DNA of 64,000 nt from Alphaproteobacteria bacterium (lineage in GTDB: Bacteria; Pseudomonadota; Alphaproteobacteria; UBA8366; GCA-2717185): the NCBI GenBank assembly GCA_021774385.1, contig JAJFJC010000261.1, positions 2,413 to 66,412 of the forward strand. Direction: 5' to 3'. Shown here piece after piece: positions 1 through 64,000 of the stretch (position 1 is the stretch's first letter; each line of letters opens with the position of its first letter). A program made the translations under genes and the position numbers. Below the pieces are notes generated by a model. The model searched no databases, was not told where the DNA came from, and was given only the letters and a program-made list of their open reading frames with translations.

Positions 1-692
1 CTTACGATCATGATAATTAACCCAAGCATAATCTGGAGCGGCAATCCGACAAAAAAGACCTGAAATTGCGGCATCAAACGCGCTAGAATCCCAAGCGAAA
101 TATAAAACAGCGTCACGACGACAATAAATGGCGCGGCCAATTGGACACCCAGTTTAAAGCTTCCCGCCACGAGGCGGCTCATCGCCTCCGAAAAATTGTC
201 GAATGGCAATCCAGCCCCGGGAACGAACATGGTGTAACTGTCCATCAGAGCCACGAACAACAAATGGTGCAGGCCTGTTACAAAAATCAGCAGGGTGCCA
301 AGTAGCGATAGAAAGACCGACGTAAGCGCACCTTGATCTTGAATCATTGGATTGAACAACGTCGCGTTCGCAAAACCGGTTAGAAACGCGATTATCGTTC
401 CCGTGGTGGTGAGCGCCGTTGCCAAAACTCTGGCGACCGAACCGATGAATATGCCAACCGTGACCTCACCGAGAACCAATAAAAGTACCGCGATGAATGC
501 GTCCGGCGTCTTGGGCAACAGCGGCTCGACGACGGGAAACATAATGGCAGTGACTGTCAATGCGACAAGCAAGCGAACACGGGCGGGAATAAAAGCTTCG
601 CCAATCCCCGGCATGAGCATCATAGCGGCGCCAAGTCGACTGAACACGAGAAGGTAGGAGAACGCTTCAAGCGCGAGCAGTCGTTCCAGCAT
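1..692 (-). CDS. fliR: Flagellar export-gate protein FliR, partial (C-terminal part runs off the left window edge)
   Basis: Absent from the ORF track because it is open at the window edge. My reverse-strand translation from the ATG at 692 reads MLERLLALEAFSYLLVFSRLGAAMMLMPGIGEAFIPARVRLLVALTVTAIM... This is a polytopic hydrophobic protein directly downstream of fliQ, in the conserved fliQ-fliR order. Confidence 0.85.
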   Translation of the reverse strand, partial: MLERLLALEAFSYLLVFSRLGAAMMLMPGIGEAFIPARVRLLVALTVTAIMFPVVEPLLPKTPDAFIAVLLLVLGEVTVGIFIGSVARVLATALTTTGTIIAFLTGFANATLFNPMIQDQGALTSVFLSLLGTLLIFVTGLHHLLFVALMDSYTMFVPGAGLPFDNFSEAMSRLVAGSFKLGVQLAAPFIVVVTLFYISLGILARLMPQFQVFFVGLPLQIMLGLIIMIV

Positions 693-698
693 TACGGG

Positions 699-965
699 TC
701 AGTTAAGGCCGGCTATTCGATCGGCCACGCCCAGCATAAAGGTTTGTAGAGTTTCGACGATAAACGGCAGAAAGATCAGCAAACTTAAAAAGATAACGAT
801 AATCTTGGGAACGAATGTGAGTGTCATTTCCTGGATCTGAGTCAGCGCTTGGAATAATGCTATTACCAAGCCGACAACTAGCGCGATTAGCATAATCGGC
901 GAACCGATCTTCAAAACCGTGATAATCGCTTCGCGGGCGAATTCTAGCGCCTGCGCTTCATTCAT
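699..965 (-). CDS. fliQ: Flagellar export-gate protein FliQ
   Basis: 88-aa two-TM protein with the FliQ/SctS-type segment ALFQALTQIQEMTLTFVPKI. It lies between fliE and fliR. Confidence 0.9.
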   Translation of the reverse strand: MNEAQALEFAREAIITVLKIGSPIMLIALVVGLVIALFQALTQIQEMTLTFVPKIIVIFLSLLIFLPFIVETLQTFMLGVADRIAGLN

Positions 966-981
966 GAGCCGAAGACTGAAC

Positions 982-1293
982 TCAAATGGGCATCCTCAAT
1001 ATCTGCTGATAGGCTGTAATGATTCTGTCCCTTACGGCAACCACGGTCTGCAGTGTAACCTCAGCATTCGTTATCGCGGTTACAACTTCGGTCAGTTCAG
1101 CCTTGTCCTGTATCGCGGCCGCGGACATTTTCTCGGCTTGTTCGCCAGCTTCAATCGCGTTTTCCGCCACCTGTTTCACCATTTCGGCAAACTGTCCCGG
1201 CGCTGGCGTATCGCGCGCTTCCATGCCCGCCCCACCGCTAAGTTGCGCTGCCCTGTTCAACGCATCGGCGGCCTTCGAGAATTCAACTGCCAT
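982..1293 (-). CDS. fliE: Flagellar hook-basal body complex protein FliE
   Basis: 103 aa. The C-terminus EVTLQTVVAVRDRIITAYQQILRMPI matches the conserved FliE C-terminal helix. It follows flgB-flgC. Confidence 0.85.
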   Translation of the reverse strand: MAVEFSKAADALNRAAQLSGGAGMEARDTPAPGQFAEMVKQVAENAIEAGEQAEKMSAAAIQDKAELTEVVTAITNAEVTLQTVVAVRDRIITAYQQILRMPI

Positions 1294-1318
1294 GGCTTAA
1301 TCGCCTCGATATCATTGT

Positions 1319-1735
1319 TTACCGTAAAAGATCGATCGTTCTCGTCACCATCGACCGGGACGTCTCGATCATATTCAAATTAGCCTCATAACTCCGTTGC
1401 GCCTCGCGCATATCCGACATCTCGACAAGCCCATTAACATTCGGGATTTTGTAATACCCGTTGGGGTCCGATGCTGGGTGGTTCGGATCGAACACCAGGC
1501 CAAATTCGGATTGATCTCCTAAAACTTTCCGTACGCCAACCATATCCGCATCCAAGACCTTGTTGAACACGTTCTCGAAGGTTAGCACCTTTCGGCGGTA
1601 GGGGTCACCCCCTGGCGTATCCGCGGTCGAGTTGGAGTTCGCGATATTTTCGGCGATTACTTTGACGCGCTGCCCCTGAACGCGCAGGCCGGAGGCGGAA
1701 ATCATCATGCTCGTCTGTAAATCGGATGGCATCAC
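1319..1735 (-). CDS. flgC: Flagellar proximal rod protein FlgC
   Basis: 138 aa. It has the N-terminal axial-family motif ISASGLRVQGQRVKVIAENIANSNST and the C-terminal MSDMREAQRSYEANLNMI. Confidence 0.9.
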   Translation of the reverse strand: MMPSDLQTSMMISASGLRVQGQRVKVIAENIANSNSTADTPGGDPYRRKVLTFENVFNKVLDADMVGVRKVLGDQSEFGLVFDPNHPASDPNGYYKIPNVNGLVEMSDMREAQRSYEANLNMIETSRSMVTRTIDLLR

Positions 1736-1759
1736 TCTACCCTTTGATATCGTTTAATC

Positions 1760-2173
1760 TTATTGTCCGCCTTGGCGACCAAGCGCGATTCGGAACAGGT
1801 TCAAATTTTTGCGGTACAGGCTCGTGGCCAGTTGATGCTGGCCGGCATTGTCCGCAACTTTTATCAATTGCTCTTCGAGAACGACCGCGTTTCCAGTCGG
1901 TGAAATTTCGTATTTCTTCCGGGCCTCTTTTTCATCGCCAAATGCCGATTGCCGAATTTTGCTGTCTATGTGGCCGGTATTCGTAACGGCAAGTTGCAGA
2001 CGGAACGTATCTCGCTTGAATTTGCTTTTAAAATCAATTGGATCCAGATCCTTCGGCGCATAACCGGGCGTGTCAGCATTGGCGATATTTTGCGCCAGAA
2101 CACGTTGGCGGCGGCCAAGCCACTCCATTTTCGTGGACATCATCTGGAAGAGGGGTAATCCACCTAAATCCAT
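1760..2173 (-). CDS. flgB: Flagellar proximal rod protein FlgB
   Basis: 137 aa with the rod motif RQRVLAQNIANADTPGY. It is the first gene of the flgB-flgC-fliE-fliQ-fliR minus-strand run. Confidence 0.9.
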   Translation of the reverse strand: MDLGGLPLFQMMSTKMEWLGRRQRVLAQNIANADTPGYAPKDLDPIDFKSKFKRDTFRLQLAVTNTGHIDSKIRQSAFGDEKEARKKYEISPTGNAVVLEEQLIKVADNAGQHQLATSLYRKNLNLFRIALGRQGGQ

Positions 2174-2222
2174 GTTCTCGAACTCTACAAAACGTTATTC
2201 GGGGTACTCGACGATATTCAAT

Positions 2223-2237
2223 GCAGAGTCCGTGCCA
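2223..2237 (-). promoter_or_regulatory. Candidate sigma-54 (-24/-12) promoter of the flgB operon
   Basis: The minus strand reads TGGCACGGACTCTGC, with correct GG-N10-GC spacing. It lies about 50 nt upstream of the flgB ATG at 2173. Confidence 0.55.
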
Positions 2238-2502
2238 ATATGGCGCAAATCGCGAGGCTTATAGCCTGTCGAAACACCCTAAACAGGGCATTCAAACTCA
2301 CCCTATCGATTGTGCTGTTAGCGAATTGATATCATGGCGGCCTTTTTTCTTAATATTTAATATATTTCAATTAGTTGCATCCCGTTACACCGATTTCGAA
2401 TTTGTACAATTCCAGGAGGATGCTAAAACCTCACGCTTCCGGACAGTTCGATTCAAGTGTATCCTAATCGAAATATTGCGCTTATTTCGCGAGCATCCTG
2501 CA

Positions 2503-2937
2503 ATGCAAAAACCTGTGCCCCCCCATAGGAATAGTAATATTCAAGGCAAAAGGTCAGAAATTGCCGAACCGCGGGAACGAGACCAGGCAAAAGATACCGT
2601 CGCAATCGCGCTCGGCAATCAAGGCAACAACGCCGAATCGGTACCCCGTGTCCTGGCAACCGGTCGCGGTGAATTCGCCGAAACGATCCTTGATATCGCC
2701 TTTCGCAACGGTATTAAGGTCCGAGAGGACACCGATTTAGCCGAAATTCTTGCCGCGGTCGAGTTGGATAGTGAAATACCAGTCGAAGCGTTCATCGCGG
2801 TAGCGGAAATACTGCGTTACGTTTACGCTAATAACGATCACGAAACCTCCGAGTATCTGAAAACTATGGCAAGCGGCGTCAAATCGCTCGCATCAGAGGA
2901 AGAAGATTATGCCCCAGAAGGACGAAATTCTGAATAG
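2503..2937 (+). CDS. Stand-alone FlhB C-terminal-domain-like protein (EscU/YscU/FlhB-CC family), 144 aa
   Basis: I chose the internal ATG at 2503 because the longer track ORF from 2038 overlaps flgB antisense. The segment VPRVLATGRGEFAETILDIAFRNGIKVREDTDLAEILAAVELDSEIPVEAFIAVAEILRYVY aligns with the post-cleavage FlhB C-terminal subdomain. There are no TM region and no NPTH site. Confidence 0.7.
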   Translation: MQKPVPPHRNSNIQGKRSEIAEPRERDQAKDTVAIALGNQGNNAESVPRVLATGRGEFAETILDIAFRNGIKVREDTDLAEILAAVELDSEIPVEAFIAVAEILRYVYANNDHETSEYLKTMASGVKSLASEEEDYAPEGRNSE

Positions 2938-3223
2938 CTTGAACGAGTTGGCTAGTGAAGTCGCGCATGCTCGGGAAAGCCTTCTGAAAGGTGAAGCGAT
3001 CAAAATTAATAGCGTCCACGACCGTATCGAAACTCAGTGCCAGTTGATCGTAGATCTAGATCCAGAAGAGGCGGAAGAAATTAGACCAACGCTCGATGGG
3101 TTGCTGGATAACTTGCGCGTATTCTCGGCTGAAATCGAATATGTTCAGGCCAAGGTCGCCGAAATTTTGGAAAAGGCCCGGGAAGCTGAAATTGACGATA
3201 AAAACACCGACAACGAATCCTAG
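2909..3223 (+). CDS. Small acidic helical protein of unknown function, 104 aa (chaperone-like by size and charge only)
   Basis: The ORF overlaps the previous gene by 29 nt and precedes fliO. Its composition is acidic and predicted helical (EAEEIRPTLDGLLDNLRVFSAEIEYVQAKVAEILEKAREAEIDD). I recognise no family. Confidence 0.45.
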   Translation: MPQKDEILNSLNELASEVAHARESLLKGEAIKINSVHDRIETQCQLIVDLDPEEAEEIRPTLDGLLDNLRVFSAEIEYVQAKVAEILEKAREAEIDDKNTDNES

Positions 3224-3252
3224 CTTATGCGCCGCCATAGCATATTAATCTG

Positions 3253-3561
3253 TTGAGAATCATGGATTTTGACGGCTATCTGAGATTTGTTCTTGCACTA
3301 ATATTCGTAATTGGCTTGATCGGGTTATTCGCGTTGTTGCTCCGCCGATACGGACCAGGCATGACAGGCATGGTCCCGCGGCGCAAAGGGCAAGGGCGTC
3401 GATTGCAGATTATCGAAATTGCGGTCCTCGACGCACGCCGCCGCCTTGTACTGGTTAAGCGCGATGAGCGTGAGCATTTAATTCTACTCGGCGCGAACAC
3501 GGAAGTCGTGGTCGAAAGCAGTTGTTCCAGCGCAAAACCAGAAAGCGAATCCGAATGTTGA
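3253..3561 (+). CDS. fliO: Flagellar biosynthesis protein FliO
   Basis: 102 aa with a single N-terminal TM segment (FVLALIFVIGLIGLFALLL). The FliO-type core RRLQIIEIAVLDARRRLVLVKRDEREHLILLG follows. It lies directly upstream of fliP. Confidence 0.8.
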   Translation: MRIMDFDGYLRFVLALIFVIGLIGLFALLLRRYGPGMTGMVPRRKGQGRRLQIIEIAVLDARRRLVLVKRDEREHLILLGANTEVVVESSCSSAKPESESEC

Positions 3562-4292
3562 GGCACCGGCTATTCGGGCTGGCCGGCTCCTGCGTCGTCT
3601 TTTTCGCCATGCCCGCCGTTGCGCAAAGCCTAAATTTAGAATTCGGCGACGGCGGGTCGGCGACGGGACGAATCGTTCAGATAGTCGCGTTGATGGCGAT
3701 TTTATCGATCGCGCCATCGATCCTTATCATGGTGACGTCATTCGTTCGCATCGTCGTGGTCTTATCGTTTCTGAGAACCGCGATGGGCGCACAACAAACA
3801 CCGCCGAACGCGGTCCTCGTCAGCCTTGCCCTCTTCATGACGTTTTTCATCATGCAGCCGACCCTAGAAGAAGCATACGACAAAGGCATCGCACCGCTGA
3901 TCGAGGAACAGATTAGCGAAGAAGTCGCGTTCGAACGCGCGACCAGCCCGTTTCGAAGCTTCATGCTCAAACATGTCCGGGAAAAAGATCTCGAATTGTT
4001 TATGCAATTCGCCAGAATCGAAACAGTTCCCTCGGTGGACGAGACACCATTGCGCGCGTTAATACCCGCTTTCATGATCTCGGAGCTTCGAAGGGCGTTT
4101 GAAATTGGTTTCCTGCTCTTCGTGCCATTCCTGATGATCGATATCGTTATCGCGTCGGTCTTGATGTCGATGGGCATGTTGATGTTGCCGCCGGTCCTGA
4201 TATCCTTACCGTTTAAACTGATCTTTTTTGTGTTGGTCGATGGTTGGTATTTGGTTGCGGGCAGTTTGACGCAAAGTTTTGGTCCACTCTGA
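3555..4292 (+). CDS. fliP: Flagellar export-gate protein FliP
   Basis: The ATG at 3555 overlaps the fliO stop (ATGTTGA). This gives a signal-peptide-like MLRHRLFGLAGSCVVFFAMPAVAQS. The conserved FliP core is SIAPSILIMVTSFVRIVVVLSFLRTAMG. The track ORF starts 33 nt earlier, at 3522. Confidence 0.9.
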   Translation: MLRHRLFGLAGSCVVFFAMPAVAQSLNLEFGDGGSATGRIVQIVALMAILSIAPSILIMVTSFVRIVVVLSFLRTAMGAQQTPPNAVLVSLALFMTFFIMQPTLEEAYDKGIAPLIEEQISEEVAFERATSPFRSFMLKHVREKDLELFMQFARIETVPSVDETPLRALIPAFMISELRRAFEIGFLLFVPFLMIDIVIASVLMSMGMLMLPPVLISLPFKLIFFVLVDGWYLVAGSLTQSFGPL

Positions 4293-4313
4293 ACCGTAAG
4301 AGCGTTTTCGGCG

Positions 4314-7300
4314 CTAGGCCTTGCTTTCCGCACTCTCCTGCCCGGCCGCTTGTGGCGGTGTCGCGGGTGCCGCATCGGGTTGTACCGGCGCGACTGGTGA
4401 TTTTAACAGCCGCTTCTTATTGTCGGCGAGATATTCCTCGAGAAACGCCTCGAATACGCCATTGTCGGCAATGCGGCTGGTAATTGTTTCCAAATCCAGG
4501 GGGGCATCGGACGACGAGGCGCTCGCGATAAATTGGAACGCTTTACTCAAGGGGCTCGCCGCCATCGCCTGACCATACAAGGCACGCACGATCTCTAACC
4601 CGCTTTCATCCTTATCCAGGCGCAACGCGACCGCCCAGTTCAAGACCAACTGCGCCTCGGCTTGATCGAAGGTTGTCCCTTCCGCCGGCGGTTCTCCCGC
4701 TAAACGTTGCAGAACCTTTGACGCCTCACCCCAGTTTTCAGAGCGCCACTGGATGTCGGCGCGAAGCAAATCCGCATTGCGCGATACGTCACCAGCAAGT
4801 AGTTCGATCGCTTCCCTGACCTTTCCCGTTTCGAAAAAAGCACGCGCCTGAATTCTTCGCCTGTCATCGTCGAGTTGCTCCGGCAGCCGCGGAAAGACGG
4901 TTGTCCGCAACGCTTCGATCGCTTTTTTGGGATCCCTATCCAGGAGCCGTATGAATGCAAGCTTGGCACCAACTTGCGCGCGTTCGATGCCTTTCAAGCG
5001 AAACTTTACTTGATGCTGAAGCAAGTCGGCGGCCCTGTTCAATAGGTCTACATCCACAAGGCGCTCCGAAAGCCTCTGAATCATAACATTGCCTTCAGGT
5101 CCGGCAGGCGTTAATTCACGAAATTCATCGTATAGTGCCAATGCCGTTAACGGTGGTAACTTGTCCGCTTCTCCCTTCAGATATAATTTCTTAAAGGTAT
5201 CGGTCATGACCTCGGCGATCCGTTTCGTATCGGGATGCTGCGGAAAATAGGTGGCGATCACACGATATGTGCCAAGCCCGCCGCGAAAATCGTCACGCTC
5301 CAAATAAAGCCCGCCAAGGCGGCGAAGGACCTGCATCTCGAATTCGTCGCCACGCCACTGATAACGCAGTTTTTCAAGTCGCCCAATCGCCTCATCCACA
5401 TCCATTGTGGATTGCAACAAGCCCATATTGACAAGCGATAGTTCCGCGCGCGCCGCATTCCATGAATCGCCACTGTCCTGGAGCTCAGTCCATAAGTTAG
5501 TCGCGCGATCGATATCTTGCTCAACAAAGGCAAGCCGCCCTTGCAGATAACGCAAGGTAGCAAGTTCGCCTCTCGTCAAGGTCTTGGATTGTTTATCGAG
5601 CGTCGCCAACCAACGCGACGCGCTGCCGCTGTCCCTTGCCTTCAAGGCGGTTTCAACCCGCAGCAATCCAAGCGCTCCCTTTAAGGGCTCCGGATAACCG
5701 TGAAGGACCGCATCGCCTTGCCTAAATAATAATTGCGCGTCCTTCCATCGTTCCGCCCTCGCAGCCGCGACGCCGCGCCATAATTGTATTTCCTCGTATT
5801 TGTCGAGGCGCGGGTCGTTCAAATTCCGCGCCGCTGCTTCCACGTCGTTATTTAGTGCCGCGACTGCCCCTGTAATCGCCTTGAACTCGGGCTTTGCTTC
5901 CGCACGTGCGTCCGAACTCTGAACCACTTGCAAAACGCCCTTTGCCTCGGGGCCGAGGCCACGCGCGAAGTAGAATTGAGCAAGCCGCAGTCGATTGGCA
6001 TCCCTTCTTTCGCGCGGCTGACGTGCGGCGGCGACTTGAAGCTTCTGCCGCGCTTCGAAATAATCCTTCTCATTCCCGTTTCGCCACTCGGAAAGCCTAA
6101 AAATACGGCGCGAACGTCCAGCTTGCGTACCTCTACTCACCGAGGTATCGGGTGAGATACCCGAGATATGCAAACCTCCTGGCGTGCTCAAAACCAATCC
6201 CGCATCATCTTTTTCAAGTTCCGCGTCATCATTCAACGCGATTACCGCGATACCCTGGGCAGAGGCCAAAATTTGAAATTCGGGATAGGCCCTTTGCCCG
6301 GCAATGCCCTGTCCCGATGCTTGCACTGTCGCAACCTGGATCAAGTCGCCAACTTCCGGGTCGGGCAAACGAATCACGCGACCGGAATCGATGGCTGGAA
6401 ACAACAACCTCGCGCCCCCTTCGGCATCGGGATCAGCATCGATGGCGATTTGAATATCCGGTCTCGTTTTTCCTCGTCGGAATTCGACCACCCAATTCGT
6501 GCCATCGCGTTTCGCGGCCGCGCCTATTCCCTGACTTGGAATCATGCGTAATACACTCGCCTTCCCAATCGGCAACTGCTCAATGCCAGAAACCAGTCCC
6601 TTTCCTGCTTCGCGCAGGGGCGCAAGGTTGATTGGCTTCCGCTTGTCGAATATCACCCAGACAAAGCCAGCACGCTCAAATACCGCCGCGCCGACCGGTT
6701 CGGGCCACTCGAATACAAAGTTGACCAAAGACCGATTGGTTGAGTCCCCAGACGGTGCGGTTTTCGAATTCCGAAACGCTTCCGCGATTACGCCGCTTCG
6801 CTTCCCCTTCGATGGTGACGCCGTCACGGGTTGCGGGGCGACCGTTGGTTTGGGTTCGGTCGCCGTCGGCTCGGTCTCGGCTACGGTTTCCTTTGGTGCA
6901 GCCTGATCTGTTGAAGCAGGCTCCGCAGGCCTTTCCTTGGGCAATTCGGGCTTTGGTTGCTCATTTTTCGTGGCTAACAGGTTTCGCGGCGACGCGGATG
7001 CCGCGGTCTGTTTTGCGTTTTCAATTGCCTTTTCCGCGGCATCAAGCAACGACCCCTGGGAAGATGCCGGTTTCTTGGAAACAGGCTGAGGTTTATCGCC
7101 TTTCGACGGCGGCGCCTTCGCTGCGTCCCCCCCTTTGACCATAATATCCACGACGACCTTGGTGCCCGACCTAAAGTGACGCAATCTTGGAGTACCGGAA
7201 ACAGCCGCGATAAATTCCAGCGTATTGCCTTCCGACGAAGATTTCAGATTGCCAATATCCGCCGGAAGTTGACGGCGTAGACTATCAAGGTCGATTTGCG

Positions 7301-7799
7301 CGCGCCTGCTGAACCTCACACGCAATCGGCCGCCACTTAATGCGGCGTCATAATCAACTGGCCGATTCCAATCGAACACCAGCCTGGTATAGGTCGGATG
7401 TTCGCCAACTCGGACACCCAATTTCGGACGTGCCTTAGCCGATGACTGCGGCCTGCGAAGGTCGAGAACAATTGCATTGTCGTTTTTAAAGGACCGAAGC
7501 GTAAAATCTCCTGCGAGAGAAAACCGGGCTACACGTTGGTCTCTCGATATTGAGGCCTTCGTGACATACCCTTGAAGATTCTGTAACGCTGCTCCGAACC
7601 GCGCGGTTATCGGCTTGTTAAAACGAACGCTTAAATTGCGATTTTGGATGCGGGCGGTATACGCAACCGAAGATGGCCAATCGAAAACGAGTCGGCCAAA
7701 TTTCGGATGCGACCAACCCCGAACTTCGACATCAACGCCGAATGCCAGCCCTGGGAATAAAACTAAAATCAGAGCAATCAGAACGCGGATCGCGATCAA
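4314..7799 (-). CDS. Secreted 1161-aa protein: signal peptide, three FDW/FEW beta-modules (AMIN-like by pattern), Pro/Lys/Glu-rich linker, long TPR-like C-terminal half
   Basis: The N-terminus MIAIRVLIALILVLFPGLAFG is a signal peptide. Repeated modules are GRLVFDWPSSVAY, TRLVFDWNRPVDY and LVNFVFEWPEPVGA. The C-terminal half is helical-repeat rich. Its start overlaps the motB stop by 4 nt. Confidence 0.6.
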   Translation of the reverse strand: MIAIRVLIALILVLFPGLAFGVDVEVRGWSHPKFGRLVFDWPSSVAYTARIQNRNLSVRFNKPITARFGAALQNLQGYVTKASISRDQRVARFSLAGDFTLRSFKNDNAIVLDLRRPQSSAKARPKLGVRVGEHPTYTRLVFDWNRPVDYDAALSGGRLRVRFSRRAQIDLDSLRRQLPADIGNLKSSSEGNTLEFIAAVSGTPRLRHFRSGTKVVVDIMVKGGDAAKAPPSKGDKPQPVSKKPASSQGSLLDAAEKAIENAKQTAASASPRNLLATKNEQPKPELPKERPAEPASTDQAAPKETVAETEPTATEPKPTVAPQPVTASPSKGKRSGVIAEAFRNSKTAPSGDSTNRSLVNFVFEWPEPVGAAVFERAGFVWVIFDKRKPINLAPLREAGKGLVSGIEQLPIGKASVLRMIPSQGIGAAAKRDGTNWVVEFRRGKTRPDIQIAIDADPDAEGGARLLFPAIDSGRVIRLPDPEVGDLIQVATVQASGQGIAGQRAYPEFQILASAQGIAVIALNDDAELEKDDAGLVLSTPGGLHISGISPDTSVSRGTQAGRSRRIFRLSEWRNGNEKDYFEARQKLQVAAARQPRERRDANRLRLAQFYFARGLGPEAKGVLQVVQSSDARAEAKPEFKAITGAVAALNNDVEAAARNLNDPRLDKYEEIQLWRGVAAARAERWKDAQLLFRQGDAVLHGYPEPLKGALGLLRVETALKARDSGSASRWLATLDKQSKTLTRGELATLRYLQGRLAFVEQDIDRATNLWTELQDSGDSWNAARAELSLVNMGLLQSTMDVDEAIGRLEKLRYQWRGDEFEMQVLRRLGGLYLERDDFRGGLGTYRVIATYFPQHPDTKRIAEVMTDTFKKLYLKGEADKLPPLTALALYDEFRELTPAGPEGNVMIQRLSERLVDVDLLNRAADLLQHQVKFRLKGIERAQVGAKLAFIRLLDRDPKKAIEALRTTVFPRLPEQLDDDRRRIQARAFFETGKVREAIELLAGDVSRNADLLRADIQWRSENWGEASKVLQRLAGEPPAEGTTFDQAEAQLVLNWAVALRLDKDESGLEIVRALYGQAMAASPLSKAFQFIASASSSDAPLDLETITSRIADNGVFEAFLEEYLADNKKRLLKSPVAPVQPDAAPATPPQAAGQESAESKA

Positions 7800-8509
7800 G
7801 GTTCTTCCGCCGTACCATGAAGCACCAAATCAACACGACGGGCCAGCTTTAGCCGCTGCTGCTCATCCAGCCCCTCGCTCAGGTGACTATAACGCGAGTC
7901 GCCAAGACCCAAGACGATAATATTGCGATCATAACCGGAGTTACGAAGTTCAGCCGCCACCGCCGTGGCGCGATTTAGCGAAAGCAACCAGTTCGCATCA
8001 AAATCAGTTCCCTCCTTCGCCGAGGGGTCGGCGTGACCGAGCACTTCCAATTGATTACCGATATTCGCCACAACGCCGCCCAAATGAAATATCGAGTCGC
8101 GTGCGCCTTCGCTTAGGGTCGCGGTTCCGGGCTCGAACAATGCGTTTCCGAATAAGGAAATCACCACCCGGGAGTCCTGCCGACGCACGATCGCGTCCTT
8201 CAAAATTTCGTCTTGCCGCAAATGGTCGCGTAATACCGCGTTGAGATATTCCGTCGGTAGGGCGGGTTGCAGGGTTATGACAGGGATCGCCTTTTCCGCC
8301 TCCGGATTCGGTGCCCTGCCGGCTTGTGAAAACCGCAGACTATCCGACATCGTCCCCACGACCGCTTCCCAATCTTCCGATGGTATGGTTGTCGTCGAAA
8401 ACAGCATTACGAAAAATGTGAGAAGTAACGCAGTCACATCACCGAACGTCACCAACCAGATTGGCGCCTTTTCGACTTTCGGCGGCTCGTCTTCGGGAAG
8501 TTCCAACAT
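7796..8509 (-). CDS. motB: Flagellar stator protein MotB (OmpA-like C-terminal domain)
   Basis: 237 aa. The TM/plug segment WLVTFGDVTALLLTFFVMLF keeps the invariant channel Asp. The C-terminal OmpA-like motif is LLSLNRATAVAAELRNSGY. Confidence 0.8.
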   Translation of the reverse strand: MLELPEDEPPKVEKAPIWLVTFGDVTALLLTFFVMLFSTTTIPSEDWEAVVGTMSDSLRFSQAGRAPNPEAEKAIPVITLQPALPTEYLNAVLRDHLRQDEILKDAIVRRQDSRVVISLFGNALFEPGTATLSEGARDSIFHLGGVVANIGNQLEVLGHADPSAKEGTDFDANWLLSLNRATAVAAELRNSGYDRNIIVLGLGDSRYSHLSEGLDEQQRLKLARRVDLVLHGTAEEP

Positions 8510-9181
8510 CTACTTGATCAATTCCCGGAAATCCACATACGCCTTATCTTCCTCGCGTACGTGAAACCGCATACGCAGATGGCTGCGGTCTCCCCGAATA
8601 ACACCGACCTTAATGGTGTCCGGCGGTGCTCCGTTCGCGACGAGTTCCCGGGCGATGGCCACTGCTCGCAATTTTTGCGTTGTATTGGCTTCGCCTTTCG
8701 TCTCCACGTCATCTCCCAAAACAAACTGTAGTTCGTTTACAAAGCCCTGAGCCTTGTATGACAGCGCCTTGGACGTATTGACAAAAAGCGCACGCCGGTC
8801 AGAACGCAAATCAGCGCCACGCCCAAAGAAAAGCTCGTTTACCGGCATATCGACTTGCATCGTCCTTCCGTTGGAAAGACGGGTAACTTTGAGCAGCGGA
8901 ATTGACGCTACCCACAACCGTTCCAGTTCGTCGACAAGTTCCTCCGGCTCGGGAACCGGCGCGAGCGCAGAAATGTAAATTTCGGTCGACGTCGTTTCTT
9001 CATCGGGCGCTTGAAAAGTTAGTATTAAGGAGTTGATTACCGCACGTGTTTTGATTTCTTCACGCGTCGCCAAAGAATTTAGAAGAATAAAGAAAGCCAG
9101 TAGTAAAAGAAATAGACCCAAAAACAGAACAGGGCCGGAGTCTTTCACCGGCCCTGATTCATTGGGATTAAAGTCATCCAT
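8510..9181 (-). CDS. MotB-like paralogue lacking the channel Asp (single TM plus degenerate OmpA-like domain)
   Basis: 223 aa. The TM segment GPVLFLGLFLLLLAFFILLNSL has no acidic residue. The C-terminal RAVAIARELVANGAPPDTIKVGV is OmpA-like. It abuts motB with a 0-nt gap. Confidence 0.55.
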   Translation of the reverse strand: MDDFNPNESGPVKDSGPVLFLGLFLLLLAFFILLNSLATREEIKTRAVINSLILTFQAPDEETTSTEIYISALAPVPEPEELVDELERLWVASIPLLKVTRLSNGRTMQVDMPVNELFFGRGADLRSDRRALFVNTSKALSYKAQGFVNELQFVLGDDVETKGEANTTQKLRAVAIARELVANGAPPDTIKVGVIRGDRSHLRMRFHVREEDKAYVDFRELIK

Positions 9182-9518
9182 GACGAATATATTAATCTAT
9201 ATTTCGCTTATTCAAAACTCTCAAGTATCTTATCTATGTCATCTTGACTCGTTACGCCAGCGTCTAATTTTCATTCAATCGGCGAGATCACCGCAACACC
9301 CGTCTCCGACGAGAAGGTGTCGATCACGCCGCGCATAAATCAATGCGCCACCACAGAGAATTCTGAGTTACACGCCAAGATTCGGTCCCTCGCCCTAAAA
9401 CCCGGAACCATGCTGCCCTATAAGGGCAACCTGTAACGATTCCATAATCTCCTGCGATTTGACCGGACATTCGACGCCCTTGAGGCTTAGCAGCATCACG
9501 GTAGCCGGATGAATCGGC

Positions 9519-9905
9519 CTAGAATGCGCCGATTACACTCGACAATTTAGTCCGCAAAGTCGCGGCGTTAAACGGTTTGACGATATAGTTGTTAACGCCG
9601 GCTTCTTTGGCGGCAACAACATTTTCTGTCTTACTTTCGGCGGTAATCATAATGAAAGGCGTCTTTTTCAAGTTGCCGTCCGCGCGGACCTCTTTCAGAA
9701 GTTGCAGTCCTGTCATAGGGTCCATGTTCCAGTCCGAAATGACAAGGTTGAAATCGGAAGCTCTCAACTTTGTCAACGCTTCGCCGCCATCCATCGCTTC
9801 GTCTACATTGGTAAAACCAAGCTGTTTCAATAGATTGCGAATAATTCTTAACATAGTTTTATAATCATCAACGATGAGAATTGGCATATTCTTGTCAACG
9901 GCCAT
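9519..9905 (-). CDS. cheY: Single-domain CheY-like response regulator
   Basis: 128 aa. It has the receiver hallmarks ILIVDDYKTM, the phospho-acceptor context LVISDWNMDPMTG, IMITAES and YIVKPF. Confidence 0.85.
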   Translation of the reverse strand: MAVDKNMPILIVDDYKTMLRIIRNLLKQLGFTNVDEAMDGGEALTKLRASDFNLVISDWNMDPMTGLQLLKEVRADGNLKKTPFIMITAESKTENVVAAKEAGVNNYIVKPFNAATLRTKLSSVIGAF

Positions 9906-9985
9906 TTCAATAATCCCCGCTTAAGGCTTTGTCTGCGTCGCTTCAAAGGAAGCGTGTTTGATGCAGCTATAAAACCCTAAACGAG

Positions 9986-10000
9986 TTAATTCAGAGTTAA
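9986..10000. promoter_or_regulatory. Perfect TTAA-N7-TTAA (CtrA-box type) site upstream of cheY
   Basis: The sequence is TTAATTCAGAGTTAA. It sits 81-95 nt upstream of the cheY start (9905) and downstream of the motE-like stop (10053). Confidence 0.5.
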
Positions 10001-10052
10001 GCGCACGCGTTTTTTTAAAAACGAATATGCCGTCACTTCTAAGTCTTTAGAT

Positions 10053-10739
10053 TTATTTCGGGACTTTCGGGACGTTTTGTTTCTCGGCAAGCTGTTTCGT
10101 CAGCAACCGAGCCCGTTCGGCTTCCATGGCCGCGACAATCGGAGCAATCTTCCGCTCCTTCATACTCTGCATGACGTCAAGCAAGACTTTCATATCGAGA
10201 TCGTTGAAAATTTTCGCGGCGTCTTTTGGCTTCATATTCGAGTAAATGGCAACCAGGCGATTGAGCCGCTCCGCCTCTTCCTTTTCCTTGATATTGAGGA
10301 GTTTCTTGATTTCCTGTTTAATTTTTTTCAACTCAACTTGCTTTTCGACGAGGCGTTGCTCCGCCGCCTTTAACAATACAGCCCGCTGATCAAGCTTGCG
10401 CTCGCGACTGTCCAAGGCCTTCCGGCGTCCCCCCAATTCCTGAAGAAGGCGGATTTCCGAATAGCTCAACCTCGATACATCGCCAACTCCCGCATCTTCA
10501 CCTTTCTTCTTCTCGTTCAGCTTGGCACCCTTATCTGTTGCCGCAACCTGTTCAGGCTGGCCTTCCTTATTATCCAGCTTGTTTTCCGGTTCCTTCGGCT
10601 TCGTTTCGGCCAAAACCGGCGAGATTTCAATGGTGTCGCGCCTTTCCGAAACGGTCGTCCAAATATCACTCAGCTTGACCGAGAGCATTAAAGTCGCCAC
10701 GAAAATCAACACGGGAACGATTCTAATCGAAAATCGCAT
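10053..10739 (-). CDS. MotE-like / MgtE-N-domain flagellar protein (membrane-anchored, coiled coil)
   Basis: 228 aa with an N-terminal TM segment and a Lys/Glu coiled coil. The C-terminal segment LVAIYSNMKPKDAAKIFNDLDMKVLLDVMQSMKERKIAPIVAAMEAERARLL resembles the MgtE_N fold of MotE/FlbB-type proteins. Confidence 0.55.
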   Translation of the reverse strand: MRFSIRIVPVLIFVATLMLSVKLSDIWTTVSERRDTIEISPVLAETKPKEPENKLDNKEGQPEQVAATDKGAKLNEKKKGEDAGVGDVSRLSYSEIRLLQELGGRRKALDSRERKLDQRAVLLKAAEQRLVEKQVELKKIKQEIKKLLNIKEKEEAERLNRLVAIYSNMKPKDAAKIFNDLDMKVLLDVMQSMKERKIAPIVAAMEAERARLLTKQLAEKQNVPKVPK

Positions 10740-10742
10740 TTT

Positions 10743-11201
10743 CTATCTCATCCCCTGCAACGCCCGAAGCAGTTCCGCCTTGGATTTTCCGCGCTGTTCC
10801 TGGTCCGGCGTTTCGGGCGTCTCGTTCTCTGCTTCTTCCGCACGGGACAGCGGCTCGCTAGTCCGCGGTACAACTGTCCGGGACGCCTTAATCGCCGCTT
10901 CCAATCGATTGGCGAGTTCCTCACCCCGGTCCGTCATGAAGGCCAAATCGTCGCGAAGTTCTTGCGCCTTGCTTACATTTTCCTGCAATGTCGTCGCCGT
11001 CTCCGCAGCACTTGATTTCAAACGTGCAACACTCGCTTCGGCTCGGTTGGTGGACTGCGTAAAGGTCTGAATCAATGTATCCAATTCCGCCTTGTTCGCC
11101 TTCAGCGACGACAAGCTACGATTTAAACGAATCGCATATACGATTACCACAACGAGCAAAACGGCGCCAAGAACGTCAATCAAAAGTCCGATTTGGCCCA
11201 T
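10743..11201 (-). CDS. Membrane-anchored coiled-coil protein of unknown function in the fliLM operon
   Basis: 152 aa. It has an N-terminal TM segment (GLLIDVLGAVLLVVVIVYAI) followed by a helical region. The gap to fliM upstream is 4 nt and to the motE-like gene downstream 3 nt. I recognise no catalytic motif. Confidence 0.45.
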   Translation of the reverse strand: MGQIGLLIDVLGAVLLVVVIVYAIRLNRSLSSLKANKAELDTLIQTFTQSTNRAEASVARLKSSAAETATTLQENVSKAQELRDDLAFMTDRGEELANRLEAAIKASRTVVPRTSEPLSRAEEAENETPETPDQEQRGKSKAELLRALQGMR

Positions 11202-11205
11202 GAAT

Positions 11206-12321
11206 TCACTCCATCAGACGTTCGTCGACCCGAACGGCAACCGAGCCGCTCTTTCGGCCCATCGATGCGACGAACAACGGCACCGCGCCACATCTAAGTA
11301 TAACCTTACTATCCGGTTTCGCCTGCAACTGAATTTGTGTACCAACTTCCCAGTTCATTACGTCATTTAACGGCAAGAAAATTTCATCCAGCACGGCTTC
11401 CACACCAACCTCGGTAAACCATAGTTCCGTAGCCAGATGGTTTTCCCAAATCGAGTCACGGCCGAACTTTTCGCCCATGAACATTTGCAAAAGCAACTCA
11501 CGGACTGGCTCCAACGTCGCATATGGCAACATCAACTCGAGGCGCCCGCCACGATCTTCCATATCGATTCGCAACCGCGCCAGAATAGCCGCGTTTGCGG
11601 GCCGCGCAATCGTCGCGAAACGCGGGTTCGTCTCCAGCCGATCAAACCGGAACGTAACCGAGCTCAAAGGATCAAAGGCCGCTGAGAGGTCCGCGAGAAC
11701 GACATTGACCATGCGTTCGACTAAACCGCGCTCGATCGTCGTATAGGGTCTGCCTTCAATACGCATCGCTGCGGTGCCACGACGCCCACCGAGAAGAACG
11801 TCGACGATGGAATAAATTAGTGAGCTGTCGACCGTGATTAGACCGTAATTATCCCACTCTTCGGCCTTGAACACCGAAAGCATCGCGGGCAAAGGAATGG
11901 AGTTGAGATAATCGCCAAATCGTATCGATGTAATATTGTCGAGGCTGACCTCGACATTGTCCGACGTGAAGTTGCGCAACGAGGTCGACATCATGCGAAC
12001 GAGGCGATCATAAACAACCTCGAGCATCGGCAGGCGCTCATAAGACACCATGCCGCTATCGATGATAGCCTCGATTCCCGCCCGGTCGCCACCGGCACCA
12101 TCACCGTCCTGGAATCCTAGGAGACTATCGATTTCGTCCTGGTTGAGCACGCGCGTCGAAGCACCGTCGCCATCGCCATCGTCTTCCGCCATCGCGGCCC
12201 ATTCATCCGCCACGGCTTCATCATCGCCACCGCCGTCACCATCGCCTTCTTCGGCCATGGCAGCCCATTCCTCCGCGACCTTGTCGTCATCAACTTCTTC
12301 GTTGTCGTCTTCGTCAGCCAT
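11206..12321 (-). CDS. fliM: Flagellar C-ring switch protein FliM with an unusual 57-aa acidic N-terminal extension
   Basis: 371 aa. The CheY-P binding motif LNQDEIDSLLG is at residues 59-69 rather than at the extreme N-terminus. The FliM middle domain and a C-terminal SpoA-like domain (NWEVGTQIQLQAKPDSKVILRCGAVPLF) follow. Confidence 0.9.
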   Translation of the reverse strand: MADEDDNEEVDDDKVAEEWAAMAEEGDGDGGGDDEAVADEWAAMAEDDGDGDGASTRVLNQDEIDSLLGFQDGDGAGGDRAGIEAIIDSGMVSYERLPMLEVVYDRLVRMMSTSLRNFTSDNVEVSLDNITSIRFGDYLNSIPLPAMLSVFKAEEWDNYGLITVDSSLIYSIVDVLLGGRRGTAAMRIEGRPYTTIERGLVERMVNVVLADLSAAFDPLSSVTFRFDRLETNPRFATIARPANAAILARLRIDMEDRGGRLELMLPYATLEPVRELLLQMFMGEKFGRDSIWENHLATELWFTEVGVEAVLDEIFLPLNDVMNWEVGTQIQLQAKPDSKVILRCGAVPLFVASMGRKSGSVAVRVDERLME

Positions 12322-12369
12322 TATTCATTAATCCGAAATTGCGCAGGTAGCATGGTTTCACCCAAGCAA

Positions 12370-12897
12370 TTATTGTACCAGGATTTCTCTGAACAGTACG
12401 TCCTTAACCTTGACGGGATGCGTCGCAGCGTTCACTCGTGATAACAATTCCTCCTTGATGCGATAAATTCCCTGCGATCCCTGCAGTTCCTCTACTCGCA
12501 GTTCACGCAAGAATACCTGAAAATTGTCAATGATTCTCGGCATCACGGTCGTGACACGGGGTTCCTCAAGAGGATCTCCTATTTCCAGGCTGACACGTAG
12601 TTTTAGAAAACTCTGCTTGCGCCCCTTACTCGCCAACGTAACGAGCATTTCATCGAGGTCGATATAGTGTCCGGGCGTCTCCGCTTCCTTGACTTCCTCT
12701 TCTTTGACCTCCTCCTCCGGAGCGGCTCCCAAGAAAGAGTCTAGCAACCCACTAAAATAAACCCCTGCCCCGGCGCCCCCAATAAGCAGTATTGGCAAAA
12801 CGATAAACAAAATGAGCTTTTTGCCACCAAATCCACCACCGCCGGATTCTTCCTCGTCGGCGACTTCATCTTCGTCTTCTTCGACTTCTTCGCTCAT
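12370..12897 (-). CDS. fliL: Flagellar basal-body-associated protein FliL
   Basis: 175 aa with an acidic N-terminus and a single TM segment (LILFIVLPILLIGGAGAGVYF). The FliL core is YIDLDEMLVTLASKGRKQSFLKLRVSLE. It lies upstream of fliM. Confidence 0.85.
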   Translation of the reverse strand: MSEEVEEDEDEVADEEESGGGGFGGKKLILFIVLPILLIGGAGAGVYFSGLLDSFLGAAPEEEVKEEEVKEAETPGHYIDLDEMLVTLASKGRKQSFLKLRVSLEIGDPLEEPRVTTVMPRIIDNFQVFLRELRVEELQGSQGIYRIKEELLSRVNAATHPVKVKDVLFREILVQ

Positions 12898-13067
12898 GGC
12901 ACCCGAACAAGCAGTTTCTAGTTAATGAATTAATAACAAACTCTATTCTTGATCTTGGTCAATATATCACTTCATTTGAATAATAGTTAATTCTTTTAAA
13001 AGACAGAGACTAAGTTTCAAGACATCAGCACCGCCGTTCAATGCACCCGCGACGGCAAGAAGTACCC

Positions 13068-13080
13068 GGCAAAGCCTGCC
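13068..13080. promoter_or_regulatory. Dyad GGCAA-N3-CTGCC, candidate enhancer (FlbD-type) site for the flgF promoter
   Basis: The sequence is GGCAAAGCCTGCC, one mismatch to GGCAA-N3-TTGCC. Its centre is about 87 bp upstream of the sigma-54 promoter at 13154. An extra GGCAA half-site lies at 13054-13058. Confidence 0.4.
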
Positions 13081-13153
13081 AAGATTCCTTTGTAATGATT
13101 TGGAACGTCAATTCAAATCCAGCTAGCTTATTGATTTATCTATCTATTCGACA

Positions 13154-13168
13154 TGGCATACCCCGTGC
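13154..13168 (+). promoter_or_regulatory. Candidate sigma-54 promoter of flgF-flgG-flgA-flgH
   Basis: The sequence TGGCATACCCCGTGC has correct GG-N10-GC spacing. It lies 44 nt upstream of the flgF ATG at 13212. Confidence 0.6.
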
Positions 13169-13211
13169 ATCCGCAATGCATAGCGCACGAAATCAACGAT
13201 TCAGGGTTTTC

Positions 13212-13940
13212 ATGGAAAATACAGGGTACATCGCACTATCTCGGCAGTTGACGCTAAGGCGCGAACTAGATGTTGTCGCAAACAATATCGCGAATATGAA
13301 CACGCCTGCCTATAAAGCGGAACGCTTGATTTTTCGTGAGTTCATCCAAAAACCGGAGCCTAACCAGCCGCATTCCTTTGTCCAGGATATAGGCATGTCC
13401 CGAAACTTGACCGAAGGGCCGGCTTCGCCCACGGGAAACCCGCTCGATCTTGCGATTTCGGGTCCGGGTTATTTTGCCGTCGAAACCCCCGAAGGTATCC
13501 GATATACGCGCCATGGCCGCCTCCAACTCGACGCGCAAGGACAATTGATCAATAGCCAAGGCGCACCAGTCCTGTCTGGAAACGGCGCCCCAATCACCAT
13601 ACCGAATGGAACAGGCACCATCACGATTGCAACGGATGGGACGCTTTCCGGCGACGCCGGCCTTATCGGCAAAATTGGTCTTTCCGAATTCGCCGACGAA
13701 GGCAAACTCAAACGTGATGCGAACGGTCTTTACAGTGCCGGGGGCCAGCAGCCGGAAGCCGCGACCAAAACCAAGGTGATGCAGGGCATGCTTGAGCAAT
13801 CGAATGTCCAGCCAATTCTTGAAATGACCCGGATGATCAACGTTCACCGCTCCTATCAGTCAGCCCAAAGACTGATTTCCTCCGAACACGAACAATCCAT
13901 GCGCGCGATCAACAAGCTTATGCGCGCACGACAAGGTTAG
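13212..13940 (+). CDS. flgF: Flagellar proximal rod protein FlgF
   Basis: I chose the internal ATG at 13212 because the track ORF from 13041 would cover the promoter. The N-terminus is MENTGYIALSRQLTLRRELDVVANNIANMNTPAYK and the C-terminus is SNVQPILEMTRMINVHRSYQSAQ. Confidence 0.88.
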   Translation: MENTGYIALSRQLTLRRELDVVANNIANMNTPAYKAERLIFREFIQKPEPNQPHSFVQDIGMSRNLTEGPASPTGNPLDLAISGPGYFAVETPEGIRYTRHGRLQLDAQGQLINSQGAPVLSGNGAPITIPNGTGTITIATDGTLSGDAGLIGKIGLSEFADEGKLKRDANGLYSAGGQQPEAATKTKVMQGMLEQSNVQPILEMTRMINVHRSYQSAQRLISSEHEQSMRAINKLMRARQG

Positions 13941-13953
13941 GGAATAAAACACC

Positions 13954-14739
13954 ATGCGATCACTGAATATCGGCGCCACGGGAATGCTCGCTCAACAGCT
14001 AAATGTTGAGGTTATTTCCCACAATATCGCCAATATGAACACCACAGCATTCACGCGCAGGCGCGCCGAATTTCAAGACCTCTTATACCAAAACCTACGG
14101 CGCGTCGGCTCTGAATCCTCTGACACCGGCACGATCGTTCCGGCCGGCGTACAGATTGGTCTTGGCGTTAAGACGGCCGCCGTCTACCGCATCACCGAAC
14201 AAGGCAATCTGACGCTCACCGAGAATACGTTCGATGTTGCGATCAATGGAGAGGGTTATTTCCAAATTACCCTTCCCAATGGCGACACCGCCTATTCACG
14301 GGCCGGTTCATTCCAAATTAGCGCGGATGGCGAACTCGTCAGCGCCGATGGGTTCACTGTCGAACCGGCTATCACCATTCCGACAGATGCGGTGGACGTA
14401 TCGATAAATGCGAGTGGACAAGTTCTTGTTCAACAAGATGGACAAGTTGCGCCAGCCAATGTCGGACAGCTTCAGCTGGCCATCTTCTCGAACGAGGCCG
14501 GTTTGTTGGCTATCGGTGACAATTTGTTCCTTGAAACGCCCGCTTCAGGAACCGCGACGACGGGGAACCCTGGTTCCACGGGCATCGGCACGCTTCAACA
14601 AGGTTTTCTGGAAACATCGAACGTTAACGTCGTTGAGGAAATTACCAATCTCATTACCGCGCAGCGTGCCTACGAAATGAATTCGAAGGTTATCGAAACT
14701 TCCGATCAGATGATGTCAACCGTTAGCAACATCCGTTAG
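13954..14739 (+). CDS. flgG: Flagellar distal rod protein FlgG
   Basis: 261 aa. The N-terminus is MRSLNIGATGMLAQQLNVEVISHNIANMNTTAF and the C-terminus is SNVNVVEEITNLITAQRAYEMNSKVI. Confidence 0.92.
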   Translation: MRSLNIGATGMLAQQLNVEVISHNIANMNTTAFTRRRAEFQDLLYQNLRRVGSESSDTGTIVPAGVQIGLGVKTAAVYRITEQGNLTLTENTFDVAINGEGYFQITLPNGDTAYSRAGSFQISADGELVSADGFTVEPAITIPTDAVDVSINASGQVLVQQDGQVAPANVGQLQLAIFSNEAGLLAIGDNLFLETPASGTATTGNPGSTGIGTLQQGFLETSNVNVVEEITNLITAQRAYEMNSKVIETSDQMMSTVSNIR

Positions 14740-14750
14740 TAAGGACCCAA

Positions 14751-15716
14751 GTGATGCTTGCCAGGCAATCCATATTTACAATTCTTGCCGTCCTTGTTCT
14801 GCTGTACAGCATTCCCTCTCCCGCGGCGGTGCCGGCAAGCCTGCGCACGAATATCCTCGTCGAAGGCGATACGATCAGGTTACGCGATGTATTCAATGGC
14901 GCCGGCACGCACGGGGACAAGATTATCGCCTACGCCCCTTCGCCCGGACGCAAGCTTATATTGGAAGCGACCTGGCTTTTTCGCGTCGCTCGCGCATACA
15001 AGGTGAGATGGCGCCCCTCAAGCCGACTCGACCGAACCATCGTCGAACGCCGCAGTCAGGTCATCGGCACAGCTCAGATCATCGAAACGCTTATTGCCGG
15101 GCTACGGAAAGACGCGAACCTCACAGACAATGTGGAGATTGAACTCGACAACCGCGTCTTCCGTATTCATCTGCCCGTTGAGGCGACCCCCCAAATAACG
15201 GCGCGGTCGATTTCCTATGAACCAAGAAGCGGACGGTTTTCCGCCGTTTTGGCGACTACGGACGGCGATACCGGTGCATTGCAATTTTCGGTAACCGGCA
15301 ACGCCCATAAAGTCGTCGAGGTCCCCACATTAGCGCAACGCCTCTACACCAGCGATATTATCGGCGAACGCGATATCGTCTGGAAACCCATGCGTGTCAA
15401 TCGGTTAGATCCACGGACGGTACTGAATACCGAAAAAATGATTGGCCTAAGTCCCCGCAGACCGATCGTTGCGGGCCGCGCCATCCTAACCACGGAAATA
15501 CAGCCTCCCACCCTCGTGCGCCGCGGCAAACGCGTCACGATATTCCTACACACACCAAGGATGCGATTGACCGTGTTGGGTAAGTCGCTTGAGAACGGTG
15601 GAAAGGGTGACGTCGTACGGGTCCAAAATATCGATAGCGGTTCGACGATCGAAGCGGTCGTCATTGGCCCCGAACGCGTCGCTGTCACCGCCAACAGTTC
15701 TTTTACGCTGAACTAA
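14751..15716 (+). CDS. flgA: P-ring assembly chaperone FlgA
   Basis: 321 aa with a signal peptide. The C-terminal segment RGKRVTIFLHTPRMRLTVLGKSLENGGKGDVVRVQNIDSGSTIEAVV is typical of FlgA. It sits between flgG and flgH. Confidence 0.8.
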   Translation: MMLARQSIFTILAVLVLLYSIPSPAAVPASLRTNILVEGDTIRLRDVFNGAGTHGDKIIAYAPSPGRKLILEATWLFRVARAYKVRWRPSSRLDRTIVERRSQVIGTAQIIETLIAGLRKDANLTDNVEIELDNRVFRIHLPVEATPQITARSISYEPRSGRFSAVLATTDGDTGALQFSVTGNAHKVVEVPTLAQRLYTSDIIGERDIVWKPMRVNRLDPRTVLNTEKMIGLSPRRPIVAGRAILTTEIQPPTLVRRGKRVTIFLHTPRMRLTVLGKSLENGGKGDVVRVQNIDSGSTIEAVVIGPERVAVTANSSFTLN

Positions 15717-15734
15717 ATTAGGTCTTAGAGAGCA

Positions 15735-16493
15735 ATGAATCATACTGCGAAAATTGCACAACGTATCCTGCTCATCGCGATGTTTTCAATCGCTGTTTCC
15801 GGCTGCAACGCGCTTAGTCGATTGTCGAAAATGGGTACGGAACCAACGATTTCATCAATCGAAAATCCCACGACAAAGCCTGGCTACAAACCGATAAGCA
15901 TGCCAATGCCCGCGCCCGTCCAAATTTCTCACAACCCGAGTTCCTTATGGCGGAAGGGATCGCGCGCCTTCTTCAAAGACCTTCGCGCCAGTCAAGTCGG
16001 CGATATTGTCACTGTCACGATCGCGGTGGACGATGAAGCAGAACTCGACAATCAAACCACACGGACCCGCGCAACCGACGAGGATGCCGATGCCATTGCC
16101 TTATTTGGATATCAAGGGGCGTTGGGGGCTATTCTTCCCGAAGCAGTCAACCCGAATAGCCTATTGGATATAAATAGCGCCACCACCAATACCGGTACGG
16201 GTACGATCGAGCGCGAAGAGCAAATCACCCTGCAGGTCGCGGCGGTGGTGACTCAAGTGTTGCCGAACGGAAACTTAGTCCTTCATGGCCGACAAGAAAT
16301 GCGAGTTAATTACGAAGTTCGTGAAATTCAAATTGCCGGCGTCATAAGGCCGCAAGACGTAGACACGCAAAATACCGTTGCGCACGAGAAGATCGCCGAA
16401 TTGCGGGTTGCCTATGGCGGCAGGGGCCAAATATCAGACTTCCAGCAACCCCGTTACGGCACGCAAATCATCGACATAATATTCCCATTCTAG
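15735..16493 (+). CDS. flgH: Flagellar L-ring lipoprotein FlgH
   Basis: 252 aa with a lipobox, IAVSGC. The conserved blocks are LFKDLRASQVGDIVTVTI and GNLVLHGRQEMRVNYEVREIQIAGVIRPQDV. Confidence 0.9.
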   Translation: MNHTAKIAQRILLIAMFSIAVSGCNALSRLSKMGTEPTISSIENPTTKPGYKPISMPMPAPVQISHNPSSLWRKGSRAFFKDLRASQVGDIVTVTIAVDDEAELDNQTTRTRATDEDADAIALFGYQGALGAILPEAVNPNSLLDINSATTNTGTGTIEREEQITLQVAAVVTQVLPNGNLVLHGRQEMRVNYEVREIQIAGVIRPQDVDTQNTVAHEKIAELRVAYGGRGQISDFQQPRYGTQIIDIIFPF

Positions 16494-16517
16494 GGATCGC
16501 GTAACAATCGGACACAT

Positions 16518-16542
16518 GGGATTGATGCGTCGCATCAATCCC
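16518..16542. terminator. Bidirectional stem-loop between convergent flgH and dksA
   Basis: GGGATTGATGCG-T-CGCATCAATCCC is a perfect 12-bp inverted repeat. It lies in the 57-bp gap between the two stop codons. Confidence 0.6.
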
Positions 16543-16550
16543 GAAGCGTT

Positions 16551-16973
16551 TTATTCATCCCGATGCGTACGCTCCATACGCTCATGCTGTTCTTGTGCTT
16601 CAATGCTCAAGGTGGCGATTGGCCGTGCCTCGAGCCGGCCCAAGGAGATTGGATTATCTGTTTCCTCGCAAAATCCATAGGTACCTTCGTCTATCCGATG
16701 CAGTGCGGAGTCAATTTTGCTGATCAACTTTCGCTGACGATCACGCGTCCGTAATTCCAGGGAACGGTCCGTTTCAAGCGTTGCCCGATCCGCCATATCC
16801 GGTTCAGCGAGGCTCTCTTCCTGCAGGCTTAGCAAAGTCTCACCCGTCACGCGCAATAGCTGAGAACGCCAACTCATCAATTTCTGCCGGAAGTATTCCC
16901 GCTGCATTGGATTCATGAATTCCTCGCCTTCCGAAGGCCGGTAATCGGGCGGAAGTAAGGGTGACATTCGCAC
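16551..16973 (-). CDS. dksA: DksA-family RNA-polymerase-binding transcription factor (Cys-poor variant)
   Basis: 140 aa with a coiled-coil region containing DRATLETDRSLELRTRDRQRKLISKIDSAL. The C-terminal TYGFCEETDNPISLGRLEARPIATLSIEAQ retains only one of the four zinc-finger Cys positions. Confidence 0.8.
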   Translation of the reverse strand: MRMSPLLPPDYRPSEGEEFMNPMQREYFRQKLMSWRSQLLRVTGETLLSLQEESLAEPDMADRATLETDRSLELRTRDRQRKLISKIDSALHRIDEGTYGFCEETDNPISLGRLEARPIATLSIEAQEQHERMERTHRDE

Positions 16974-17066
16974 TCCAAATTCTTAGTTAATCCGAAAGCG
17001 GGCAATATATAATCGTGCGGGCCAAAGGGAGCAAGGCCCGGATCCTTCGTTATTCAAGTCTTGGAA

Positions 17067-17510
17067 TTAGCCGCCGACGGGTCTGTTTCGTGGCTCGTAT
17101 TTGGCGATCTCGACACGTACGCGCAATTCTATGTCGTCTAGTAATTCGTTCAGGCCACGATCCTCGGCATTTTGCCGCCGCTCCGATACCATTCGAGCGA
17201 GATTGATCAGGCGTTCCTTGGGAATAGCGCCAATAAGTAAATCGGTACGAATTTGTTCCAGTTGATCCAACGTATCGAAGCCCCATTGCCGCGCCCTGGC
17301 GTTCGCGGGGCTGTCGGTCGCGTCTCCCACGGTTTGAATTGCAACGACGGCATCCACACTTTGCGTTGGCGCCGCCGGCGATACCGGTGTCGATGTGTCA
17401 CCGGGTGCACCAAGGTGGCGCGCGAAACCGCCGCCGCCCCGCGTTTTTTCAGCCTTGCCTTTCGCTTTAGGCGAAGACGGCCGTACTTGGCCCGATGAAT
17501 CAATTTTCAT
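17067..17510 (-). CDS. fliX: Flagellar assembly regulator FliX
   Basis: 147 aa with a Gly/Ala/Pro-rich N-terminus. The C-terminal LINLARMVSERRQNAEDRGLNELLDDIELRVRVEIAKYE resembles Caulobacter FliX. It is divergent from flgI, as in Caulobacter. Confidence 0.75.
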   Translation of the reverse strand: MKIDSSGQVRPSSPKAKGKAEKTRGGGGFARHLGAPGDTSTPVSPAAPTQSVDAVVAIQTVGDATDSPANARARQWGFDTLDQLEQIRTDLLIGAIPKERLINLARMVSERRQNAEDRGLNELLDDIELRVRVEIAKYEPRNRPVGG

Positions 17511-17610
17511 GACGCCAGTTTAGCGGTTATCGGCGCGGAACGGAACAACGATCATAGCTTCATGCCGGCGCAGGATTCCGCACTGCGTGGAAATCTTTGC
17601 CGAGCGTACC

Positions 17611-17623
17611 GGCACGGCTTGCC
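17611..17623. promoter_or_regulatory. Dyad GGCAC-N3-TTGCC, followed by a GGCAA half-site; candidate enhancer for the flgI promoter
   Basis: The sequence is GGCACGGCTTGCC, followed by GGCAA at 17624-17628. Its centre is about 96 bp upstream of the sigma-54 candidate at 17706. Confidence 0.35.
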
Positions 17624-17705
17624 GGCAAATGCGCCATCTCCCTTGTCTGTTTTGCATTTTCCTAATTTTATCAACCTAAATCAACCGGTTACATTATCTC
17701 TATCA

Positions 17706-17720
17706 TGGCATGCCATTCGC
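17706..17720 (+). promoter_or_regulatory. Candidate sigma-54 promoter of flgI operon
   Basis: TGGCATGCCATTCGC has correct GG-N10-GC spacing, with TCGC instead of TTGC at -12. It lies 49 nt upstream of the flgI ATG. Confidence 0.45.
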
Positions 17721-17768
17721 ATTGAAGAGGCCTGAAACCTGTCGAAACAAGACGAATAACAAACGGCT

Positions 17769-18926
17769 ATGCAGCGTACAACGATCATAAAAAGCAAGAC
17801 ATGGCGACGGAGTATTCTAGATTTCGCGCCGTTATTCGCCTTGGCGCTTGCCATTTTGTCGTTCCATGGTGCCGCGCTTGGACAGTCACGCATCAAGGAT
17901 ATTGTTTCCTTCGAAGGCGTTCGCACAAACATGCTCGTCGGATACGGTCTCGTGGTTGGTCTGAATGGAACCGGTGATGGCTTGGCAAACGCGCCCTTCA
18001 CGCGCGAAAGCCTGATTGGCATGCTCGAACGGCTCGGCGTCAACGCACAGGATGACGGTCTGAACACGCAAAATGTCGCGGCCGTCATGGTGACCGCGAA
18101 TCTTCCCCCATTCGCCAACCAGGGCTCGCGAATCGACGTTACCGTCTCTGCATTGGGCGATGCGTCAAATCTGCTTGGTGGCACCCTACTCGTCACGCCC
18201 TTGGTTGGCGCCGATGGCGAAATCTATGCCGTCAGTCAAGGCACGATAGCCGTAGGCGGTTTCGCAGCGGTCGGCGCGGCGGAAAGCGTCGTCAAGGGCG
18301 TGCCGACCAGCGGCCGGATAGCCAATGGCGGCATCATTGAGCGCGAAATGCCGTTCAAGCTGTCCAACATGAAGCAAATCAAGCTTTCGCTGCGCAACCC
18401 TGATTTCACGACCTCGCGGCGCATAGCCCGGGCGATAAACGCATTTGTTGGACAGCCGGCGGCAAAATCCACCGACCCCACTACCGTAATCATGAAGACG
18501 CCGGCGAACTACAAAGGCGAGATTGTGGAACTCATTACGGATATCGAACAACTGCGAGTCGAACCCGACCAGATCGCCAAGGTCATAATCGATGAGCAAT
18601 CCGGGACAATCGTGATGGGCTCCAACGTCCGCATCAATACAGTCGCGATAGCGCAAGGCAATCTGACAATTCGGGTCACGGAAACGGCGCAAGTTTCTCA
18701 ACCGCTGCCATTTTCGAATACCGGAACAACCGAAACCGTGCCGCGGACGGAAATCGAAGTCAACGAGGATAAAGACCGCAAACTCACGGTCCTGCAAAAA
18801 GGTGTCAGCCTCCAAGATCTCGTCAACGGCTTGAACGCATTGGGTATCGGACCACGCGACATGATCACAATCCTGCAGGCCATTAAGGCGGCGGGTGCCC
18901 TCAACGCGGATATCGAGGTGCTTTGA
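17769..18926 (+). CDS. flgI: Flagellar P-ring protein FlgI
   Basis: 385 aa with a signal peptide ending in AALGQSRIKDI. The conserved blocks are VGYGLVVGLNGTGD and NPDFTTSRRIARAIN. The C-terminus is ILQAIKAAGALNADIEVL. Confidence 0.92.
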   Translation: MQRTTIIKSKTWRRSILDFAPLFALALAILSFHGAALGQSRIKDIVSFEGVRTNMLVGYGLVVGLNGTGDGLANAPFTRESLIGMLERLGVNAQDDGLNTQNVAAVMVTANLPPFANQGSRIDVTVSALGDASNLLGGTLLVTPLVGADGEIYAVSQGTIAVGGFAAVGAAESVVKGVPTSGRIANGGIIEREMPFKLSNMKQIKLSLRNPDFTTSRRIARAINAFVGQPAAKSTDPTTVIMKTPANYKGEIVELITDIEQLRVEPDQIAKVIIDEQSGTIVMGSNVRINTVAIAQGNLTIRVTETAQVSQPLPFSNTGTTETVPRTEIEVNEDKDRKLTVLQKGVSLQDLVNGLNALGIGPRDMITILQAIKAAGALNADIEVL

Positions 18927-19249
18927 TGGATCCCAATAATACCCTAGCGCTCTCGCAACAACATCTGAGTGCCTCTCAAACACCCAAACCGAGCGCGACT
19001 TCAAGCCCGGAAAAAGCCAAGGCCGCGGCTGAATCGTTCGAGGCGTTCTTTATCGGACAATATCTCGAGCACATGTTCGCCGGCATCCGTACGGACGGCA
19101 TGTTTGGCGGTGGCCAAGGCGAAAACGTTTTTCGCTCAATGATGATGCAAGAGTACGGCAAGACCATCGCAGCTCGGGGCGGCCTAGGCATCGCCGACTC
19201 AGTTTACAAATCCATTCTTCAAATGCAGGAACGGGAGCAGACGCCATGA
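18923..19249 (+). CDS. Rod-binding protein (FlgJ N-terminal domain-like / CheL-like), no muramidase domain
   Basis: 108 aa. The rod-binding pattern is ESFEAFFIGQYLEHMF...FRSMMMQEYGKTIAARGGLGIADSVYKSIL. It overlaps the flgI stop by 4 nt. Confidence 0.75.
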   Translation: MMDPNNTLALSQQHLSASQTPKPSATSSPEKAKAAAESFEAFFIGQYLEHMFAGIRTDGMFGGGQGENVFRSMMMQEYGKTIAARGGLGIADSVYKSILQMQEREQTP

Positions 19250-19689
19250 ACCCCAGTGCGCGCGCACACGAGTTAATTGAACTTTCACATTCACTTGTGC
19301 AGGTGATGGCAACGGAGATCGAGACACTAAAGGCCGGCCGCGTCGCTGATATTGAGCCGATGCAAATTCAAAAAGAAGCGCTTTCCAATGCGTACGAAAC
19401 CCACATGCGCGATGTTGCCGCGGAACCCGGCATGTTCAATGCCATCGAACCGGAACTTAAGACCGAGCTGACAACAGCCGCCAAACAGTTCGAGTCCACA
19501 GCGACGGAAAATAGAAATGCCGTCCAGGCGGCACTTGAACTTAATTCCCGGCTGGTACAAGTGATCGCGGATGCCGTCACCAAGAATACTCTGTCCGCGA
19601 CCGGTTATACGAAAACCGGCGCCGCACCGTCGTATTCGGCTAGAGCAGTACCCACCGCGACACCAGCAACGCTGAACCGGAGCCTCTGA
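19246..19689 (+). CDS. FlgN/FlbY-like helical protein (putative export chaperone for FlgK/FlgL)
   Basis: 147 aa, all-helical in composition. It overlaps the previous gene by 4 nt and sits immediately upstream of flgK. The family call rests on position and size only. Confidence 0.4.
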   Translation: MNPSARAHELIELSHSLVQVMATEIETLKAGRVADIEPMQIQKEALSNAYETHMRDVAAEPGMFNAIEPELKTELTTAAKQFESTATENRNAVQAALELNSRLVQVIADAVTKNTLSATGYTKTGAAPSYSARAVPTATPATLNRSL

Positions 19690-19719
19690 CCCTAAAAAAC
19701 AGCGACGAAAGACGGCACC

Positions 19720-21846
19720 ATGTCACTCACCCTCGCACTTCAGACCGCCCTTAGTGGAATTCAAGCCAATCAGGCGGCACTGCAAGTCGCTGCCAACAAT
19801 ATCGCCAACGTAAACACGGTCGGCTTTACCCGGAAATCGGTCGAATTCGAGGCCCGCCGAATCGATGTGACCGGTGCGGGTGTCGATATCAGCGATATCA
19901 CGCGCGCGGTTGATGAATTTCTCTTGCGCCAAGTACGTGAGCAAGAGGGCACGGTCGCCGCACTAACCGCGCGGGAGAAATTTCTATCCCAAATACAGGG
20001 GATCTTTGGGACCCCCAGCAGCAATGACACGATCGCCGCGGGCTTAACGACGCTGAACAACAATTTCGAATCACTGGCACTTTCGCCTGAATCGGAAGCG
20101 GCGCGTTTCGAAGCCGTAAACGAAGCACGAAAGCTTGCCGCACAGCTCAATCAACTATCCGGCGCCATTCAAGATCTGCGCGCGGATGCCGATCAGGGCA
20201 TCAGTCTGGCCGTTGCCGAGGTCACCGGTGAATTGCAATTAGTCGAGAATCTGAACATCAAGATCGCGCAAGCCGTTGCGCTCAATCAACCAAGCGGGGG
20301 ACTAAGAGACCAGCGGGATGTCGCGCTTTCCAACATCAGTAAAGTCTTAGATATTCGGACCTTCGAAGCCTCCAGCGGAAAAGTCGCAATCTTTACCGGT
20401 AGCGGCAGCACCTTGGTGAGCGAGGGAACGACGTTCTCTCTTACGCATACTTCGGCCGCGCAAACCGACGCCAGCGTCGCCTATGTGCGACCAGGTGATG
20501 CAAACTATCCTGGTCCCATAGATGGCATCTTCATTGGGACGCCTGATCTGGTGAACGGATCGAACGACATCACCACGGAGATCATCGACGGTGAATTGAA
20601 GGGTTTGATCGACGTTCGGGACACACTGCTCCCCAACCTTCAAAAGGAAATCGATCGCCTTTCCGCAGTGCTTAAAACGCAAATCAACACATTCCATAAC
20701 CAAGGCACGGCGTTTCCGCCGCCAGCCACCCTCACCGGCAGCCAAACCGTCGCGGCGACGGATGCCTTTAGCGGCACCGGCAGCGCGCGAATCGCGGTAC
20801 TGAATCAAACAACCGGCGCCGTCGTTGAGTTTGTCGATATTAACTTAGCGGGACTGGGCGCTACCGCGACTGTGAACGACGTGGTCACCGCGATAAATGC
20901 CGGATTGACGGGTACACCCGCATCAATCAATGCATCAGGGCAACTCGTCCTGCAGGCGCAAAGCGCCGGACAAGGTATCTCAATCAATGAAAATACAAGC
21001 GCCATCACCGTGGTCGGCGGCGAAACACGTGGGCTTTCACACTATTTCGGCTTGAATGACTTTTTCCAGGCCAACGTGAATGGCAGCGACTATAACAGCT
21101 TCGCTACCGCCAGACAGGCCAGCAGCACCACTGCGCTGGGGTTGACCGGCACACTCACCTTTCGCTTCGATGGCACGGCCGGCGCGGCTGTAAATTATGC
21201 GGTGGGCGATAGTCTGGAAGCGATTGCGGCATCAATCAATGGCACCGGCGCGCTTTCGGCACAAAATATTACCGCGACGGTCACCGATGATTCCGGCGGA
21301 CGCCGCCTCACGATTACGGATACCGACCGCAACAATTTCGTGATTTCGGATTCCGGCGCCCTGCTATCGACAACAAGTGCGACGCCGGACGAAACCAGCC
21401 TTTCGACCGTTGTAACGATCAATTCAGCCATCGCCGCCAATTCCGATCTCATTTCGCGAGGCCAGCTCGATATAACTGCTGCCGTGGGCGCGGTCGGTTT
21501 ATCGGTTGGCGACGGCAATATCGCGAATTCAATGGCGGGTGTTTTCAATACCGACGTATCGTTTGCCGGTTCCGGCGGCATCAGCTCAACAACGACAACG
21601 CTTATTCGCTATTCCAGTCAGATTATCGACCTGCAAGCATCCCTCGCCGGCGATGCCCGGTCTGACTTGGCATTCAACGAGACCTTCCTTGAGACAACAA
21701 CCTTTCGCGCGCAAAGCGAATCGGGCGTGAATATCGACGAGGAGCTCGCGGGACTCGTGGCGCTTGAGAACGCGTTCGCTGCATCCTCCCGTGTCCTTAC
21801 CGCGGTTGCGGAAATGCTTGACGAACTTATCAATTCAGTCCGTTAG
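19720..21846 (+). CDS. flgK: Hook-filament junction protein FlgK (HAP1)
   Basis: 708 aa. The N-terminus is LQTALSGIQANQAALQVAANNIANVNTVGFTRK and the C-terminus is SGVNIDEELAGLVALENAFAASSRVL. Confidence 0.9.
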   Translation: MSLTLALQTALSGIQANQAALQVAANNIANVNTVGFTRKSVEFEARRIDVTGAGVDISDITRAVDEFLLRQVREQEGTVAALTAREKFLSQIQGIFGTPSSNDTIAAGLTTLNNNFESLALSPESEAARFEAVNEARKLAAQLNQLSGAIQDLRADADQGISLAVAEVTGELQLVENLNIKIAQAVALNQPSGGLRDQRDVALSNISKVLDIRTFEASSGKVAIFTGSGSTLVSEGTTFSLTHTSAAQTDASVAYVRPGDANYPGPIDGIFIGTPDLVNGSNDITTEIIDGELKGLIDVRDTLLPNLQKEIDRLSAVLKTQINTFHNQGTAFPPPATLTGSQTVAATDAFSGTGSARIAVLNQTTGAVVEFVDINLAGLGATATVNDVVTAINAGLTGTPASINASGQLVLQAQSAGQGISINENTSAITVVGGETRGLSHYFGLNDFFQANVNGSDYNSFATARQASSTTALGLTGTLTFRFDGTAGAAVNYAVGDSLEAIAASINGTGALSAQNITATVTDDSGGRRLTITDTDRNNFVISDSGALLSTTSATPDETSLSTVVTINSAIAANSDLISRGQLDITAAVGAVGLSVGDGNIANSMAGVFNTDVSFAGSGGISSTTTTLIRYSSQIIDLQASLAGDARSDLAFNETFLETTTFRAQSESGVNIDEELAGLVALENAFAASSRVLTAVAEMLDELINSVR

Positions 21847-21857
21847 GAGGCGGAACC

Positions 21858-22811
21858 ATGACCCGCGTCGCAACGTTTGCACAAAACAGGTTTGCACTTT
21901 TCACCACGCTAAACACGCAACAGCGCCTATTCGACGCCCAAACACAAGTTGGCACCGGTCTCAAATCGCAAGACTTCGCCGGCCTTGCGCGCGAAGCAGG
22001 ACGATTGGTAAGCGTAAAGAACGAATTTGCCCGCGTTGACCAGTTTCTCGACAATATCGAGACGACTGATCGCCGGTTGGAGTTCATGGGTTTCAGCCTC
22101 GATCGCATCGAACAGGTTGGCCGGGAATTTCGAACTACGCTGTTGGGCGCCAAGAATGGTGATACGGCAAACGTAATTGGACTACCGGCACTGGCACAGG
22201 GTTTGCTCGATCAAATCGTCGACCTTCTTAACGTTCGCGACGAGAGCCGGTTTCTATTCTCCGGCGGCAATATTCGCACCAAGGCCGTGGACTTGAACAA
22301 CGGCGTCTACACTCCTCCCGTCGTTCCCCCCTTCCCCGCAGCCGCCAACACCGACTGGTATGGCGGCGACAATGTTGTTCAACGTGCCAGAATTGATGAA
22401 GGATTTGAAGTCGATTACGGCATTCGCGCCAACGACCCCGCAATCGAAAAGGTCGTCCGGGCTTTCGACTCAATATCGGAAATTACCTTTACCTCGCCGC
22501 CTTCGGCCGCCGAAATAACGGCGGTAAACGACGCGGTCGCGCTTTTAACACAAGCGCTCGACAACCCACCGGCCGGCGACACGACGATTGGCGGTCTATT
22601 TTCTCAAGCGGAGCTGCAACGCTCCATTTTGAATGATCTAAAAACCAAGCACGAGAACTTCGCCGCGTTCGCGGAAAAAAATATTGCCGAGATAGAACAG
22701 GTCAACACCGCCGAGGCAATCAGCATCCTCAACGCGGAACAGGTTACCTTGGAAGCTTCCTTCACGGTAATTGGCCGCATACAACGCGTCTCGCTCGTCA
22801 ACTTTCTTTAA
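21858..22811 (+). CDS. flgL: Hook-filament junction protein FlgL (HAP3)
   Basis: 317 aa with flagellin-like terminal helices. It follows flgK. Confidence 0.8.
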   Translation: MTRVATFAQNRFALFTTLNTQQRLFDAQTQVGTGLKSQDFAGLAREAGRLVSVKNEFARVDQFLDNIETTDRRLEFMGFSLDRIEQVGREFRTTLLGAKNGDTANVIGLPALAQGLLDQIVDLLNVRDESRFLFSGGNIRTKAVDLNNGVYTPPVVPPFPAAANTDWYGGDNVVQRARIDEGFEVDYGIRANDPAIEKVVRAFDSISEITFTSPPSAAEITAVNDAVALLTQALDNPPAGDTTIGGLFSQAELQRSILNDLKTKHENFAAFAEKNIAEIEQVNTAEAISILNAEQVTLEASFTVIGRIQRVSLVNFL

Positions 22812-22890
22812 CTCCCTTTGACACTGCGCTTCGCACTCTTGGCGTTTGGGTGATATAACGCGAACCTCTACGGTCTTCTGGAGCCAGGAA

Positions 22891-24888
22891 ATGGCGGATC
22901 CGCCGACGGAAAGCATACCGGGCGAGATACTGGTTGGCTCTCTTTCAGAGGTCCTGCACCGTGCCGCAAACCACTATAACCAGGCCGAATACGCGGCAGC
23001 CGCAGCAATTTGCCAGACCGTAGTCGCACAGGATAGCGACAATTCGGAAGCGCTGCATATCCTTGGTCATATCGCCCTGCGAACCGGAGAAACCGATACC
23101 GCAGTCGGCTATTTCACACGCACGGTTACACTCGAGCCAACCGACCCCCGATATAGCCGAAGTTTCGCGGCTTCTCTGGAAATATCAGGCCGCACTAATC
23201 AAGCAATGCACGCCTGGTCTCAGTATATCACGCTTAATGCCGAAGATGCGGATGCGCATTTCCATCTTGCGCGACTCCTTTCCGACAGCGGCGACCATGG
23301 GTTGGCGGCAACTAGGCTTGCCCGTGCGACTCAACTTGAGCCGACCAACCTGGATATACGTTTCGCCCTCTCGGTTTGCCTATATAAGTGTAATGAACTG
23401 TCTGAATCGATTGCGAACTTTGAAGCGCTCCTGAAAATTCGGCCGGACTGGGCAGCTTGCCATAGCGGTTTATCAGCAGCCCTACGCCAAGATCAACAAA
23501 TTGAACGCGCAATTTCCCATGCGGGCTGGGCGGTTTCCCTGCAGCCTGAGGCCTCCGAAGCGCACAACAATCTCGGTTTGGCGTATTTTTCCGCCCAGCG
23601 CACGGACGATACCGTGCGATCTCTCGAACGCGCGCGAGAATTGTCGCCTGACGACGCCGAGGTTTTGAACAATCTAGGTGTCGCAACCGCTCATATAGGG
23701 GACCGAGATCGCGCCAAAGCGTATTATGACCAGGCGTTAAAGTTACGGCCGGGTTGGGCGGAAGCACTCCTCAATCTCGCTAATATTTCGCGCCAGGAGA
23801 ATTTGCTCGAACTTGCCGTGGAGACCTATCAAGAAGCACTGCGCGCCCAACCGGACGACTATCGTATCCTTGGTAGTCTGGCGCTAACGTTCCTTAATTT
23901 GAACGATCCCCAAAACGCCATTGCCAGTTACGAACAGGCACTAGTTCTTGCACCCGGGAACCCGGAATTACGGAAGGGCCTCGGCATCGCACAGTTGCTT
24001 GACGGCCAATTCCAACCCGGCTGGCGCAACTACGAGGCGCGCCTTCTTTGTGGTTTCCAACGCAATTTCAACGTACCGCGCTGGGATGGCGAAGACCTAA
24101 ACGGAGGCAGGCTTCTCATTCATTCCGAACAAGGCTTCGGCGATACGATACAATTTTGTCGTTACTTGCCGCGGGTCGCCGACAAGGCAAACGCGAAATC
24201 CATAATTTTCGAGACACAGCGCCCTCTTCTTCGGCTACTCGCCACCGTCGAGGGAGTCGATGAAGTCATTGCCCGGGGCGATGCCTTACCCGAAATCGAT
24301 CGACATGTTCCGCTTCTAAGTTTGCCAGCGATTTTCGAGACGGATTTCGAGACTATTCCAGGTCAACATCCCTACATCGCCGCGAACGAGCATGATCACC
24401 CAGATTGGCGACCTAGGCTCGCCGGTGACAAGCCCCGTATCGGTATCGTTTGGAAAGGAAATCCACGACGACAGGATGACGATAAGCGTTCCTGTCCGGT
24501 CGCCGCTTTCGAACCCATTTTAAAACTGTCCAATTACCAATTTTTCAGTTTGCAAATCGACGCCGATTTCAGTGAAACATCATGGTTCGGCAAACATGGT
24601 GTCGCCGATCTTGCAAACAATATCAAAGACTTCTCGGATACAGCGGCGATAATCGCGGAACTAGACCTCGTCATCAGCGTCGACACCGCGACAGCACATT
24701 TAGCCGGTGCGTTGGGAAAGCCTGTTTGGGTTCTTCTTGGTCACGCCGCGGATTGGCGTTACCTAACGGCGAGAGACGATTCGCCCTGGTATCCCAGCAT
24801 GCGATTGTTTCGACAAAGTAATAGAGACAATTGGCGCGAACTCGCCAATCAGGTTTCAAGGACGCTTAATCAATCGTTCGATTTCTAA
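22891..24888 (+). CDS. Bipartite TPR protein with C-terminal GT9-like (heptosyltransferase-fold) glycosyltransferase domain
   Basis: I prefer the ATG at 22891 over the track's TTG at 22846. There are about 10 TPR-like repeats. The C-terminal motifs GFGDTIQFCRYLP and DTAAIIAELDLVISVDTATAHLAGALGKPVWVLL are typical of GT9-fold enzymes. Confidence 0.7.
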   Translation: MADPPTESIPGEILVGSLSEVLHRAANHYNQAEYAAAAAICQTVVAQDSDNSEALHILGHIALRTGETDTAVGYFTRTVTLEPTDPRYSRSFAASLEISGRTNQAMHAWSQYITLNAEDADAHFHLARLLSDSGDHGLAATRLARATQLEPTNLDIRFALSVCLYKCNELSESIANFEALLKIRPDWAACHSGLSAALRQDQQIERAISHAGWAVSLQPEASEAHNNLGLAYFSAQRTDDTVRSLERARELSPDDAEVLNNLGVATAHIGDRDRAKAYYDQALKLRPGWAEALLNLANISRQENLLELAVETYQEALRAQPDDYRILGSLALTFLNLNDPQNAIASYEQALVLAPGNPELRKGLGIAQLLDGQFQPGWRNYEARLLCGFQRNFNVPRWDGEDLNGGRLLIHSEQGFGDTIQFCRYLPRVADKANAKSIIFETQRPLLRLLATVEGVDEVIARGDALPEIDRHVPLLSLPAIFETDFETIPGQHPYIAANEHDHPDWRPRLAGDKPRIGIVWKGNPRRQDDDKRSCPVAAFEPILKLSNYQFFSLQIDADFSETSWFGKHGVADLANNIKDFSDTAAIIAELDLVISVDTATAHLAGALGKPVWVLLGHAADWRYLTARDDSPWYPSMRLFRQSNRDNWRELANQVSRTLNQSFDF

Positions 24889-24905
24889 AGCGAGCAGCAC
24901 CGCCT

Positions 24906-25334
24906 TTAAGCAACAATATCCCCGCTAGGCGTCGCGTTTTGCTGCGGAATCTGGACGATTTCCTGATCCGGCGTTTCCATCAAACCGCTAGCGATATTGC
25001 GATTAATTTCAATCAGCACACCAAGTTTGCCGCTATCGGGTTCGGCAAGAGCACCAACCGTGTGCTTATCGATGAAAATGCTCAAACTCATTACATTTGC
25101 CTTGATTTCCGATGGCAGGGCATTTTCTCCCGACGCGATATCCGCTTGAATAATCGTCCACAAACGCCAATTCAAGCGCAAGGCCGCGCGGTAGTCGGTT
25201 TGATCATCGTTCTCAATCGAGACCTCCGATAATCTGCGGGCCGCTTCCAGCAACGCTCTCGCCTCAGTTTGGCGCGCACCAGCTCCAAGCTTCTGCGAGG
25301 ATTGGTACGCCTGATTACTATGCGTTTGCGACAT
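24906..25334 (-). CDS. flaF: Flagellin synthesis regulator FlaF
   Basis: 142 aa. The blocks EARALLEAARRL, ALRLNWRLWTIIQADI and LPSEIKANVMSLSIFIDKHT match FlaF. It overlaps flbT by 17 nt. Confidence 0.85.
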   Translation of the reverse strand: MSQTHSNQAYQSSQKLGAGARQTEARALLEAARRLSEVSIENDDQTDYRAALRLNWRLWTIIQADIASGENALPSEIKANVMSLSIFIDKHTVGALAEPDSGKLGVLIEINRNIASGLMETPDQEIVQIPQQNATPSGDIVA

Positions 25335-25713
25335 TTTTTAGAACCTCATCTTCATATTTCATAAGCTTACGGCATTTTTTTAACGCACTGTATAGATCAC
25401 CTCGAATTACGTTCTCGCCAATTTCAAGAATTATCGGTGAGGCACTCGGCACAGCCTTAATGAAATCTCTCGTAAAGGAGTTAAATTTCTCTTGATAAAA
25501 AGCAGTATTGACCGGAAACAAGTAGATCATCTGAACCGCGAAATATACGCGTTTCGCCGGAGAGCTCGCCTGTTCTTCCGTCATGATGTCACGTTCGCGC
25601 AACACGCTTGCCTTATTCTCCAAGACAAGCTCGCTTTTCTGCCCGCCATTAACGATAACCGCTTGGTTAATGACGATTTTTTCACCCGGCTTTAAAGCCA
25701 ACTTCAAGGGCAT
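25318..25713 (-). CDS. flbT: Flagellin translational repressor FlbT
   Basis: I prefer the start at 25713, which has a GAGGAGGG Shine-Dalgarno just upstream. The track ORF starts 24 nt further upstream, at 25737. The product begins MPLKLALKPGEKIVINQAVIVNGGQKSELVLENKASVLRERDIM, the FlbT N-terminal signature. Confidence 0.88.
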   Translation of the reverse strand: MPLKLALKPGEKIVINQAVIVNGGQKSELVLENKASVLRERDIMTEEQASSPAKRVYFAVQMIYLFPVNTAFYQEKFNSFTRDFIKAVPSASPIILEIGENVIRGDLYSALKKCRKLMKYEDEVLKNVANA

Positions 25714-25841
25714 GGTTTCACCCTCCTCTACTGACATATCGAATTCTTCAATTCGCCACCCACGGTGCGGTCAGCATATGCCGACCATTCGGGCGATGCC
25801 ATCGCGTGCAATTTAGCCCATGACGACACATAAATATCTGT

Positions 25842-25856
25842 GCACATAGTGTGCCA
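25842..25856 (-). promoter_or_regulatory. Candidate sigma-54 promoter of flbT-flaF
   Basis: The minus strand reads TGGCACACTATGTGC, with GG-N10-GC spacing. It lies about 130 nt upstream of the flbT start. Confidence 0.5.
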
Positions 25857-25880
25857 CAGCTTCGAAAAACAAACAGAAAT

Positions 25881-25918
25881 AAAACAAAAAAAGGGCGGCG
25901 AAAAATTCGCCGCCCCCC
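25881..25918 (-). terminator. Rho-independent terminator downstream of flagellin 1
   Basis: The minus-strand RNA reads GGGCGGCGAA-UUU-UUCGCCGCCC followed by UUUUUUUGUUUU. This is a 10-bp GC-rich stem plus a U-tract, about 25 nt after the flagellin stop. Confidence 0.85.
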
Positions 25919-25942
25919 CCTTGTAGAGTGTCTTGTGCTGGC

Positions 25943-26770
25943 TTAACCGAACAGTGCGAGAATCGAACGTTCGCTCTGACTTGCCAATGCCAAGGAGTTA
26001 ATGCCCAACTGCTGTCTTGTTTGAAGAGCCAGCAGATTGGCGCTTTCCTCGTTAAGGTCGGCCTGCGTCAGCTTGGTTGCACCACCTTCCAGGGTATTAA
26101 CCAGGTCAGCCGTGAAATCGAACCGCGCGGTAAGGACCGACGCATTGGAGCCCAAGGTGGACGCCGTTGTCCGTAGGGTCGTCAACGCCGAATTGACCGC
26201 GGTAATCGCTGCATCAATGTTCGTATCGGCGGCGAAATCGCCCTGAGCAACGTCGATATTGATGCCAGCGGCGGCGGTCGTGGTATCGACACCCGAAATT
26301 GTCAACGCGCTCGAACCGTCCTCGTTGAAGTTGACGGTCAAGTTATCGGGTGTCGTCTTCAAGAGATTTGTACCGGCGAAACTGGTATCGTTGGTAATCG
26401 CATCGATTTGGCTAAGAAGCGCATTGAACTGAACGCCAAGTGAAGAGCGCTCGTTCGTGTCACTCGTCGCCTTCGCCGTGATCGCCAAACCTTTGGCTTG
26501 TTCCGCCAGTTCGGTAATAGCGTCGATACCGGCAATAGCGGCCTCGACCGCACTAATACCCTGATCGATATCGGATTTCAGACCATCCAAATCACTCGCC
26601 CGGGAAGTCAAGGATTGTGACGCAAAAAATGCAGATGCGTCATCAAGCGCTGAGTTCACGCGAAGGCCAGTAGCTAGTCTGTTCTGAGTAGAGTCAATTT
26701 GGCGTTGTGTAAGCTGAAGTGTCAGCAGATTGGAACGAACAGCGCCGGATAGTGAAATACTGTCAGCCAT
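25943..26770 (-). CDS. Flagellin (short alphaproteobacterial type, 275 aa), copy 1
   Basis: The N-terminus is SGAVRSNLLTLQLTQRQIDSTQNRLATGLRVNSALDDASAFFASQSL. The C-terminus is ADLNEESANLLALQTRQQLGINSLALASQSERSILALFG. Both are conserved flagellin D0/D1 helices. Confidence 0.92.
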   Translation of the reverse strand: MADSISLSGAVRSNLLTLQLTQRQIDSTQNRLATGLRVNSALDDASAFFASQSLTSRASDLDGLKSDIDQGISAVEAAIAGIDAITELAEQAKGLAITAKATSDTNERSSLGVQFNALLSQIDAITNDTSFAGTNLLKTTPDNLTVNFNEDGSSALTISGVDTTTAAAGINIDVAQGDFAADTNIDAAITAVNSALTTLRTTASTLGSNASVLTARFDFTADLVNTLEGGATKLTQADLNEESANLLALQTRQQLGINSLALASQSERSILALFG

Positions 26771-26921
26771 TTAATTTCCCTTTCTAGGAATAAACAGGTT
26801 GCATTCTACAACCTTATGTTTCAATCGTAATAACGACACATAATTTACGTATCGTGGATGACGTTCTGTCATCCTTCCGCCTACCTTGTCGGCGGATCAT
26901 TAGGACCGACATGATAGGCAA

Positions 26922-26936
26922 GCAAACTATGTGCCA
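26922..26936 (-). promoter_or_regulatory. Sigma-54 promoter of flagellin 1 (perfect consensus)
   Basis: The minus strand reads TGGCACATAGTTTGC (TGGCAC-N5-TTGC). It lies about 150 nt upstream of the start at 26770, implying a leader of about 140 nt. Confidence 0.75.
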
Positions 26937-27031
26937 CATGGAACTAGCACATGATCTCCATGTGTAGCCTTGGACACAAATTATCCTCGAAAAGTAAACA
27001 AAAGGTTTATGGCAAGAATTTCCGGCCGGGC

Positions 27032-27046
27032 CGGCAAATTTTGCCG
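27032..27046. promoter_or_regulatory. Perfect dyad CGGCAAA-T-TTTGCCG (GGCAA-N3-TTGCC), candidate bEBP/FlbD enhancer for flagellin 1
   Basis: It is a 7-bp inverted repeat. Its centre is about 110 bp upstream of the sigma-54 promoter at 26922-26936. Confidence 0.5.
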
Positions 27047-27089
27047 AGCCCGATGGAAAATCTTGCCGACTCTCTAGGCGGTCGTGATC

Positions 27090-27917
27090 TTAACCGAAGA
27101 GGTTCAGGATAGCTCTTTCACTTTGCGCCGCCAGCGAAAGTGAGTTCAAACCCAGTTGTTGACGGGTCTGTAACGATAGCAAATTCGCGCTTTCCTCATT
27201 AAGGTCGGCAAGCGTCAGTTTGCCGGCACCTTCGTCCAACGTATTGACAAGGTCCTCGGTGAAATCCAGGCGGGTTTGCAGCACCGAATTGTTCGAACCC
27301 AACGTCGCCGCGGTCGTGCGCAATGTGGTCAACGCATTGCGTGTCGCTGTCAAAGCCAAATCGATGTTCGTGTCGGCGGCAAAATCACCGATTGCCCCCG
27401 CGACGTTGATACCAGTCGCGGCCGTTGTCGAATCAATACCAAGAATGGTGATCTGGCTCGAAGAATCCTCATTGAAATCCACGACCAAGTTATCGGGCGT
27501 GGCCTGAATAATATTCTGCCCGTTGTAGCTTGAGTCGTTGGAGAGATTATCGATCTGTAGAAGCAAAGCGTTGAACTGCACACCAAGCGAAGATCGTTCG
27601 TTGGTATCGCCGGTCGCCTTTGCGGTAATCGCAATACCTTGGGCCTGCTCGATAAGCTGCGTGATCGACTCAATACCATTGACCGCCGCCGTCAAAGCGC
27701 TAATAGATTGATCTATATTATCCTTAAGACGGTTTAGATCGTCTGCCCGAAAACTTAACGCCCGTGCCGCGAAGAATGCGGCAGCGTCGTCGAGCGCGGA
27801 ATTAACCTTCAAGCCCGTGGCGAGACGCACCTGTGTCCGGTCGCCGAGGTCAATTGTCCGTTGCAGCGTAAGCAAATTGCTTCGGATCGCAGCCGAAAGC
27901 GCAATTTTTTCCGCCAT
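27090..27917 (-). CDS. Flagellin (275 aa), copy 2, diverged tandem paralogue of copy 1
   Basis: It has the same length and architecture as copy 1. The shared block is ITAKATGDTNERSSLGVQFNALLLQID (ITAKATSDTNERSSLGVQFNALLSQID in copy 1). The C-terminus is ADLNEESANLLSLQTRQQLGLNSLSLAAQSERAILNLFG. Confidence 0.92.
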   Translation of the reverse strand: MAEKIALSAAIRSNLLTLQRTIDLGDRTQVRLATGLKVNSALDDAAAFFAARALSFRADDLNRLKDNIDQSISALTAAVNGIESITQLIEQAQGIAITAKATGDTNERSSLGVQFNALLLQIDNLSNDSSYNGQNIIQATPDNLVVDFNEDSSSQITILGIDSTTAATGINVAGAIGDFAADTNIDLALTATRNALTTLRTTAATLGSNNSVLQTRLDFTEDLVNTLDEGAGKLTLADLNEESANLLSLQTRQQLGLNSLSLAAQSERAILNLFG

Positions 27918-28027
27918 TTCCTTACTCCTATTCTGGATGCGCGCAATTTGCGCGTTCTTTCAATCTTTCCGAAGCGAGCCCCGCCATAACGTCGTCGGAT
28001 CCGCCAATGTGCTTCAATCCAGAATTG

Positions 28028-28042
28028 GCAATGCTCATGCCA
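28028..28042 (-). promoter_or_regulatory. Sigma-54 promoter of flagellin 2
   Basis: The minus strand reads TGGCATGAGCATTGC, with GG-N10-GC spacing and a TTGC -12 element. It lies about 110 nt upstream of the start at 27917. Confidence 0.7.
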
Positions 28043-28130
28043 AGCGGCAAAACCTATTTAACCTATTGGTAAACCTAGTATTTCTTTGAAGTCGCGCTTC
28101 TATAAACCGGGTCAATGCCCAGTTCTGCCG

Positions 28131-28143
28131 GGTAAGTATTGCC
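28131..28143. promoter_or_regulatory. Dyad GGTAA-N3-TTGCC, candidate enhancer for flagellin 2
   Basis: GGTAAGTATTGCC has one mismatch to GGCAA-N3-TTGCC. Its centre is about 102 bp upstream of the sigma-54 promoter at 28028-28042, similar to the flagellin 1 offset. Confidence 0.4.
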
Positions 28144-28158
28144 CCGAATCGGCAGTTC

Positions 28159-29265
28159 TTACCCGCTCGTGGCACTCACGACGGCATTACGCACATCGCG
28201 AATTTCCGCAACGCCGATATCCTGGGAAAACGGTAACCCAATGACGGAAGTGGCGAGGGATTCCGTAACGGGAAGAGGCAAGCGGGGCATGTTCTTGAAA
28301 GCCGCCATCCTATGGCATCCCGCTCCCCACCATTGACGTGTCGCGATACCCGCATTTGACAGTACCGACATGGCCCGTTCGGCATGCCCTTCGGTCAATT
28401 GTATATTGAAAGTCGAGTGCACCTGTGATGCAAAAAAACCAGGAGCCGGCCGAACCTTAGGCACCTCGACAAATGCTTCCCGGTATCGCGCGCCCGCCGC
28501 CGCAAAAGCCGCCCGGGTCTCCGGCCAACGATCCAGCGCGGCCATACCAACCGCCGCCGTGTATTCGCTTATTTTCGCGTTCAAACCATCGAGTTCAGCC
28601 TCCCGGCGCGCCGCGAAACCAAAATTCGATAAAGCCCGAATTCGGGCGGAGAGCACCTTATCCCGGCTTCCAACCAACGCCCCTTCGCCTATGCCAAGAA
28701 CCTTTGTGGCGTGCAGGCTAATCACAACCGGTGCATCGCCGAATTGCGCACCGTCAAACGCCGCCGCCGCATCAACGACAACAGGGATCCCGGTATCCTG
28801 ACGAAACGTCTCCCAGCCCTCGATATCCACCGGCGCACCAAACGCCGAAATCGCCATAACCGCGCCGACCGGCCCGCCTATCTCTTTGAGTGCTCGTCGC
28901 GCGATGTCTGGCGTCAGCATCCATGTCGCGGCATCGACATCGACGAACAAAGGCTGCATCCCGGCCCATCGCGCGGCATGCGCGCTCGCCGCGAAGGTCC
29001 ATGACGGCATAACGCAATAGGCACCAGATTCAGGTTCATAGGCCCTCAGGCTAAGCATCAATCCCATCGTGCCACTTGCCACGCAAACCATTGTCTCCAT
29101 ACTTAAATCCAACGATTTTGCAAGGCGCTCCTCAAATGCGTTAACCATTGGTCCGAAATTTGAATACCAGCGTGCCTGGTCAATCCGCCGCAAGTACGGC
29201 AACAATGCGTCAGCCGTCGGCAACAACGGTCGCATTAGCGGTATTCGCGGATTTTGCGTTGTCAT
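28159..29265 (-). CDS. DegT/DnrJ/EryC1/StrS-family PLP-dependent (sugar) aminotransferase
   Basis: 368 aa with the family pattern SGTMGLMLSL. The PLP-lysine context is VISLHATKVLGIGEGALV. Confidence 0.8.
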   Translation of the reverse strand: MTTQNPRIPLMRPLLPTADALLPYLRRIDQARWYSNFGPMVNAFEERLAKSLDLSMETMVCVASGTMGLMLSLRAYEPESGAYCVMPSWTFAASAHAARWAGMQPLFVDVDAATWMLTPDIARRALKEIGGPVGAVMAISAFGAPVDIEGWETFRQDTGIPVVVDAAAAFDGAQFGDAPVVISLHATKVLGIGEGALVGSRDKVLSARIRALSNFGFAARREAELDGLNAKISEYTAAVGMAALDRWPETRAAFAAAGARYREAFVEVPKVRPAPGFFASQVHSTFNIQLTEGHAERAMSVLSNAGIATRQWWGAGCHRMAAFKNMPRLPLPVTESLATSVIGLPFSQDIGVAEIRDVRNAVVSATSG

Positions 29266-29421
29266 GCAATGATTCCGGCTCGTGGATTCAATTTCACATC
29301 GTTCCTAGCACGATTCACGCCGAACGACGGCCCTTACACCATTCAAAGCCACGCGGTGCACAAAATCTAATCGGAAAACAGCATTGCAACAGCACCGCAA
29401 TCGCGGCTAAATCGGAAAATC

Positions 29422-30219
29422 ATGACCCACGAGTTCCCGACAAACGAAACCGAACCACGGGATGCGCTTTCGGCGGACGGATGGTTCCTTTCTCGACAGG
29501 CTGTGCCCGATGCGCTGCTTATCCGGCTCCGCGACGACCTGCAATCAATCTACAAGAAACGGCGGGCAATCCAGATTCGCAACGGTATCGGTGAGGGCAT
29601 GGTCGGAACCTGTCATCACCTTCTCGGTGAAAACAGCGCAATGGACGACCTTATAAAATTGTTGCCTTTGCACGACGAAGTTCGATCCTTTTTTGGTAGC
29701 CCCTACATTCTCAATTCTTTTGGCGGATTTATAAACAAGAAGGAGAACGCCGAAGGCTACATCGGCGCGATTCATAGAGACGTACGAACTTTTTCGCGCG
29801 ATTTCAGACTAATGATCAATATGCTGGTTATGCTCGACGATTTCACCACCGAAAACGGCGCAACATATCTCATGCCCGGTTCGCAACACGACCCCGACAA
29901 GCCTACGGAACATCAATTTCGCGACGCGGCGGTTCGCGCCACTGGCACGGCGGGCGATATTTTAGTATTCGATTCGAGGCTTTGGCATGCCGCTGGTTCG
30001 AATGCGACAACGCAGTCCAGGTGCGCGCTAACCCTGACATTTACGCGCCCCTTCTTCAAACCACAGCTCGATTATCCCCAATTCTTGGGCGAAAACTACG
30101 CCATGTCCCTATCACCCGAAGTTCGACAAGTGCTTGGATATGATGCGCAGGTCCCGCGCAGCATCGACGCGTTTTACCAACCGCCCGCGCGGCGTGCCTA
30201 TAAATCCGACCAAGGATAA
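29422..30219 (+). CDS. Phytanoyl-CoA dioxygenase (PhyH)-family Fe(II)/2-oxoglutarate oxygenase
   Basis: 265 aa. The HxD-type ligand context is GAIHRDVR, the distal His context is RLWHAAGSN, and YLMPGSQH is also present. Confidence 0.7.
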   Translation: MTHEFPTNETEPRDALSADGWFLSRQAVPDALLIRLRDDLQSIYKKRRAIQIRNGIGEGMVGTCHHLLGENSAMDDLIKLLPLHDEVRSFFGSPYILNSFGGFINKKENAEGYIGAIHRDVRTFSRDFRLMINMLVMLDDFTTENGATYLMPGSQHDPDKPTEHQFRDAAVRATGTAGDILVFDSRLWHAAGSNATTQSRCALTLTFTRPFFKPQLDYPQFLGENYAMSLSPEVRQVLGYDAQVPRSIDAFYQPPARRAYKSDQG

Positions 30220-30234
30220 CAAGGAAGCCGCCCC

Positions 30235-30966
30235 ATGGCCGATATTCACCGAGAATTCGACGAATTGAACCGGATTGCCGAGGATTATGACGACGGCCCT
30301 TTCGACAACGCAATGCGAAACTACATGATGCGCAGCCTAAAACCGCATTTGCGCGCAGGTAAAGCCTTGGAAATGGGTTGCTTCAATGGCGCCTTTTCCG
30401 TCTGCCTCGCGCAAGAATTCGGCGACTTGACGGTTGTCGACGCCGTGGACCAATTTCTTGACATCGTACGGGTAAAATTAGGCGCAAGTGTGCAAACTGT
30501 CTGCTGCCTGTTCGAAGATTACGATACCGACGAGCGGTATGATTCGATCTTTATCGTCCATGTCCTGGAGCACCTGCTGGATCCCGTGGCAATACTGCGC
30601 AAGGCAAAATCTCTACTCGCCCCGAATGGCCGAATTTTTTTGGTCGTCCCAAACGGCGCTGCGGCGTCACGGCGCATTGCCGTCAAAATGGGAATACTCC
30701 CGACACTGGACGCCTTGTCGGAGGCGGATACCAAACACGGGCATCGGCGTATCTACTTCTTCGACACGCTTGCTAACGACGCTCGTCGGGCCGGCCTGGA
30801 CATCGTCGAAACTGGTGGCATATTTTTCAAACCACTCGCCAATTTTCAATTTGATGAACTGATGGGCGGACCGCTATTAAGCGAAGGCTTTCTTGAAGGG
30901 TGTTACCAGCTTGGCAAGGAGGAGCCTGGGTTTTCCGCAAGTATTTTCGCCATTTGCGAGGCCTAA
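30235..30966 (+). CDS. Class I SAM-dependent methyltransferase
   Basis: 243 aa. Motif I is KALEMGCFNGAFS. The post-I acidic residue is in LTVVDAV, and the motif II/III region is YDSIFIVHVLEHLLDP...LLAPNGRIFLVVPN. Confidence 0.75.
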   Translation: MADIHREFDELNRIAEDYDDGPFDNAMRNYMMRSLKPHLRAGKALEMGCFNGAFSVCLAQEFGDLTVVDAVDQFLDIVRVKLGASVQTVCCLFEDYDTDERYDSIFIVHVLEHLLDPVAILRKAKSLLAPNGRIFLVVPNGAAASRRIAVKMGILPTLDALSEADTKHGHRRIYFFDTLANDARRAGLDIVETGGIFFKPLANFQFDELMGGPLLSEGFLEGCYQLGKEEPGFSASIFAICEA

Positions 30967-31034
30967 CCCCCTCTTTACCCTTCGGTCGCGACGGCATACG
31001 ATTACATATTGCATAACTTTTTGTCGGAAAACTG

Positions 31035-32111
31035 ATGCCTCGGACAGCGACTATCGACCTTCGGACCGAAGAATTATCACCCGTAAGCGGCCCGGCGGCC
31101 TGGTACGGCCCCCACATGGCCACGCAGTCCGATTCTTGGATTTACCACTTAAGCAAAGCTCATATCGCCGAATTCATGGAAGCGATCGATGCGGTCCGTA
31201 ACCGAGAAGTTCTAGAAATCCGCAAGAGTGATTTCCGGCTGCCGAAATTGGGTGAGCTCCTTCGTGAAATTCGGGCGGAAACACTGCATGGTCGTGGTTT
31301 TTCCCTACTTCGCGGCATCCCGGTCTCGGCATTGAGCAGCCGTGAGGCAGCGATTGGGTTTTGGGGCATCGGACAACACCTTGGTCAGGCGGTTTCTCAA
31401 AATGGTAAGGGCCATGTTTTGGGGCATGTGCAAGACCTCGGTCTGGACTATGCCAGTCCGCAGGCACGTGGCTATCAAACCAGCGCCCGCCTGCCTTACC
31501 ATACCGATTCATCCGATTTGGTTTGTCTATTATCTTTGCAAACCCCGCAATCAGGGGGCCTTAGCAGCATCGTCAGTTCGGTTACGGTTTACAACGAATT
31601 GCTGCGCGCCAACCCTGAATTTGTCGAACTCTTGACCAACCCTGTCTATCGCACGCGGTGGGGCGAAGTCCCGGAAGGCAAAAAACCCTATAGTGAAATT
31701 CCGGTTTTCAATCCCCACCAAGGAAACGTCATCACAACCTATGTCCGAAGCGCTATTCGCAAGGGTCAGAAACTCGCCGGCGTTCCGCGCCTCACCGACG
31801 AACACGAGAAAGCGTTTGATAGGATTGATGCCTTAGCGGGTGACGCCGCGCTGCGCTTGGATATGGAATTTCAGGTTGGCGATATCCAAATTCTGAACAA
31901 CCACCAAATCATGCATTCCCGCACGGCCTACAAGGACCATGATGAACCAGCCCGACGACGCCACCTCCTGCGGCTTTGGCTCGCTTGCGAGGACGGTCCC
32001 GCCCTGCCACCGGTGATGACGACTACCCACCAGGGAACGACGAAAAGCGGCAGACCGAATGGAATCCAAGTTCCGGGCGTTCCCTTCAAAGCCCCCCTAA
32101 CGGCGGAATAA
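31035..32111 (+). CDS. TauD/TfdA (clavaminate-synthase-like) family Fe(II)/2-oxoglutarate dioxygenase
   Basis: 358 aa. The HxD motif is in LPYHTDSSD. The distal His and Arg are in NHQIMHSRTAYKD...RRHLLRLW. Confidence 0.7.
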   Translation: MPRTATIDLRTEELSPVSGPAAWYGPHMATQSDSWIYHLSKAHIAEFMEAIDAVRNREVLEIRKSDFRLPKLGELLREIRAETLHGRGFSLLRGIPVSALSSREAAIGFWGIGQHLGQAVSQNGKGHVLGHVQDLGLDYASPQARGYQTSARLPYHTDSSDLVCLLSLQTPQSGGLSSIVSSVTVYNELLRANPEFVELLTNPVYRTRWGEVPEGKKPYSEIPVFNPHQGNVITTYVRSAIRKGQKLAGVPRLTDEHEKAFDRIDALAGDAALRLDMEFQVGDIQILNNHQIMHSRTAYKDHDEPARRRHLLRLWLACEDGPALPPVMTTTHQGTTKSGRPNGIQVPGVPFKAPLTAE

Positions 32112-32121
32112 ACAAGGGAAT

Positions 32122-32676
32122 TCAAGGCTGCTGACCGCGTCCGGTGTGCTTGAAATACCGGTCCCGTGTGATGCCTAAAATGACATTGTCGTGGAATTGG
32201 TTGCGGCGAAAAAATGCGCGCGCCTTGCGACCCTCTTCAATCCACCCACACTTGCCAAGATATAGTCCCAGCGATGCGATATTGTGGGCAATTATCGTCG
32301 TATCGAGTCGTTCAAGGCCCAATTCCTCAAAGGCATAGCGCATCGTCGCTCGCACCGCGTCGGCGCCGAAGCCCTTGCGCCGCAAGGCCGGCATGCCGAC
32401 CATGATGCCAGTGAAGGCATTTCTGTCTTTCCAATTGATATTCACCAGATTCGTCATGCCGATTGGGCCATATTCGATTGTATCAATAACGAAGCGTTGG
32501 TCTAAGCCATCATGACGAAAGGTTTCAAACCACTGCAGTATCGCGGTTTCGGAAAGAGGGAAATGCCACTGCCCCAAATTAAACTGAATTTCCGGATCGT
32601 TAGCCCACTGGTGTAGCGCCGCCAAATCGGATTTTTCCACCGCGCGTAGTGTTATTTTGTCACCATGGACATTCAT
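32122..32676 (-). CDS. GNAT-family N-acetyltransferase (RimJ/RimL-like)
   Basis: 184 aa. The acetyl-CoA pocket pattern is TGIMVGMPALRRKGFGADAVRATMRYAFEELGLERL. Confidence 0.75.
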   Translation of the reverse strand: MNVHGDKITLRAVEKSDLAALHQWANDPEIQFNLGQWHFPLSETAILQWFETFRHDGLDQRFVIDTIEYGPIGMTNLVNINWKDRNAFTGIMVGMPALRRKGFGADAVRATMRYAFEELGLERLDTTIIAHNIASLGLYLGKCGWIEEGRKARAFFRRNQFHDNVILGITRDRYFKHTGRGQQP

Positions 32677-32692
32677 CCCTCAATTCCTTTCC

Positions 32693-33589
32693 TCAACCAA
32701 CCATCGATGCCCGATAAGCTGGGAAATAGCCTGTGTCGTGGTCGATGTTCGCACCACTTAGTTCACTGTAACGCGCTGGATCCAACACTTTACCGCACAA
32801 ATAGGCCGATTTCGCGCAATTCGAAAAGCCGCGCTTGAAACGTGCCAGACCATCATTCGAGTTCTCTTCCAGTCCCGCGCCGCCGCCTAGATCAAACGTT
32901 TTGACATCATCGAAGCGCCGAAACGCGGCATCATACAATAGATACGCAGCGCCATGGCGCCTGCCCGTCTCGCTCGACGCGGCTAAATGGCTGTGCATGT
33001 GGTCCCCACAACGTACCCACAAGTGACAGGCCACGAGTTCCCCACCGACGAACGCGCCAAAACTCACCAAACCATCCAGGTCGGCGAGTCGCTGAAATAT
33101 TCGAACCGAGAAGGCGGCGGTCCCAACGATATGGTGACGGGACACCAATTCCTCATAAAGGCGTAGCCAATCGGCCATATGTTCGGCAAGGCCTATCTCT
33201 CGAATTTCTGCATCCGCACGCCGCAATTCATAGCGATGATGCTTGGAATAGGCCGGGTACAATTCCGTCCTGCGATGGAAATAGTGAGTTTTAAATTCTT
33301 TATATATATCAAAATACTGTGAAGGTTTATTATCACGAATTTTGAAGAAAGGATCCGCCACGAAAACAACCGAAACCAAACCGGCATCACGTAACCTATC
33401 CAATCCGGCTTGTATATCGATGTTTTCACCGAAGACCGCGACAGGGTAGCAGCCCACGGCATCGGCGACGGCCATTCCTTCGATAGGCCGGCGAAGAACG
33501 CAAAGTCCCCATTCGGGAACGGGAATTACACGATCAACCTCCTCGGCAAGCAATTCCGCATATTGCCGACTGGCATAAGGATGTATCAT
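32693..33589 (-). CDS. FemAB-like / Acetyltransf_6-type GNAT-fold acyl- or aminoacyl-transferase
   Basis: 298 aa. The C-terminal pattern FDLGGGAGLEENSNDGLARFKRGFSN is typical of the PF13480-type family, as I recall it. It overlaps the upstream PLP-enzyme gene by 4 nt. Confidence 0.55.
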   Translation of the reverse strand: MIHPYASRQYAELLAEEVDRVIPVPEWGLCVLRRPIEGMAVADAVGCYPVAVFGENIDIQAGLDRLRDAGLVSVVFVADPFFKIRDNKPSQYFDIYKEFKTHYFHRRTELYPAYSKHHRYELRRADAEIREIGLAEHMADWLRLYEELVSRHHIVGTAAFSVRIFQRLADLDGLVSFGAFVGGELVACHLWVRCGDHMHSHLAASSETGRRHGAAYLLYDAAFRRFDDVKTFDLGGGAGLEENSNDGLARFKRGFSNCAKSAYLCGKVLDPARYSELSGANIDHDTGYFPAYRASMVG

Positions 33590-34623
33590 TCGAGAGCGTC
33601 CATGAAAGCCGTCGCGACAAATGCCATGTCGTCGCCATTATACCGTTGATCGCAGGGCAACAGCAGCAGTTCCCGGCTTAGCGCGTGAGCCGCGGGAAAC
33701 ATTGAGCGCTCGGAGGGCAGATCCGGCCAATAACGCGCGGGGAAAATTCGATTGGCGCGTAGCCTCTCCCAAACCGCATCCCGGTTCCTGATTCGAACAG
33801 GAAACCCCATGGGAACAAATTCTGGCTCTAAATCTGGAAATAACGCGAATTCCTGCAGCTTTCCCGCGAGAAACGTATAATTTTCACACCGCCGCCGGCT
33901 TGCCGATGCCGCATCGATACCAGCCAGCAACCGCCGGGTTATGTCAGAAATCGGCTCATCGGAGACGGTCATTTCCGCCTCGACTTGACGATAGGCATCA
34001 TACCATCGCCGATTATCGCGCTCTTCAGCATCATCACGCCGCATCACGCGCGGGCGTTCCCGGTTTTTCGAGGTGTGTTCGGGGTGGGCAACCGGCTTCA
34101 AATGTCCCCCTGAATGGACCATGATCCCGCCATCGGGAACGCCGAATAGTTTTCGGGGGCTATAAAGAACCCAATTTGCCCAAGGTTCGGCCGCGGGCAT
34201 CAACGCTTGCGCACGATCCTCGACCCACAAAACCTCGTGCGTTTGCGCGACGAAGGATCGAAACATCTGTTCCGGCTGACAGCCGAAATAATCCACCGCG
34301 AGGACACAATCTCCCTCACGAAGCGACCGTGAAAGGACATCGGTATCGGGTGATAGCCGATTAATCAGGGGGTAAAAAAGGACCTCTCGTTCCTCCCCTG
34401 CCGCGCTAACCAGTTCGCGGCATATAAATTCCGGCAAAAATAGGCGCTTTATCTCGAATTGTTGCAGTAAGTGAGCCAGCGCACTGCGAGCATTGGCGAA
34501 AAACCAGGCGTTCGTCTCTTCGACATCCCATAATGAAAGTACATTTTCGGAGATATTTGGGCTTAGGGATTCCAACGGCAGGAAACCGCCGATAGCGCGC
34601 CTATTTACGGCTGGCGTCGACAT
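33586..34623 (-). CDS. DegT-like PLP-dependent transferase (second aminotransferase-fold enzyme), 345 aa
   Basis: I chose the ATG at 34623, which gives MSTPAVNRRAIGG... This start shares one base with the upstream stop (TAATG). The track ORF extends to 34749, inside the upstream gene. The Lys context is WVLYSPRKLFGVPDGGIMV. Confidence 0.55.
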   Translation of the reverse strand: MSTPAVNRRAIGGFLPLESLSPNISENVLSLWDVEETNAWFFANARSALAHLLQQFEIKRLFLPEFICRELVSAAGEEREVLFYPLINRLSPDTDVLSRSLREGDCVLAVDYFGCQPEQMFRSFVAQTHEVLWVEDRAQALMPAAEPWANWVLYSPRKLFGVPDGGIMVHSGGHLKPVAHPEHTSKNRERPRVMRRDDAEERDNRRWYDAYRQVEAEMTVSDEPISDITRRLLAGIDAASASRRRCENYTFLAGKLQEFALFPDLEPEFVPMGFPVRIRNRDAVWERLRANRIFPARYWPDLPSERSMFPAAHALSRELLLLPCDQRYNGDDMAFVATAFMDALE

Positions 34624-36887
34624 TATGAAGCATCCGCCGATCGTGGGCCGGCCCTTAAAAGGAATTGCGCGAAGCTGTCCGCGGCCGCATGGTCTTCGAA
34701 CAAACGGTCGCACCGGTCTTGGATTCGTTTTCCCAATTTCGAGCGCCATGCCCGGTTAGTGCCCAATCTCAATGCGATATCAATGTAGGATTCGCTTGTT
34801 GCCGCGATCAATTCTGATATTTCCAAGCGCTCATATAACGCCATTGTCGAGCGCCCGCGCGCGAAGCGGCTTGGAAAGGTAACAATCGGCACGCCCATCG
34901 CGAGCCCTTGATAAGCGGTGTTCCCTCCACTAAACGGCCAGGTATCAAGAAGAACATCCGTCACACATAGAATATTTAAGAAATTAGTTAAACTTTGCCT
35001 TTTTAATATTTGAACTCTCTCAATATTTTCGCCAAATTGTTTTGCCCATCTTTGCTTTAAAAGGTCTGACCAATGAGGTTCCGGCCCCTCGAATACGATG
35101 ATTGACGCCTTAGGGTCCCTCTTGAGGATCTCGGCAAAAGCCGAATCCATATCTGGATGAATTTTAAAGAGGCTTTGAGGACACACATAAAGCGTCGCGT
35201 TTTCCGGCAACCCAAACGCATCACGCAGCTTTAGGGGATACGGCCGCACTGGGCGGTCATAGTCGACCAACACACCGTCCAGCGCGGCAAGCTCTTCGCT
35301 ATAATACGCCGACGCATCTGGTTGCTCCAACGGCGCGCTGCTAATGAAATAGTCAATTGCTGGTATTCCCGTAGTATCGGGATGTCCGTTCGTCACACAT
35401 TGCACCGGCGCCAACCTCGAAAAGGCAAGAAAATAGGTCAACGGCTCCATGCCGATATCCGTGTATACCAGAACATCGAGCTTTTCGCGCGCAAGTCGTT
35501 CCCTTGCTTGAATTAGGCCGTTCGGTAGGATCACGGCATTGTCCACATCTTCCGCAATCGCGCGCCAGACAGGATCGTTATCGTCGAGAAATGTAAAAGC
35601 CGAGACGTGGATTTTCTCGCGCGATAGATGCCGCAAAATTCGGTGATAACACCACCCTACCGCATGATTCCGAAGGTAACGCGAAACAAAACCAACTTTT
35701 ATTTTCCGATTAGTCCGTCGTTCGGGCTTCTTGCAGTGCGGCGCCACAAACTCAAGCGTGGGACATGCCTTGGCATAGAGACGTGCAATTTTGCCGTTCA
35801 AAACACGATTATCTTCATCGTGATAGGACAGATGAAAATTAGTGATACCGACCTCGTTTATGGGGTCGTCGATATGTATTTTCTCCGCCAGCAACGCGTC
35901 GATTGCTGATTCCGTTTTTTCGCGCGCTTCCGCCATGGCGTGGATGGAAGAAGGGATGACAGGCAGAAGCGTCGCTAGCCGTATCCGCACACCCGGGTCT
36001 GGGCGAACCTGCAAAGCGGCACGATAGCTCGATGCAGCATCTTCATAGCGTCCTTGGCGCCGTAAAACATTACCAAGATTCCCGTACGCTTCAGGGGATT
36101 CTGGGTTTAATGTAATTAATCGGCGAAGAGTTGCTTCGGCAACAGCCGTATTCCCATCCGCAAGAAATGCAACAGCCATATTATTTAATGTTTCTTGATT
36201 GTTAGGATCAATATTTAAAGAAACACTATAATGTTCCAAAGCTTCGGAAAGCGCACCGCTTTCCATCCTAACCACGCCCAAATTGTTCCGGACGGTAATA
36301 TCCGAGGGAAAAGCGCTGACGAGTGATTGATATATTTCCGTCGCTCGCTTCAGGTCGCCGCGACGGCGGAAAATTTGCGCCAGACCAAGTTGTGCCGTGC
36401 GGTGCGAGGGCTGAGATTTGAGGGCCGATACATAATGCGCCTTTGCGCCGCTTATGTCGTTACGATCGAAAAGCGAATTACCGAGATTACAATGGGCATC
36501 GAGTAATTCAGGGTCGATCGCCAGCGCCTCTTGAAACACCTTCTCCGCATAGGCGGTATCGCCAATTGCACGGGCGGAAACACCGAGATTATTGAGAAAC
36601 GATGCATTTCGAGGCGCGCATGCGACGGCTTTCTCGAAAAAAACAAAAGCATCATGATGATGGCCCCGGCCGGCCGCGATGACGCCAAGCATATGGAGTG
36701 CATCGGCGTGATGCGGTTCGACTGACAGTATTTCGCGATATTTCACCCAAGCTTCGTCGATACGTCCCGCACGATGATCGCGAACAGCCTCCGCGTATTG
36801 AAATTTCGTTTGATCACGTTCGATCATGCTATTCCCACCAAACAAGGCGCGGTCGAAGCGAATTGCGTAGCTCCCTCTATGCAACAC
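34623..36887 (-). CDS. Bipartite TPR protein with C-terminal GT41-like (O-GlcNAc-transferase/SPY-like) domain; candidate flagellin glycosyltransferase
   Basis: 754 aa with about 9 TPR repeats in the N-terminal half. The C-terminal half has KVGFVSRYLRNHAVGW, VLVYTDIGMEPLTYFLAFSRLAPVQCVTNGHPDTTGIPAIDYFISS and DTWPFSGGNTAYQGLAMGVPIVT, typical of GT41-type domains. Confidence 0.7.
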   Translation of the reverse strand: MLHRGSYAIRFDRALFGGNSMIERDQTKFQYAEAVRDHRAGRIDEAWVKYREILSVEPHHADALHMLGVIAAGRGHHHDAFVFFEKAVACAPRNASFLNNLGVSARAIGDTAYAEKVFQEALAIDPELLDAHCNLGNSLFDRNDISGAKAHYVSALKSQPSHRTAQLGLAQIFRRRGDLKRATEIYQSLVSAFPSDITVRNNLGVVRMESGALSEALEHYSVSLNIDPNNQETLNNMAVAFLADGNTAVAEATLRRLITLNPESPEAYGNLGNVLRRQGRYEDAASSYRAALQVRPDPGVRIRLATLLPVIPSSIHAMAEAREKTESAIDALLAEKIHIDDPINEVGITNFHLSYHDEDNRVLNGKIARLYAKACPTLEFVAPHCKKPERRTNRKIKVGFVSRYLRNHAVGWCYHRILRHLSREKIHVSAFTFLDDNDPVWRAIAEDVDNAVILPNGLIQARERLAREKLDVLVYTDIGMEPLTYFLAFSRLAPVQCVTNGHPDTTGIPAIDYFISSAPLEQPDASAYYSEELAALDGVLVDYDRPVRPYPLKLRDAFGLPENATLYVCPQSLFKIHPDMDSAFAEILKRDPKASIIVFEGPEPHWSDLLKQRWAKQFGENIERVQILKRQSLTNFLNILCVTDVLLDTWPFSGGNTAYQGLAMGVPIVTFPSRFARGRSTMALYERLEISELIAATSESYIDIALRLGTNRAWRSKLGKRIQDRCDRLFEDHAAADSFAQFLLRAGPRSADAS

Positions 36888-36922
36888 CCATGCCCAAATT
36901 AAGAAGGCTCCCGTTACCGCCC

Positions 36923-36935
36923 GGCAATAATTGCC
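36923..36935. promoter_or_regulatory. Perfect dyad GGCAA-TAA-TTGCC in the divergent GT41 / flaG intergenic region
   Basis: GGCAATAATTGCC starts 36 bp upstream of the GT41-like gene start codon (36887). Confidence 0.4.
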
Positions 36936-36952
36936 TCAATTTCGACGTGCTC

Positions 36953-36965
36953 GGCAATTTCTGCC
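36953..36965. promoter_or_regulatory. Dyad GGCAA-TTT-CTGCC (one mismatch), second site of the same cluster
   Basis: The site is CGGCAATTTCTGCCG. Further CGGCAA half-sites have their GGCAA cores at 36984-36988 and 37039-37043. Confidence 0.35.
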
Positions 36966-37119
36966 GAAATCCCGCCTGTAACCGGCAAACATTTCCATCG
37001 TCAAATACCGAAAAGTGCCGCACAATTCCTGATAGATCGGCAAACCGGCTCGTTGCTATTTAAATGGTAGGCTCCGATAGAGAAATTCTAGTCATTTTCA
37101 AAGCAAAATTTCCACCTTG

Positions 37120-37134
37120 TTAACAGTACGTTAA
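37120..37134. promoter_or_regulatory. Perfect TTAA-N7-TTAA (CtrA-box type) site
   Basis: TTAACAGTACGTTAA lies in the 589-bp divergent intergenic region. It is about 110 bp upstream of the flaG sigma-54 promoter and about 235 bp upstream of the GT41-like gene start. Confidence 0.5.
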
Positions 37135-37238
37135 TGTTTCTTTGCACAATATTAACAAGTGTGGTTGTTACGACTTCGTCTTGCCAGAGAGATATTCAAC
37201 ACAGCAAGATTCGAGGAACGAACCGCCACGGCGGAATT

Positions 37239-37253
37239 TGGCACTTAGTTTGC
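37239..37253 (+). promoter_or_regulatory. Sigma-54 promoter (perfect consensus) upstream of flaG
   Basis: TGGCACTTAGTTTGC differs from the flagellin 1 promoter by one base in the spacer. It lies about 225 nt upstream of the flaG ATG. Confidence 0.7.
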
Positions 37254-37476
37254 ATGTCGTTAGTTGGATTTCGAATTCCTGGTCGTCAGGCCACTTCGAA
37301 ATCTAGGAACATAAGATGGTTTGGTTTTCATTTTCTTGCACAGTGGCGACAGAATACGTCGTGCGGGGAAATCGGTGATAAAGGCGAGTTAGAATTTTCG
37401 TCGATTGACACCGGCCCATTGAGACCAAATCAACTGTTCGCGCATTTGACAGAACGCCGATTGCGGGAGATATGAG

Positions 37477-37917
37477 ATGGAATTCGGTTCACTCGGCCTT
37501 GGGTCCCAATCCCAATCCGCGTCAAACCAGACAGGTACGTCCAGTTCGGTACAGACGCCCACTAATGGAACAAACCCAGAAAATACCGTAACACCCGTCG
37601 AAAGCGGAACCGCGTCGTTAAACGATCGGCGGCAGGATCTACTTGGTCAAGACGATCCCCAAGCAAGCCAGGAAAATGGCGAGGCTCCGGACGCCGCAGA
37701 AGACTTACAATTGACCAGCAGGCGCACCACGCTGAACTTCGACAGTGAACAAAATCGCATATTCTTGGAAGTCGTCGATACCTCAACCGAAGAGGTTATC
37801 GAACAGATACCCTCCGATAAGTTTGTTGAGTTCGTCGCCAATGCCCTTGATACCGGCGAAGATTCCAACCTTGAGGAGAATGAAGACAATTCGTCGCAAG
37901 ACGCCCCTCCCGTTTGA
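37477..37917 (+). CDS. flaG: FlaG-family flagellar protein
   Basis: 146 aa. The core LNFDSEQNRIFLEVVDTSTEEVIEQIPSDKFVEF matches the FlaG signature (the pattern vvkVvD..TgEviRqiP). Confidence 0.75.
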   Translation: MEFGSLGLGSQSQSASNQTGTSSSVQTPTNGTNPENTVTPVESGTASLNDRRQDLLGQDDPQASQENGEAPDAAEDLQLTSRRTTLNFDSEQNRIFLEVVDTSTEEVIEQIPSDKFVEFVANALDTGEDSNLEENEDNSSQDAPPV

Positions 37918-38127
37918 TGTGAAATCTGTTTCATCGAATTGAGCATCTCTTCGGCGCGTGTCTCTGGATAGCGCGGCGTAAGTACGTAATTTTTTCCGGT
38001 GTGCCCCTGCCACACTGGAAAAATATGCCGCAATGTGGATGAATAAATTGCCCCGGGATCCGTTCCGAGGACCTGGCGGTTTTTATAAATTACGTATTTT
38101 CAATAACTTAAATCCATTTCGAGCCTT

Positions 38128-38142
38128 TGGCCCGTTGCTTGC
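38128..38142 (+). promoter_or_regulatory. Candidate sigma-54 promoter of fliK-flgD-flgE
   Basis: TGGCCCGTTGCTTGC has GG-N10-GC spacing and a TTGC -12 element. It lies 35 nt upstream of the fliK ATG. Confidence 0.6.
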
Positions 38143-38176
38143 TGTGTTGGTTTCAACGCAATAGCGAGGAAGCACC

Positions 38177-39658
38177 ATGCAGGTATCGAGCGTGGACGTC
38201 CCCCAAACACCGGGCACGGAAAACCAATCGGCAAAGATTTCGGAGCCATCCGGGAGTGTGTTCGCCACGTTGCTTAAAAGCATCGTCGGCCAGAATGGGG
38301 CCCGGTTGCGTCTCGAAGCCGGCACGAGCCTGGGGCAATCGATCGTCCCCGATGCCGTCCGGCCACGCACGGACGAATATGAATCTAAACCGGAACCGTC
38401 GGACGATGCGGTCGAGGCTAGCACAGACCAAACTGACGATATTAGCGACAGCCCAGAAGCATCCGAGCAGCCGGTTCAATCCGATAATTCGAGGGACGCC
38501 GAACAAACATTAGCAATAATCGACGAAACGTTAGAGATCCCTACCGAAACGTTAGACCGCCCCACCACGGACACGGCGACGTTGGCCTTGGCTACGGTTC
38601 CAGCGGCACTAACCACATCAAATGGACAAGGACAAACGGGGCCTGTTCAACAAAATGTCGGTTCAACTCAGGCGGTAGCGCAATCATCCACGCCAGAACA
38701 AACCGCCCCGGTAGCCGCCGCACCTCTGGCCTCGAAAGAAAGTCGGAGCGAAACGCAACGCTTGAGCGCCCAAGTCACCGATACACCTCAAGAACTGATA
38801 TCACGCCCCAGCAACACACTGGCCGCCGTGTCAGCGGTTGCCTCGCAAACCGAAAAACAGCGCGCCGTTGGAAATACCGTCGTAGCCGACCCTGAACGGA
38901 GTACGGAAAGTTCCGGCAACTTACTGTTGAACAGTGCGGCAAAGAAGGTCACGGCAAACGGAAACAACATCCGAGGCAATGCGGCGCAGGCGGCACCCAC
39001 GACGGCCGCGGGGACCGAACCCTCCGCTACCCCCAGCAGTCAATCGCTTTCATTTCCAGCTTCGATGGCGGCGGCGCAACCTTCGGCCGCCGCAACAAAT
39101 CGCACGGCTATGGGCCTTCCCACTCGAAGCCCTGAAATGGCGCCCCTCAATTCCATCAGCGGTGGTTCGACCGCAGGGTCGGCAGCAGCGGGAACCGCTC
39201 GAATTGCCACACCGCCGCCACCTGCGCCGATCCCCCTACGTGTACTGACCGAACAAATCGCGGTGCAGATTCAGAAATCCGTTGGCCAAGGTCTCGATCG
39301 AATAAAAATTCAGCTCAAACCCGCGGAACTCGGTCGCGTCGAAATTAAGCTCGATGTGATGCAGGATGGCCGCGTGGCCGCGTCGGTCATCGTCGACCGG
39401 CCGGAAACACTGGAAATGTTGCAGCGAGACGCACGGGGCCTGCAACAAGCCTTGCAGGACGCCGGCCTGAAATCCGACGGCGCGAATTTAAGCTTTAATC
39501 TCAGCGGCCGTGGTGCCTCAGATGGTCAGCAAAGCGCGGAGGGCAACGGCGGACCGAACGGCAACCAGAACGAAAATGCGGACAGCGAGTTAGCCGCGAT
39601 TGAATCCGAAACACTCCATCGACGCGCCAGCGACAGCATGATCGACGTAGAAGTCTGA
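38177..39658 (+). CDS. fliK: Hook-length control protein FliK
   Basis: 493 aa with a long Pro/Ala/Ser/Thr-rich ruler region. The C-terminal Flg_hook-type domain reads DRIKIQLKPAELGRVEIKLDVMQDGRVAASVIVDRPETLEMLQRDARGLQQALQDAG. Confidence 0.85.
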   Translation: MQVSSVDVPQTPGTENQSAKISEPSGSVFATLLKSIVGQNGARLRLEAGTSLGQSIVPDAVRPRTDEYESKPEPSDDAVEASTDQTDDISDSPEASEQPVQSDNSRDAEQTLAIIDETLEIPTETLDRPTTDTATLALATVPAALTTSNGQGQTGPVQQNVGSTQAVAQSSTPEQTAPVAAAPLASKESRSETQRLSAQVTDTPQELISRPSNTLAAVSAVASQTEKQRAVGNTVVADPERSTESSGNLLLNSAAKKVTANGNNIRGNAAQAAPTTAAGTEPSATPSSQSLSFPASMAAAQPSAAATNRTAMGLPTRSPEMAPLNSISGGSTAGSAAAGTARIATPPPPAPIPLRVLTEQIAVQIQKSVGQGLDRIKIQLKPAELGRVEIKLDVMQDGRVAASVIVDRPETLEMLQRDARGLQQALQDAGLKSDGANLSFNLSGRGASDGQQSAEGNGGPNGNQNENADSELAAIESETLHRRASDSMIDVEV

Positions 39659-39668
39659 GGGCGAACGA

Positions 39669-40358
39669 ATGGAAATCACGCAAACCACCCCGACCCCCGA
39701 AAGCACAACCGGTCAAACGAGTTCACTTGCGGGATTGGCTGAAAATTTTGATAATTTTCTAACCATTCTGACAACGCAACTGCAGCATCAAGATCCTCTA
39801 GACCCCTTGGATTCGAATGAATTTACGAGTCAGTTGGTTCAATTTACGGGTGTCGAGCAACAAGTTCTCCAAAATCAAAACTTGGAGTCCTTAATCGCGT
39901 TGCAAGAGCAAAACCAGGCCGTTGGTGCGGTGGATTACATCGGTAAGACGATCGAAGCCGCTGGCAACACGAACATGCTTGTCGGTGGCGAAGCCATATT
40001 CTCGTACCTGCTCCCTGAATCGGCCGAAGCGGCGGCACTACAAGTATTCGACGCCTCCGGTGGTTTGGTCTTCCAACAAGACGTCAACACGGCCGCCGGC
40101 GTTCACGACATCGCATGGGACGGCACGACGATTCAGGGCGGCATCGCACCCGACGGCGTCTATTCGTTTAAAGTTACCGCCCTTGATGCAGAAGAACAAA
40201 ATATCGATGTCACGCATCGGATCGTCGGCCGCGTGACCGGAATTTCATTTGAAGATGGAAAAACAGTATTGGGCATCGGCGAAGTCGGTGTTCCCTTGGA
40301 TGTCATAACCGGAGTTCAGGACGCGCCAGAAGACGCGGAACAATCCGAACAGGGCTAA
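39669..40358 (+). CDS. flgD: Hook capping / assembly protein FlgD
   Basis: 229 aa. The N-terminal motif is FLTILTTQLQHQDPLDPLDSNEFTSQLVQFTGVEQ. A C-terminal FlgD Ig-like region (DGTTIQGGIAPDGVYSFKVTA) follows. Confidence 0.9.
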   Translation: MEITQTTPTPESTTGQTSSLAGLAENFDNFLTILTTQLQHQDPLDPLDSNEFTSQLVQFTGVEQQVLQNQNLESLIALQEQNQAVGAVDYIGKTIEAAGNTNMLVGGEAIFSYLLPESAEAAALQVFDASGGLVFQQDVNTAAGVHDIAWDGTTIQGGIAPDGVYSFKVTALDAEEQNIDVTHRIVGRVTGISFEDGKTVLGIGEVGVPLDVITGVQDAPEDAEQSEQG

Positions 40359-40410
40359 GGCCCCGCGGTGTGGCGTTTTTAGCCGCACCGTTTGAAAAGG
40401 AGGCGATTTA

Positions 40411-41760
40411 ATGAGTCTTTTCGGCGCAATGCGAGCCGGTGTCAGCGGATTGTTCACGCAAAGTCAGGCGATGGGCATGGTTGCAGACAATATCGCGAAC
40501 GTGAACACGACCGGCTACAAAGGTGTTTCCCCTCGCTTCTCGACCCTGGTGACGGCGCAGGCCTCATCATCGAGTTTCACGCCGGGTGGCGTACAGCTCA
40601 ACACGTTGAATGCAATTGACCAGCAAGGACTGCTTGAATCCTCCGCTTCACCGACGGATCTCGCGGTTTCCGGCTCCGGGTTTTTCGTCGTTTCCGACAA
40701 TGCCACGACAGGGTCGGGACAAACCGCGTTCACGCGCGCGGGCTCGTTCCGCCCCGACGCGAACGGGAATCTTGCCAATACCGCTGGGGAATTTCTCACC
40801 GGTTGGCCGATCGTCAATGGTGCTGTCCAGCAAACCAGCATATTGAATGCATTCTCGACGGTTAATATTTCCAACCTGACATCCGCCCCGGTCGAAACGT
40901 CGACAATGGATATTGGCGCAAACCTGCCATCCACGGCCGCCACAAATGACACATTCGACCTTTCCGTCGAGGCCCTGGACAAGCAAGGTGGCAGTCATGC
41001 CTTGGTTCTAACCTTTACCAAGACCGCGACCGCAAACCAATGGGACGTTAGCGCGACCGCGGCTAACGCCTCTTTCCTGGATATTGATGGCAACGACGAC
41101 GGTGTGGCGGGGGACAATGCCTTAATCGCCGGTGCAACGAGCACACGGTTAGGAACCGTAACCTTTGGCGCGAACGGTACGTTGGCTACGGTCACGTCAT
41201 CGACCGCGGCCGGTGATATTTCAACGATTACCGCCAACAACTTCGTCTTCGATTTGGATTATGACAACGTGATCGGCACCGGAACAGCCGATGACCGGGT
41301 CTCCTTGACTCTCGATGTAGGTACGGTTGGCCTCACCGATGGGTTGACGCAATTCGCGGGTACTTTTATTCCGAATTTTATCAATCAGAACGGTAGGCAA
41401 TTCGGCTCCGTCACCGGAGTGACCGTCGCCGAAAATGGTACGGTTACCGCGCTTTTCGATAACGGTGAAACGCGAGACATTTTTCAAGTTCCCTTGGCGG
41501 TTTTCCCAAACCCCAACGGCCTTATCGCACAAACAGGGAATATATTCGCCGGCGGCAGCAACGCCGGAATCCCCGTGGCCCTAGCGCCAAATTCCGGCGG
41601 TGCCGGGGTCATCGCTTCGAACGCCCTGGAAGCATCAACTGTCGATTTGGCCGACGAGTTTACCCGCATGATCGTGACGCAGCGCGCTTTCTCGGCAAAC
41701 ACGAAGATCATAACGACCGCCGACGAAATGCTCGCAGAACTGACGAATATAATCCGGTAA
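40411..41760 (+). CDS. flgE: Flagellar hook protein FlgE
   Basis: 449 aa. The N-terminus is MSLFGAMRAGVSGLFTQSQAMGMVADNIANVNTTGYK and the C-terminus is STVDLADEFTRMIVTQRAFSANTKIITTADEML. Confidence 0.92.
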   Translation: MSLFGAMRAGVSGLFTQSQAMGMVADNIANVNTTGYKGVSPRFSTLVTAQASSSSFTPGGVQLNTLNAIDQQGLLESSASPTDLAVSGSGFFVVSDNATTGSGQTAFTRAGSFRPDANGNLANTAGEFLTGWPIVNGAVQQTSILNAFSTVNISNLTSAPVETSTMDIGANLPSTAATNDTFDLSVEALDKQGGSHALVLTFTKTATANQWDVSATAANASFLDIDGNDDGVAGDNALIAGATSTRLGTVTFGANGTLATVTSSTAAGDISTITANNFVFDLDYDNVIGTGTADDRVSLTLDVGTVGLTDGLTQFAGTFIPNFINQNGRQFGSVTGVTVAENGTVTALFDNGETRDIFQVPLAVFPNPNGLIAQTGNIFAGGSNAGIPVALAPNSGGAGVIASNALEASTVDLADEFTRMIVTQRAFSANTKIITTADEMLAELTNIIR

Positions 41761-41799
41761 CGGATCAACCTCTCACATTCAATTCTCCCCGACTTAATC

Positions 41800-41828
41800 G
41801 GCCCGGACGCGTTCCGGGCCGTTTTTTT
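41800..41828 (+). terminator. Rho-independent terminator after flgE
   Basis: GGCCCGGA-CGCGT-TCCGGGCC is followed by GTTTTTTT. This is an 8-bp GC stem plus a T-tract, 40 nt after the flgE stop. Confidence 0.85.
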
Positions 41829-42006
41829 GTCATTTTTCGCCAAGGAACTTCAACAAAGTCAATCCGCTAACAAATTCATCCAAACGTAATCAAGCGACTT
41901 TACGATTTATTTAACAATTCAAGGTTTACTCATCGAAGCCAGCAAACATAGCAGGAACGGCATCGAAACAGGTCAATATCGCATTTTCGGCCTTGAGGAT
42001 GAAAAA

Positions 42007-42309
42007 TTGAGTAACACAGATTTATCGGAAGTCTACACGCCACCCGTCCCCATGGTCATCGGCCCGGATGGAAAACCGATTACCTTGGCAGACTTACCAC
42101 CTGTGACCACGAAAAGGTGGGTTGTCCGTCGGAAGGCGATCGTCGTGTTTGCAGTTCGCGCCGGATTGCTCTCGCTTGAAGCAGCTTGCGAGCGCTATAG
42201 CCTTTCAATCGAAGAGTTCACGTCATGGCAGCGCCTGATAGAACGGCATGGCATGCGTGGCTTGCGTACGACTCGGTTACAACAGTATAGGAATTCGCGG
42301 ACCAGATAG
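42007..42309 (+). CDS. sciP: DUF1153 / SciP-like small helix-turn-helix protein (CtrA-associated transcriptional regulator family)
   Basis: 100 aa from a TTG start, with an alternative ATG at 42052. The segment VIGPDGKPITLADLPPVTTKRWVVRRKAIVVFAVRAGLLSLEAACERYSLSIEEFTSWQRLIERHGMRGLRTTRLQQYR closely resembles Caulobacter SciP as I recall it. Confidence 0.75.
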   Translation: MSNTDLSEVYTPPVPMVIGPDGKPITLADLPPVTTKRWVVRRKAIVVFAVRAGLLSLEAACERYSLSIEEFTSWQRLIERHGMRGLRTTRLQQYRNSRTR

Positions 42310-42402
42310 CTCAGCTGACGCGTATTGCCTGCTCAACACTAGTTGATGGCGACTCTTTGGTGATACTTCCTGTATTGCTAAATAAATAATATTACGATCT
42401 TC

Positions 42403-42439
42403 GGCAATTTACATTGAATTTGCGTTCAATGATTGCCGT
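42403..42439. promoter_or_regulatory. Nested inverted repeat (14 paired positions) in the sciP-fliF intergenic region
   Basis: The element is CGGCAAT-tta-CATTGAA-tttgcg-TTCAATG-ATTGCCG. No T-tract follows, so it is not an obvious terminator. Confidence 0.35.
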
Positions 42440-42494
42440 AAAGGCGAAATATTACCTTTACTCCCAATTTTAAACTTCATATTTTTTTACACTG

Positions 42495-42507
42495 GGCAAT
42501 TTTTGCC
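42495..42507. promoter_or_regulatory. Perfect dyad GGCAA-TTT-TTGCC upstream of fliF
   Basis: GGCAATTTTTGCC has its centre about 188 bp upstream of the fliF GTG. It is immediately followed by TTAACTTCACTTTTA, a TTAA-N7-TTTA near-CtrA box. Confidence 0.4.
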
Positions 42508-42688
42508 GCGTTTTAACTTCACTTTTACTAAAATGTCGTGTAACTTGCGTTGGAATGATTCGTGCAACGCAAATAATTTGCCTGCGATTAATAGTGAGCA
42601 AATATGGAACGAACCCTCAGTCGACCAAAGCGATACACGCAGTCAGCAAGCGTCTTATGCCAAAAAGTGGCCAATGAGGTAAATTAAC

Positions 42689-44392
42689 GTGGATGCATTT
42701 CTGCAGATTTTGCGCAATATCGGAACGGCCCGTCTTGGCGCGATGGCCGGTGTCGCCGTCATACTGGTCGCATTTTTCATTTACCTGACGACGCGTTTGG
42801 CTTCCCCCAACATGGCGCTACTTTATGGCGGCTTGGACGCGGCGGATGCGGGGCAAATTATTGGCCATCTCCAGGCGCAAAGCGTTCCGTATGAAGCGCG
42901 AAACAAGGGCACCGAATTATTCGTTCCAACCAACCAGGTCGGAACATTAAGGCTTTTCATCGCGGAACAAGGCCTGCCTGGCGGCGGCACGCTGGGCAAC
43001 GAATTGCTTGATCGCGACGAGGCGATCGGAACGTCCAGTTTTATACAAAACCTTAATAGGATTCGCGCACTTGAAGGAGAGATATCCAGAACGATCATGT
43101 CCTTGGGGCCCGTCAAAACCGCACGGGTTCATCTGGTCTTGCCGCGTCGGGAATTGTTTACCCGTGACCGTCAGGAACCAAGTGCCTCCGTCGCGTTACA
43201 GATGCGCGGCTCGACCCGTCTTGACCGAAACCAAGTTCTCGCGATTCAGCATTTAGTCGCCGCGGCTGTGCCAGGACTACAGCCTTCGCGAATTTCCATT
43301 GTCGATGATCGAGGAACCTTGCTGGCCCGCCTTGGCGATGGCGACGGGAGTCAATTGCAAGGGGACTTCACCCCAGACGAACAGCGTGTCGCATTCGAGT
43401 CTCGGATAGGCAACCGCCTGACGAATCTTTTGGAAAGAACCATCGGATTTGGCAAGGTTCGCGCCGAGGTCCGGGCGGAGATAGATTTCGACCGCATCGA
43501 AACCAATCAAGAAACCTACGATCCAGACGGTCAGGTCGTACGATCGACACAGACGATCGAAGATTCCAGCCAAAGTAAAGAAGGTGATGCGGATGCGGTT
43601 TCCGTAGGCCAAAACTTGCCGGATGCGGACCAACTTGGCGGTGGCGCCGGCAGTCAAAACCAATCGAACAGGACCGAGGAAGCCGTTAACTTTGAAATTT
43701 CGAAAACCGTGCGCCGCAGTGTCCGGAATGCCGGCAAGGTTAACCGGATGTCCGTTGCCGTCTTGGTCGACGGCGTCGTCACGAATGCTGAAAACGGCGA
43801 CCAAACCTACCGGCCGCGCAGCGCGGAGGAAATGGAACAAATCGAAAAACTGGTTCGGTCGGCTATAGGGTTCGACGGCGACCGGGGCGATACGATAGAG
43901 GTGGTGAATATGCGTTTTGCGTCCGCGCCGGTCGGAGATGCTGACCTCGCAAGCGACGAAATCTTCGGCTTCAAACAAAACGACCTTTTGCGGCTACTGG
44001 AAGTCGTCGTTCTGGCGACCGTCGGTATTCTCGCAATTCTCCTCGTCGTTAGGCCTCTAATCAGCAAGGTATTCGAGGCCACGGCCGCGACGGCCGAGGC
44101 CATCGCCCAGTCAACGGAACAACAAATGCTTACAGACCAAAGCGGCGGAGCGCCCGCGCTAGCCGGTCCCGCGGGAGCGGCGGGCGGTGTCCCGGCGGCA
44201 ATGGGCGGCGCTGCAATGGGAGGCGGTGTGGCTGGCGCGCTTTCCGCTGATGAAGACGAAAACATGATCAATCTCAGCAATATCGAGGGCCGCGTAAAGG
44301 CGTCGTCCCTACGAAAAATTGGCGATATTATCGACAAACATCCCGAAGAAGCCGTCTCTATCATGCGGACTTGGATGTATCAGGACAGTTAA
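42689..44392 (+). CDS. fliF: Flagellar MS-ring protein FliF
   Basis: 567 aa from a GTG start with GAGG 9 nt upstream. The N-terminal TM segment is followed by ALLYGGLDAADAGQIIGHLQAQSVPYE. The ring-building region contains VKTARVHLVLPRRELF, and a C-terminal TM segment precedes IIDKHPEEAVSIMRTWM. Confidence 0.92.
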   Translation: MDAFLQILRNIGTARLGAMAGVAVILVAFFIYLTTRLASPNMALLYGGLDAADAGQIIGHLQAQSVPYEARNKGTELFVPTNQVGTLRLFIAEQGLPGGGTLGNELLDRDEAIGTSSFIQNLNRIRALEGEISRTIMSLGPVKTARVHLVLPRRELFTRDRQEPSASVALQMRGSTRLDRNQVLAIQHLVAAAVPGLQPSRISIVDDRGTLLARLGDGDGSQLQGDFTPDEQRVAFESRIGNRLTNLLERTIGFGKVRAEVRAEIDFDRIETNQETYDPDGQVVRSTQTIEDSSQSKEGDADAVSVGQNLPDADQLGGGAGSQNQSNRTEEAVNFEISKTVRRSVRNAGKVNRMSVAVLVDGVVTNAENGDQTYRPRSAEEMEQIEKLVRSAIGFDGDRGDTIEVVNMRFASAPVGDADLASDEIFGFKQNDLLRLLEVVVLATVGILAILLVVRPLISKVFEATAATAEAIAQSTEQQMLTDQSGGAPALAGPAGAAGGVPAAMGGAAMGGGVAGALSADEDENMINLSNIEGRVKASSLRKIGDIIDKHPEEAVSIMRTWMYQDS

Positions 44393-44506
44393 ATTAAGTG
44401 AACCGGGAAACATCATCGTGATTCTGGAAATCATCCCTGATCAGGCCTCAGGCCCCAAACAACATGGCTTGCGTGCAACGCCGCGCTTGCAATTTGCCAT
44501 TGAACG

Positions 44507-45559
44507 ATGGAATTGAGTCTCCCCTTGGAAAACAAGAAGTACCCACCCTATCTTTTCGACCTCGATTTCGACGCAAGCGCATTACCGCCGGAACCCGAGA
44601 TTGTCGAAGAGGCGCCACCGCCACCAACCTTTTCCAGCGAGGAATTACAGGCTGCGCGCGATGAAGGGTATGCCTCGGGAAAAGCGGAAGGGCTCTCGCA
44701 GACCCAATCGGAATTCGACCTACATCTAGGCGAAATCATCGCTGCAATTCAGCATAACTTCGCGACCTTGGCAGCCGCCCAGACCGAAACAAACGAAACA
44801 ACACTTCGCGACGCGGTCCAAGTTGCATTGGCTATAAACAAGAAATTGTTTCCGGAATATGCCAGACGGCATGGGCTCGACGAAATCGAGGCTTTTATTT
44901 TAGGCACACTTTCCACGCTGTTTTCCGAGGCTGAAATTACCATCAACGTGCCAGAGGCGATTGCCAGTGAAATTGCCGCACGGCTCGAACCGATCGCTAA
45001 ACCAAGCGGATTGTCGGAAAGGTTAAGAGTCGCCGCCGACCCGACATTGGGCACGGCGGATTGCAAAATTGAATGGGGCAATGGTGGTGCCGAGCGAAAC
45101 GGCGAACTGCTTATGGCCGAAATAGAAACCATTGCCGCACGCTTCCTGGATAGCCATCCGCAACCATTCGAAACGCCAATCAAACACATTGAGGCTGTGT
45201 CGAAACCGGAACCCGACCTTGTTGAAACAGTATTCCCCGACGTTGAAACGTCAGATCAGCAGCAACAAACGGCTCAGGACGACGTCACCGGTGCGAACGA
45301 AGAACTTATCGACAGTCCTGGCCGTGATGTGGAACCGGAACCATCGAACGACACTCCTGCCGCGGTTCCCCTTGCGGATCAATTAGCGGAAGGCGCAATC
45401 GAGCCGGAAGAACCGGAAGCGGAAAATCCGGAAGAGGAAATTCCAGCAGAGATGACGCCGCCGTTACCCAAGCAGATGGAAAATCAAACAGCTGAAGACA
45501 CACCTGTTGACGTCCCCCCCACACCGGCCGCCCTTCCAGGAGCAATCGATGCTAGCTAG
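44507..45559 (+). CDS. fliH: Flagellar export ATPase regulator FliH-like protein with a long acidic/proline-rich C-terminal tail
   Basis: 350 aa. The N-terminal pattern is ELQAARDEGYASGKAEGLSQ. The FliH/SctL-type domain ends at about residue 215 (TLGTADCKIEWGNGGAERNGELLMAEIETIAARFL). The last ~135 aa are low-complexity and rich in E, P, D and T. Confidence 0.65.
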   Translation: MELSLPLENKKYPPYLFDLDFDASALPPEPEIVEEAPPPPTFSSEELQAARDEGYASGKAEGLSQTQSEFDLHLGEIIAAIQHNFATLAAAQTETNETTLRDAVQVALAINKKLFPEYARRHGLDEIEAFILGTLSTLFSEAEITINVPEAIASEIAARLEPIAKPSGLSERLRVAADPTLGTADCKIEWGNGGAERNGELLMAEIETIAARFLDSHPQPFETPIKHIEAVSKPEPDLVETVFPDVETSDQQQQTAQDDVTGANEELIDSPGRDVEPEPSNDTPAAVPLADQLAEGAIEPEEPEAENPEEEIPAEMTPPLPKQMENQTAEDTPVDVPPTPAALPGAIDAS

Positions 45560-45696
45560 AAGAATCGAACCTACGGTCAGGATTATTTCGCACCTTGAAA
45601 TTGGCTTCGACCTACGAGACCCAATCGAGGCAACAGAACCAAACGATGACTTCACCTAGTCCAGATACGCTTTAGCGCCTCCTAAAGGAGCAAACG

Positions 45697-46056
45697 ATGG
45701 CAGAAGACGACGAATCGCCACCTCTAGAAGAGTTGGACGAAGAACAAACCGAAGCGGAAGACACCGGCGTAGACCCTCGAATTGCCGAGATGGAATCACC
45801 CCTCGGCGCGCGCGATTTGGAAGCTGTCTACCAAATTCCCGTGCAAGTCTCGGCAGTATTGGGCAAATCAACGATGCAGGTTAGCAATCTGCTGAAAATG
45901 GGGCGCGGCGCTGTTGTCGAATTGGATCGAAAGGTCGGCGAGGCCATCGACATCTATGTGAACAACCGGCTGGTGGCGCGTGGTGAGGTCGTCGTTGTCG
46001 AAGACAAACTTGGTGTGACGATGACGGAAATCATCAAGTCAGAGCGCAATACATGA
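45697..46056 (+). CDS. fliN: Flagellar C-ring protein FliN
   Basis: 119 aa. The SpoA domain reads IPVQVSAVLGKSTMQVSNLLKMGRGAVVELDRKVGEAIDIYVNNRLVARGEVVVVEDKLGVTMTEII. Confidence 0.92.
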   Translation: MAEDDESPPLEELDEEQTEAEDTGVDPRIAEMESPLGARDLEAVYQIPVQVSAVLGKSTMQVSNLLKMGRGAVVELDRKVGEAIDIYVNNRLVARGEVVVVEDKLGVTMTEIIKSERNT

Positions 46057-46116
46057 TGTTGCCGCTTATGACAGTTTGCAATACCAGGTGCTGCCTCGAC
46101 ATCGAAACGGTATGCC

Positions 46117-46956
46117 ATGGCAATTGAAGCCGAAGGAGGCGGCGATTCAAGAACGCCCACGGTGTCGCCACCGGTAACGCGGTCGGCTGTCGACCTGGCG
46201 ACCTTGGTCGGTATATCGGGTGCGTTCCTACTAATTTTCACGGCGATTTATTTGGGCGGAACGCCGGGTGCGTTCCTCAACATCCCATCGATATTTATTG
46301 TCGTTGGCGGCACCGTGGGTGTGACGACGGCCTGTTTTTCCCTACGCGACATGTCCCATGCCGTCCGCATTGTCGCTCAGACCGTATTTCATAGATCACG
46401 AGACCCCGCCGGAGCGGCCATTCATGCTCTGCAACTTGCCCAGATCGCGCGTTACAGAGGCGCGCTGGCACTACAGCCACATATCGAAAGTATCGAGCCG
46501 CAGAGAATGCTTTATCGCGGCCTGACTATGGTCGTCGATGGCACACCGGGTGACGAAATCGAGCGGATCATGCAGCAGGAGTTGCAGGCAACCGCCCAGC
46601 GCCAAGCACGCAGCGTGAACGTTTTGCGCCGCGCCGCCGAGATCGCCCCCGCAATGGGTCTGATCGGAACCCTCGTCGGATTAATACAAATGCTGGGAAA
46701 TCTCGAAGACCCGAGCACGATTGGACCGGCGATGGCGGTCGCGCTTCTCACCACGTTCTACGGCGCAATACTCGCCAATATGGTTTTCACGCCCCTTGCA
46801 TCAAAACTTGAACGAAACTCGAGCGAAGAGACCCTTATCAACCACCTTTATGTAATGGCGTCGGCTTCGATTGGCCGGCAAGAGAACCCAAGGCGGCTCG
46901 AAATGCTGCTGAATACAATTCTGCCTCCCGGACACCGGGTCGAATATTTCAACTAG
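46117..46956 (+). CDS. motA: Flagellar stator protein MotA (MotA/TolQ/ExbB family)
   Basis: 279 aa and four TM segments. The conserved C-terminal channel region is APAMGLIGTLVGLIQML...AVALLTTFYGAILANMVFTPLASKL. Confidence 0.85.
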   Translation: MAIEAEGGGDSRTPTVSPPVTRSAVDLATLVGISGAFLLIFTAIYLGGTPGAFLNIPSIFIVVGGTVGVTTACFSLRDMSHAVRIVAQTVFHRSRDPAGAAIHALQLAQIARYRGALALQPHIESIEPQRMLYRGLTMVVDGTPGDEIERIMQQELQATAQRQARSVNVLRRAAEIAPAMGLIGTLVGLIQMLGNLEDPSTIGPAMAVALLTTFYGAILANMVFTPLASKLERNSSEETLINHLYVMASASIGRQENPRRLEMLLNTILPPGHRVEYFN

Positions 46957-46980
46957 TTAGACTACAAGGTCGGATCAACC

Positions 46981-48357
46981 ATGAGACTACTAATCGTCGG
47001 CACCCTGGAAGGCCATATCAGCACCGCTGGAAAAATTGCAATTTCCCGAGGTGCGAAAGTCAGCCATGTCAATTCGATTGAGGAAGCGCTTGCTTCCGTT
47101 CGCTCCGGTCAAGGCGCGGAATTACTACTCGTTGATGTCAAACTCAATATCGGCGACCTAGTAACGCGTCTCGCCAGCGAGCGCATCAATGTACCCGTCG
47201 TATCGTGCGGAATCGGAACCAGCGCAGAGGCCGCGGTGGAAGCGATCCGCCAAGGCGCGCGGGAATATATACCACTCCCCCCCGACCCTGAACTGATCGC
47301 CGCCGTCCTGGAGGCCGTGGCCGCGGAAAGCAATACGATCATACATCGCGATCCGGCAATGAAAGCGGTCATTGCGCTGGCTGACCAAATCGCGCCATCC
47401 GAAGCTTCGATCCTAATCACGGGCGAATCGGGCACCGGCAAGGAATTGATGGCGCGCCATATCCACGTGAAAAGCAACAGGTCGTCAAAGGCTTTCGTTG
47501 CGGTAAATTGCGCGGCAATACCGGAGAACCTTCTTGAATCGGAATTATTCGGACACGAAAAAGGCGCTTTTACAGGAGCCGTGGCGAGGCGGATTGGTAA
47601 GTTCGAGGAAGCCGATGGTGGCACACTACTGCTTGACGAGATCAGTGAGCTGCACCCCCGCCTTCAAGCCAAACTTCTACGCGCTGTCCAAGAACGCGAA
47701 ATAGATCGAGTCGGCGGTCTAAAGCCGATCAAGATCGATGTCAGGCTCCTCGCGACATCAAACCGAAATCTTCAGGATGCAGTGAAAAACGGTGATTTTC
47801 GTGAAGATCTGTATTTTCGCCTGAATGTCGTGAATATCGGCATCCCGGCATTGAGAAACCGGCCGCAGGACATTGAAATTCTAGCCAATTTCTTTGCCGA
47901 CAAATATGCCGAGGCAAATGGCGTCGCTAGGAAACCCATAGGACAGGATACGTTGAACACGCTCCAACGACACGGCTGGCCAGGCAATGTCCGAGAGCTT
48001 GAAAACACCATGCATCGTTCCGTTCTGCTTTCACAGGGCACCGAACTCGCCATGGATGCGACGATACTTCAATTGTCTGGCATCAGCGTCGGGGAACCGG
48101 CGGCGCCGTCGTTCGCGCCAACAACACCAGCCGATTCGAATAGTACCAATGGCGAAGCCGACTTCGTGCGGCGCACCGTCGCCGAGGTCGAACGCGACCT
48201 CATCATTGACACGTTGCAACATTGCCTCGGCAACAGAACCCATGCCGCGAATATTTTAGGCATTTCAATCAGAACGCTTAGAAACAAACTAAAGCTTTAC
48301 GCCGAGAATGGCCTCGCGGTACCCATGCCCGGTGAAGTGGAGTCAACGGCACCTTAG
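46981..48357 (+). CDS. flbD: Sigma-54-dependent transcriptional activator FlbD (degenerate receiver + AAA+ + Fis-type HTH)
   Basis: 458 aa. Walker A is GESGTGKE, the GAFTGA loop is EKGAFTGAV, and the C-terminal HTH is NRTHAANILGISIRTLRNKL. The N-terminal domain (MRLLIVGTLEG...AKVSHV...REYIPLPPDPELIAAVLEAV) lacks the acidic pair and the conserved Lys. It resembles Caulobacter FlbD. Confidence 0.85.
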   Translation: MRLLIVGTLEGHISTAGKIAISRGAKVSHVNSIEEALASVRSGQGAELLLVDVKLNIGDLVTRLASERINVPVVSCGIGTSAEAAVEAIRQGAREYIPLPPDPELIAAVLEAVAAESNTIIHRDPAMKAVIALADQIAPSEASILITGESGTGKELMARHIHVKSNRSSKAFVAVNCAAIPENLLESELFGHEKGAFTGAVARRIGKFEEADGGTLLLDEISELHPRLQAKLLRAVQEREIDRVGGLKPIKIDVRLLATSNRNLQDAVKNGDFREDLYFRLNVVNIGIPALRNRPQDIEILANFFADKYAEANGVARKPIGQDTLNTLQRHGWPGNVRELENTMHRSVLLSQGTELAMDATILQLSGISVGEPAAPSFAPTTPADSNSTNGEADFVRRTVAEVERDLIIDTLQHCLGNRTHAANILGISIRTLRNKLKLYAENGLAVPMPGEVESTAP

Positions 48358-48401
48358 GAAAGGAACGGCACGAAAATCGTGACGACCGGAGTTAGCAGGG
48401 C

Positions 48402-50534
48402 ATGACCGATGCGACACCAGAAGTAGGCGGAGAAAGCACGAACGCCCGTGCCATCGCCTCGTCCTCGATTAATGGTACGCTCCGAAACATTTCAAAACGC
48501 GGCGATATCGCGTTGGCGCTTGGCATCGTCTGTATTTTGGTGGTGCTCCTCTTGCCGATGCCGACATGGATGTTGGATTTTTCGCTGGCGTTGTCGATCA
48601 CGTTTTCCGTCCTCATCCTAATGACGGTTCTGTTTATTAAGGAACCTCTCGAGCTAAACTCTTTCCCTACAATTCTGCTGATCGCGACAATGATGCGATT
48701 GGCGCTGAACCTTGCATCGACCCGCCTAATCCTCGCCGACGGTCATACCGGGACCGCGGCTGCGGGACGCGTCATTGAATCCTTCGGAAATTTCGTCGTT
48801 GCCGGCAACTATGTCATCGGCATTATTGTTTTCGGAATTTTGGTAATCGTAAATTTCGTCGTGATTACCAAAGGCGCGGGACGTATCGCGGAGGTGGCGG
48901 CCAGGTTCAGTCTCGACGCCATGCCCGGCAAGCAGATGGCGATCGATTCCGATCTATCGGCGGGTTTAATCGGCGAGGAGGACGCCCGGAACCGGCGTTC
49001 GAAACTCGAGGAAGAAAATTCATTCTTTGGTGCAATGGACGGAGCGTCGAAGTTCGTGCGTGGCGACGCGATTGCCGGCCTACTCATCACGTTTATCAAC
49101 ATTATCGGCGGCATCATTATCGGCACGGCGCAGCAGGACATGTCCGTGTCGGAAGCGGCGCAGAACTATACATTGCTGACCGTCGGCGACGGCCTGGTGA
49201 GCCAAATTCCGGCACTCATTGTTTCCATTGGCGCGGGTATGCTGGTTACCAAAGCGGGCGTCCGGGGAACCACGGACAAGGCCGTGTTTGGTCAATTAGG
49301 CGGCTATCCGAGCGCGCTGGGAATATCTTCCGTTCTACTCGTCGTCATGGCGATGCTACCCGGAATTCCAGCTTTTCCGTTCCTGTTGCTCGCCGCGATT
49401 ACCGGCGGCCTCGCGTTTAATCTGACGCGGCAGGAGGCAAAAACGGTTGCCGACGAGCAAGCCAACGCCGCCGCGGAAGCAGCCGAAGTTCCCGTCGCGG
49501 AAGAACCCATTACAACGGCGCTTGCAATTGACCTGATACGGCTCGAACTCGGATATGGCCTGCTATCGATGATCAATTCGCAAAAAGAACAGCGCCTTAC
49601 CGATCAAATCAAAGCGCTCCGGCGCCAGCTCGCCTCGGAAATGGGGTTCGTCATGCCGGCGGTCCGCATACAAGACAATCTCCAATTGGCGGCGAATGCC
49701 TATGTTGTGCGTATTAAGGAAATTGAAGCGGGAACAGGGGAACTACGCCCCAGCATGCTGTTGGTGATGGATCCTAGAGGAGAACAAATAAGTCTGCCTG
49801 GGGAGGCAACACAGGAACCGACATTTGGTCTACCTGCCATGTGGATCAACGAACAAAGCCGCGAGGAAGCAATGTTCCGTGGTTACACTGTTGTGGATGC
49901 TCCAACGGTGATCACAACCCACATAACCGAAATTATTCGGGAAAACATGTCGGAACTTTTGTCTTACGTCGAAACGCAAAAACTTCTCGACGAACTCGAT
50001 GCCGCACACCAGAAACTAATCGCCGATTTGGTTCCCAATCAAATTTCTGTCGGTGGTGTACAACGAGTCCTGCAAAACCTCCTTTCCGAGCGGATTTCCA
50101 TTCGCGACCTTTCGACCATCCTGGAAGGGATTTCCGAAGCTTGCGGTTACACACGTAACATGACCCAAATTACCGAGCACGTTCGGTCGCGGTTGGCGCG
50201 GCAACTTTCAGATACAAACACCAATGAACAAGGTCACGTCCCCTTGATCACCCTATCGCCGGAATGGGAACAGGCATTCGCGGAATCGATCATCGGCGAA
50301 GGAGAAGAAAAGCAACTTGCAATGTCGCCGACCGACTTACAAAAATTTATCAATGCGGTTCGAACCACGTTTGAGCGACATGCGATGCAAGGCGACGTCC
50401 CAATTTTGCTCGTCAGTCCGGGCATTCGGCCTTATGTCCGCTCGGTAATCGAGCGTTTCCGCCCCGTTACTGTCGTTATGTCTCAAAATGAGATCCACGC
50501 GAAGGCGCGGATCAAGACCGTCGGACAAATTTAG
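48402..50534 (+). CDS. flhA: Flagellar export-gate protein FlhA
   Basis: 710 aa. The conserved FHIPEP region is EVAARFSLDAMPGKQMAIDSDLSAGLI...FFGAMDGASKFVRGDAIAG. A large cytoplasmic C-terminal domain follows. Confidence 0.93.
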   Translation: MTDATPEVGGESTNARAIASSSINGTLRNISKRGDIALALGIVCILVVLLLPMPTWMLDFSLALSITFSVLILMTVLFIKEPLELNSFPTILLIATMMRLALNLASTRLILADGHTGTAAAGRVIESFGNFVVAGNYVIGIIVFGILVIVNFVVITKGAGRIAEVAARFSLDAMPGKQMAIDSDLSAGLIGEEDARNRRSKLEEENSFFGAMDGASKFVRGDAIAGLLITFINIIGGIIIGTAQQDMSVSEAAQNYTLLTVGDGLVSQIPALIVSIGAGMLVTKAGVRGTTDKAVFGQLGGYPSALGISSVLLVVMAMLPGIPAFPFLLLAAITGGLAFNLTRQEAKTVADEQANAAAEAAEVPVAEEPITTALAIDLIRLELGYGLLSMINSQKEQRLTDQIKALRRQLASEMGFVMPAVRIQDNLQLAANAYVVRIKEIEAGTGELRPSMLLVMDPRGEQISLPGEATQEPTFGLPAMWINEQSREEAMFRGYTVVDAPTVITTHITEIIRENMSELLSYVETQKLLDELDAAHQKLIADLVPNQISVGGVQRVLQNLLSERISIRDLSTILEGISEACGYTRNMTQITEHVRSRLARQLSDTNTNEQGHVPLITLSPEWEQAFAESIIGEGEEKQLAMSPTDLQKFINAVRTTFERHAMQGDVPILLVSPGIRPYVRSVIERFRPVTVVMSQNEIHAKARIKTVGQI

Positions 50535-50540
50535 AAGACG

Positions 50541-51527
50541 ATGCGACTGAAAACGTTTCACGCGGAAAGCATGAAGGAAGCCATGGAGCTCGTGCGCGAG
50601 CAACTCGGCGCGGACGCAATCATTGTCGCGACCCATGAAGACGAGAGCGCGCGGGACGTCCGCATTACCGCAGCAGTTGAAGGTGATGATCTTGAGTCAC
50701 CGTTACTCGAAAACGCCGAACCACTCGATATCGTCGACCAGCTTAGCGTCTCGCTCGACGCCCATGGCGTGCCCACGGCACTCGCCGATAAATTATTAAA
50801 CGCTGCATCCCATCTCGGTATAGCGGACCCCGTGCTCGCCTTGGCGGGGGCATTGGATGATTGTTTCGCCTTTGCACCGCTCCCCGACCAACGCGGCCCC
50901 AAGCCCTTAATGTTCATAGGCCCTCCAGGTTCCGGAAAAACCGTCAGCATGGCTAAATTGGCGGTGCGTATCCGTCTTGAGGACAATTCCGTCAGCTTTA
51001 TCTCCACGGACACGGTTCGGGCAGGTGCGATCGATCAGCTCAGCACATACGCCAAGTATCTGAAGGCGGAATTCAGCAGTGCCAATACCCCTGTGTCCCT
51101 GGTCGAAGCCATGCGCAACGCGAATGCAGCGGCGCAGATACTGATCGATACGGCGGGCGTCAACCCGCATAGCGCGGAGGACATTCATCGCCTCCTTGAG
51201 TTCACGGAAACGGCGCAAATGGAACGAATTCTCGTTGTCGCGGCGGGCGGAGACGCAATAGAAACCGGGGAACTCGCAGCGGCCTTTGCTCAAATAAGGC
51301 CGAGCCGAATACTCATTACCCGTCTCGATATGGTCCGGCGGCTTGGCGGCATCCTGGCCGCCGCCGACGCGAGCGGGCTGCCCTTTTGTGACGTCAGCCT
51401 TACGCCCGATATCGCATCCGGCCTGCGCGCCATTAATCCTGTTTCTCTGGCACGCCTCTTGCTACCTGACTTCGCACAAGACTCTTCTTTGCAAGCGGAA
51501 ACCATACAAGCGACTGGATCCAACTAG
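50541..51527 (+). CDS. flhF: Flagellar SRP-type GTPase FlhF
   Basis: 328 aa. The N-terminus is MRLKTFHAESMKEAMELVREQLGADAIIV. G1 is FIGPPGSGKT, DTAG is LIDTAGV, and ITRLD is also present. Confidence 0.85.
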   Translation: MRLKTFHAESMKEAMELVREQLGADAIIVATHEDESARDVRITAAVEGDDLESPLLENAEPLDIVDQLSVSLDAHGVPTALADKLLNAASHLGIADPVLALAGALDDCFAFAPLPDQRGPKPLMFIGPPGSGKTVSMAKLAVRIRLEDNSVSFISTDTVRAGAIDQLSTYAKYLKAEFSSANTPVSLVEAMRNANAAAQILIDTAGVNPHSAEDIHRLLEFTETAQMERILVVAAGGDAIETGELAAAFAQIRPSRILITRLDMVRRLGGILAAADASGLPFCDVSLTPDIASGLRAINPVSLARLLLPDFAQDSSLQAETIQATGSN

Positions 51528-52316
51528 ATGTCACTTCGACCGATAGCAGCCGACACACCCGACCCAGCGGCTCGCCGCAAGATAATTGCCGTTGCCTCGG
51601 GCAAGGGTGGCGTGGGCAAAACCTGGTTCTCGATTTCTCTAAGCCAAGCGCTGAGCCAAAGCGGCCAGCGAACCCTCCTTTTCGACGGTGACCTTGGTTT
51701 GGCAAATGTCGACATACAACTTGGCCTGATGCCAAAGCAGGACCTCGCCGGGGTAATCGCTGGGAAACTTACCTTACCGCAAGCGATTACCAACTATCGC
51801 GAGGGGCAGTTCGATATTTTGGCCGGCCGTTCCGGCGCTGGGAATTTGGCAATGCTACCCGTACAGCGGCTCGTCACGCTTCGTGACAATCTGATGCGCC
51901 TGGCCGGAAAATACGATCGAGTCATTCTAGATCTAAGTGCCGGTGTCGACCGCACGGTCCAGACTCTTGCCGCGGCCGCGGGAACCGCCTTGGTCGTTAC
52001 GACGGACGAACCGACTTCACTCACCGATGCCTATGCCTTCATCAAACTGACCGTCGCCGACCATCCAGAGGCCGATTTGCGGATCGTCGTGAACATGGCG
52101 GAGACATCGAACAGTGGGCGCGAGACATATGAGACCTTGCGCAAGGCTTGTTACAATTTTCTTGGGAGGGAAATTCCCTTGGCCGGAATTGTTCGAAACG
52201 ACAGCAAGGTGCGCGAAAGCATTCGTCGCCAAACAGCACTCCTGACCCGCCACCCCTCAGCCGAGGCCGCGCAGGATGTCGAAGCGATCGCCGCCCGATT
52301 GAAGCGGGAGACATGA
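51528..52316 (+). CDS. flhG: MinD/ParA-type ATPase FlhG (FleN/YlxH)
   Basis: 262 aa with the deviant Walker A VASGKGGVGKT. It lies directly after flhF with a 0-nt gap. Confidence 0.85.
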   Translation: MSLRPIAADTPDPAARRKIIAVASGKGGVGKTWFSISLSQALSQSGQRTLLFDGDLGLANVDIQLGLMPKQDLAGVIAGKLTLPQAITNYREGQFDILAGRSGAGNLAMLPVQRLVTLRDNLMRLAGKYDRVILDLSAGVDRTVQTLAAAAGTALVVTTDEPTSLTDAYAFIKLTVADHPEADLRIVVNMAETSNSGRETYETLRKACYNFLGREIPLAGIVRNDSKVRESIRRQTALLTRHPSAEAAQDVEAIAARLKRET

Positions 52317-53815
52317 GCGAGGCTTTACCGCCTACATCGAATGCGACGTCGGCGCCGCCGGCGACACCTCATTCGTCACAATTAGCACCACCGCAGCCGC
52401 CAACCAATATCGGAGCGGGCACAATCTTGCGGCTGCCCCCCAATGTAATCACTCTGCCAATTGGCGAACGCCTGGAAGGTATCGTCACGGCTCGCTTGGC
52501 AAACACACAATCAGTTCTTCAAACGAGACTGGGGCCCGTTACGGTTCAATCGGCCCAGGCACTGCCTGTTAACAGCCAAATCATCTTCACTGTTTCCACG
52601 GCGGGTCCACGACCCACTATTCAACTTGCCTACCAACCGGAACGCCCCGCATCACCGCCCCCCCACACACCGCAAGCAAGGCTGGCGGGAACCGCAGCAC
52701 CGACATTGCCAGTCGCGACGCGCTCCAACCCAGCGCCGCCCGTTCCCGCACAACCGGCAATACAAGGTCTCACCGACAGTCAATCGCAGCTACGCGGTAG
52801 TCTCGTAACCGCGACGGTTGTTCGTATCGCCGCGCCGGCAAACGCGCGTTCGATATCTCAGTCCACATCGACTGCGGCCCTGGGACCGTCGCCTCACCAA
52901 ACCGCGCTTGCAACCGGCGATCGTTTTGCCGTGCGGATTTCCGCGATTACCCGGCCCGGCACAGGCGCCCCGCCGGCATCTCCCGGCACCGCGTCGACGA
53001 CGGGAACCGTAACCGGCACCACAAATGCCGGACATGCCGTCGTCCGAACCAACAGCGCCGAGCTTTCCCTCGCCGTACCGCGCCCACTGCCGGTGGGAAG
53101 CAACCTTCTGTTGCAGGCGACGGGAACACCAATATCTCAATCACCACCAGCCCTCCAACAGAGCGGACTCGTCCTCGCGGAACGGTGGGAGACCTTGAGC
53201 GACATTTTGCGCGTGGGCGCATCGTCACCTACACCAAACGCCATAAATCAGTCGGTGCCCCAACCTGGCCCGCAACTCACGAACACAATGCTATTCTTCA
53301 TGGCGGCGTTGCGCGCCGGCGACCTGCGCGGTTGGCTGGGACCTAATGCGGTACGTCTTATCGAACGCGAAGGACTACTGGGCCGGATAAGCGAGGAATT
53401 CGGCCTCATGCAACGTATCGCGAGCGAGCCCGCGGGGCAGGATTGGCGGCTCTTCCTGATACCCGTAATCTCAGAAGAGCAATTGCACCAAATGCGCCTC
53501 TTCATTCGCGACCATGGTGGCGGGGACCAAGATGGCGAAACACCGCAAGAGACTCGCTTCATCATAGAAGTAACGTTCACAAAACTCGGCCCATTTCAGT
53601 TCGACGGTCTGGCCCGGCCTAAAGCGCTCGACCTTATCATTCGAACCGAGCGGGAGATAACAAAGCATATGCGGCAATCCATCAGCGAGGTGTTCACCGA
53701 TACAACGTCCGCGCTCGGTTTAACCGGACGCATTGGGTTCAAAAAGGAACGTTTTTTCGAAATACAGCCGCTGCGCGATTCGGGCCTCGCGCATGATTCC
53801 GGCATCGTCGCGTGA
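52313..53815 (+). CDS. Pro/Ala/Thr-rich 500-aa protein of unknown function, translationally coupled to flhG
   Basis: The ATG at 52313 overlaps the flhG stop (ATGA). The track ORF extends upstream to 52148, inside flhG. The N-terminal two thirds are low-complexity with repeated PLPV/GxxL beta-like modules. The C-terminal ~170 aa are globular (WRLFLIPV...RFIIEVTFTKLGPFQFDGLARPKALDLIIRTE). A weak FliK-C-like pattern is an impression only. Confidence 0.45.
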   Translation: MSEALPPTSNATSAPPATPHSSQLAPPQPPTNIGAGTILRLPPNVITLPIGERLEGIVTARLANTQSVLQTRLGPVTVQSAQALPVNSQIIFTVSTAGPRPTIQLAYQPERPASPPPHTPQARLAGTAAPTLPVATRSNPAPPVPAQPAIQGLTDSQSQLRGSLVTATVVRIAAPANARSISQSTSTAALGPSPHQTALATGDRFAVRISAITRPGTGAPPASPGTASTTGTVTGTTNAGHAVVRTNSAELSLAVPRPLPVGSNLLLQATGTPISQSPPALQQSGLVLAERWETLSDILRVGASSPTPNAINQSVPQPGPQLTNTMLFFMAALRAGDLRGWLGPNAVRLIEREGLLGRISEEFGLMQRIASEPAGQDWRLFLIPVISEEQLHQMRLFIRDHGGGDQDGETPQETRFIIEVTFTKLGPFQFDGLARPKALDLIIRTEREITKHMRQSISEVFTDTTSALGLTGRIGFKKERFFEIQPLRDSGLAHDSGIVA

Positions 53816-53828
53816 CGAAGTTCTCGCA

Positions 53829-54230
53829 ATGAACGACTCTCCCGAAAGCACGATAGCAGCAACGGAGCGCCGCTCACTGCTGTCGACCGCGTCAAACCCA
53901 ACTACCGCACTAGATTATCTGAACCATCTTGAAGGTCACACGCGCGGCGCGAATGCCTATATCGTGCTGCGTTATGTCCCTGACAAACTCACCCTGCCGC
54001 CCGCATCGTTCACTCGCTATCTCAACGCTCTAGACACTTATTCAACTAAAACCCTGGAACAGCTCGCCGTGGCGATACTGGAAGACGTCAACAACGAACT
54101 CGTACCCCGATGGGCCCAAATAGTCGCAACGCGCGATTTAGGAGAAGATGCTGGTCATCGCATCCTTATCGAGGACAGGCAGCCAAAATGGGACAACCCT
54201 GCCCTCCTCGCGCGCATGGAGCGTTTTTAG
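53829..54230 (+). CDS. Small T-fold-like protein with a QueF-like YVPDK...YL segment but no catalytic Cys (function unknown)
   Basis: I chose the ATG at 53829, giving 133 aa. The segment ANAYIVLRYVPDKLTLPPASFTRYLNAL resembles the type I QueF segment [23 protein letters not shown]. The CPxTGQPD thioimide-forming Cys motif is absent. Confidence 0.35.
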   Translation: MNDSPESTIAATERRSLLSTASNPTTALDYLNHLEGHTRGANAYIVLRYVPDKLTLPPASFTRYLNALDTYSTKTLEQLAVAILEDVNNELVPRWAQIVATRDLGEDAGHRILIEDRQPKWDNPALLARMERF

Positions 54231-54373
54231 ACAGTCTCCAAGCAAAACCAGGCTCGTTTGACATTTGTCCTTGTGCGCGAAAAATCTATTCGCCTTGAAA
54301 TGACTAATTCGATTTAAACCGATAGTTCGCTTTTATTGCTCAATAAGACAGATGCGTTACTCGCGTCCAATTT

Positions 54374-55522
54374 TCATCGAAGTAGTTTTTTCGCGATACT
54401 GAGCAAATGTATCTGACTGGTCCCCTCATAAACGCGGAAGGCCCTTACATCTCGATAAAATCGCTCGATCCCAGTTCCCTTCACATAGCCTTGACCGCCA
54501 AAGATTTGCACGACTCGATCCGCCACGCGCCCACACATTTCCGTTGAGTAATATTTACAAAGACTCACTTCCAAGGTGACATCCTCCCCCCTGTCGCGCT
54601 TACGGGCTGTCTCGAGAATGAGCGCACGCGCGGCTTCGATTTCCACCTTGCACTCGGCAAGCATCGCCTGAATGAGTTGAAATTCACCGATTGCCTTATC
54701 GAACTGCCGACGTTCCTTCGCAAAGGCAATCGCGTCATCCAACATGCGGATCGCGGGACCGGTGGAAAGTGCCGAGAGGTTAATGCGCTGCTTGTTTAGG
54801 GCCTTCATAACGGTTCGGAACCCCAGCCCCTCCACTCCACCAAGGACCGCAGTATCGGGCACGAAGACATTTTCAAAGGCGATTTCGCCAATTGGCGCGC
54901 CTTCTTGGCCCATTTTCGGCGTCGACGCGCTCGGTGTCATACCCTCCGTGCCGCGTTCAATTAGAAATGCCGTGACACCGTCGGCACCTCTATCACCCGA
55001 CGTTCGGGCAAATACAGTGTAGAGATCGGCGATGGGGGCCAGCGTAATATAGCGTTTGTCACCATTGATACGGTAGCCGCCATCAATCTTTACCGCTCGG
55101 GTTTTCATCGCCGTCGCATCGGAGCCAGCCGAGGTTTCCGTCAACGCCAGGCAACCGATCATCTCACCCGACGCTAGGCGCGGCAGATAGTGCCGCTTCT
55201 GTTCCTCCGTCCCGTCGCGGATGATGCACTCCGATCCAATGCCGGCATTCTGACCGCCGTAAACACGGAATGCCACGGAACATTGGGTAAATTCCATGAA
55301 TGCGATAGCCAACTCCTCGGACGTCAGACCGAGCCCGCCATACTCCTCCGGAATGCTCCATCCAAAGCTACCGAGCTCTTGCAGCTTCTCGACTACATCA
55401 CCGGGGATTCGATCCTCTGCCTCGACACGGTCCTCATTAGGAACGGCAACGTCTCTGATGAAACCGCGAATTTGCGTTATCAGCGTTTGTAATTTCTCTT
55501 GATCACGTATCACAGCGTCCAC
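54374..55522 (-). CDS. Acyl-CoA dehydrogenase family protein
   Basis: 382 aa. The ACAD patterns are GCLALTETSAGSDA, QFDKAIGEFQLIQAMLAE and the C-terminal IFGGQGYVKGTGIERFYRDVRAFRVYEGTSQI. Confidence 0.85.
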   Translation of the reverse strand: MDAVIRDQEKLQTLITQIRGFIRDVAVPNEDRVEAEDRIPGDVVEKLQELGSFGWSIPEEYGGLGLTSEELAIAFMEFTQCSVAFRVYGGQNAGIGSECIIRDGTEEQKRHYLPRLASGEMIGCLALTETSAGSDATAMKTRAVKIDGGYRINGDKRYITLAPIADLYTVFARTSGDRGADGVTAFLIERGTEGMTPSASTPKMGQEGAPIGEIAFENVFVPDTAVLGGVEGLGFRTVMKALNKQRINLSALSTGPAIRMLDDAIAFAKERRQFDKAIGEFQLIQAMLAECKVEIEAARALILETARKRDRGEDVTLEVSLCKYYSTEMCGRVADRVVQIFGGQGYVKGTGIERFYRDVRAFRVYEGTSQIHLLSIAKKLLR

Positions 55523-55713
55523 CTATGCGAATCATGGCTAAGATTGAGCTTGGCCGCACCCTAGCGGCTCCAATATGAACTGTCTTCGAGTTTGCTCTTA
55601 TCCATTAGAAAATGGTGAACCATCCTCTCAACAACGGCAGACTTCCCTCATGACCACGCCACGAATGCCCGGTTCAGCCAGTGCAGGTTACACCATGTCT
55701 GACGCGTTATTGT

Positions 55714-56139
55714 TCAGGAACTGGCAGGCTTACCACGGCTGTAAGCATTCAAACCAAGTTCATCTTGCACGATCCGATCGCGGCGACCTGCTTCCGCGGC
55801 AGCCGCGCTATCCCGGTTCTCCTTGGTAATCTCATACTTCTTTAGTGTCTCAAAAGACCGCGCTACCGCGTCGCGCGCATCCTCCACTTGCCGTGTTACC
55901 GATTCCAACTGTTCCCGTAGCGCCGTCCGGCGTTGAATAACCGCTCGCGCAAATCCACCGTAGGCATAACCACCTTCCGTGGATTGACGGGCAGCGACTT
56001 GCTCGTCCGACAATTCTTGCGCCAAACGCGCTAGGGATAGTTCAATTTGAACACGGACCTCTTCGATGTCTTTCAAGGCGCGGCGCTTCTCATCCAGCTC
56101 AAACGCGTGAATTTTTATCAGCGCCGCAATACCCTTCAT
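55714..56139 (-). CDS. fliJ: Flagellar export chaperone/stalk protein FliJ
   Basis: 141 aa with coiled-coil composition. It overlaps the fliI stop by 4 nt, in the conserved fliI-fliJ order. Confidence 0.7.
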   Translation of the reverse strand: MKGIAALIKIHAFELDEKRRALKDIEEVRVQIELSLARLAQELSDEQVAARQSTEGGYAYGGFARAVIQRRTALREQLESVTRQVEDARDAVARSFETLKKYEITKENRDSAAAAEAGRRDRIVQDELGLNAYSRGKPASS

Positions 56140-57473
56140 TGCACGTCCGCTGACAGAATTTGCGCCAATTGATCATAACCATGGTCGAGGTCCTGCTGAT
56201 CGTCCATTCCTTGAGCGAGAAACGCTTCTATCTGAGGATAAAAACCTATCGCCTCGTCGATTTCGCTATCGCTCCCGGCACGATATGCGCCAATTCTAAT
56301 AAGTTCCGCCATATCCTCATAGGTCGCGATCAAGGCACGGGCCCGATTGACGATCGTGTTCTGTTCCTCCGTGTTGCAATCCGGCAAGGTCCGCGAAACG
56401 CTCCTGAGAATATTAATTGCCGGAAAGCGGTTGCGATGTGCGATCGATCGGTCGAGCATTATATGCCCGTCCAATATACCGCGAACGGCATCGGAAATTG
56501 GCTCGTTTTCATCATCACCCTCGACTAAAACCGAGAACAATCCAGTAATGCTTCCCACACCAACGCCGGGACCGGCGCGTTCCAACAGCTTCGGCAATTC
56601 TGAAAATACCGTCGGCGTATACCCCTTGCTTGCGGGTGGCTCACCCGCCGAAAGTCCGATTTCCCGCTGCGCCATGGCAAAGCGCGTTACACTATCCATC
56701 AGACACAACACATCTTTACCCTGGTCGCGGAAATATTCCGCGACAGCCATTGTCATGTAGGCAGACTGCCGTCGCAGCAATGCCGATTGATCGGAGGTCG
56801 CCACCACGACCACGCTTCGCGCAAGGCCTTCGGGACCAAGATCATCCTCCAAAAACTCCTTCAGCTCTCGGCCCCGCTCGCCAATAAGGCCGAATACGAC
56901 AACTTCCGCCGACGTAAACCGCGCCAACATTGACAGCAGCACCGATTTTCCAACTCCCGAACCCGAGAAAATCCCCATGCGTTGTCCTCGGCAACAAGTT
57001 AGGAAGGTGTTTATCGACCGAACGCCAAGATCCAGCTTACCACCAACACGTTGGCGCGAATGCGCCGGTGGCGGTTGGTTCTTGATCGCGTAAGCTCGAT
57101 CGCCTTGCGGCAGGGCGCCCTTACCGTCGGCCGGTCCACCGAAACCGTCAACAACGCGCCCCAGCCACGCGTCGGTCGGATAGATAGTCGGCTCCGTCTC
57201 CGATAGAATCGCCCTGCAACCAAGTCCAACGCCATCCAGTGGGCGGAATGGCATCGCCAACGCGGTTCCGGAACGAAACCCCACGACTTCACACGGCACC
57301 AGCGTTCCGCCACGTGCGACAATATCGCACCGGTCGCCAACCGAAAGGTTCCCCTGCACACCGGCAATTTCCACCAACATGCCCTGAATACCGCATACGG
57401 TGCCGAAAACGGCGGCATCCGACAGTCGGTTTATATCGCCAATTAAGTTTTCCAGCGGCCCCGTCATTTCCAA
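56136..57473 (-). CDS. fliI: Flagellum-specific ATPase FliI
   Basis: 445 aa. Walker A is GSGVGKSVLL and Walker B is in VLCLMDSVTRFA. FPAINILRSVSR is F1/T3SS-ATPase-like. Confidence 0.93.
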   Translation of the reverse strand: MEMTGPLENLIGDINRLSDAAVFGTVCGIQGMLVEIAGVQGNLSVGDRCDIVARGGTLVPCEVVGFRSGTALAMPFRPLDGVGLGCRAILSETEPTIYPTDAWLGRVVDGFGGPADGKGALPQGDRAYAIKNQPPPAHSRQRVGGKLDLGVRSINTFLTCCRGQRMGIFSGSGVGKSVLLSMLARFTSAEVVVFGLIGERGRELKEFLEDDLGPEGLARSVVVVATSDQSALLRRQSAYMTMAVAEYFRDQGKDVLCLMDSVTRFAMAQREIGLSAGEPPASKGYTPTVFSELPKLLERAGPGVGVGSITGLFSVLVEGDDENEPISDAVRGILDGHIMLDRSIAHRNRFPAINILRSVSRTLPDCNTEEQNTIVNRARALIATYEDMAELIRIGAYRAGSDSEIDEAIGFYPQIEAFLAQGMDDQQDLDHGYDQLAQILSADVQ

Positions 57474-57652
57474 ACCTTAATCGTCCTTGACGCCCTGATG
57501 AAAGACCGTACGGGCTAGCGGCACTATATCCTAAATTTTGCTAAAATTTTGATTATCTGAATATCGAAACAATTTGTTAACCTTTTCTGGTCATAAATAT
57601 TAATATTGCAATGTTGGTTAAAATTAACGACGACCTGAGAAGGGAAGAGAAT

Positions 57653-58357
57653 ATGCGAGTTTTATTAGTCGAGGATGACAAAGCTATCTCCGACAGCATC
57701 CAGCTTATGCTCAAAACGGAAAATTTTGTCGTCGATTGTACCGAACTGGGCGAAGACGGCCTGGAAATCGGTAAGATCTACGATTACGACATTATCATTC
57801 TCGACCTAATGCTTCCCGACATCGACGGATATGAAGTACTGCGCCGTCTTCGGGACGCGCGTGTCGAAACACCAATTCTTATCCTCTCGGGACTGGGCGA
57901 GCTTGAAAATAAAGTCAAAGGGCTTGGATTCGGCGCCGATGACTATCTCACGAAGCCCTTCCACAAGCAGGAACTTATCGCGCGCGTCAACGCAATCATC
58001 CGTCGCTCGAAGGGCCATGCCCAATCGATCATCGAAACCGGCAAGTTGAAGGTAAATCTCGATGCCCGTACCGTCGAAGTCGACGGCAAGCCGCTTCATT
58101 TAACGGGGAAAGAATACGGCATTCTCGAATTGCTGTCCTTGCGTAAAGGCATGACCTTAACGAAGGAAATGTTCCTCAACCATCTATATGGCGGCATGGA
58201 CGAGCCGGAATTGAAGATCATCGACGTGTTCGTCTGCAAACTACGCAAGAAACTCTCTTCCGCAACCGGAGACGAAAATTATATTGAGACGGTATGGGGA
58301 CGCGGCTATGTGTTGCGCGATCCAGAAAATCTCGTTGCCAGCGCGCCCGCCGCGTAA
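57653..58357 (+). CDS. ctrA: Cell-cycle / motility master response regulator CtrA (OmpR-family)
   Basis: I chose the ATG at 57653, which has a purine-rich RBS; the track ORF starts at 57611. The product is [25 protein letters not shown]...[21 protein letters not shown]...ILILSG...[27 protein letters not shown] plus a winged helix ending [14 protein letters not shown]. This is very close to canonical CtrA. Confidence 0.9.
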
Positions 58358-58496
58358 GGAATTAACGTTTCCTCATAAGCGCGAAACCGTCGTCGACGTT
58401 ATTCGCGCCCTGCCAAAGACCTCGTGAAAGCGGGGTCTTTGCGATTCCAGCCACCAAAATGTTGCCACTTTCGAAGACCACAACTTCCGAACTAAT

Positions 58497-59651
58497 ATGA
58501 GCAGCGCGGATGCCTGCTTCATTCGACACCATGACCTGTTCGACAACAGGCGACGGAGGATTTTCATCATCGAAACACGGCAACTCCGAATTTGGGCGCA
58601 GGGTGATGCCCATGTGGGACGGGATTTGGAATTCGGTCGCACAAGCTTGTCCGACGCGCTGAATCATTCGGAACGTGGCGGTGATTTGGGCGGCCCACCG
58701 TTCGATTGGGATTTTGCGATCAATGTTGGAGATTACTGCGGCTACCGAGATTTGCCGAGCGACGAGGAAGGCGCGGAAATTATCAAGCAGTTCTCGGCCC
58801 TAAAGGAACACCGCCGCGAACAAGTCTATTCGCTCTCCGGTAATCACGACCGCAATGGACTCCACCAGCCGGACGGCGAATGGTTCCAGAAGTGGATCGA
58901 CCCGATGGGAGAAAACACGGAATTCTCGGGCGTAACCCGTGCGCATTATCCCTTTCCTATTGAAGGCACCTGGGAACGCTACGCTATTGAAGCCGGCAAC
59001 ATCGTCATCCTCATGCTGAGCGACGTCAACGAGAGAAGCCACAAGAAAGGCCGGGGCGAGCTCGAAGGAAATCCCGGCGGCGTCGTATCCCATGAAACCT
59101 TCGAATGGTGGAAGGACCAAGTCCTCAAACATAAGGACAAGATCGTCATCACCGCGCACCACTACGTGCTGAAAGACACCACCTTTGCATCCGGCCTATG
59201 GGAAGGCATGCGCAGGGACGGGCAAGGAAACTGGATTCAAGATTATCACCGCTATATCGAGGAAGGATCACCCGCCGGGGCTTCCTTTCTATGCTGGGTC
59301 GGCGGCCTTTTCGATTCGGGTCAATTCGAACGGGTTCTCAAAGAAAATCCCGGCGCCGTCGATATGTGGTTCGCCGGCCACACCCATTCCAACCCAGATG
59401 ACCGCAAAGGCGGGCGCGGCTGCTTCGAACGAAAATACGGCAACACCATGTTCATGAACATCTGCGCCCTTACCCGTTACATGGTGCCCGACCATGCCAT
59501 CCCGCACAGTTGGCTGCTCACCTTCACTGAAGGCAGCGATGAAATGCGCGCGCAATGTTACATGCACACCGATGAGTACAGAGCACAAGGCTGGTACGAT
59601 CACGCGGAGCGCTCGATCAAATTAACAACGGCTTTTCGGTTTTTGAATTGA
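58497..59651 (+). CDS. Calcineurin-like metallophosphoesterase family protein
   Basis: 384 aa. The motifs occur in order: GDAHVG (DxH), NVGDYCG (GD), SGNHD (GNH) and AGHTHS (GHxH). The start codon is uncertain. Confidence 0.6.
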   Translation: MSSADACFIRHHDLFDNRRRRIFIIETRQLRIWAQGDAHVGRDLEFGRTSLSDALNHSERGGDLGGPPFDWDFAINVGDYCGYRDLPSDEEGAEIIKQFSALKEHRREQVYSLSGNHDRNGLHQPDGEWFQKWIDPMGENTEFSGVTRAHYPFPIEGTWERYAIEAGNIVILMLSDVNERSHKKGRGELEGNPGGVVSHETFEWWKDQVLKHKDKIVITAHHYVLKDTTFASGLWEGMRRDGQGNWIQDYHRYIEEGSPAGASFLCWVGGLFDSGQFERVLKENPGAVDMWFAGHTHSNPDDRKGGRGCFERKYGNTMFMNICALTRYMVPDHAIPHSWLLTFTEGSDEMRAQCYMHTDEYRAQGWYDHAERSIKLTTAFRFLN

Positions 59652-59909
59652 AGCGGTAAGTTGATCGCCCTAGTTCATTCTATTTAGGTGAGAAACTATA
59701 ATAAAATTTCTAACTTTAGAAGAATTTTCTGTTGTCTAAAAACTAAAGCATGAATTTTAATTTTCTATACTTTACTGAAAATATAGAATAAAATTAGAAA
59801 TTCCGTTGGGAAAAATACTCAAAAGATAAAATAGGAACGATCAGTCATTGAAATAAAGTTTTATTTATTTTTCATTTTTGGATGAATTTTTCATTCATGG
59901 AGATACCTG
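59652..59909. promoter_or_regulatory. Strongly AT-rich 258-bp intergenic region with small palindromes, upstream of the ODP-like/hybrid-kinase operon
   Basis: Long A/T runs contrast with the roughly 50% GC I judge by eye for the surroundings. The palindromes are TTCTAA-CT-TTAGAA (59708-59721) and ATGAAT-TTTTC-ATTCAT, the latter just before the GGAG RBS. Confidence 0.5.
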
Positions 59910-60671
59910 ATGAACATGGAGAGTACCGGCCCAAGAAATCAAAAGTATGAAAGGGCAATACTCGTTAAGGACGGTATTCATTGGGTCGGGTTTTATGACG
60001 AATTAGCACACCTTCATTGCAATCCCTACATATTGACCGATGGAAACGAAGCTGTCTTCTTCGACCCAGGCTCGTTACCTGACTTCCCACAGATTATGAG
60101 GAAGGTAATCGAAGTATCGGATCCCCTCGATATTGCATATATCGTCGTTAGTCATCAGGACCCGGATGTATGCGGCAACCTAGCGGTTGTCGAGGACGTC
60201 ATAGATCGTTCGGACATGAAGATCGTGGGACACATGAATACGATCCGCCTCATTCAGCATTATGGCGTACGATCTAAATTCTATCCGGTTGAGCAAAACG
60301 AATACCGTCTGAATTTGCGTTCTGGGCGCCAGATCGAATTTATTTTTACACCGTTTTTGCACAGTCCCGGCGCGATCGTCGCCTATGACGCCGCCACCAA
60401 AAGCCTATTCACCGGCGATATTTTCGGCGCGATATCCGACCATTGGGCATTATTTGCGGAAGACGACTACCTGACACCAATGGCGGCGTTCCATCAAGCC
60501 TATATGCCAAGCAATCAAGTACTGAAAGCGGGCTTGGAGCGCCTTGAGCGCTATGAAATCGATCAAATCCTTCCACAGCACGGCTCAATATTAAGGGGAG
60601 ATCAAATCCCCAAGGCGTTCGAGTATTTAAAGTCGCTACCATGCGGAGTCGACCTGGAAGGAAGCCAGTAA
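59910..60671 (+). CDS. Stand-alone metallo-beta-lactamase-fold di-iron domain protein (ODP-like / flavodiiron-core-like, no flavodoxin domain)
   Basis: 253 aa. The ligand-bearing motifs, in flavodiiron order, are VSHQDPDVCG, TPFLHSPG, LFTGDIFG and LPQHGS. Confidence 0.65.
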   Translation: MNMESTGPRNQKYERAILVKDGIHWVGFYDELAHLHCNPYILTDGNEAVFFDPGSLPDFPQIMRKVIEVSDPLDIAYIVVSHQDPDVCGNLAVVEDVIDRSDMKIVGHMNTIRLIQHYGVRSKFYPVEQNEYRLNLRSGRQIEFIFTPFLHSPGAIVAYDAATKSLFTGDIFGAISDHWALFAEDDYLTPMAAFHQAYMPSNQVLKAGLERLERYEIDQILPQHGSILRGDQIPKAFEYLKSLPCGVDLEGSQ

Positions 60672-60672
60672 G

Positions 60673-62430
60673 ATGGCGAGGTTCGATGTCTACCATGCCG
60701 GCGTCGACAACCTACGCGACATCGGCGCCATCAATAATTCTTTACTCGAAAAAGCTTTGGAGATGCGCGTCGTCAGCTATATGGCGCATATCAAGGGGCA
60801 ATTGCTGCTGAACACAATCCGTGAAGTCGGCCGTGAAAAGAAATCGCTACGCGCCATCAACGATCGGCTGTTGGCGGCGAATATGTTTTTGCAGGACCAA
60901 ACTCAGACCAGTAAATCCCACATCCGGCTTTTAGAAGCCGTGGAGAGCATATCGGACGGGTTTTCGCTCTATGATTCGGATAAGCGTCTTTTGATTTGCA
61001 ACAAGCATTTCGAAAAAATATGGACCGCGGTGGAAGACATCATCAAACCCGGAATTTCGCTTTTAGAGTTCACCGATGCGCTTATCGAACGGAACATAGT
61101 TGATGGCACCGCCGAGCAAATCAAACAATGGCGCGAGCAAAAGGTCTCCCAAAACGCATCGTCGGGCGAAGATTTTACCATTCGGCTAAGGAATGGCCGC
61201 TGGATCCGCAGCCGCGTTTATTCCAACGAAGACGGCGGCTTCGTGATCATCGATGCGGATATTACCGATTTAAAGGACGGCGAAGAGCAACTGAGACTGT
61301 CCCAGAGAATGGAGGCTCTAGGCCAATTGACTGCCGGCATCTCTCATGATTTCAATAATTTGCTCGCTATCATCACGGGAAATATCGAATTATCACTTTC
61401 CAACCCAAACGATCCAGATGTCAGTGATCGTCTGAAAACAGCCGACGAAGCCGCTCAAAAAAGTGCGGACCTCATCCAAAGACTACTAACTTATTCGAAG
61501 CACCAAAAATTGGAGCCCGAATTCGTCGATACCGAGAACTTGGTACTGGAGTTAATGAAACTCCTGCGCCGCGCATTGGGAGAGACCATCAAAGTCGACA
61601 CTCAATTCCAAGAGGGGTTGAGCAAAATTTTCGTCGACCGCAGTCATCTTGAGAATGCTTTGTTGAACTTGAGTATTAATGCACGCGACGCCATGCCGTC
61701 CGGCGGCAACATATTGATTAAGGCCCGAAACCAGACAATCGATGAAGATAGTATGAGTTCGAGCACGCCTAAAACATCCGGCGATTATGTCGTTATTTCC
61801 GTCTTGGATAACGGGACCGGCATTCCTGAGAATATTCTCGACCGCGTCCTTGAACCCTATTTCACGACGAAAGGGCCAGGAAAAGGCAACGGCCTCGGAC
61901 TAAGCATGGTCTACGGTTTTGTTACCCAGTCGGAGGGGCACATTGCAATCCATAGCGTTGAGGGTGAAGGGGCAAAAATTGAACTTTTTTTCCCAGTTTA
62001 CAACCAGGAGCCGGCACCGCCAGTTAGAGACGACCGGCATGAGAACGAAACGAAAGGTTCCGGTGAAAAGATTTATTTAATCGAGGATGAGGTCCTGCTC
62101 CGCGACACATTGAAAACGATGCTAACGGATCTTGGCTATACGGTTGTTGATGGAGGAGCCGGGGAAGATGCCATGACCGATAACGGCCAATGGGAAGAAA
62201 TTGACCTGCTATTGACGGATATCTATCTGCCTGACGGTAGGAATGGCAGCAAGATTGCCACTTGGGTAGAAAACACGTTTCCAAATATCAAAATTCTTTT
62301 GATGTCCGGTTATGCCAAGAGCGAAAATACGCATGCGGAAGATGGCAGCGCCCTTTTCTCCTACATCAAAAAGCCGTTCAGGAAACGTCTTCTCGCACAG
62401 AGTTTGCACGATTTGCTCAACGAAACGTGA
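60673..62430 (+). CDS. Soluble PAS-domain hybrid sensor histidine kinase / response regulator
   Basis: 585 aa with no TM segment. The PAS domain spans ISDGFSLYDSDKRLLICNKHFEKIW...IDADITDLK. The H-box is GISHDFNNLL, the N-box is LLNLSINARDAM, and the G-boxes are DNGTGI and GNGLGLS. The C-terminal receiver has IYLIEDE and LLLTDIYLPDG. The ATG is 1 nt after the upstream stop. Confidence 0.85.
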   Translation: MARFDVYHAGVDNLRDIGAINNSLLEKALEMRVVSYMAHIKGQLLLNTIREVGREKKSLRAINDRLLAANMFLQDQTQTSKSHIRLLEAVESISDGFSLYDSDKRLLICNKHFEKIWTAVEDIIKPGISLLEFTDALIERNIVDGTAEQIKQWREQKVSQNASSGEDFTIRLRNGRWIRSRVYSNEDGGFVIIDADITDLKDGEEQLRLSQRMEALGQLTAGISHDFNNLLAIITGNIELSLSNPNDPDVSDRLKTADEAAQKSADLIQRLLTYSKHQKLEPEFVDTENLVLELMKLLRRALGETIKVDTQFQEGLSKIFVDRSHLENALLNLSINARDAMPSGGNILIKARNQTIDEDSMSSSTPKTSGDYVVISVLDNGTGIPENILDRVLEPYFTTKGPGKGNGLGLSMVYGFVTQSEGHIAIHSVEGEGAKIELFFPVYNQEPAPPVRDDRHENETKGSGEKIYLIEDEVLLRDTLKTMLTDLGYTVVDGGAGEDAMTDNGQWEEIDLLLTDIYLPDGRNGSKIATWVENTFPNIKILLMSGYAKSENTHAEDGSALFSYIKKPFRKRLLAQSLHDLLNET

Positions 62431-62610
62431 AGCGCCCCACGGCACAGATATTCAAACCGTAACGCAGGGCGACTAAGTTCTGCGTGTACGATAAACTCGC
62501 AAATAATTAGTCTAGTCGGCTAACTTTAGGATCATCACTGATAGAACGTGTTATCGTTTCCAGCGACACGGGGTATATGTATAGACGCCACAAATAGCGG
62601 GAATGAAAAC

Positions 62611-64000
62611 ATGTCAGACATTCGGAACGTATTGTTAATCGTCGTCGATCAGTGGCGGGGCGATACGGTTTCCTATCTCGATCACCCCTGCATCAAGACG
62701 CCGCATCTGGATGCGCTGTGCGGCGACGGCGTCACATTCCGCAATCATTACGTACAAGGCGTGCCCTGTGCGCCAGCGCGGGCCTCGTTGCTAACCGGTC
62801 AGTACATGATGACGCATAGGGTCGTGCAGAACGGCATCCCGATGGATGCACGCCATAACAATTTGGCCTATGAACTGAGAGCATTGGGGTACGATCCCGC
62901 GTTGGTCGGCTATACCACCACGACGCACGATCCCCGTGAAATTCCCGCGAACGACCCCCGATTCAGCGCCTTGGGCGATCTCATGCCGGGCTGGAACCCA
63001 ATCGCCCGTCTCGACCCTGCACGCCGCCCCTATTTCGACTGGTTACGGCAACATGGCGTGGACGTACCAACAGACCCGGATGATATCTGGTTGCCCGCAG
63101 ATTCAAGTGCCACATCAGCCTCGCGCATTGCCGCCGAACATTCCGATACCAGCTATGCCACCGAACATGGACTGGCCTACCTGCGGGGGATGGAAGGCCA
63201 GCCCTGGGCGTTACATTTAGGATATTACCGTCCACACCCACCGTTCATCGCACCATCGCCCTATAACAGCTCGGTTGATCCAGCAGACGTCCCCGCCCCT
63301 ATTCGGGCCGCCAACGCGGCGGTCGAAGGCGAACAACATCCGATGCTCAACCATTATTTGGGCTATATTAAGCAGCGGAAATTCTTCCAGAACGGGGCCG
63401 GACTTGGCAGCGAAATGGACGAGGGAGCCGTGCGGAACATGCGGGCGGCCTATTATGGGCTGATCACCGAAGTCGACGATCATGTGGGACGCGTAATCGC
63501 GTATCTGAAGCAAAGCGGCCAGTACGACAACACGTTGATCGTCTTCACGTCCGACCATGGCGAGCAGCTCGGCGACCATCACCTGCTCGGCAAACTCGGT
63601 TACTTCGATCAATCCTTTCATATTCCGTTGGTCATTCGCGATCCCCGCGCGGAAGCAAATTCAACGCGCGGCGATATCGTCGATGCGTTTACCGAAGCGG
63701 TCGACGTCATGCCAACGATTCTCGACTGGCTGGACAAACCTAATCCTCGTGACTGCGCGGGGGCCTCGCTAATCCCCTTTGTCAAAGGTGAAACGCCGGC
63801 GGACTGGCGGCAGGAGGTGCATTGGGAGTACGACTTCCGCCCCTACTATGCGGACGCGGGAACGCCACCGCCCTTCGGCCTATCGATCGACCAATGTGCG
63901 CTATCGGTCATTCGAGACACGAAATACAAATATGTCCATTTCGACGCGCTGCCGCCACTCTTCTTCGATTTGGAAGCCGACCCGCATGAGTTCCGGAACC
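62611..64000 (+). CDS. Sulfatase-family (alkaline-phosphatase superfamily) enzyme, partial (3' end beyond the window)
   Basis: Absent from the track because it is open at the window edge. My translation from the ATG at 62611 is MSDIRNVLLIVVDQWRGD...GVPCAPARASLLTGQY, which carries the CxPxR formylglycine motif. Later it reads VFTSDHGEQLGDHHLLGK. Confidence 0.8.
   Translation, partial: MSDIRNVLLIVVDQWRGDTVSYLDHPCIKTPHLDALCGDGVTFRNHYVQGVPCAPARASLLTGQYMMTHRVVQNGIPMDARHNNLAYELRALGYDPALVGYTTTTHDPREIPANDPRFSALGDLMPGWNPIARLDPARRPYFDWLRQHGVDVPTDPDDIWLPADSSATSASRIAAEHSDTSYATEHGLAYLRGMEGQPWALHLGYYRPHPPFIAPSPYNSSVDPADVPAPIRAANAAVEGEQHPMLNHYLGYIKQRKFFQNGAGLGSEMDEGAVRNMRAAYYGLITEVDDHVGRVIAYLKQSGQYDNTLIVFTSDHGEQLGDHHLLGKLGYFDQSFHIPLVIRDPRAEANSTRGDIVDAFTEAVDVMPTILDWLDKPNPRDCAGASLIPFVKGETPADWRQEVHWEYDFRPYYADAGTPPPFGLSIDQCALSVIRDTKYKYVHFDALPPLFFDLEADPHEFRN

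Follow-up and report, generated by a model that had tools for sequence, protein, structure and literature searches.

We have analyzed a two-gene unit in a 64,000-nt stretch of alphaproteobacterial DNA, hereafter called the window. The first gene (59910..60671, + strand) is an ORF for a 253-aa protein that Pfam assigns to the ODP family of di-iron sensors (PF19583). The second (60673..62430, + strand) encodes a 585-aa soluble hybrid histidine kinase with the order NMOD-PAS_7-HisKA-HATPase_c-REC, of which all but NMOD are Pfam domains; NMOD is an N-terminal helical family defined in this analysis. The two genes meet at a TAA-G-ATG junction (60669..60675, + strand), which in the sequence reads ...CAG TAA G ATG..., with the ODP stop codon at 60669-60671 and the kinase ATG at 60673. 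The 1-nt gap reported in the first-pass annotation can thus be read directly from the sequence. This layout is consistent with translational coupling, and the purine run GGAAGGAAG in the 3' end of the ODP gene could serve as the ribosome-binding site of the kinase.

The ODP gene is preceded by an AT-rich leader or promoter region of 258 bp (59652..59909, + strand; 26% GC against 53% in the window), in which a Shine-Dalgarno-like GGAG can be read at 59900..59903 (+ strand), 6 nt 5' of the start codon. The leader gave no Rfam match at E<=1, and a riboswitch or other known RNA was dropped as a candidate for that reason. No FNR-type box was found in 59652-59909 when up to 2 mismatches were allowed, promoter and terminator scans gave counts at or below the shuffle expectation, and the repeats in the leader are short, AT-rich and unconvincing. 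Between this region and ctrA (57611..58357; NCBIfam NF045991, 418 bits, cutoff 350) lies a Metallophos gene for a phosphoesterase (58497..59651). The end of ctrA is 1552 nt upstream of the pair, in agreement with the initial estimate of roughly 1.5 kb, and the flagellar genes for FliI, FlhA, FlbD, FliF and FlgE are also upstream; a PehA-like ester hydrolase gene comes after the pair. The CtrA of the window is of the Rhodobacterales type and its FlbD of the Caulobacter type.

The 253-aa protein is a true member of the ODP family, with the ligand set and the fold of that family. It matches PF19583 end to end (model positions 1-194 of 194, ODP residues 35-225), with E=2.3e-62 and a score of 210.8 bits where the cutoff is 27.2. 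Among PDB sequences it matches 6qrq (8e-42) and 6qnm/6r9n (6e-27), and every motif residue is aligned. The AF2 model (pLDDT 88.9) has one MBL-like domain, and a flavodoxin domain is absent from both the model and the Pfam assignments, as expected of the stand-alone, single-domain protein first described. A Foldseek search with this model gave as best matches the T. maritima ODP (TM 0.81-0.83) and the peroxo-diiron ODP of T. denticola (TM 0.79); the top 10 are ODP chains throughout (TM 0.77-0.83), and the cores of flavodiiron proteins (FDPs) rank behind them. The protein has no transmembrane segment, the maximum 19-residue Kyte-Doolittle mean being 1.04.

Four motifs occur in the order given by the first-pass annotation: SHQDPDVCG (residues 81-89), TPFLHSPG (147-154), LFTGDIFG (166-173) and LPQHGS (221-226). 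The predicted metal ligands within them are H82 (60153-60155), D84 (60159-60161), D86 (60165-60167), H151 (60360-60362), D170 (60417-60419) and Q223/H224 (60576-60581), all encoded on the + strand, and these residues are invariant in 30 of 30 homologues. Together they form the ODP-type set H-x-D-x-D-V...H...D...Q-H, which aligns with both solved ODPs (6qrq, 6qnm), and V87 stands where an FDP has its third His. The distinction between the ODP-type and flavodiiron signatures, including the Gln replacement, follows PMC7785958. The comparison of metal sites on a structure model that had been suggested as a check therefore gave ODP-type ligands and, as nearest folds, ODPs before FDPs, so that the cautious label "ODP-like" can be made definite.

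In the flavodiiron proteins (FprA, ROO and the flavorubredoxin NorV) a homologous di-iron MBL-like domain carries the ligand motifs in the same order, but it is accompanied by a flavodoxin domain and has H-x-E-x-D-H and G-H where the window ODP has H-x-D-x-D-V and Q-H. The NCBIfam flavorubredoxin models score only 33-36 bits against the window ODP (cutoffs 635-711), which places it outside the flavodiiron proteins. Likeness to the ODPs of T. denticola (TDE2498) and T. maritima (PF19583; 6r9n, 6qnm, 6qrq, 6qwo) extends to the length of ~250 aa, the single MBL-like domain, the HQDPD / H / D / QH motifs, a C-terminal CGxD and an adjoining gene for a signalling partner, which in the window is the hybrid kinase gene 1 nt downstream. 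Identity to these proteins is only 27-32%, however, and residues 87-111 after ligand motif 2 (DVCGNLAVVEDV...H108) are nearly invariant in the clade of the window ODP and different in the two solved ODPs. Binding of O2 by the T. denticola protein and its partnership with a chemoreceptor, both cited as background in the first-pass annotation, are backed by PDB 6r9n ("Peroxy diiron species of chemotaxis sensor ODP") and PMC7666581. By homology, the window ODP would likewise bind two Fe atoms and O2 as a peroxo adduct.

The kinase has the architecture originally noted, and each element could be located. The PAS_7 domain spans residues 90-204 (60940..61284; PF12860, E=6.5e-16) and the Pfam-defined kinase core comprises HisKA (residues 216-278) and a complete HATPase_c (residues 322-442; core at 61318..61998). 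The predicted phospho-His is H225 (61345-61347) in the HDFNN-type H-box GISHDFNNLL. The receiver covers residues 467-578 (62071..62406; PF00072, E=2.6e-13), with D516 (62218-62220) as predicted phospho-Asp; the acidic pair E471/D472 and K567 are also present. All of these features are on the + strand, and the domain matches of both proteins are far beyond chance. With a maximum 19-residue Kyte-Doolittle mean of 0.88 the kinase also has no transmembrane segment, so that both proteins lack one, as first noted. Among NCBIfam models that of the PRK13557 subfamily matches the kinase best (346 bits, under the cutoff of 631), and Pfam finds no MCPsignal domain of the kind a chemotaxis-type partner would carry.

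The part of the kinase that had been called a coiled-coil N-terminus is indeed predicted to be helical, but that label overlooked a specific conserved module. AF2 predicts a continuous helix over residues 2-94 (60676-60954, + strand), with pLDDT ~90 at residues 11-70 in a monomer model made from a 5-sequence alignment (pTM 0.35). This helix encloses NMOD, a module common to ODP partners that occupies residues ~10-67 (core 22-59) at 60700..60873 (+ strand). NMOD heads 73 of the 78 downstream partners of ODP homologues regardless of their output, with the ODP gene upstream on the same strand, as in the window. Across the family K41 is conserved at 100%, E26 at 97%, L44/L45 at 96-97% and M31 at 91%. 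The window kinase matches the NMOD profile with 74 bits (E=1.8e-22) and keeps the signature E26, M31-R32, Y36, K41, L44-L45 and T48; it departs from consensus in having N22 for R, V33 for C, L46 for T and E55 for S. Conservation is found on every face of the helix (helical moment 0.07), unlike in a plain coiled coil. No Pfam model corresponds to NMOD, and nothing consistent was matched even at E<=1.

A search of 1.84 billion proteins yielded 154 cluster representatives with NMOD, always at the extreme N-terminus, and kinases make up 84 of 104 NMOD proteins from this search. Against a word-indexed set of 5.8 billion proteins the profile found 3 short proteins only. NMOD is absent from all 119 of the closest homologues of the kinase body. 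When metagenomic loci were instead collected by NMOD alone (n=21), an ODP gene lay immediately upstream in 20 of the 20 that could be tested. NMOD also occurs as stand-alone proteins of ~100-135 aa, one of which (P0121) has an ODP gene on one side and kinase genes on the other. The single MCP partner sampled (n=1) lacks the module. The co-occurrence of ODP and NMOD is thus obligate and runs in both directions. Fewer than 70 aa separate NMOD from the output domain in 30 of the 45 kinases and 14 of the 19 cyclases, so that NMOD is the sole input region of those partners. Divergence of ODP and of NMOD is correlated (Mantel r=0.59, 0 of 2000 permutations), a result that co-inheritance of neighbouring genes would give by itself.

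The coupling of an ODP to a kinase rather than an MCP, which the first-pass annotation had proposed for this locus, is also the commonest layout in the clade of the window ODP. At 78 related loci the gene directly 3' of ODP encodes a histidine kinase in 46 cases (19 of them hybrid), a GGDEF protein in 19 (8 with EAL) and an MCP in 1. The neighbourhood survey recommended at the outset has therefore found kinase partners in relatives, and conservation of the pair, on which the proposal had been staked, is borne out. The distance from the ODP stop to the start of the same-strand partner is mostly -4 to +6 nt at these loci; in Mariprofundus erugo, for example, the genes for ODP and a PAS hybrid kinase share 4 nt. 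The outputs of the partners are not homologous to one another and include HisKA kinases, HisKA_2/HWE kinases, GGDEF and GGDEF-EAL proteins. Most hosts come from redox gradients: Zetaproteobacteria, tubeworm symbionts, anammox bacteria, Nitrospinota, methanotrophs, magnetotactic bacteria and Sulfurimonas. One apparent natural fusion of ODP to its partner (P0074, 372 aa) proved to be only an over-extended ORF call.

The best relative is 63-64% identical, and no matches were found in Rhodobacterales. GC3 is 0.547 for the ODP gene and 0.573 for the kinase gene, inside the range of the window (0.585 +/- 0.043), and the lower total GC of the two genes stems from codon position 2. Horizontal transfer, if any, has therefore left no compositional signal, and a recent transfer diagnosed by composition was rejected. 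It is the taxonomic isolation of the pair that suggests its acquisition.

We consider it fairly probable that ODP and kinase form a two-protein sensor-kinase unit in which ODP signals through NMOD. ODP would first bind Fe(II) and next O2, the latter as a peroxo adduct, as homology with the T. denticola and T. maritima proteins predicts, and its metal or oxygen state would be relayed by binding to the NMOD helix (residues ~10-67) of a dimeric soluble kinase; NMOD is probably the docking site of ODP. The helix is predicted to run unbroken from NMOD into PAS_7 and onward to the DHp/CA core, and because of this continuity binding or release of ODP would shift autophosphorylation of H225. Phosphate would then pass from H225 to D516 of the receiver and on to an Hpt protein or response regulator. 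The analysis establishes family membership, ligand conservation, fold, gene coupling and the co-occurrence of ODP with NMOD; iron and O2 binding by the window ODP, its physical contact with NMOD, the sign of regulation and the downstream target are inferred from homology and gene-context statistics. The kinase's own PAS_7 could be the real sensor or an additional one.

More broadly, ODP and NMOD may form a portable input cassette, one that in the course of evolution has been combined with kinases, hybrid kinases and diguanylate cyclases/phosphodiesterases and that here would sit on a PAS_7 hybrid-kinase body of the alphaproteobacterial type. We give roughly even chances to the full form of this proposal: that the cassette is dedicated to O2/Fe(II), that NMOD is an undescribed, state-dependent "ODP-receiver" helix for histidine kinases and c-di-GMP enzymes, and that the window holds a recent-looking graft, with an alphaproteobacterial PAS_7 hybrid kinase as recipient, within a lineage where the cassette has not been seen otherwise.

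NMOD might instead be a mere dimerisation or signalling helix that is co-inherited with ODP, while ODP itself touches the DHp/CA core, PAS or GGDEF, or acts via a diffusible product. The module is after all predicted as a simple long helix, the correlated divergence could come from linkage alone, and the MCP that partners the T. denticola ODP has no NMOD, from which it follows that ODPs can signal without one. However, NMOD is the only element common to partners with non-homologous outputs and to the small stand-alone proteins; every face of it is conserved, one Lys being invariant and one Glu nearly so; and it is essentially never found without an upstream ODP and is missing from ordinary relatives of the kinase. 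These observations make a mere dimerisation helix unlikely. Less likely again is an enzymatic role for the ODP-like protein, as an O2/NO-scavenging di-iron oxidoreductase or as an MBL hydrolase, with no link beyond co-transcription to a kinase that senses through its own PAS. The fold and ligands shared with flavodiiron O2/NO reductases and the PAS_7 of the kinase would fit such a role, but the protein lacks a flavodoxin or rubredoxin domain as electron source, its ligand signature is of the ODP and not the FDP type, and the solved homologues carry the annotation of chemotaxis sensors. Moreover, a sensor domain besides NMOD is absent from 30 of the 45 kinase and 14 of the 19 cyclase partners, which leaves ODP as the sole candidate sensor at those loci.

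The first-pass annotation had further suggested that the pair feeds O2 or NO information into motility or CtrA control, which would account for its location. This suggestion had adjacency in its favour, with ctrA 1.55 kb upstream and the FliI, FlhA, FlbD, FliF and FlgE genes beyond, together with a kinase core that is broadly CckA-like in architecture (292 bits to a CckA model), but it fared poorly. The Metallophos gene and the 258-bp AT-rich gap intervene on one side and the PehA-like hydrolase gene flanks the pair on the other. No TTAA-N7-TTAA box was found near the pair (2 sites occur elsewhere in the window, against 0.7 expected), and regulation of the pair by CtrA was rejected on this ground. 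The arrangement is not conserved either: neither CtrA orthologues nor structural genes of the flagellum occur in the 103 further ODP/NMOD loci (947 kb). No ChpT-like or other Hpt partner and no cognate response regulator of the kinase were identified. The kinase shares with CckA the PAS-HisKA-HATPase_c-REC hybrid layout, an alphaproteobacterial host and a nearby ctrA, but it lacks transmembrane segments and has NMOD and an ODP partner. Its scores to the CckA equivalog models (292 and 285 bits) are far under the cutoffs of 1000, and, with no membrane anchor, its identification as CckA was rejected. We regard a role for the pair in CtrA or flagellar control as improbable; the proximity of ctrA appears to be coincidence, and on present evidence the locus does not reveal an oxygen input to that control.

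The proposed ODP-NMOD unit resembles in its working the H-NOX/HnoK and NosP/NahK systems, in which the gene for a small soluble metalloprotein sensor lies beside that of a soluble kinase and the sensor is thought to control the kinase by direct binding. The sensors themselves are unrelated, being heme proteins as against a di-iron MBL fold, no counterpart of NMOD was identified in those systems, and the NahK-family models match the window kinase weakly (97 bits, cutoff 1500). The T. denticola ODP differs in its output, since its partner is an MCP feeding CheA, whereas the window ODP is paired with a soluble hybrid histidine kinase bearing NMOD.

The association of ODPs with signalling outside chemotaxis is not new. 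Muok et al. 2019 (PNAS), whose content is taken here second-hand from PMC7319448, PMC7666581, PMC6978683 and PMC7785958, is summarized in the TREND paper (PMC7319448) as reporting ODPs in operons with Pkinase, GGDEF/EAL, START and HD domains, ODPs fused to signalling domains, and their recruitment to various pathways. That summary omits histidine kinases by name, yet these are the main partner in the clade of the window ODP. The summaries of Muok et al. 2019 describe no conserved N-terminal module of the partners, although the original may already note it. The initial belief that the pairing is uncharacterised holds insofar as a literature search found no paper characterising an ODP-kinase pair and no experiments on such pairs, but it needs qualification, as ODPs in non-chemotaxis signalling operons had been reported in 2019 according to PMC7319448. 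As far as these summaries go, the kinase-coupled form of ODP and NMOD itself appear to be uncharacterised.

To our knowledge ODP is among very few non-heme O2/Fe(II) sensors in bacteria, and we know of studies of its wiring only for chemotaxis (MCP/CheA). As the window locus and ~100 relatives show, one large ODP clade usually has a two-component kinase or a c-di-GMP enzyme as its output. The NMOD helix shared by these partners leads to a concrete hypothesis on the way in which the state of a stand-alone di-iron sensor may reach a kinase, and the combined NMOD/ODP sequence signature helps to annotate such sensors in iron oxidisers, symbionts, anammox bacteria and methanotrophs.

[quoted passage not shown] They are tightly coupled, the junction reading TAA-G-ATG with a gap of 1 nt; a GGAG lies 6 nt 5' of the ODP ATG, and a GGAAGGAAG run within the 3' end of the ODP gene precedes the kinase ATG. 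The four motifs originally read in the small protein are all present in the same order, and neither protein contains a TM-compatible hydrophobic stretch (maximum 19-residue Kyte-Doolittle mean 1.04 for the ODP and 0.88 for the kinase). The pair was thus correctly observed and identified.

The small protein belongs to the ODP family, matching Pfam PF19583 end to end (E=2.3e-62; 210.8 bits, cutoff 27.2). Its closest solved relatives by sequence are two ODPs (6qrq/6qwo, 8e-42; 6qnm/6r9n, 6e-27), followed by flavodiiron proteins at ~1e-9. Residues H82, D84, D86, H151, D170, Q223 and H224 align with conserved ODP motif residues, and the ligand residues are invariant across 30 homologues. Whereas flavodiiron proteins carry a third His in motif 2, this protein has V87 at that position and Q223 directly before the last His, a ligand arrangement specific to ODPs (PMC7785958); it also has no flavodoxin domain. 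The structural comparison that had been proposed likewise favours ODPs over flavodiiron proteins: the AF2 model (pLDDT 88.9, pTM 0.88) gave TM scores of 0.81-0.83 to the Thermotoga maritima ODP and 0.79 to the peroxo-diiron ODP of Treponema denticola, both of which outrank flavodiiron cores. By homology, the protein would be expected to bind metal and O2.

The window ODP is a singleton, and its nearest relatives are 63-64% identical. A search of one genome per species (185,579 species) found 115 relatives, of which the best 80 were inspected. The hosts of these 80 are Zetaproteobacteria, tubeworm and bivalve sulfur-oxidising symbionts, Sedimenticola, anammox Planctomycetes, Nitrospinota, Nitrospirota, methanotrophs, Campylobacterota, Myxococcota, a few Rhodospirillaceae, Magnetococcales and spirochaetes; no Rhodobacterales occur among them. 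Specialists of oxic-anoxic gradients are strongly enriched in loci L004-L083 (Zetaproteobacteria including Mariprofundus, tubeworm/bivalve symbionts, Sedimenticola, Scalindua, Anammoxibacter, Nitrospinota, methanotrophs, magnetotactic lineages and Sulfurimonas).

A same-strand ORF directly follows the ODP gene in 78 of the 80 loci, usually with a gap of -4 to +6 nt. In Mariprofundus erugo the ODP gene overlaps a PAS hybrid kinase gene by 4 nt, and in the Escarpia symbiont it overlaps the gene for a GGDEF-EAL protein. Histidine kinases account for 46 of the 78 partners (45 of HisKA type and one of HisKA_2/HWE type; 19 are REC-bearing hybrids); a further 19 are GGDEF proteins, of which 8 carry EAL, and one is an MCP. 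A kinase as the next gene is therefore the commonest arrangement in the clade. Since kinase partners recur across the ODP relatives the pairing is conserved, and the suggestion that the ODP is wired to a phosphorelay is supported and can be extended to its clade in general.

When the 78 partners were aligned, conservation was confined to the first ~60 residues of each protein. We call this N-terminal helix NMOD (residues ~10-67 of the window kinase, core 22-59). It was detected in 72 partners by single-sequence search with kinase residues 1-88 and in 73 by profile, and it falls outside every Pfam model, even at E<=1. The consensus of the core reads NRxLxEKALxMRCxAYLxxVKAxLLTxTIxExxxSKKxL, with K41 (window numbering) conserved in 100%, E26 in 97%, L44/L45 in 96-97% and M31 in 91%. 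The window kinase keeps E26, L29, M31, R32, Y36, K41, L44, L45, T48, I49, E51, K56 and L59 and departs from the consensus at N22, V33, L46 and E55. AF2, run on a monomer with a shallow alignment, predicts one unbroken helix over residues 2-94 that runs into the PAS domain (pLDDT ~90 for residues 11-70). Conservation is distributed over the entire helix (helical moment 0.07); this suggests burial on several sides and speaks against an ordinary a/d coiled coil.

The co-occurrence of ODP and NMOD is obligate in both directions. When 21 metagenomic loci were fetched by NMOD peptide patterns alone, an ODP gene ended just upstream of NMOD in all 20 with enough sequence; in the 21st, NMOD lies 44 nt from the contig end. 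NMOD is also rare: with a 3-sequence profile, HMMER run exhaustively over 1.84 billion cluster representatives (E<=0.001) gave 154 matches, always within the first ~95 residues. The 104 matches of at least 200 amino acids include 84 histidine kinases (30 hybrid, 35 with PAS) and 7 GGDEF proteins, and no MCP domain is among the 25 families listed for them. The single MCP partner in our sample (L082, 6617-8659; 681 amino acids, HAMP and MCPsignal) lacks NMOD and adjoins the most divergent ODP (43% identity), which fits MCP-linked and NMOD-linked ODPs as separate sub-families. The legend of Fig. S1 in the TREND paper (PMC7319448) ascribes "a distinct sequence pattern" to one group of MCPs; this might be a docking element analogous to NMOD.

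In 30 of the 45 kinases and 14 of the 19 cyclases, the linker from NMOD to the output domain is shorter than 70 residues, so that NMOD is their sole input region. Across phyla the ODPs are much more conserved (55-63% identity) than NMOD (25-48%), and this steady ODP identity implies strong constraint on the ODP clade together with lateral spread. Pairwise identities of ODP and NMOD correlate (r=0.59; 0 of 2000 Mantel permutations as high), a relationship that linkage alone could explain. Stand-alone NMOD proteins also exist, so NMOD may work in trans as a small adaptor. The profile found one of 128 amino acids (P0121; L084, 4001-4387), with an ODP gene on one side and two kinase genes on the other; it overlaps the next gene by 4 nt. 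Others lie at L019 6738-7142 and L045 6738-7040, and their size is ~100-135 amino acids; 24 of 148 retrieved NMOD representatives have at most 180 amino acids, possibly including fragments.

Within the NMOD-linked clade, ODP residues 87-118 (DVCGNLAVVEDV...H108...RLI.HYG), directly after ligand motif 2, are nearly invariant; the clade-specific segment DVCGNLAVVEDVI...H108...RLIxHYG (residues 82-118) corresponds to 60153-60260 on the forward strand. In contrast, the two solved MCP-type ODPs, of T. maritima and T. denticola, have DVTSGILLWLSI and DVSSGIALWLGI, respectively. Speculatively, the segment is a candidate clade-specific partner surface.

Downstream of NMOD, the forward-strand kinase gene encodes the Pfam domains PAS_7 (residues 90-204), HisKA with H225 (216-278), HATPase_c (322-442) and REC (467-578), in which E471/D472, D516 and K567 were located. 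Scores of 292 and 285 bits, where the CckA cutoffs are 1000, show that the protein is not CckA. In a search of 5.8 billion proteins its nearest relatives, mostly alphaproteobacterial PAS hybrid kinases, were only 35-47% identical at about 65-88% query coverage. NMOD is absent from all 119 closest homologues of the kinase body, examined as a negative control. The kinase appears to be chimeric, joining an NMOD typical of ODP partners to a body whose alphaproteobacterial relatives lack it. Besides CtrA, the sole other receiver-like ORF in the window (9522-9920, reverse strand, 50 kb from the pair) has a weak receiver-domain match, with E=1.3e-05 to that of the kinase.

The first-pass annotation had also proposed O2/NO input into CtrA or motility. 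The adjacency is real: ctrA (418 bits to NF045991, cutoff 350) ends 1552 nt upstream of the ODP gene, and the FliI, FlhA, FlbD, FliF and FlgE genes lie further upstream. However, a Metallophos gene intervenes, no CtrA box was found near the pair, and the 103 other ODP/NMOD loci (947 kb in total) contain neither a CtrA orthologue nor a flagellar structural gene, so the proposal is not supported beyond adjacency. The pair instead looks like a mobile cassette that is at its present site by chance, with no compositional sign of recent transfer (GC3 0.55 and 0.57 vs 0.585 +/- 0.043). Both flanking genes encode phosphoester or sulfoester hydrolases, namely the Metallophos protein (58497-59651; 384 amino acids, without NCBIfam match) and a PehA-like phosphoric/sulfuric ester hydrolase (62611-64000; 719 bits, truncated at the window end), and the pair may have been inserted into a phosphorus-scavenging neighbourhood. 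The 258-bp intergenic leader 5' of the ODP gene (59652-59909) has 26% GC, against 53% in the window, and short AT-rich direct and inverted repeats. It has no Rfam match, CtrA box or FNR box and may serve as a promoter or bind nucleoid proteins. The flagellar cluster (46981-48357 and 56136-57473) includes a Caulobacter-type sigma-54 regulator FlbD (748.3 bits, cutoff 750) and a clade-3 FliI, and the window CtrA passes the Rhodobacterales-type model. The host could accordingly be a marine alphaproteobacterium of Hyphomonadaceae or Rhodobacterales grade.

H-NOX/HnoK and NosP/NahK are sensor-kinase operons and, while not homologous, are functionally the closest analogues of the ODP-kinase pair. 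Recruitment of ODPs to non-chemotaxis signalling is already published: as summarised in the TREND paper (PMC7319448), Muok et al. 2019 described ODPs in operons with MCPs (in two gene orders) and with Pkinase, GGDEF/EAL, START and HD proteins, as well as fused to signalling domains. That summary, our source for Muok et al. 2019, makes no mention of histidine kinases, and among the papers searched we found none that characterises an ODP paired with a kinase or a cyclase, or a conserved N-terminus in ODP partners.

The model with the best support runs in three steps. The ODP would act as the sensor, by homology for Fe(II)/O2; the solved T. denticola ODP (6r9n) has a peroxo-diiron centre and is an O2 sensor for chemotaxis (PMC7666581). 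NMOD would be the ODP-receiving helix of a dimeric partner, and a change there would travel down the unbroken helix, via PAS_7, to the DHp/CA core, with phosphotransfer from H225 to D516 and on to some Hpt protein or response regulator. Physical contact at NMOD, the sign of its effect and the target of the relay are parts of the model that we infer. What is new beyond the first-pass annotation is NMOD itself, an unannotated module that is a specific mark of ODP partners and yields a testable docking hypothesis for ODP.
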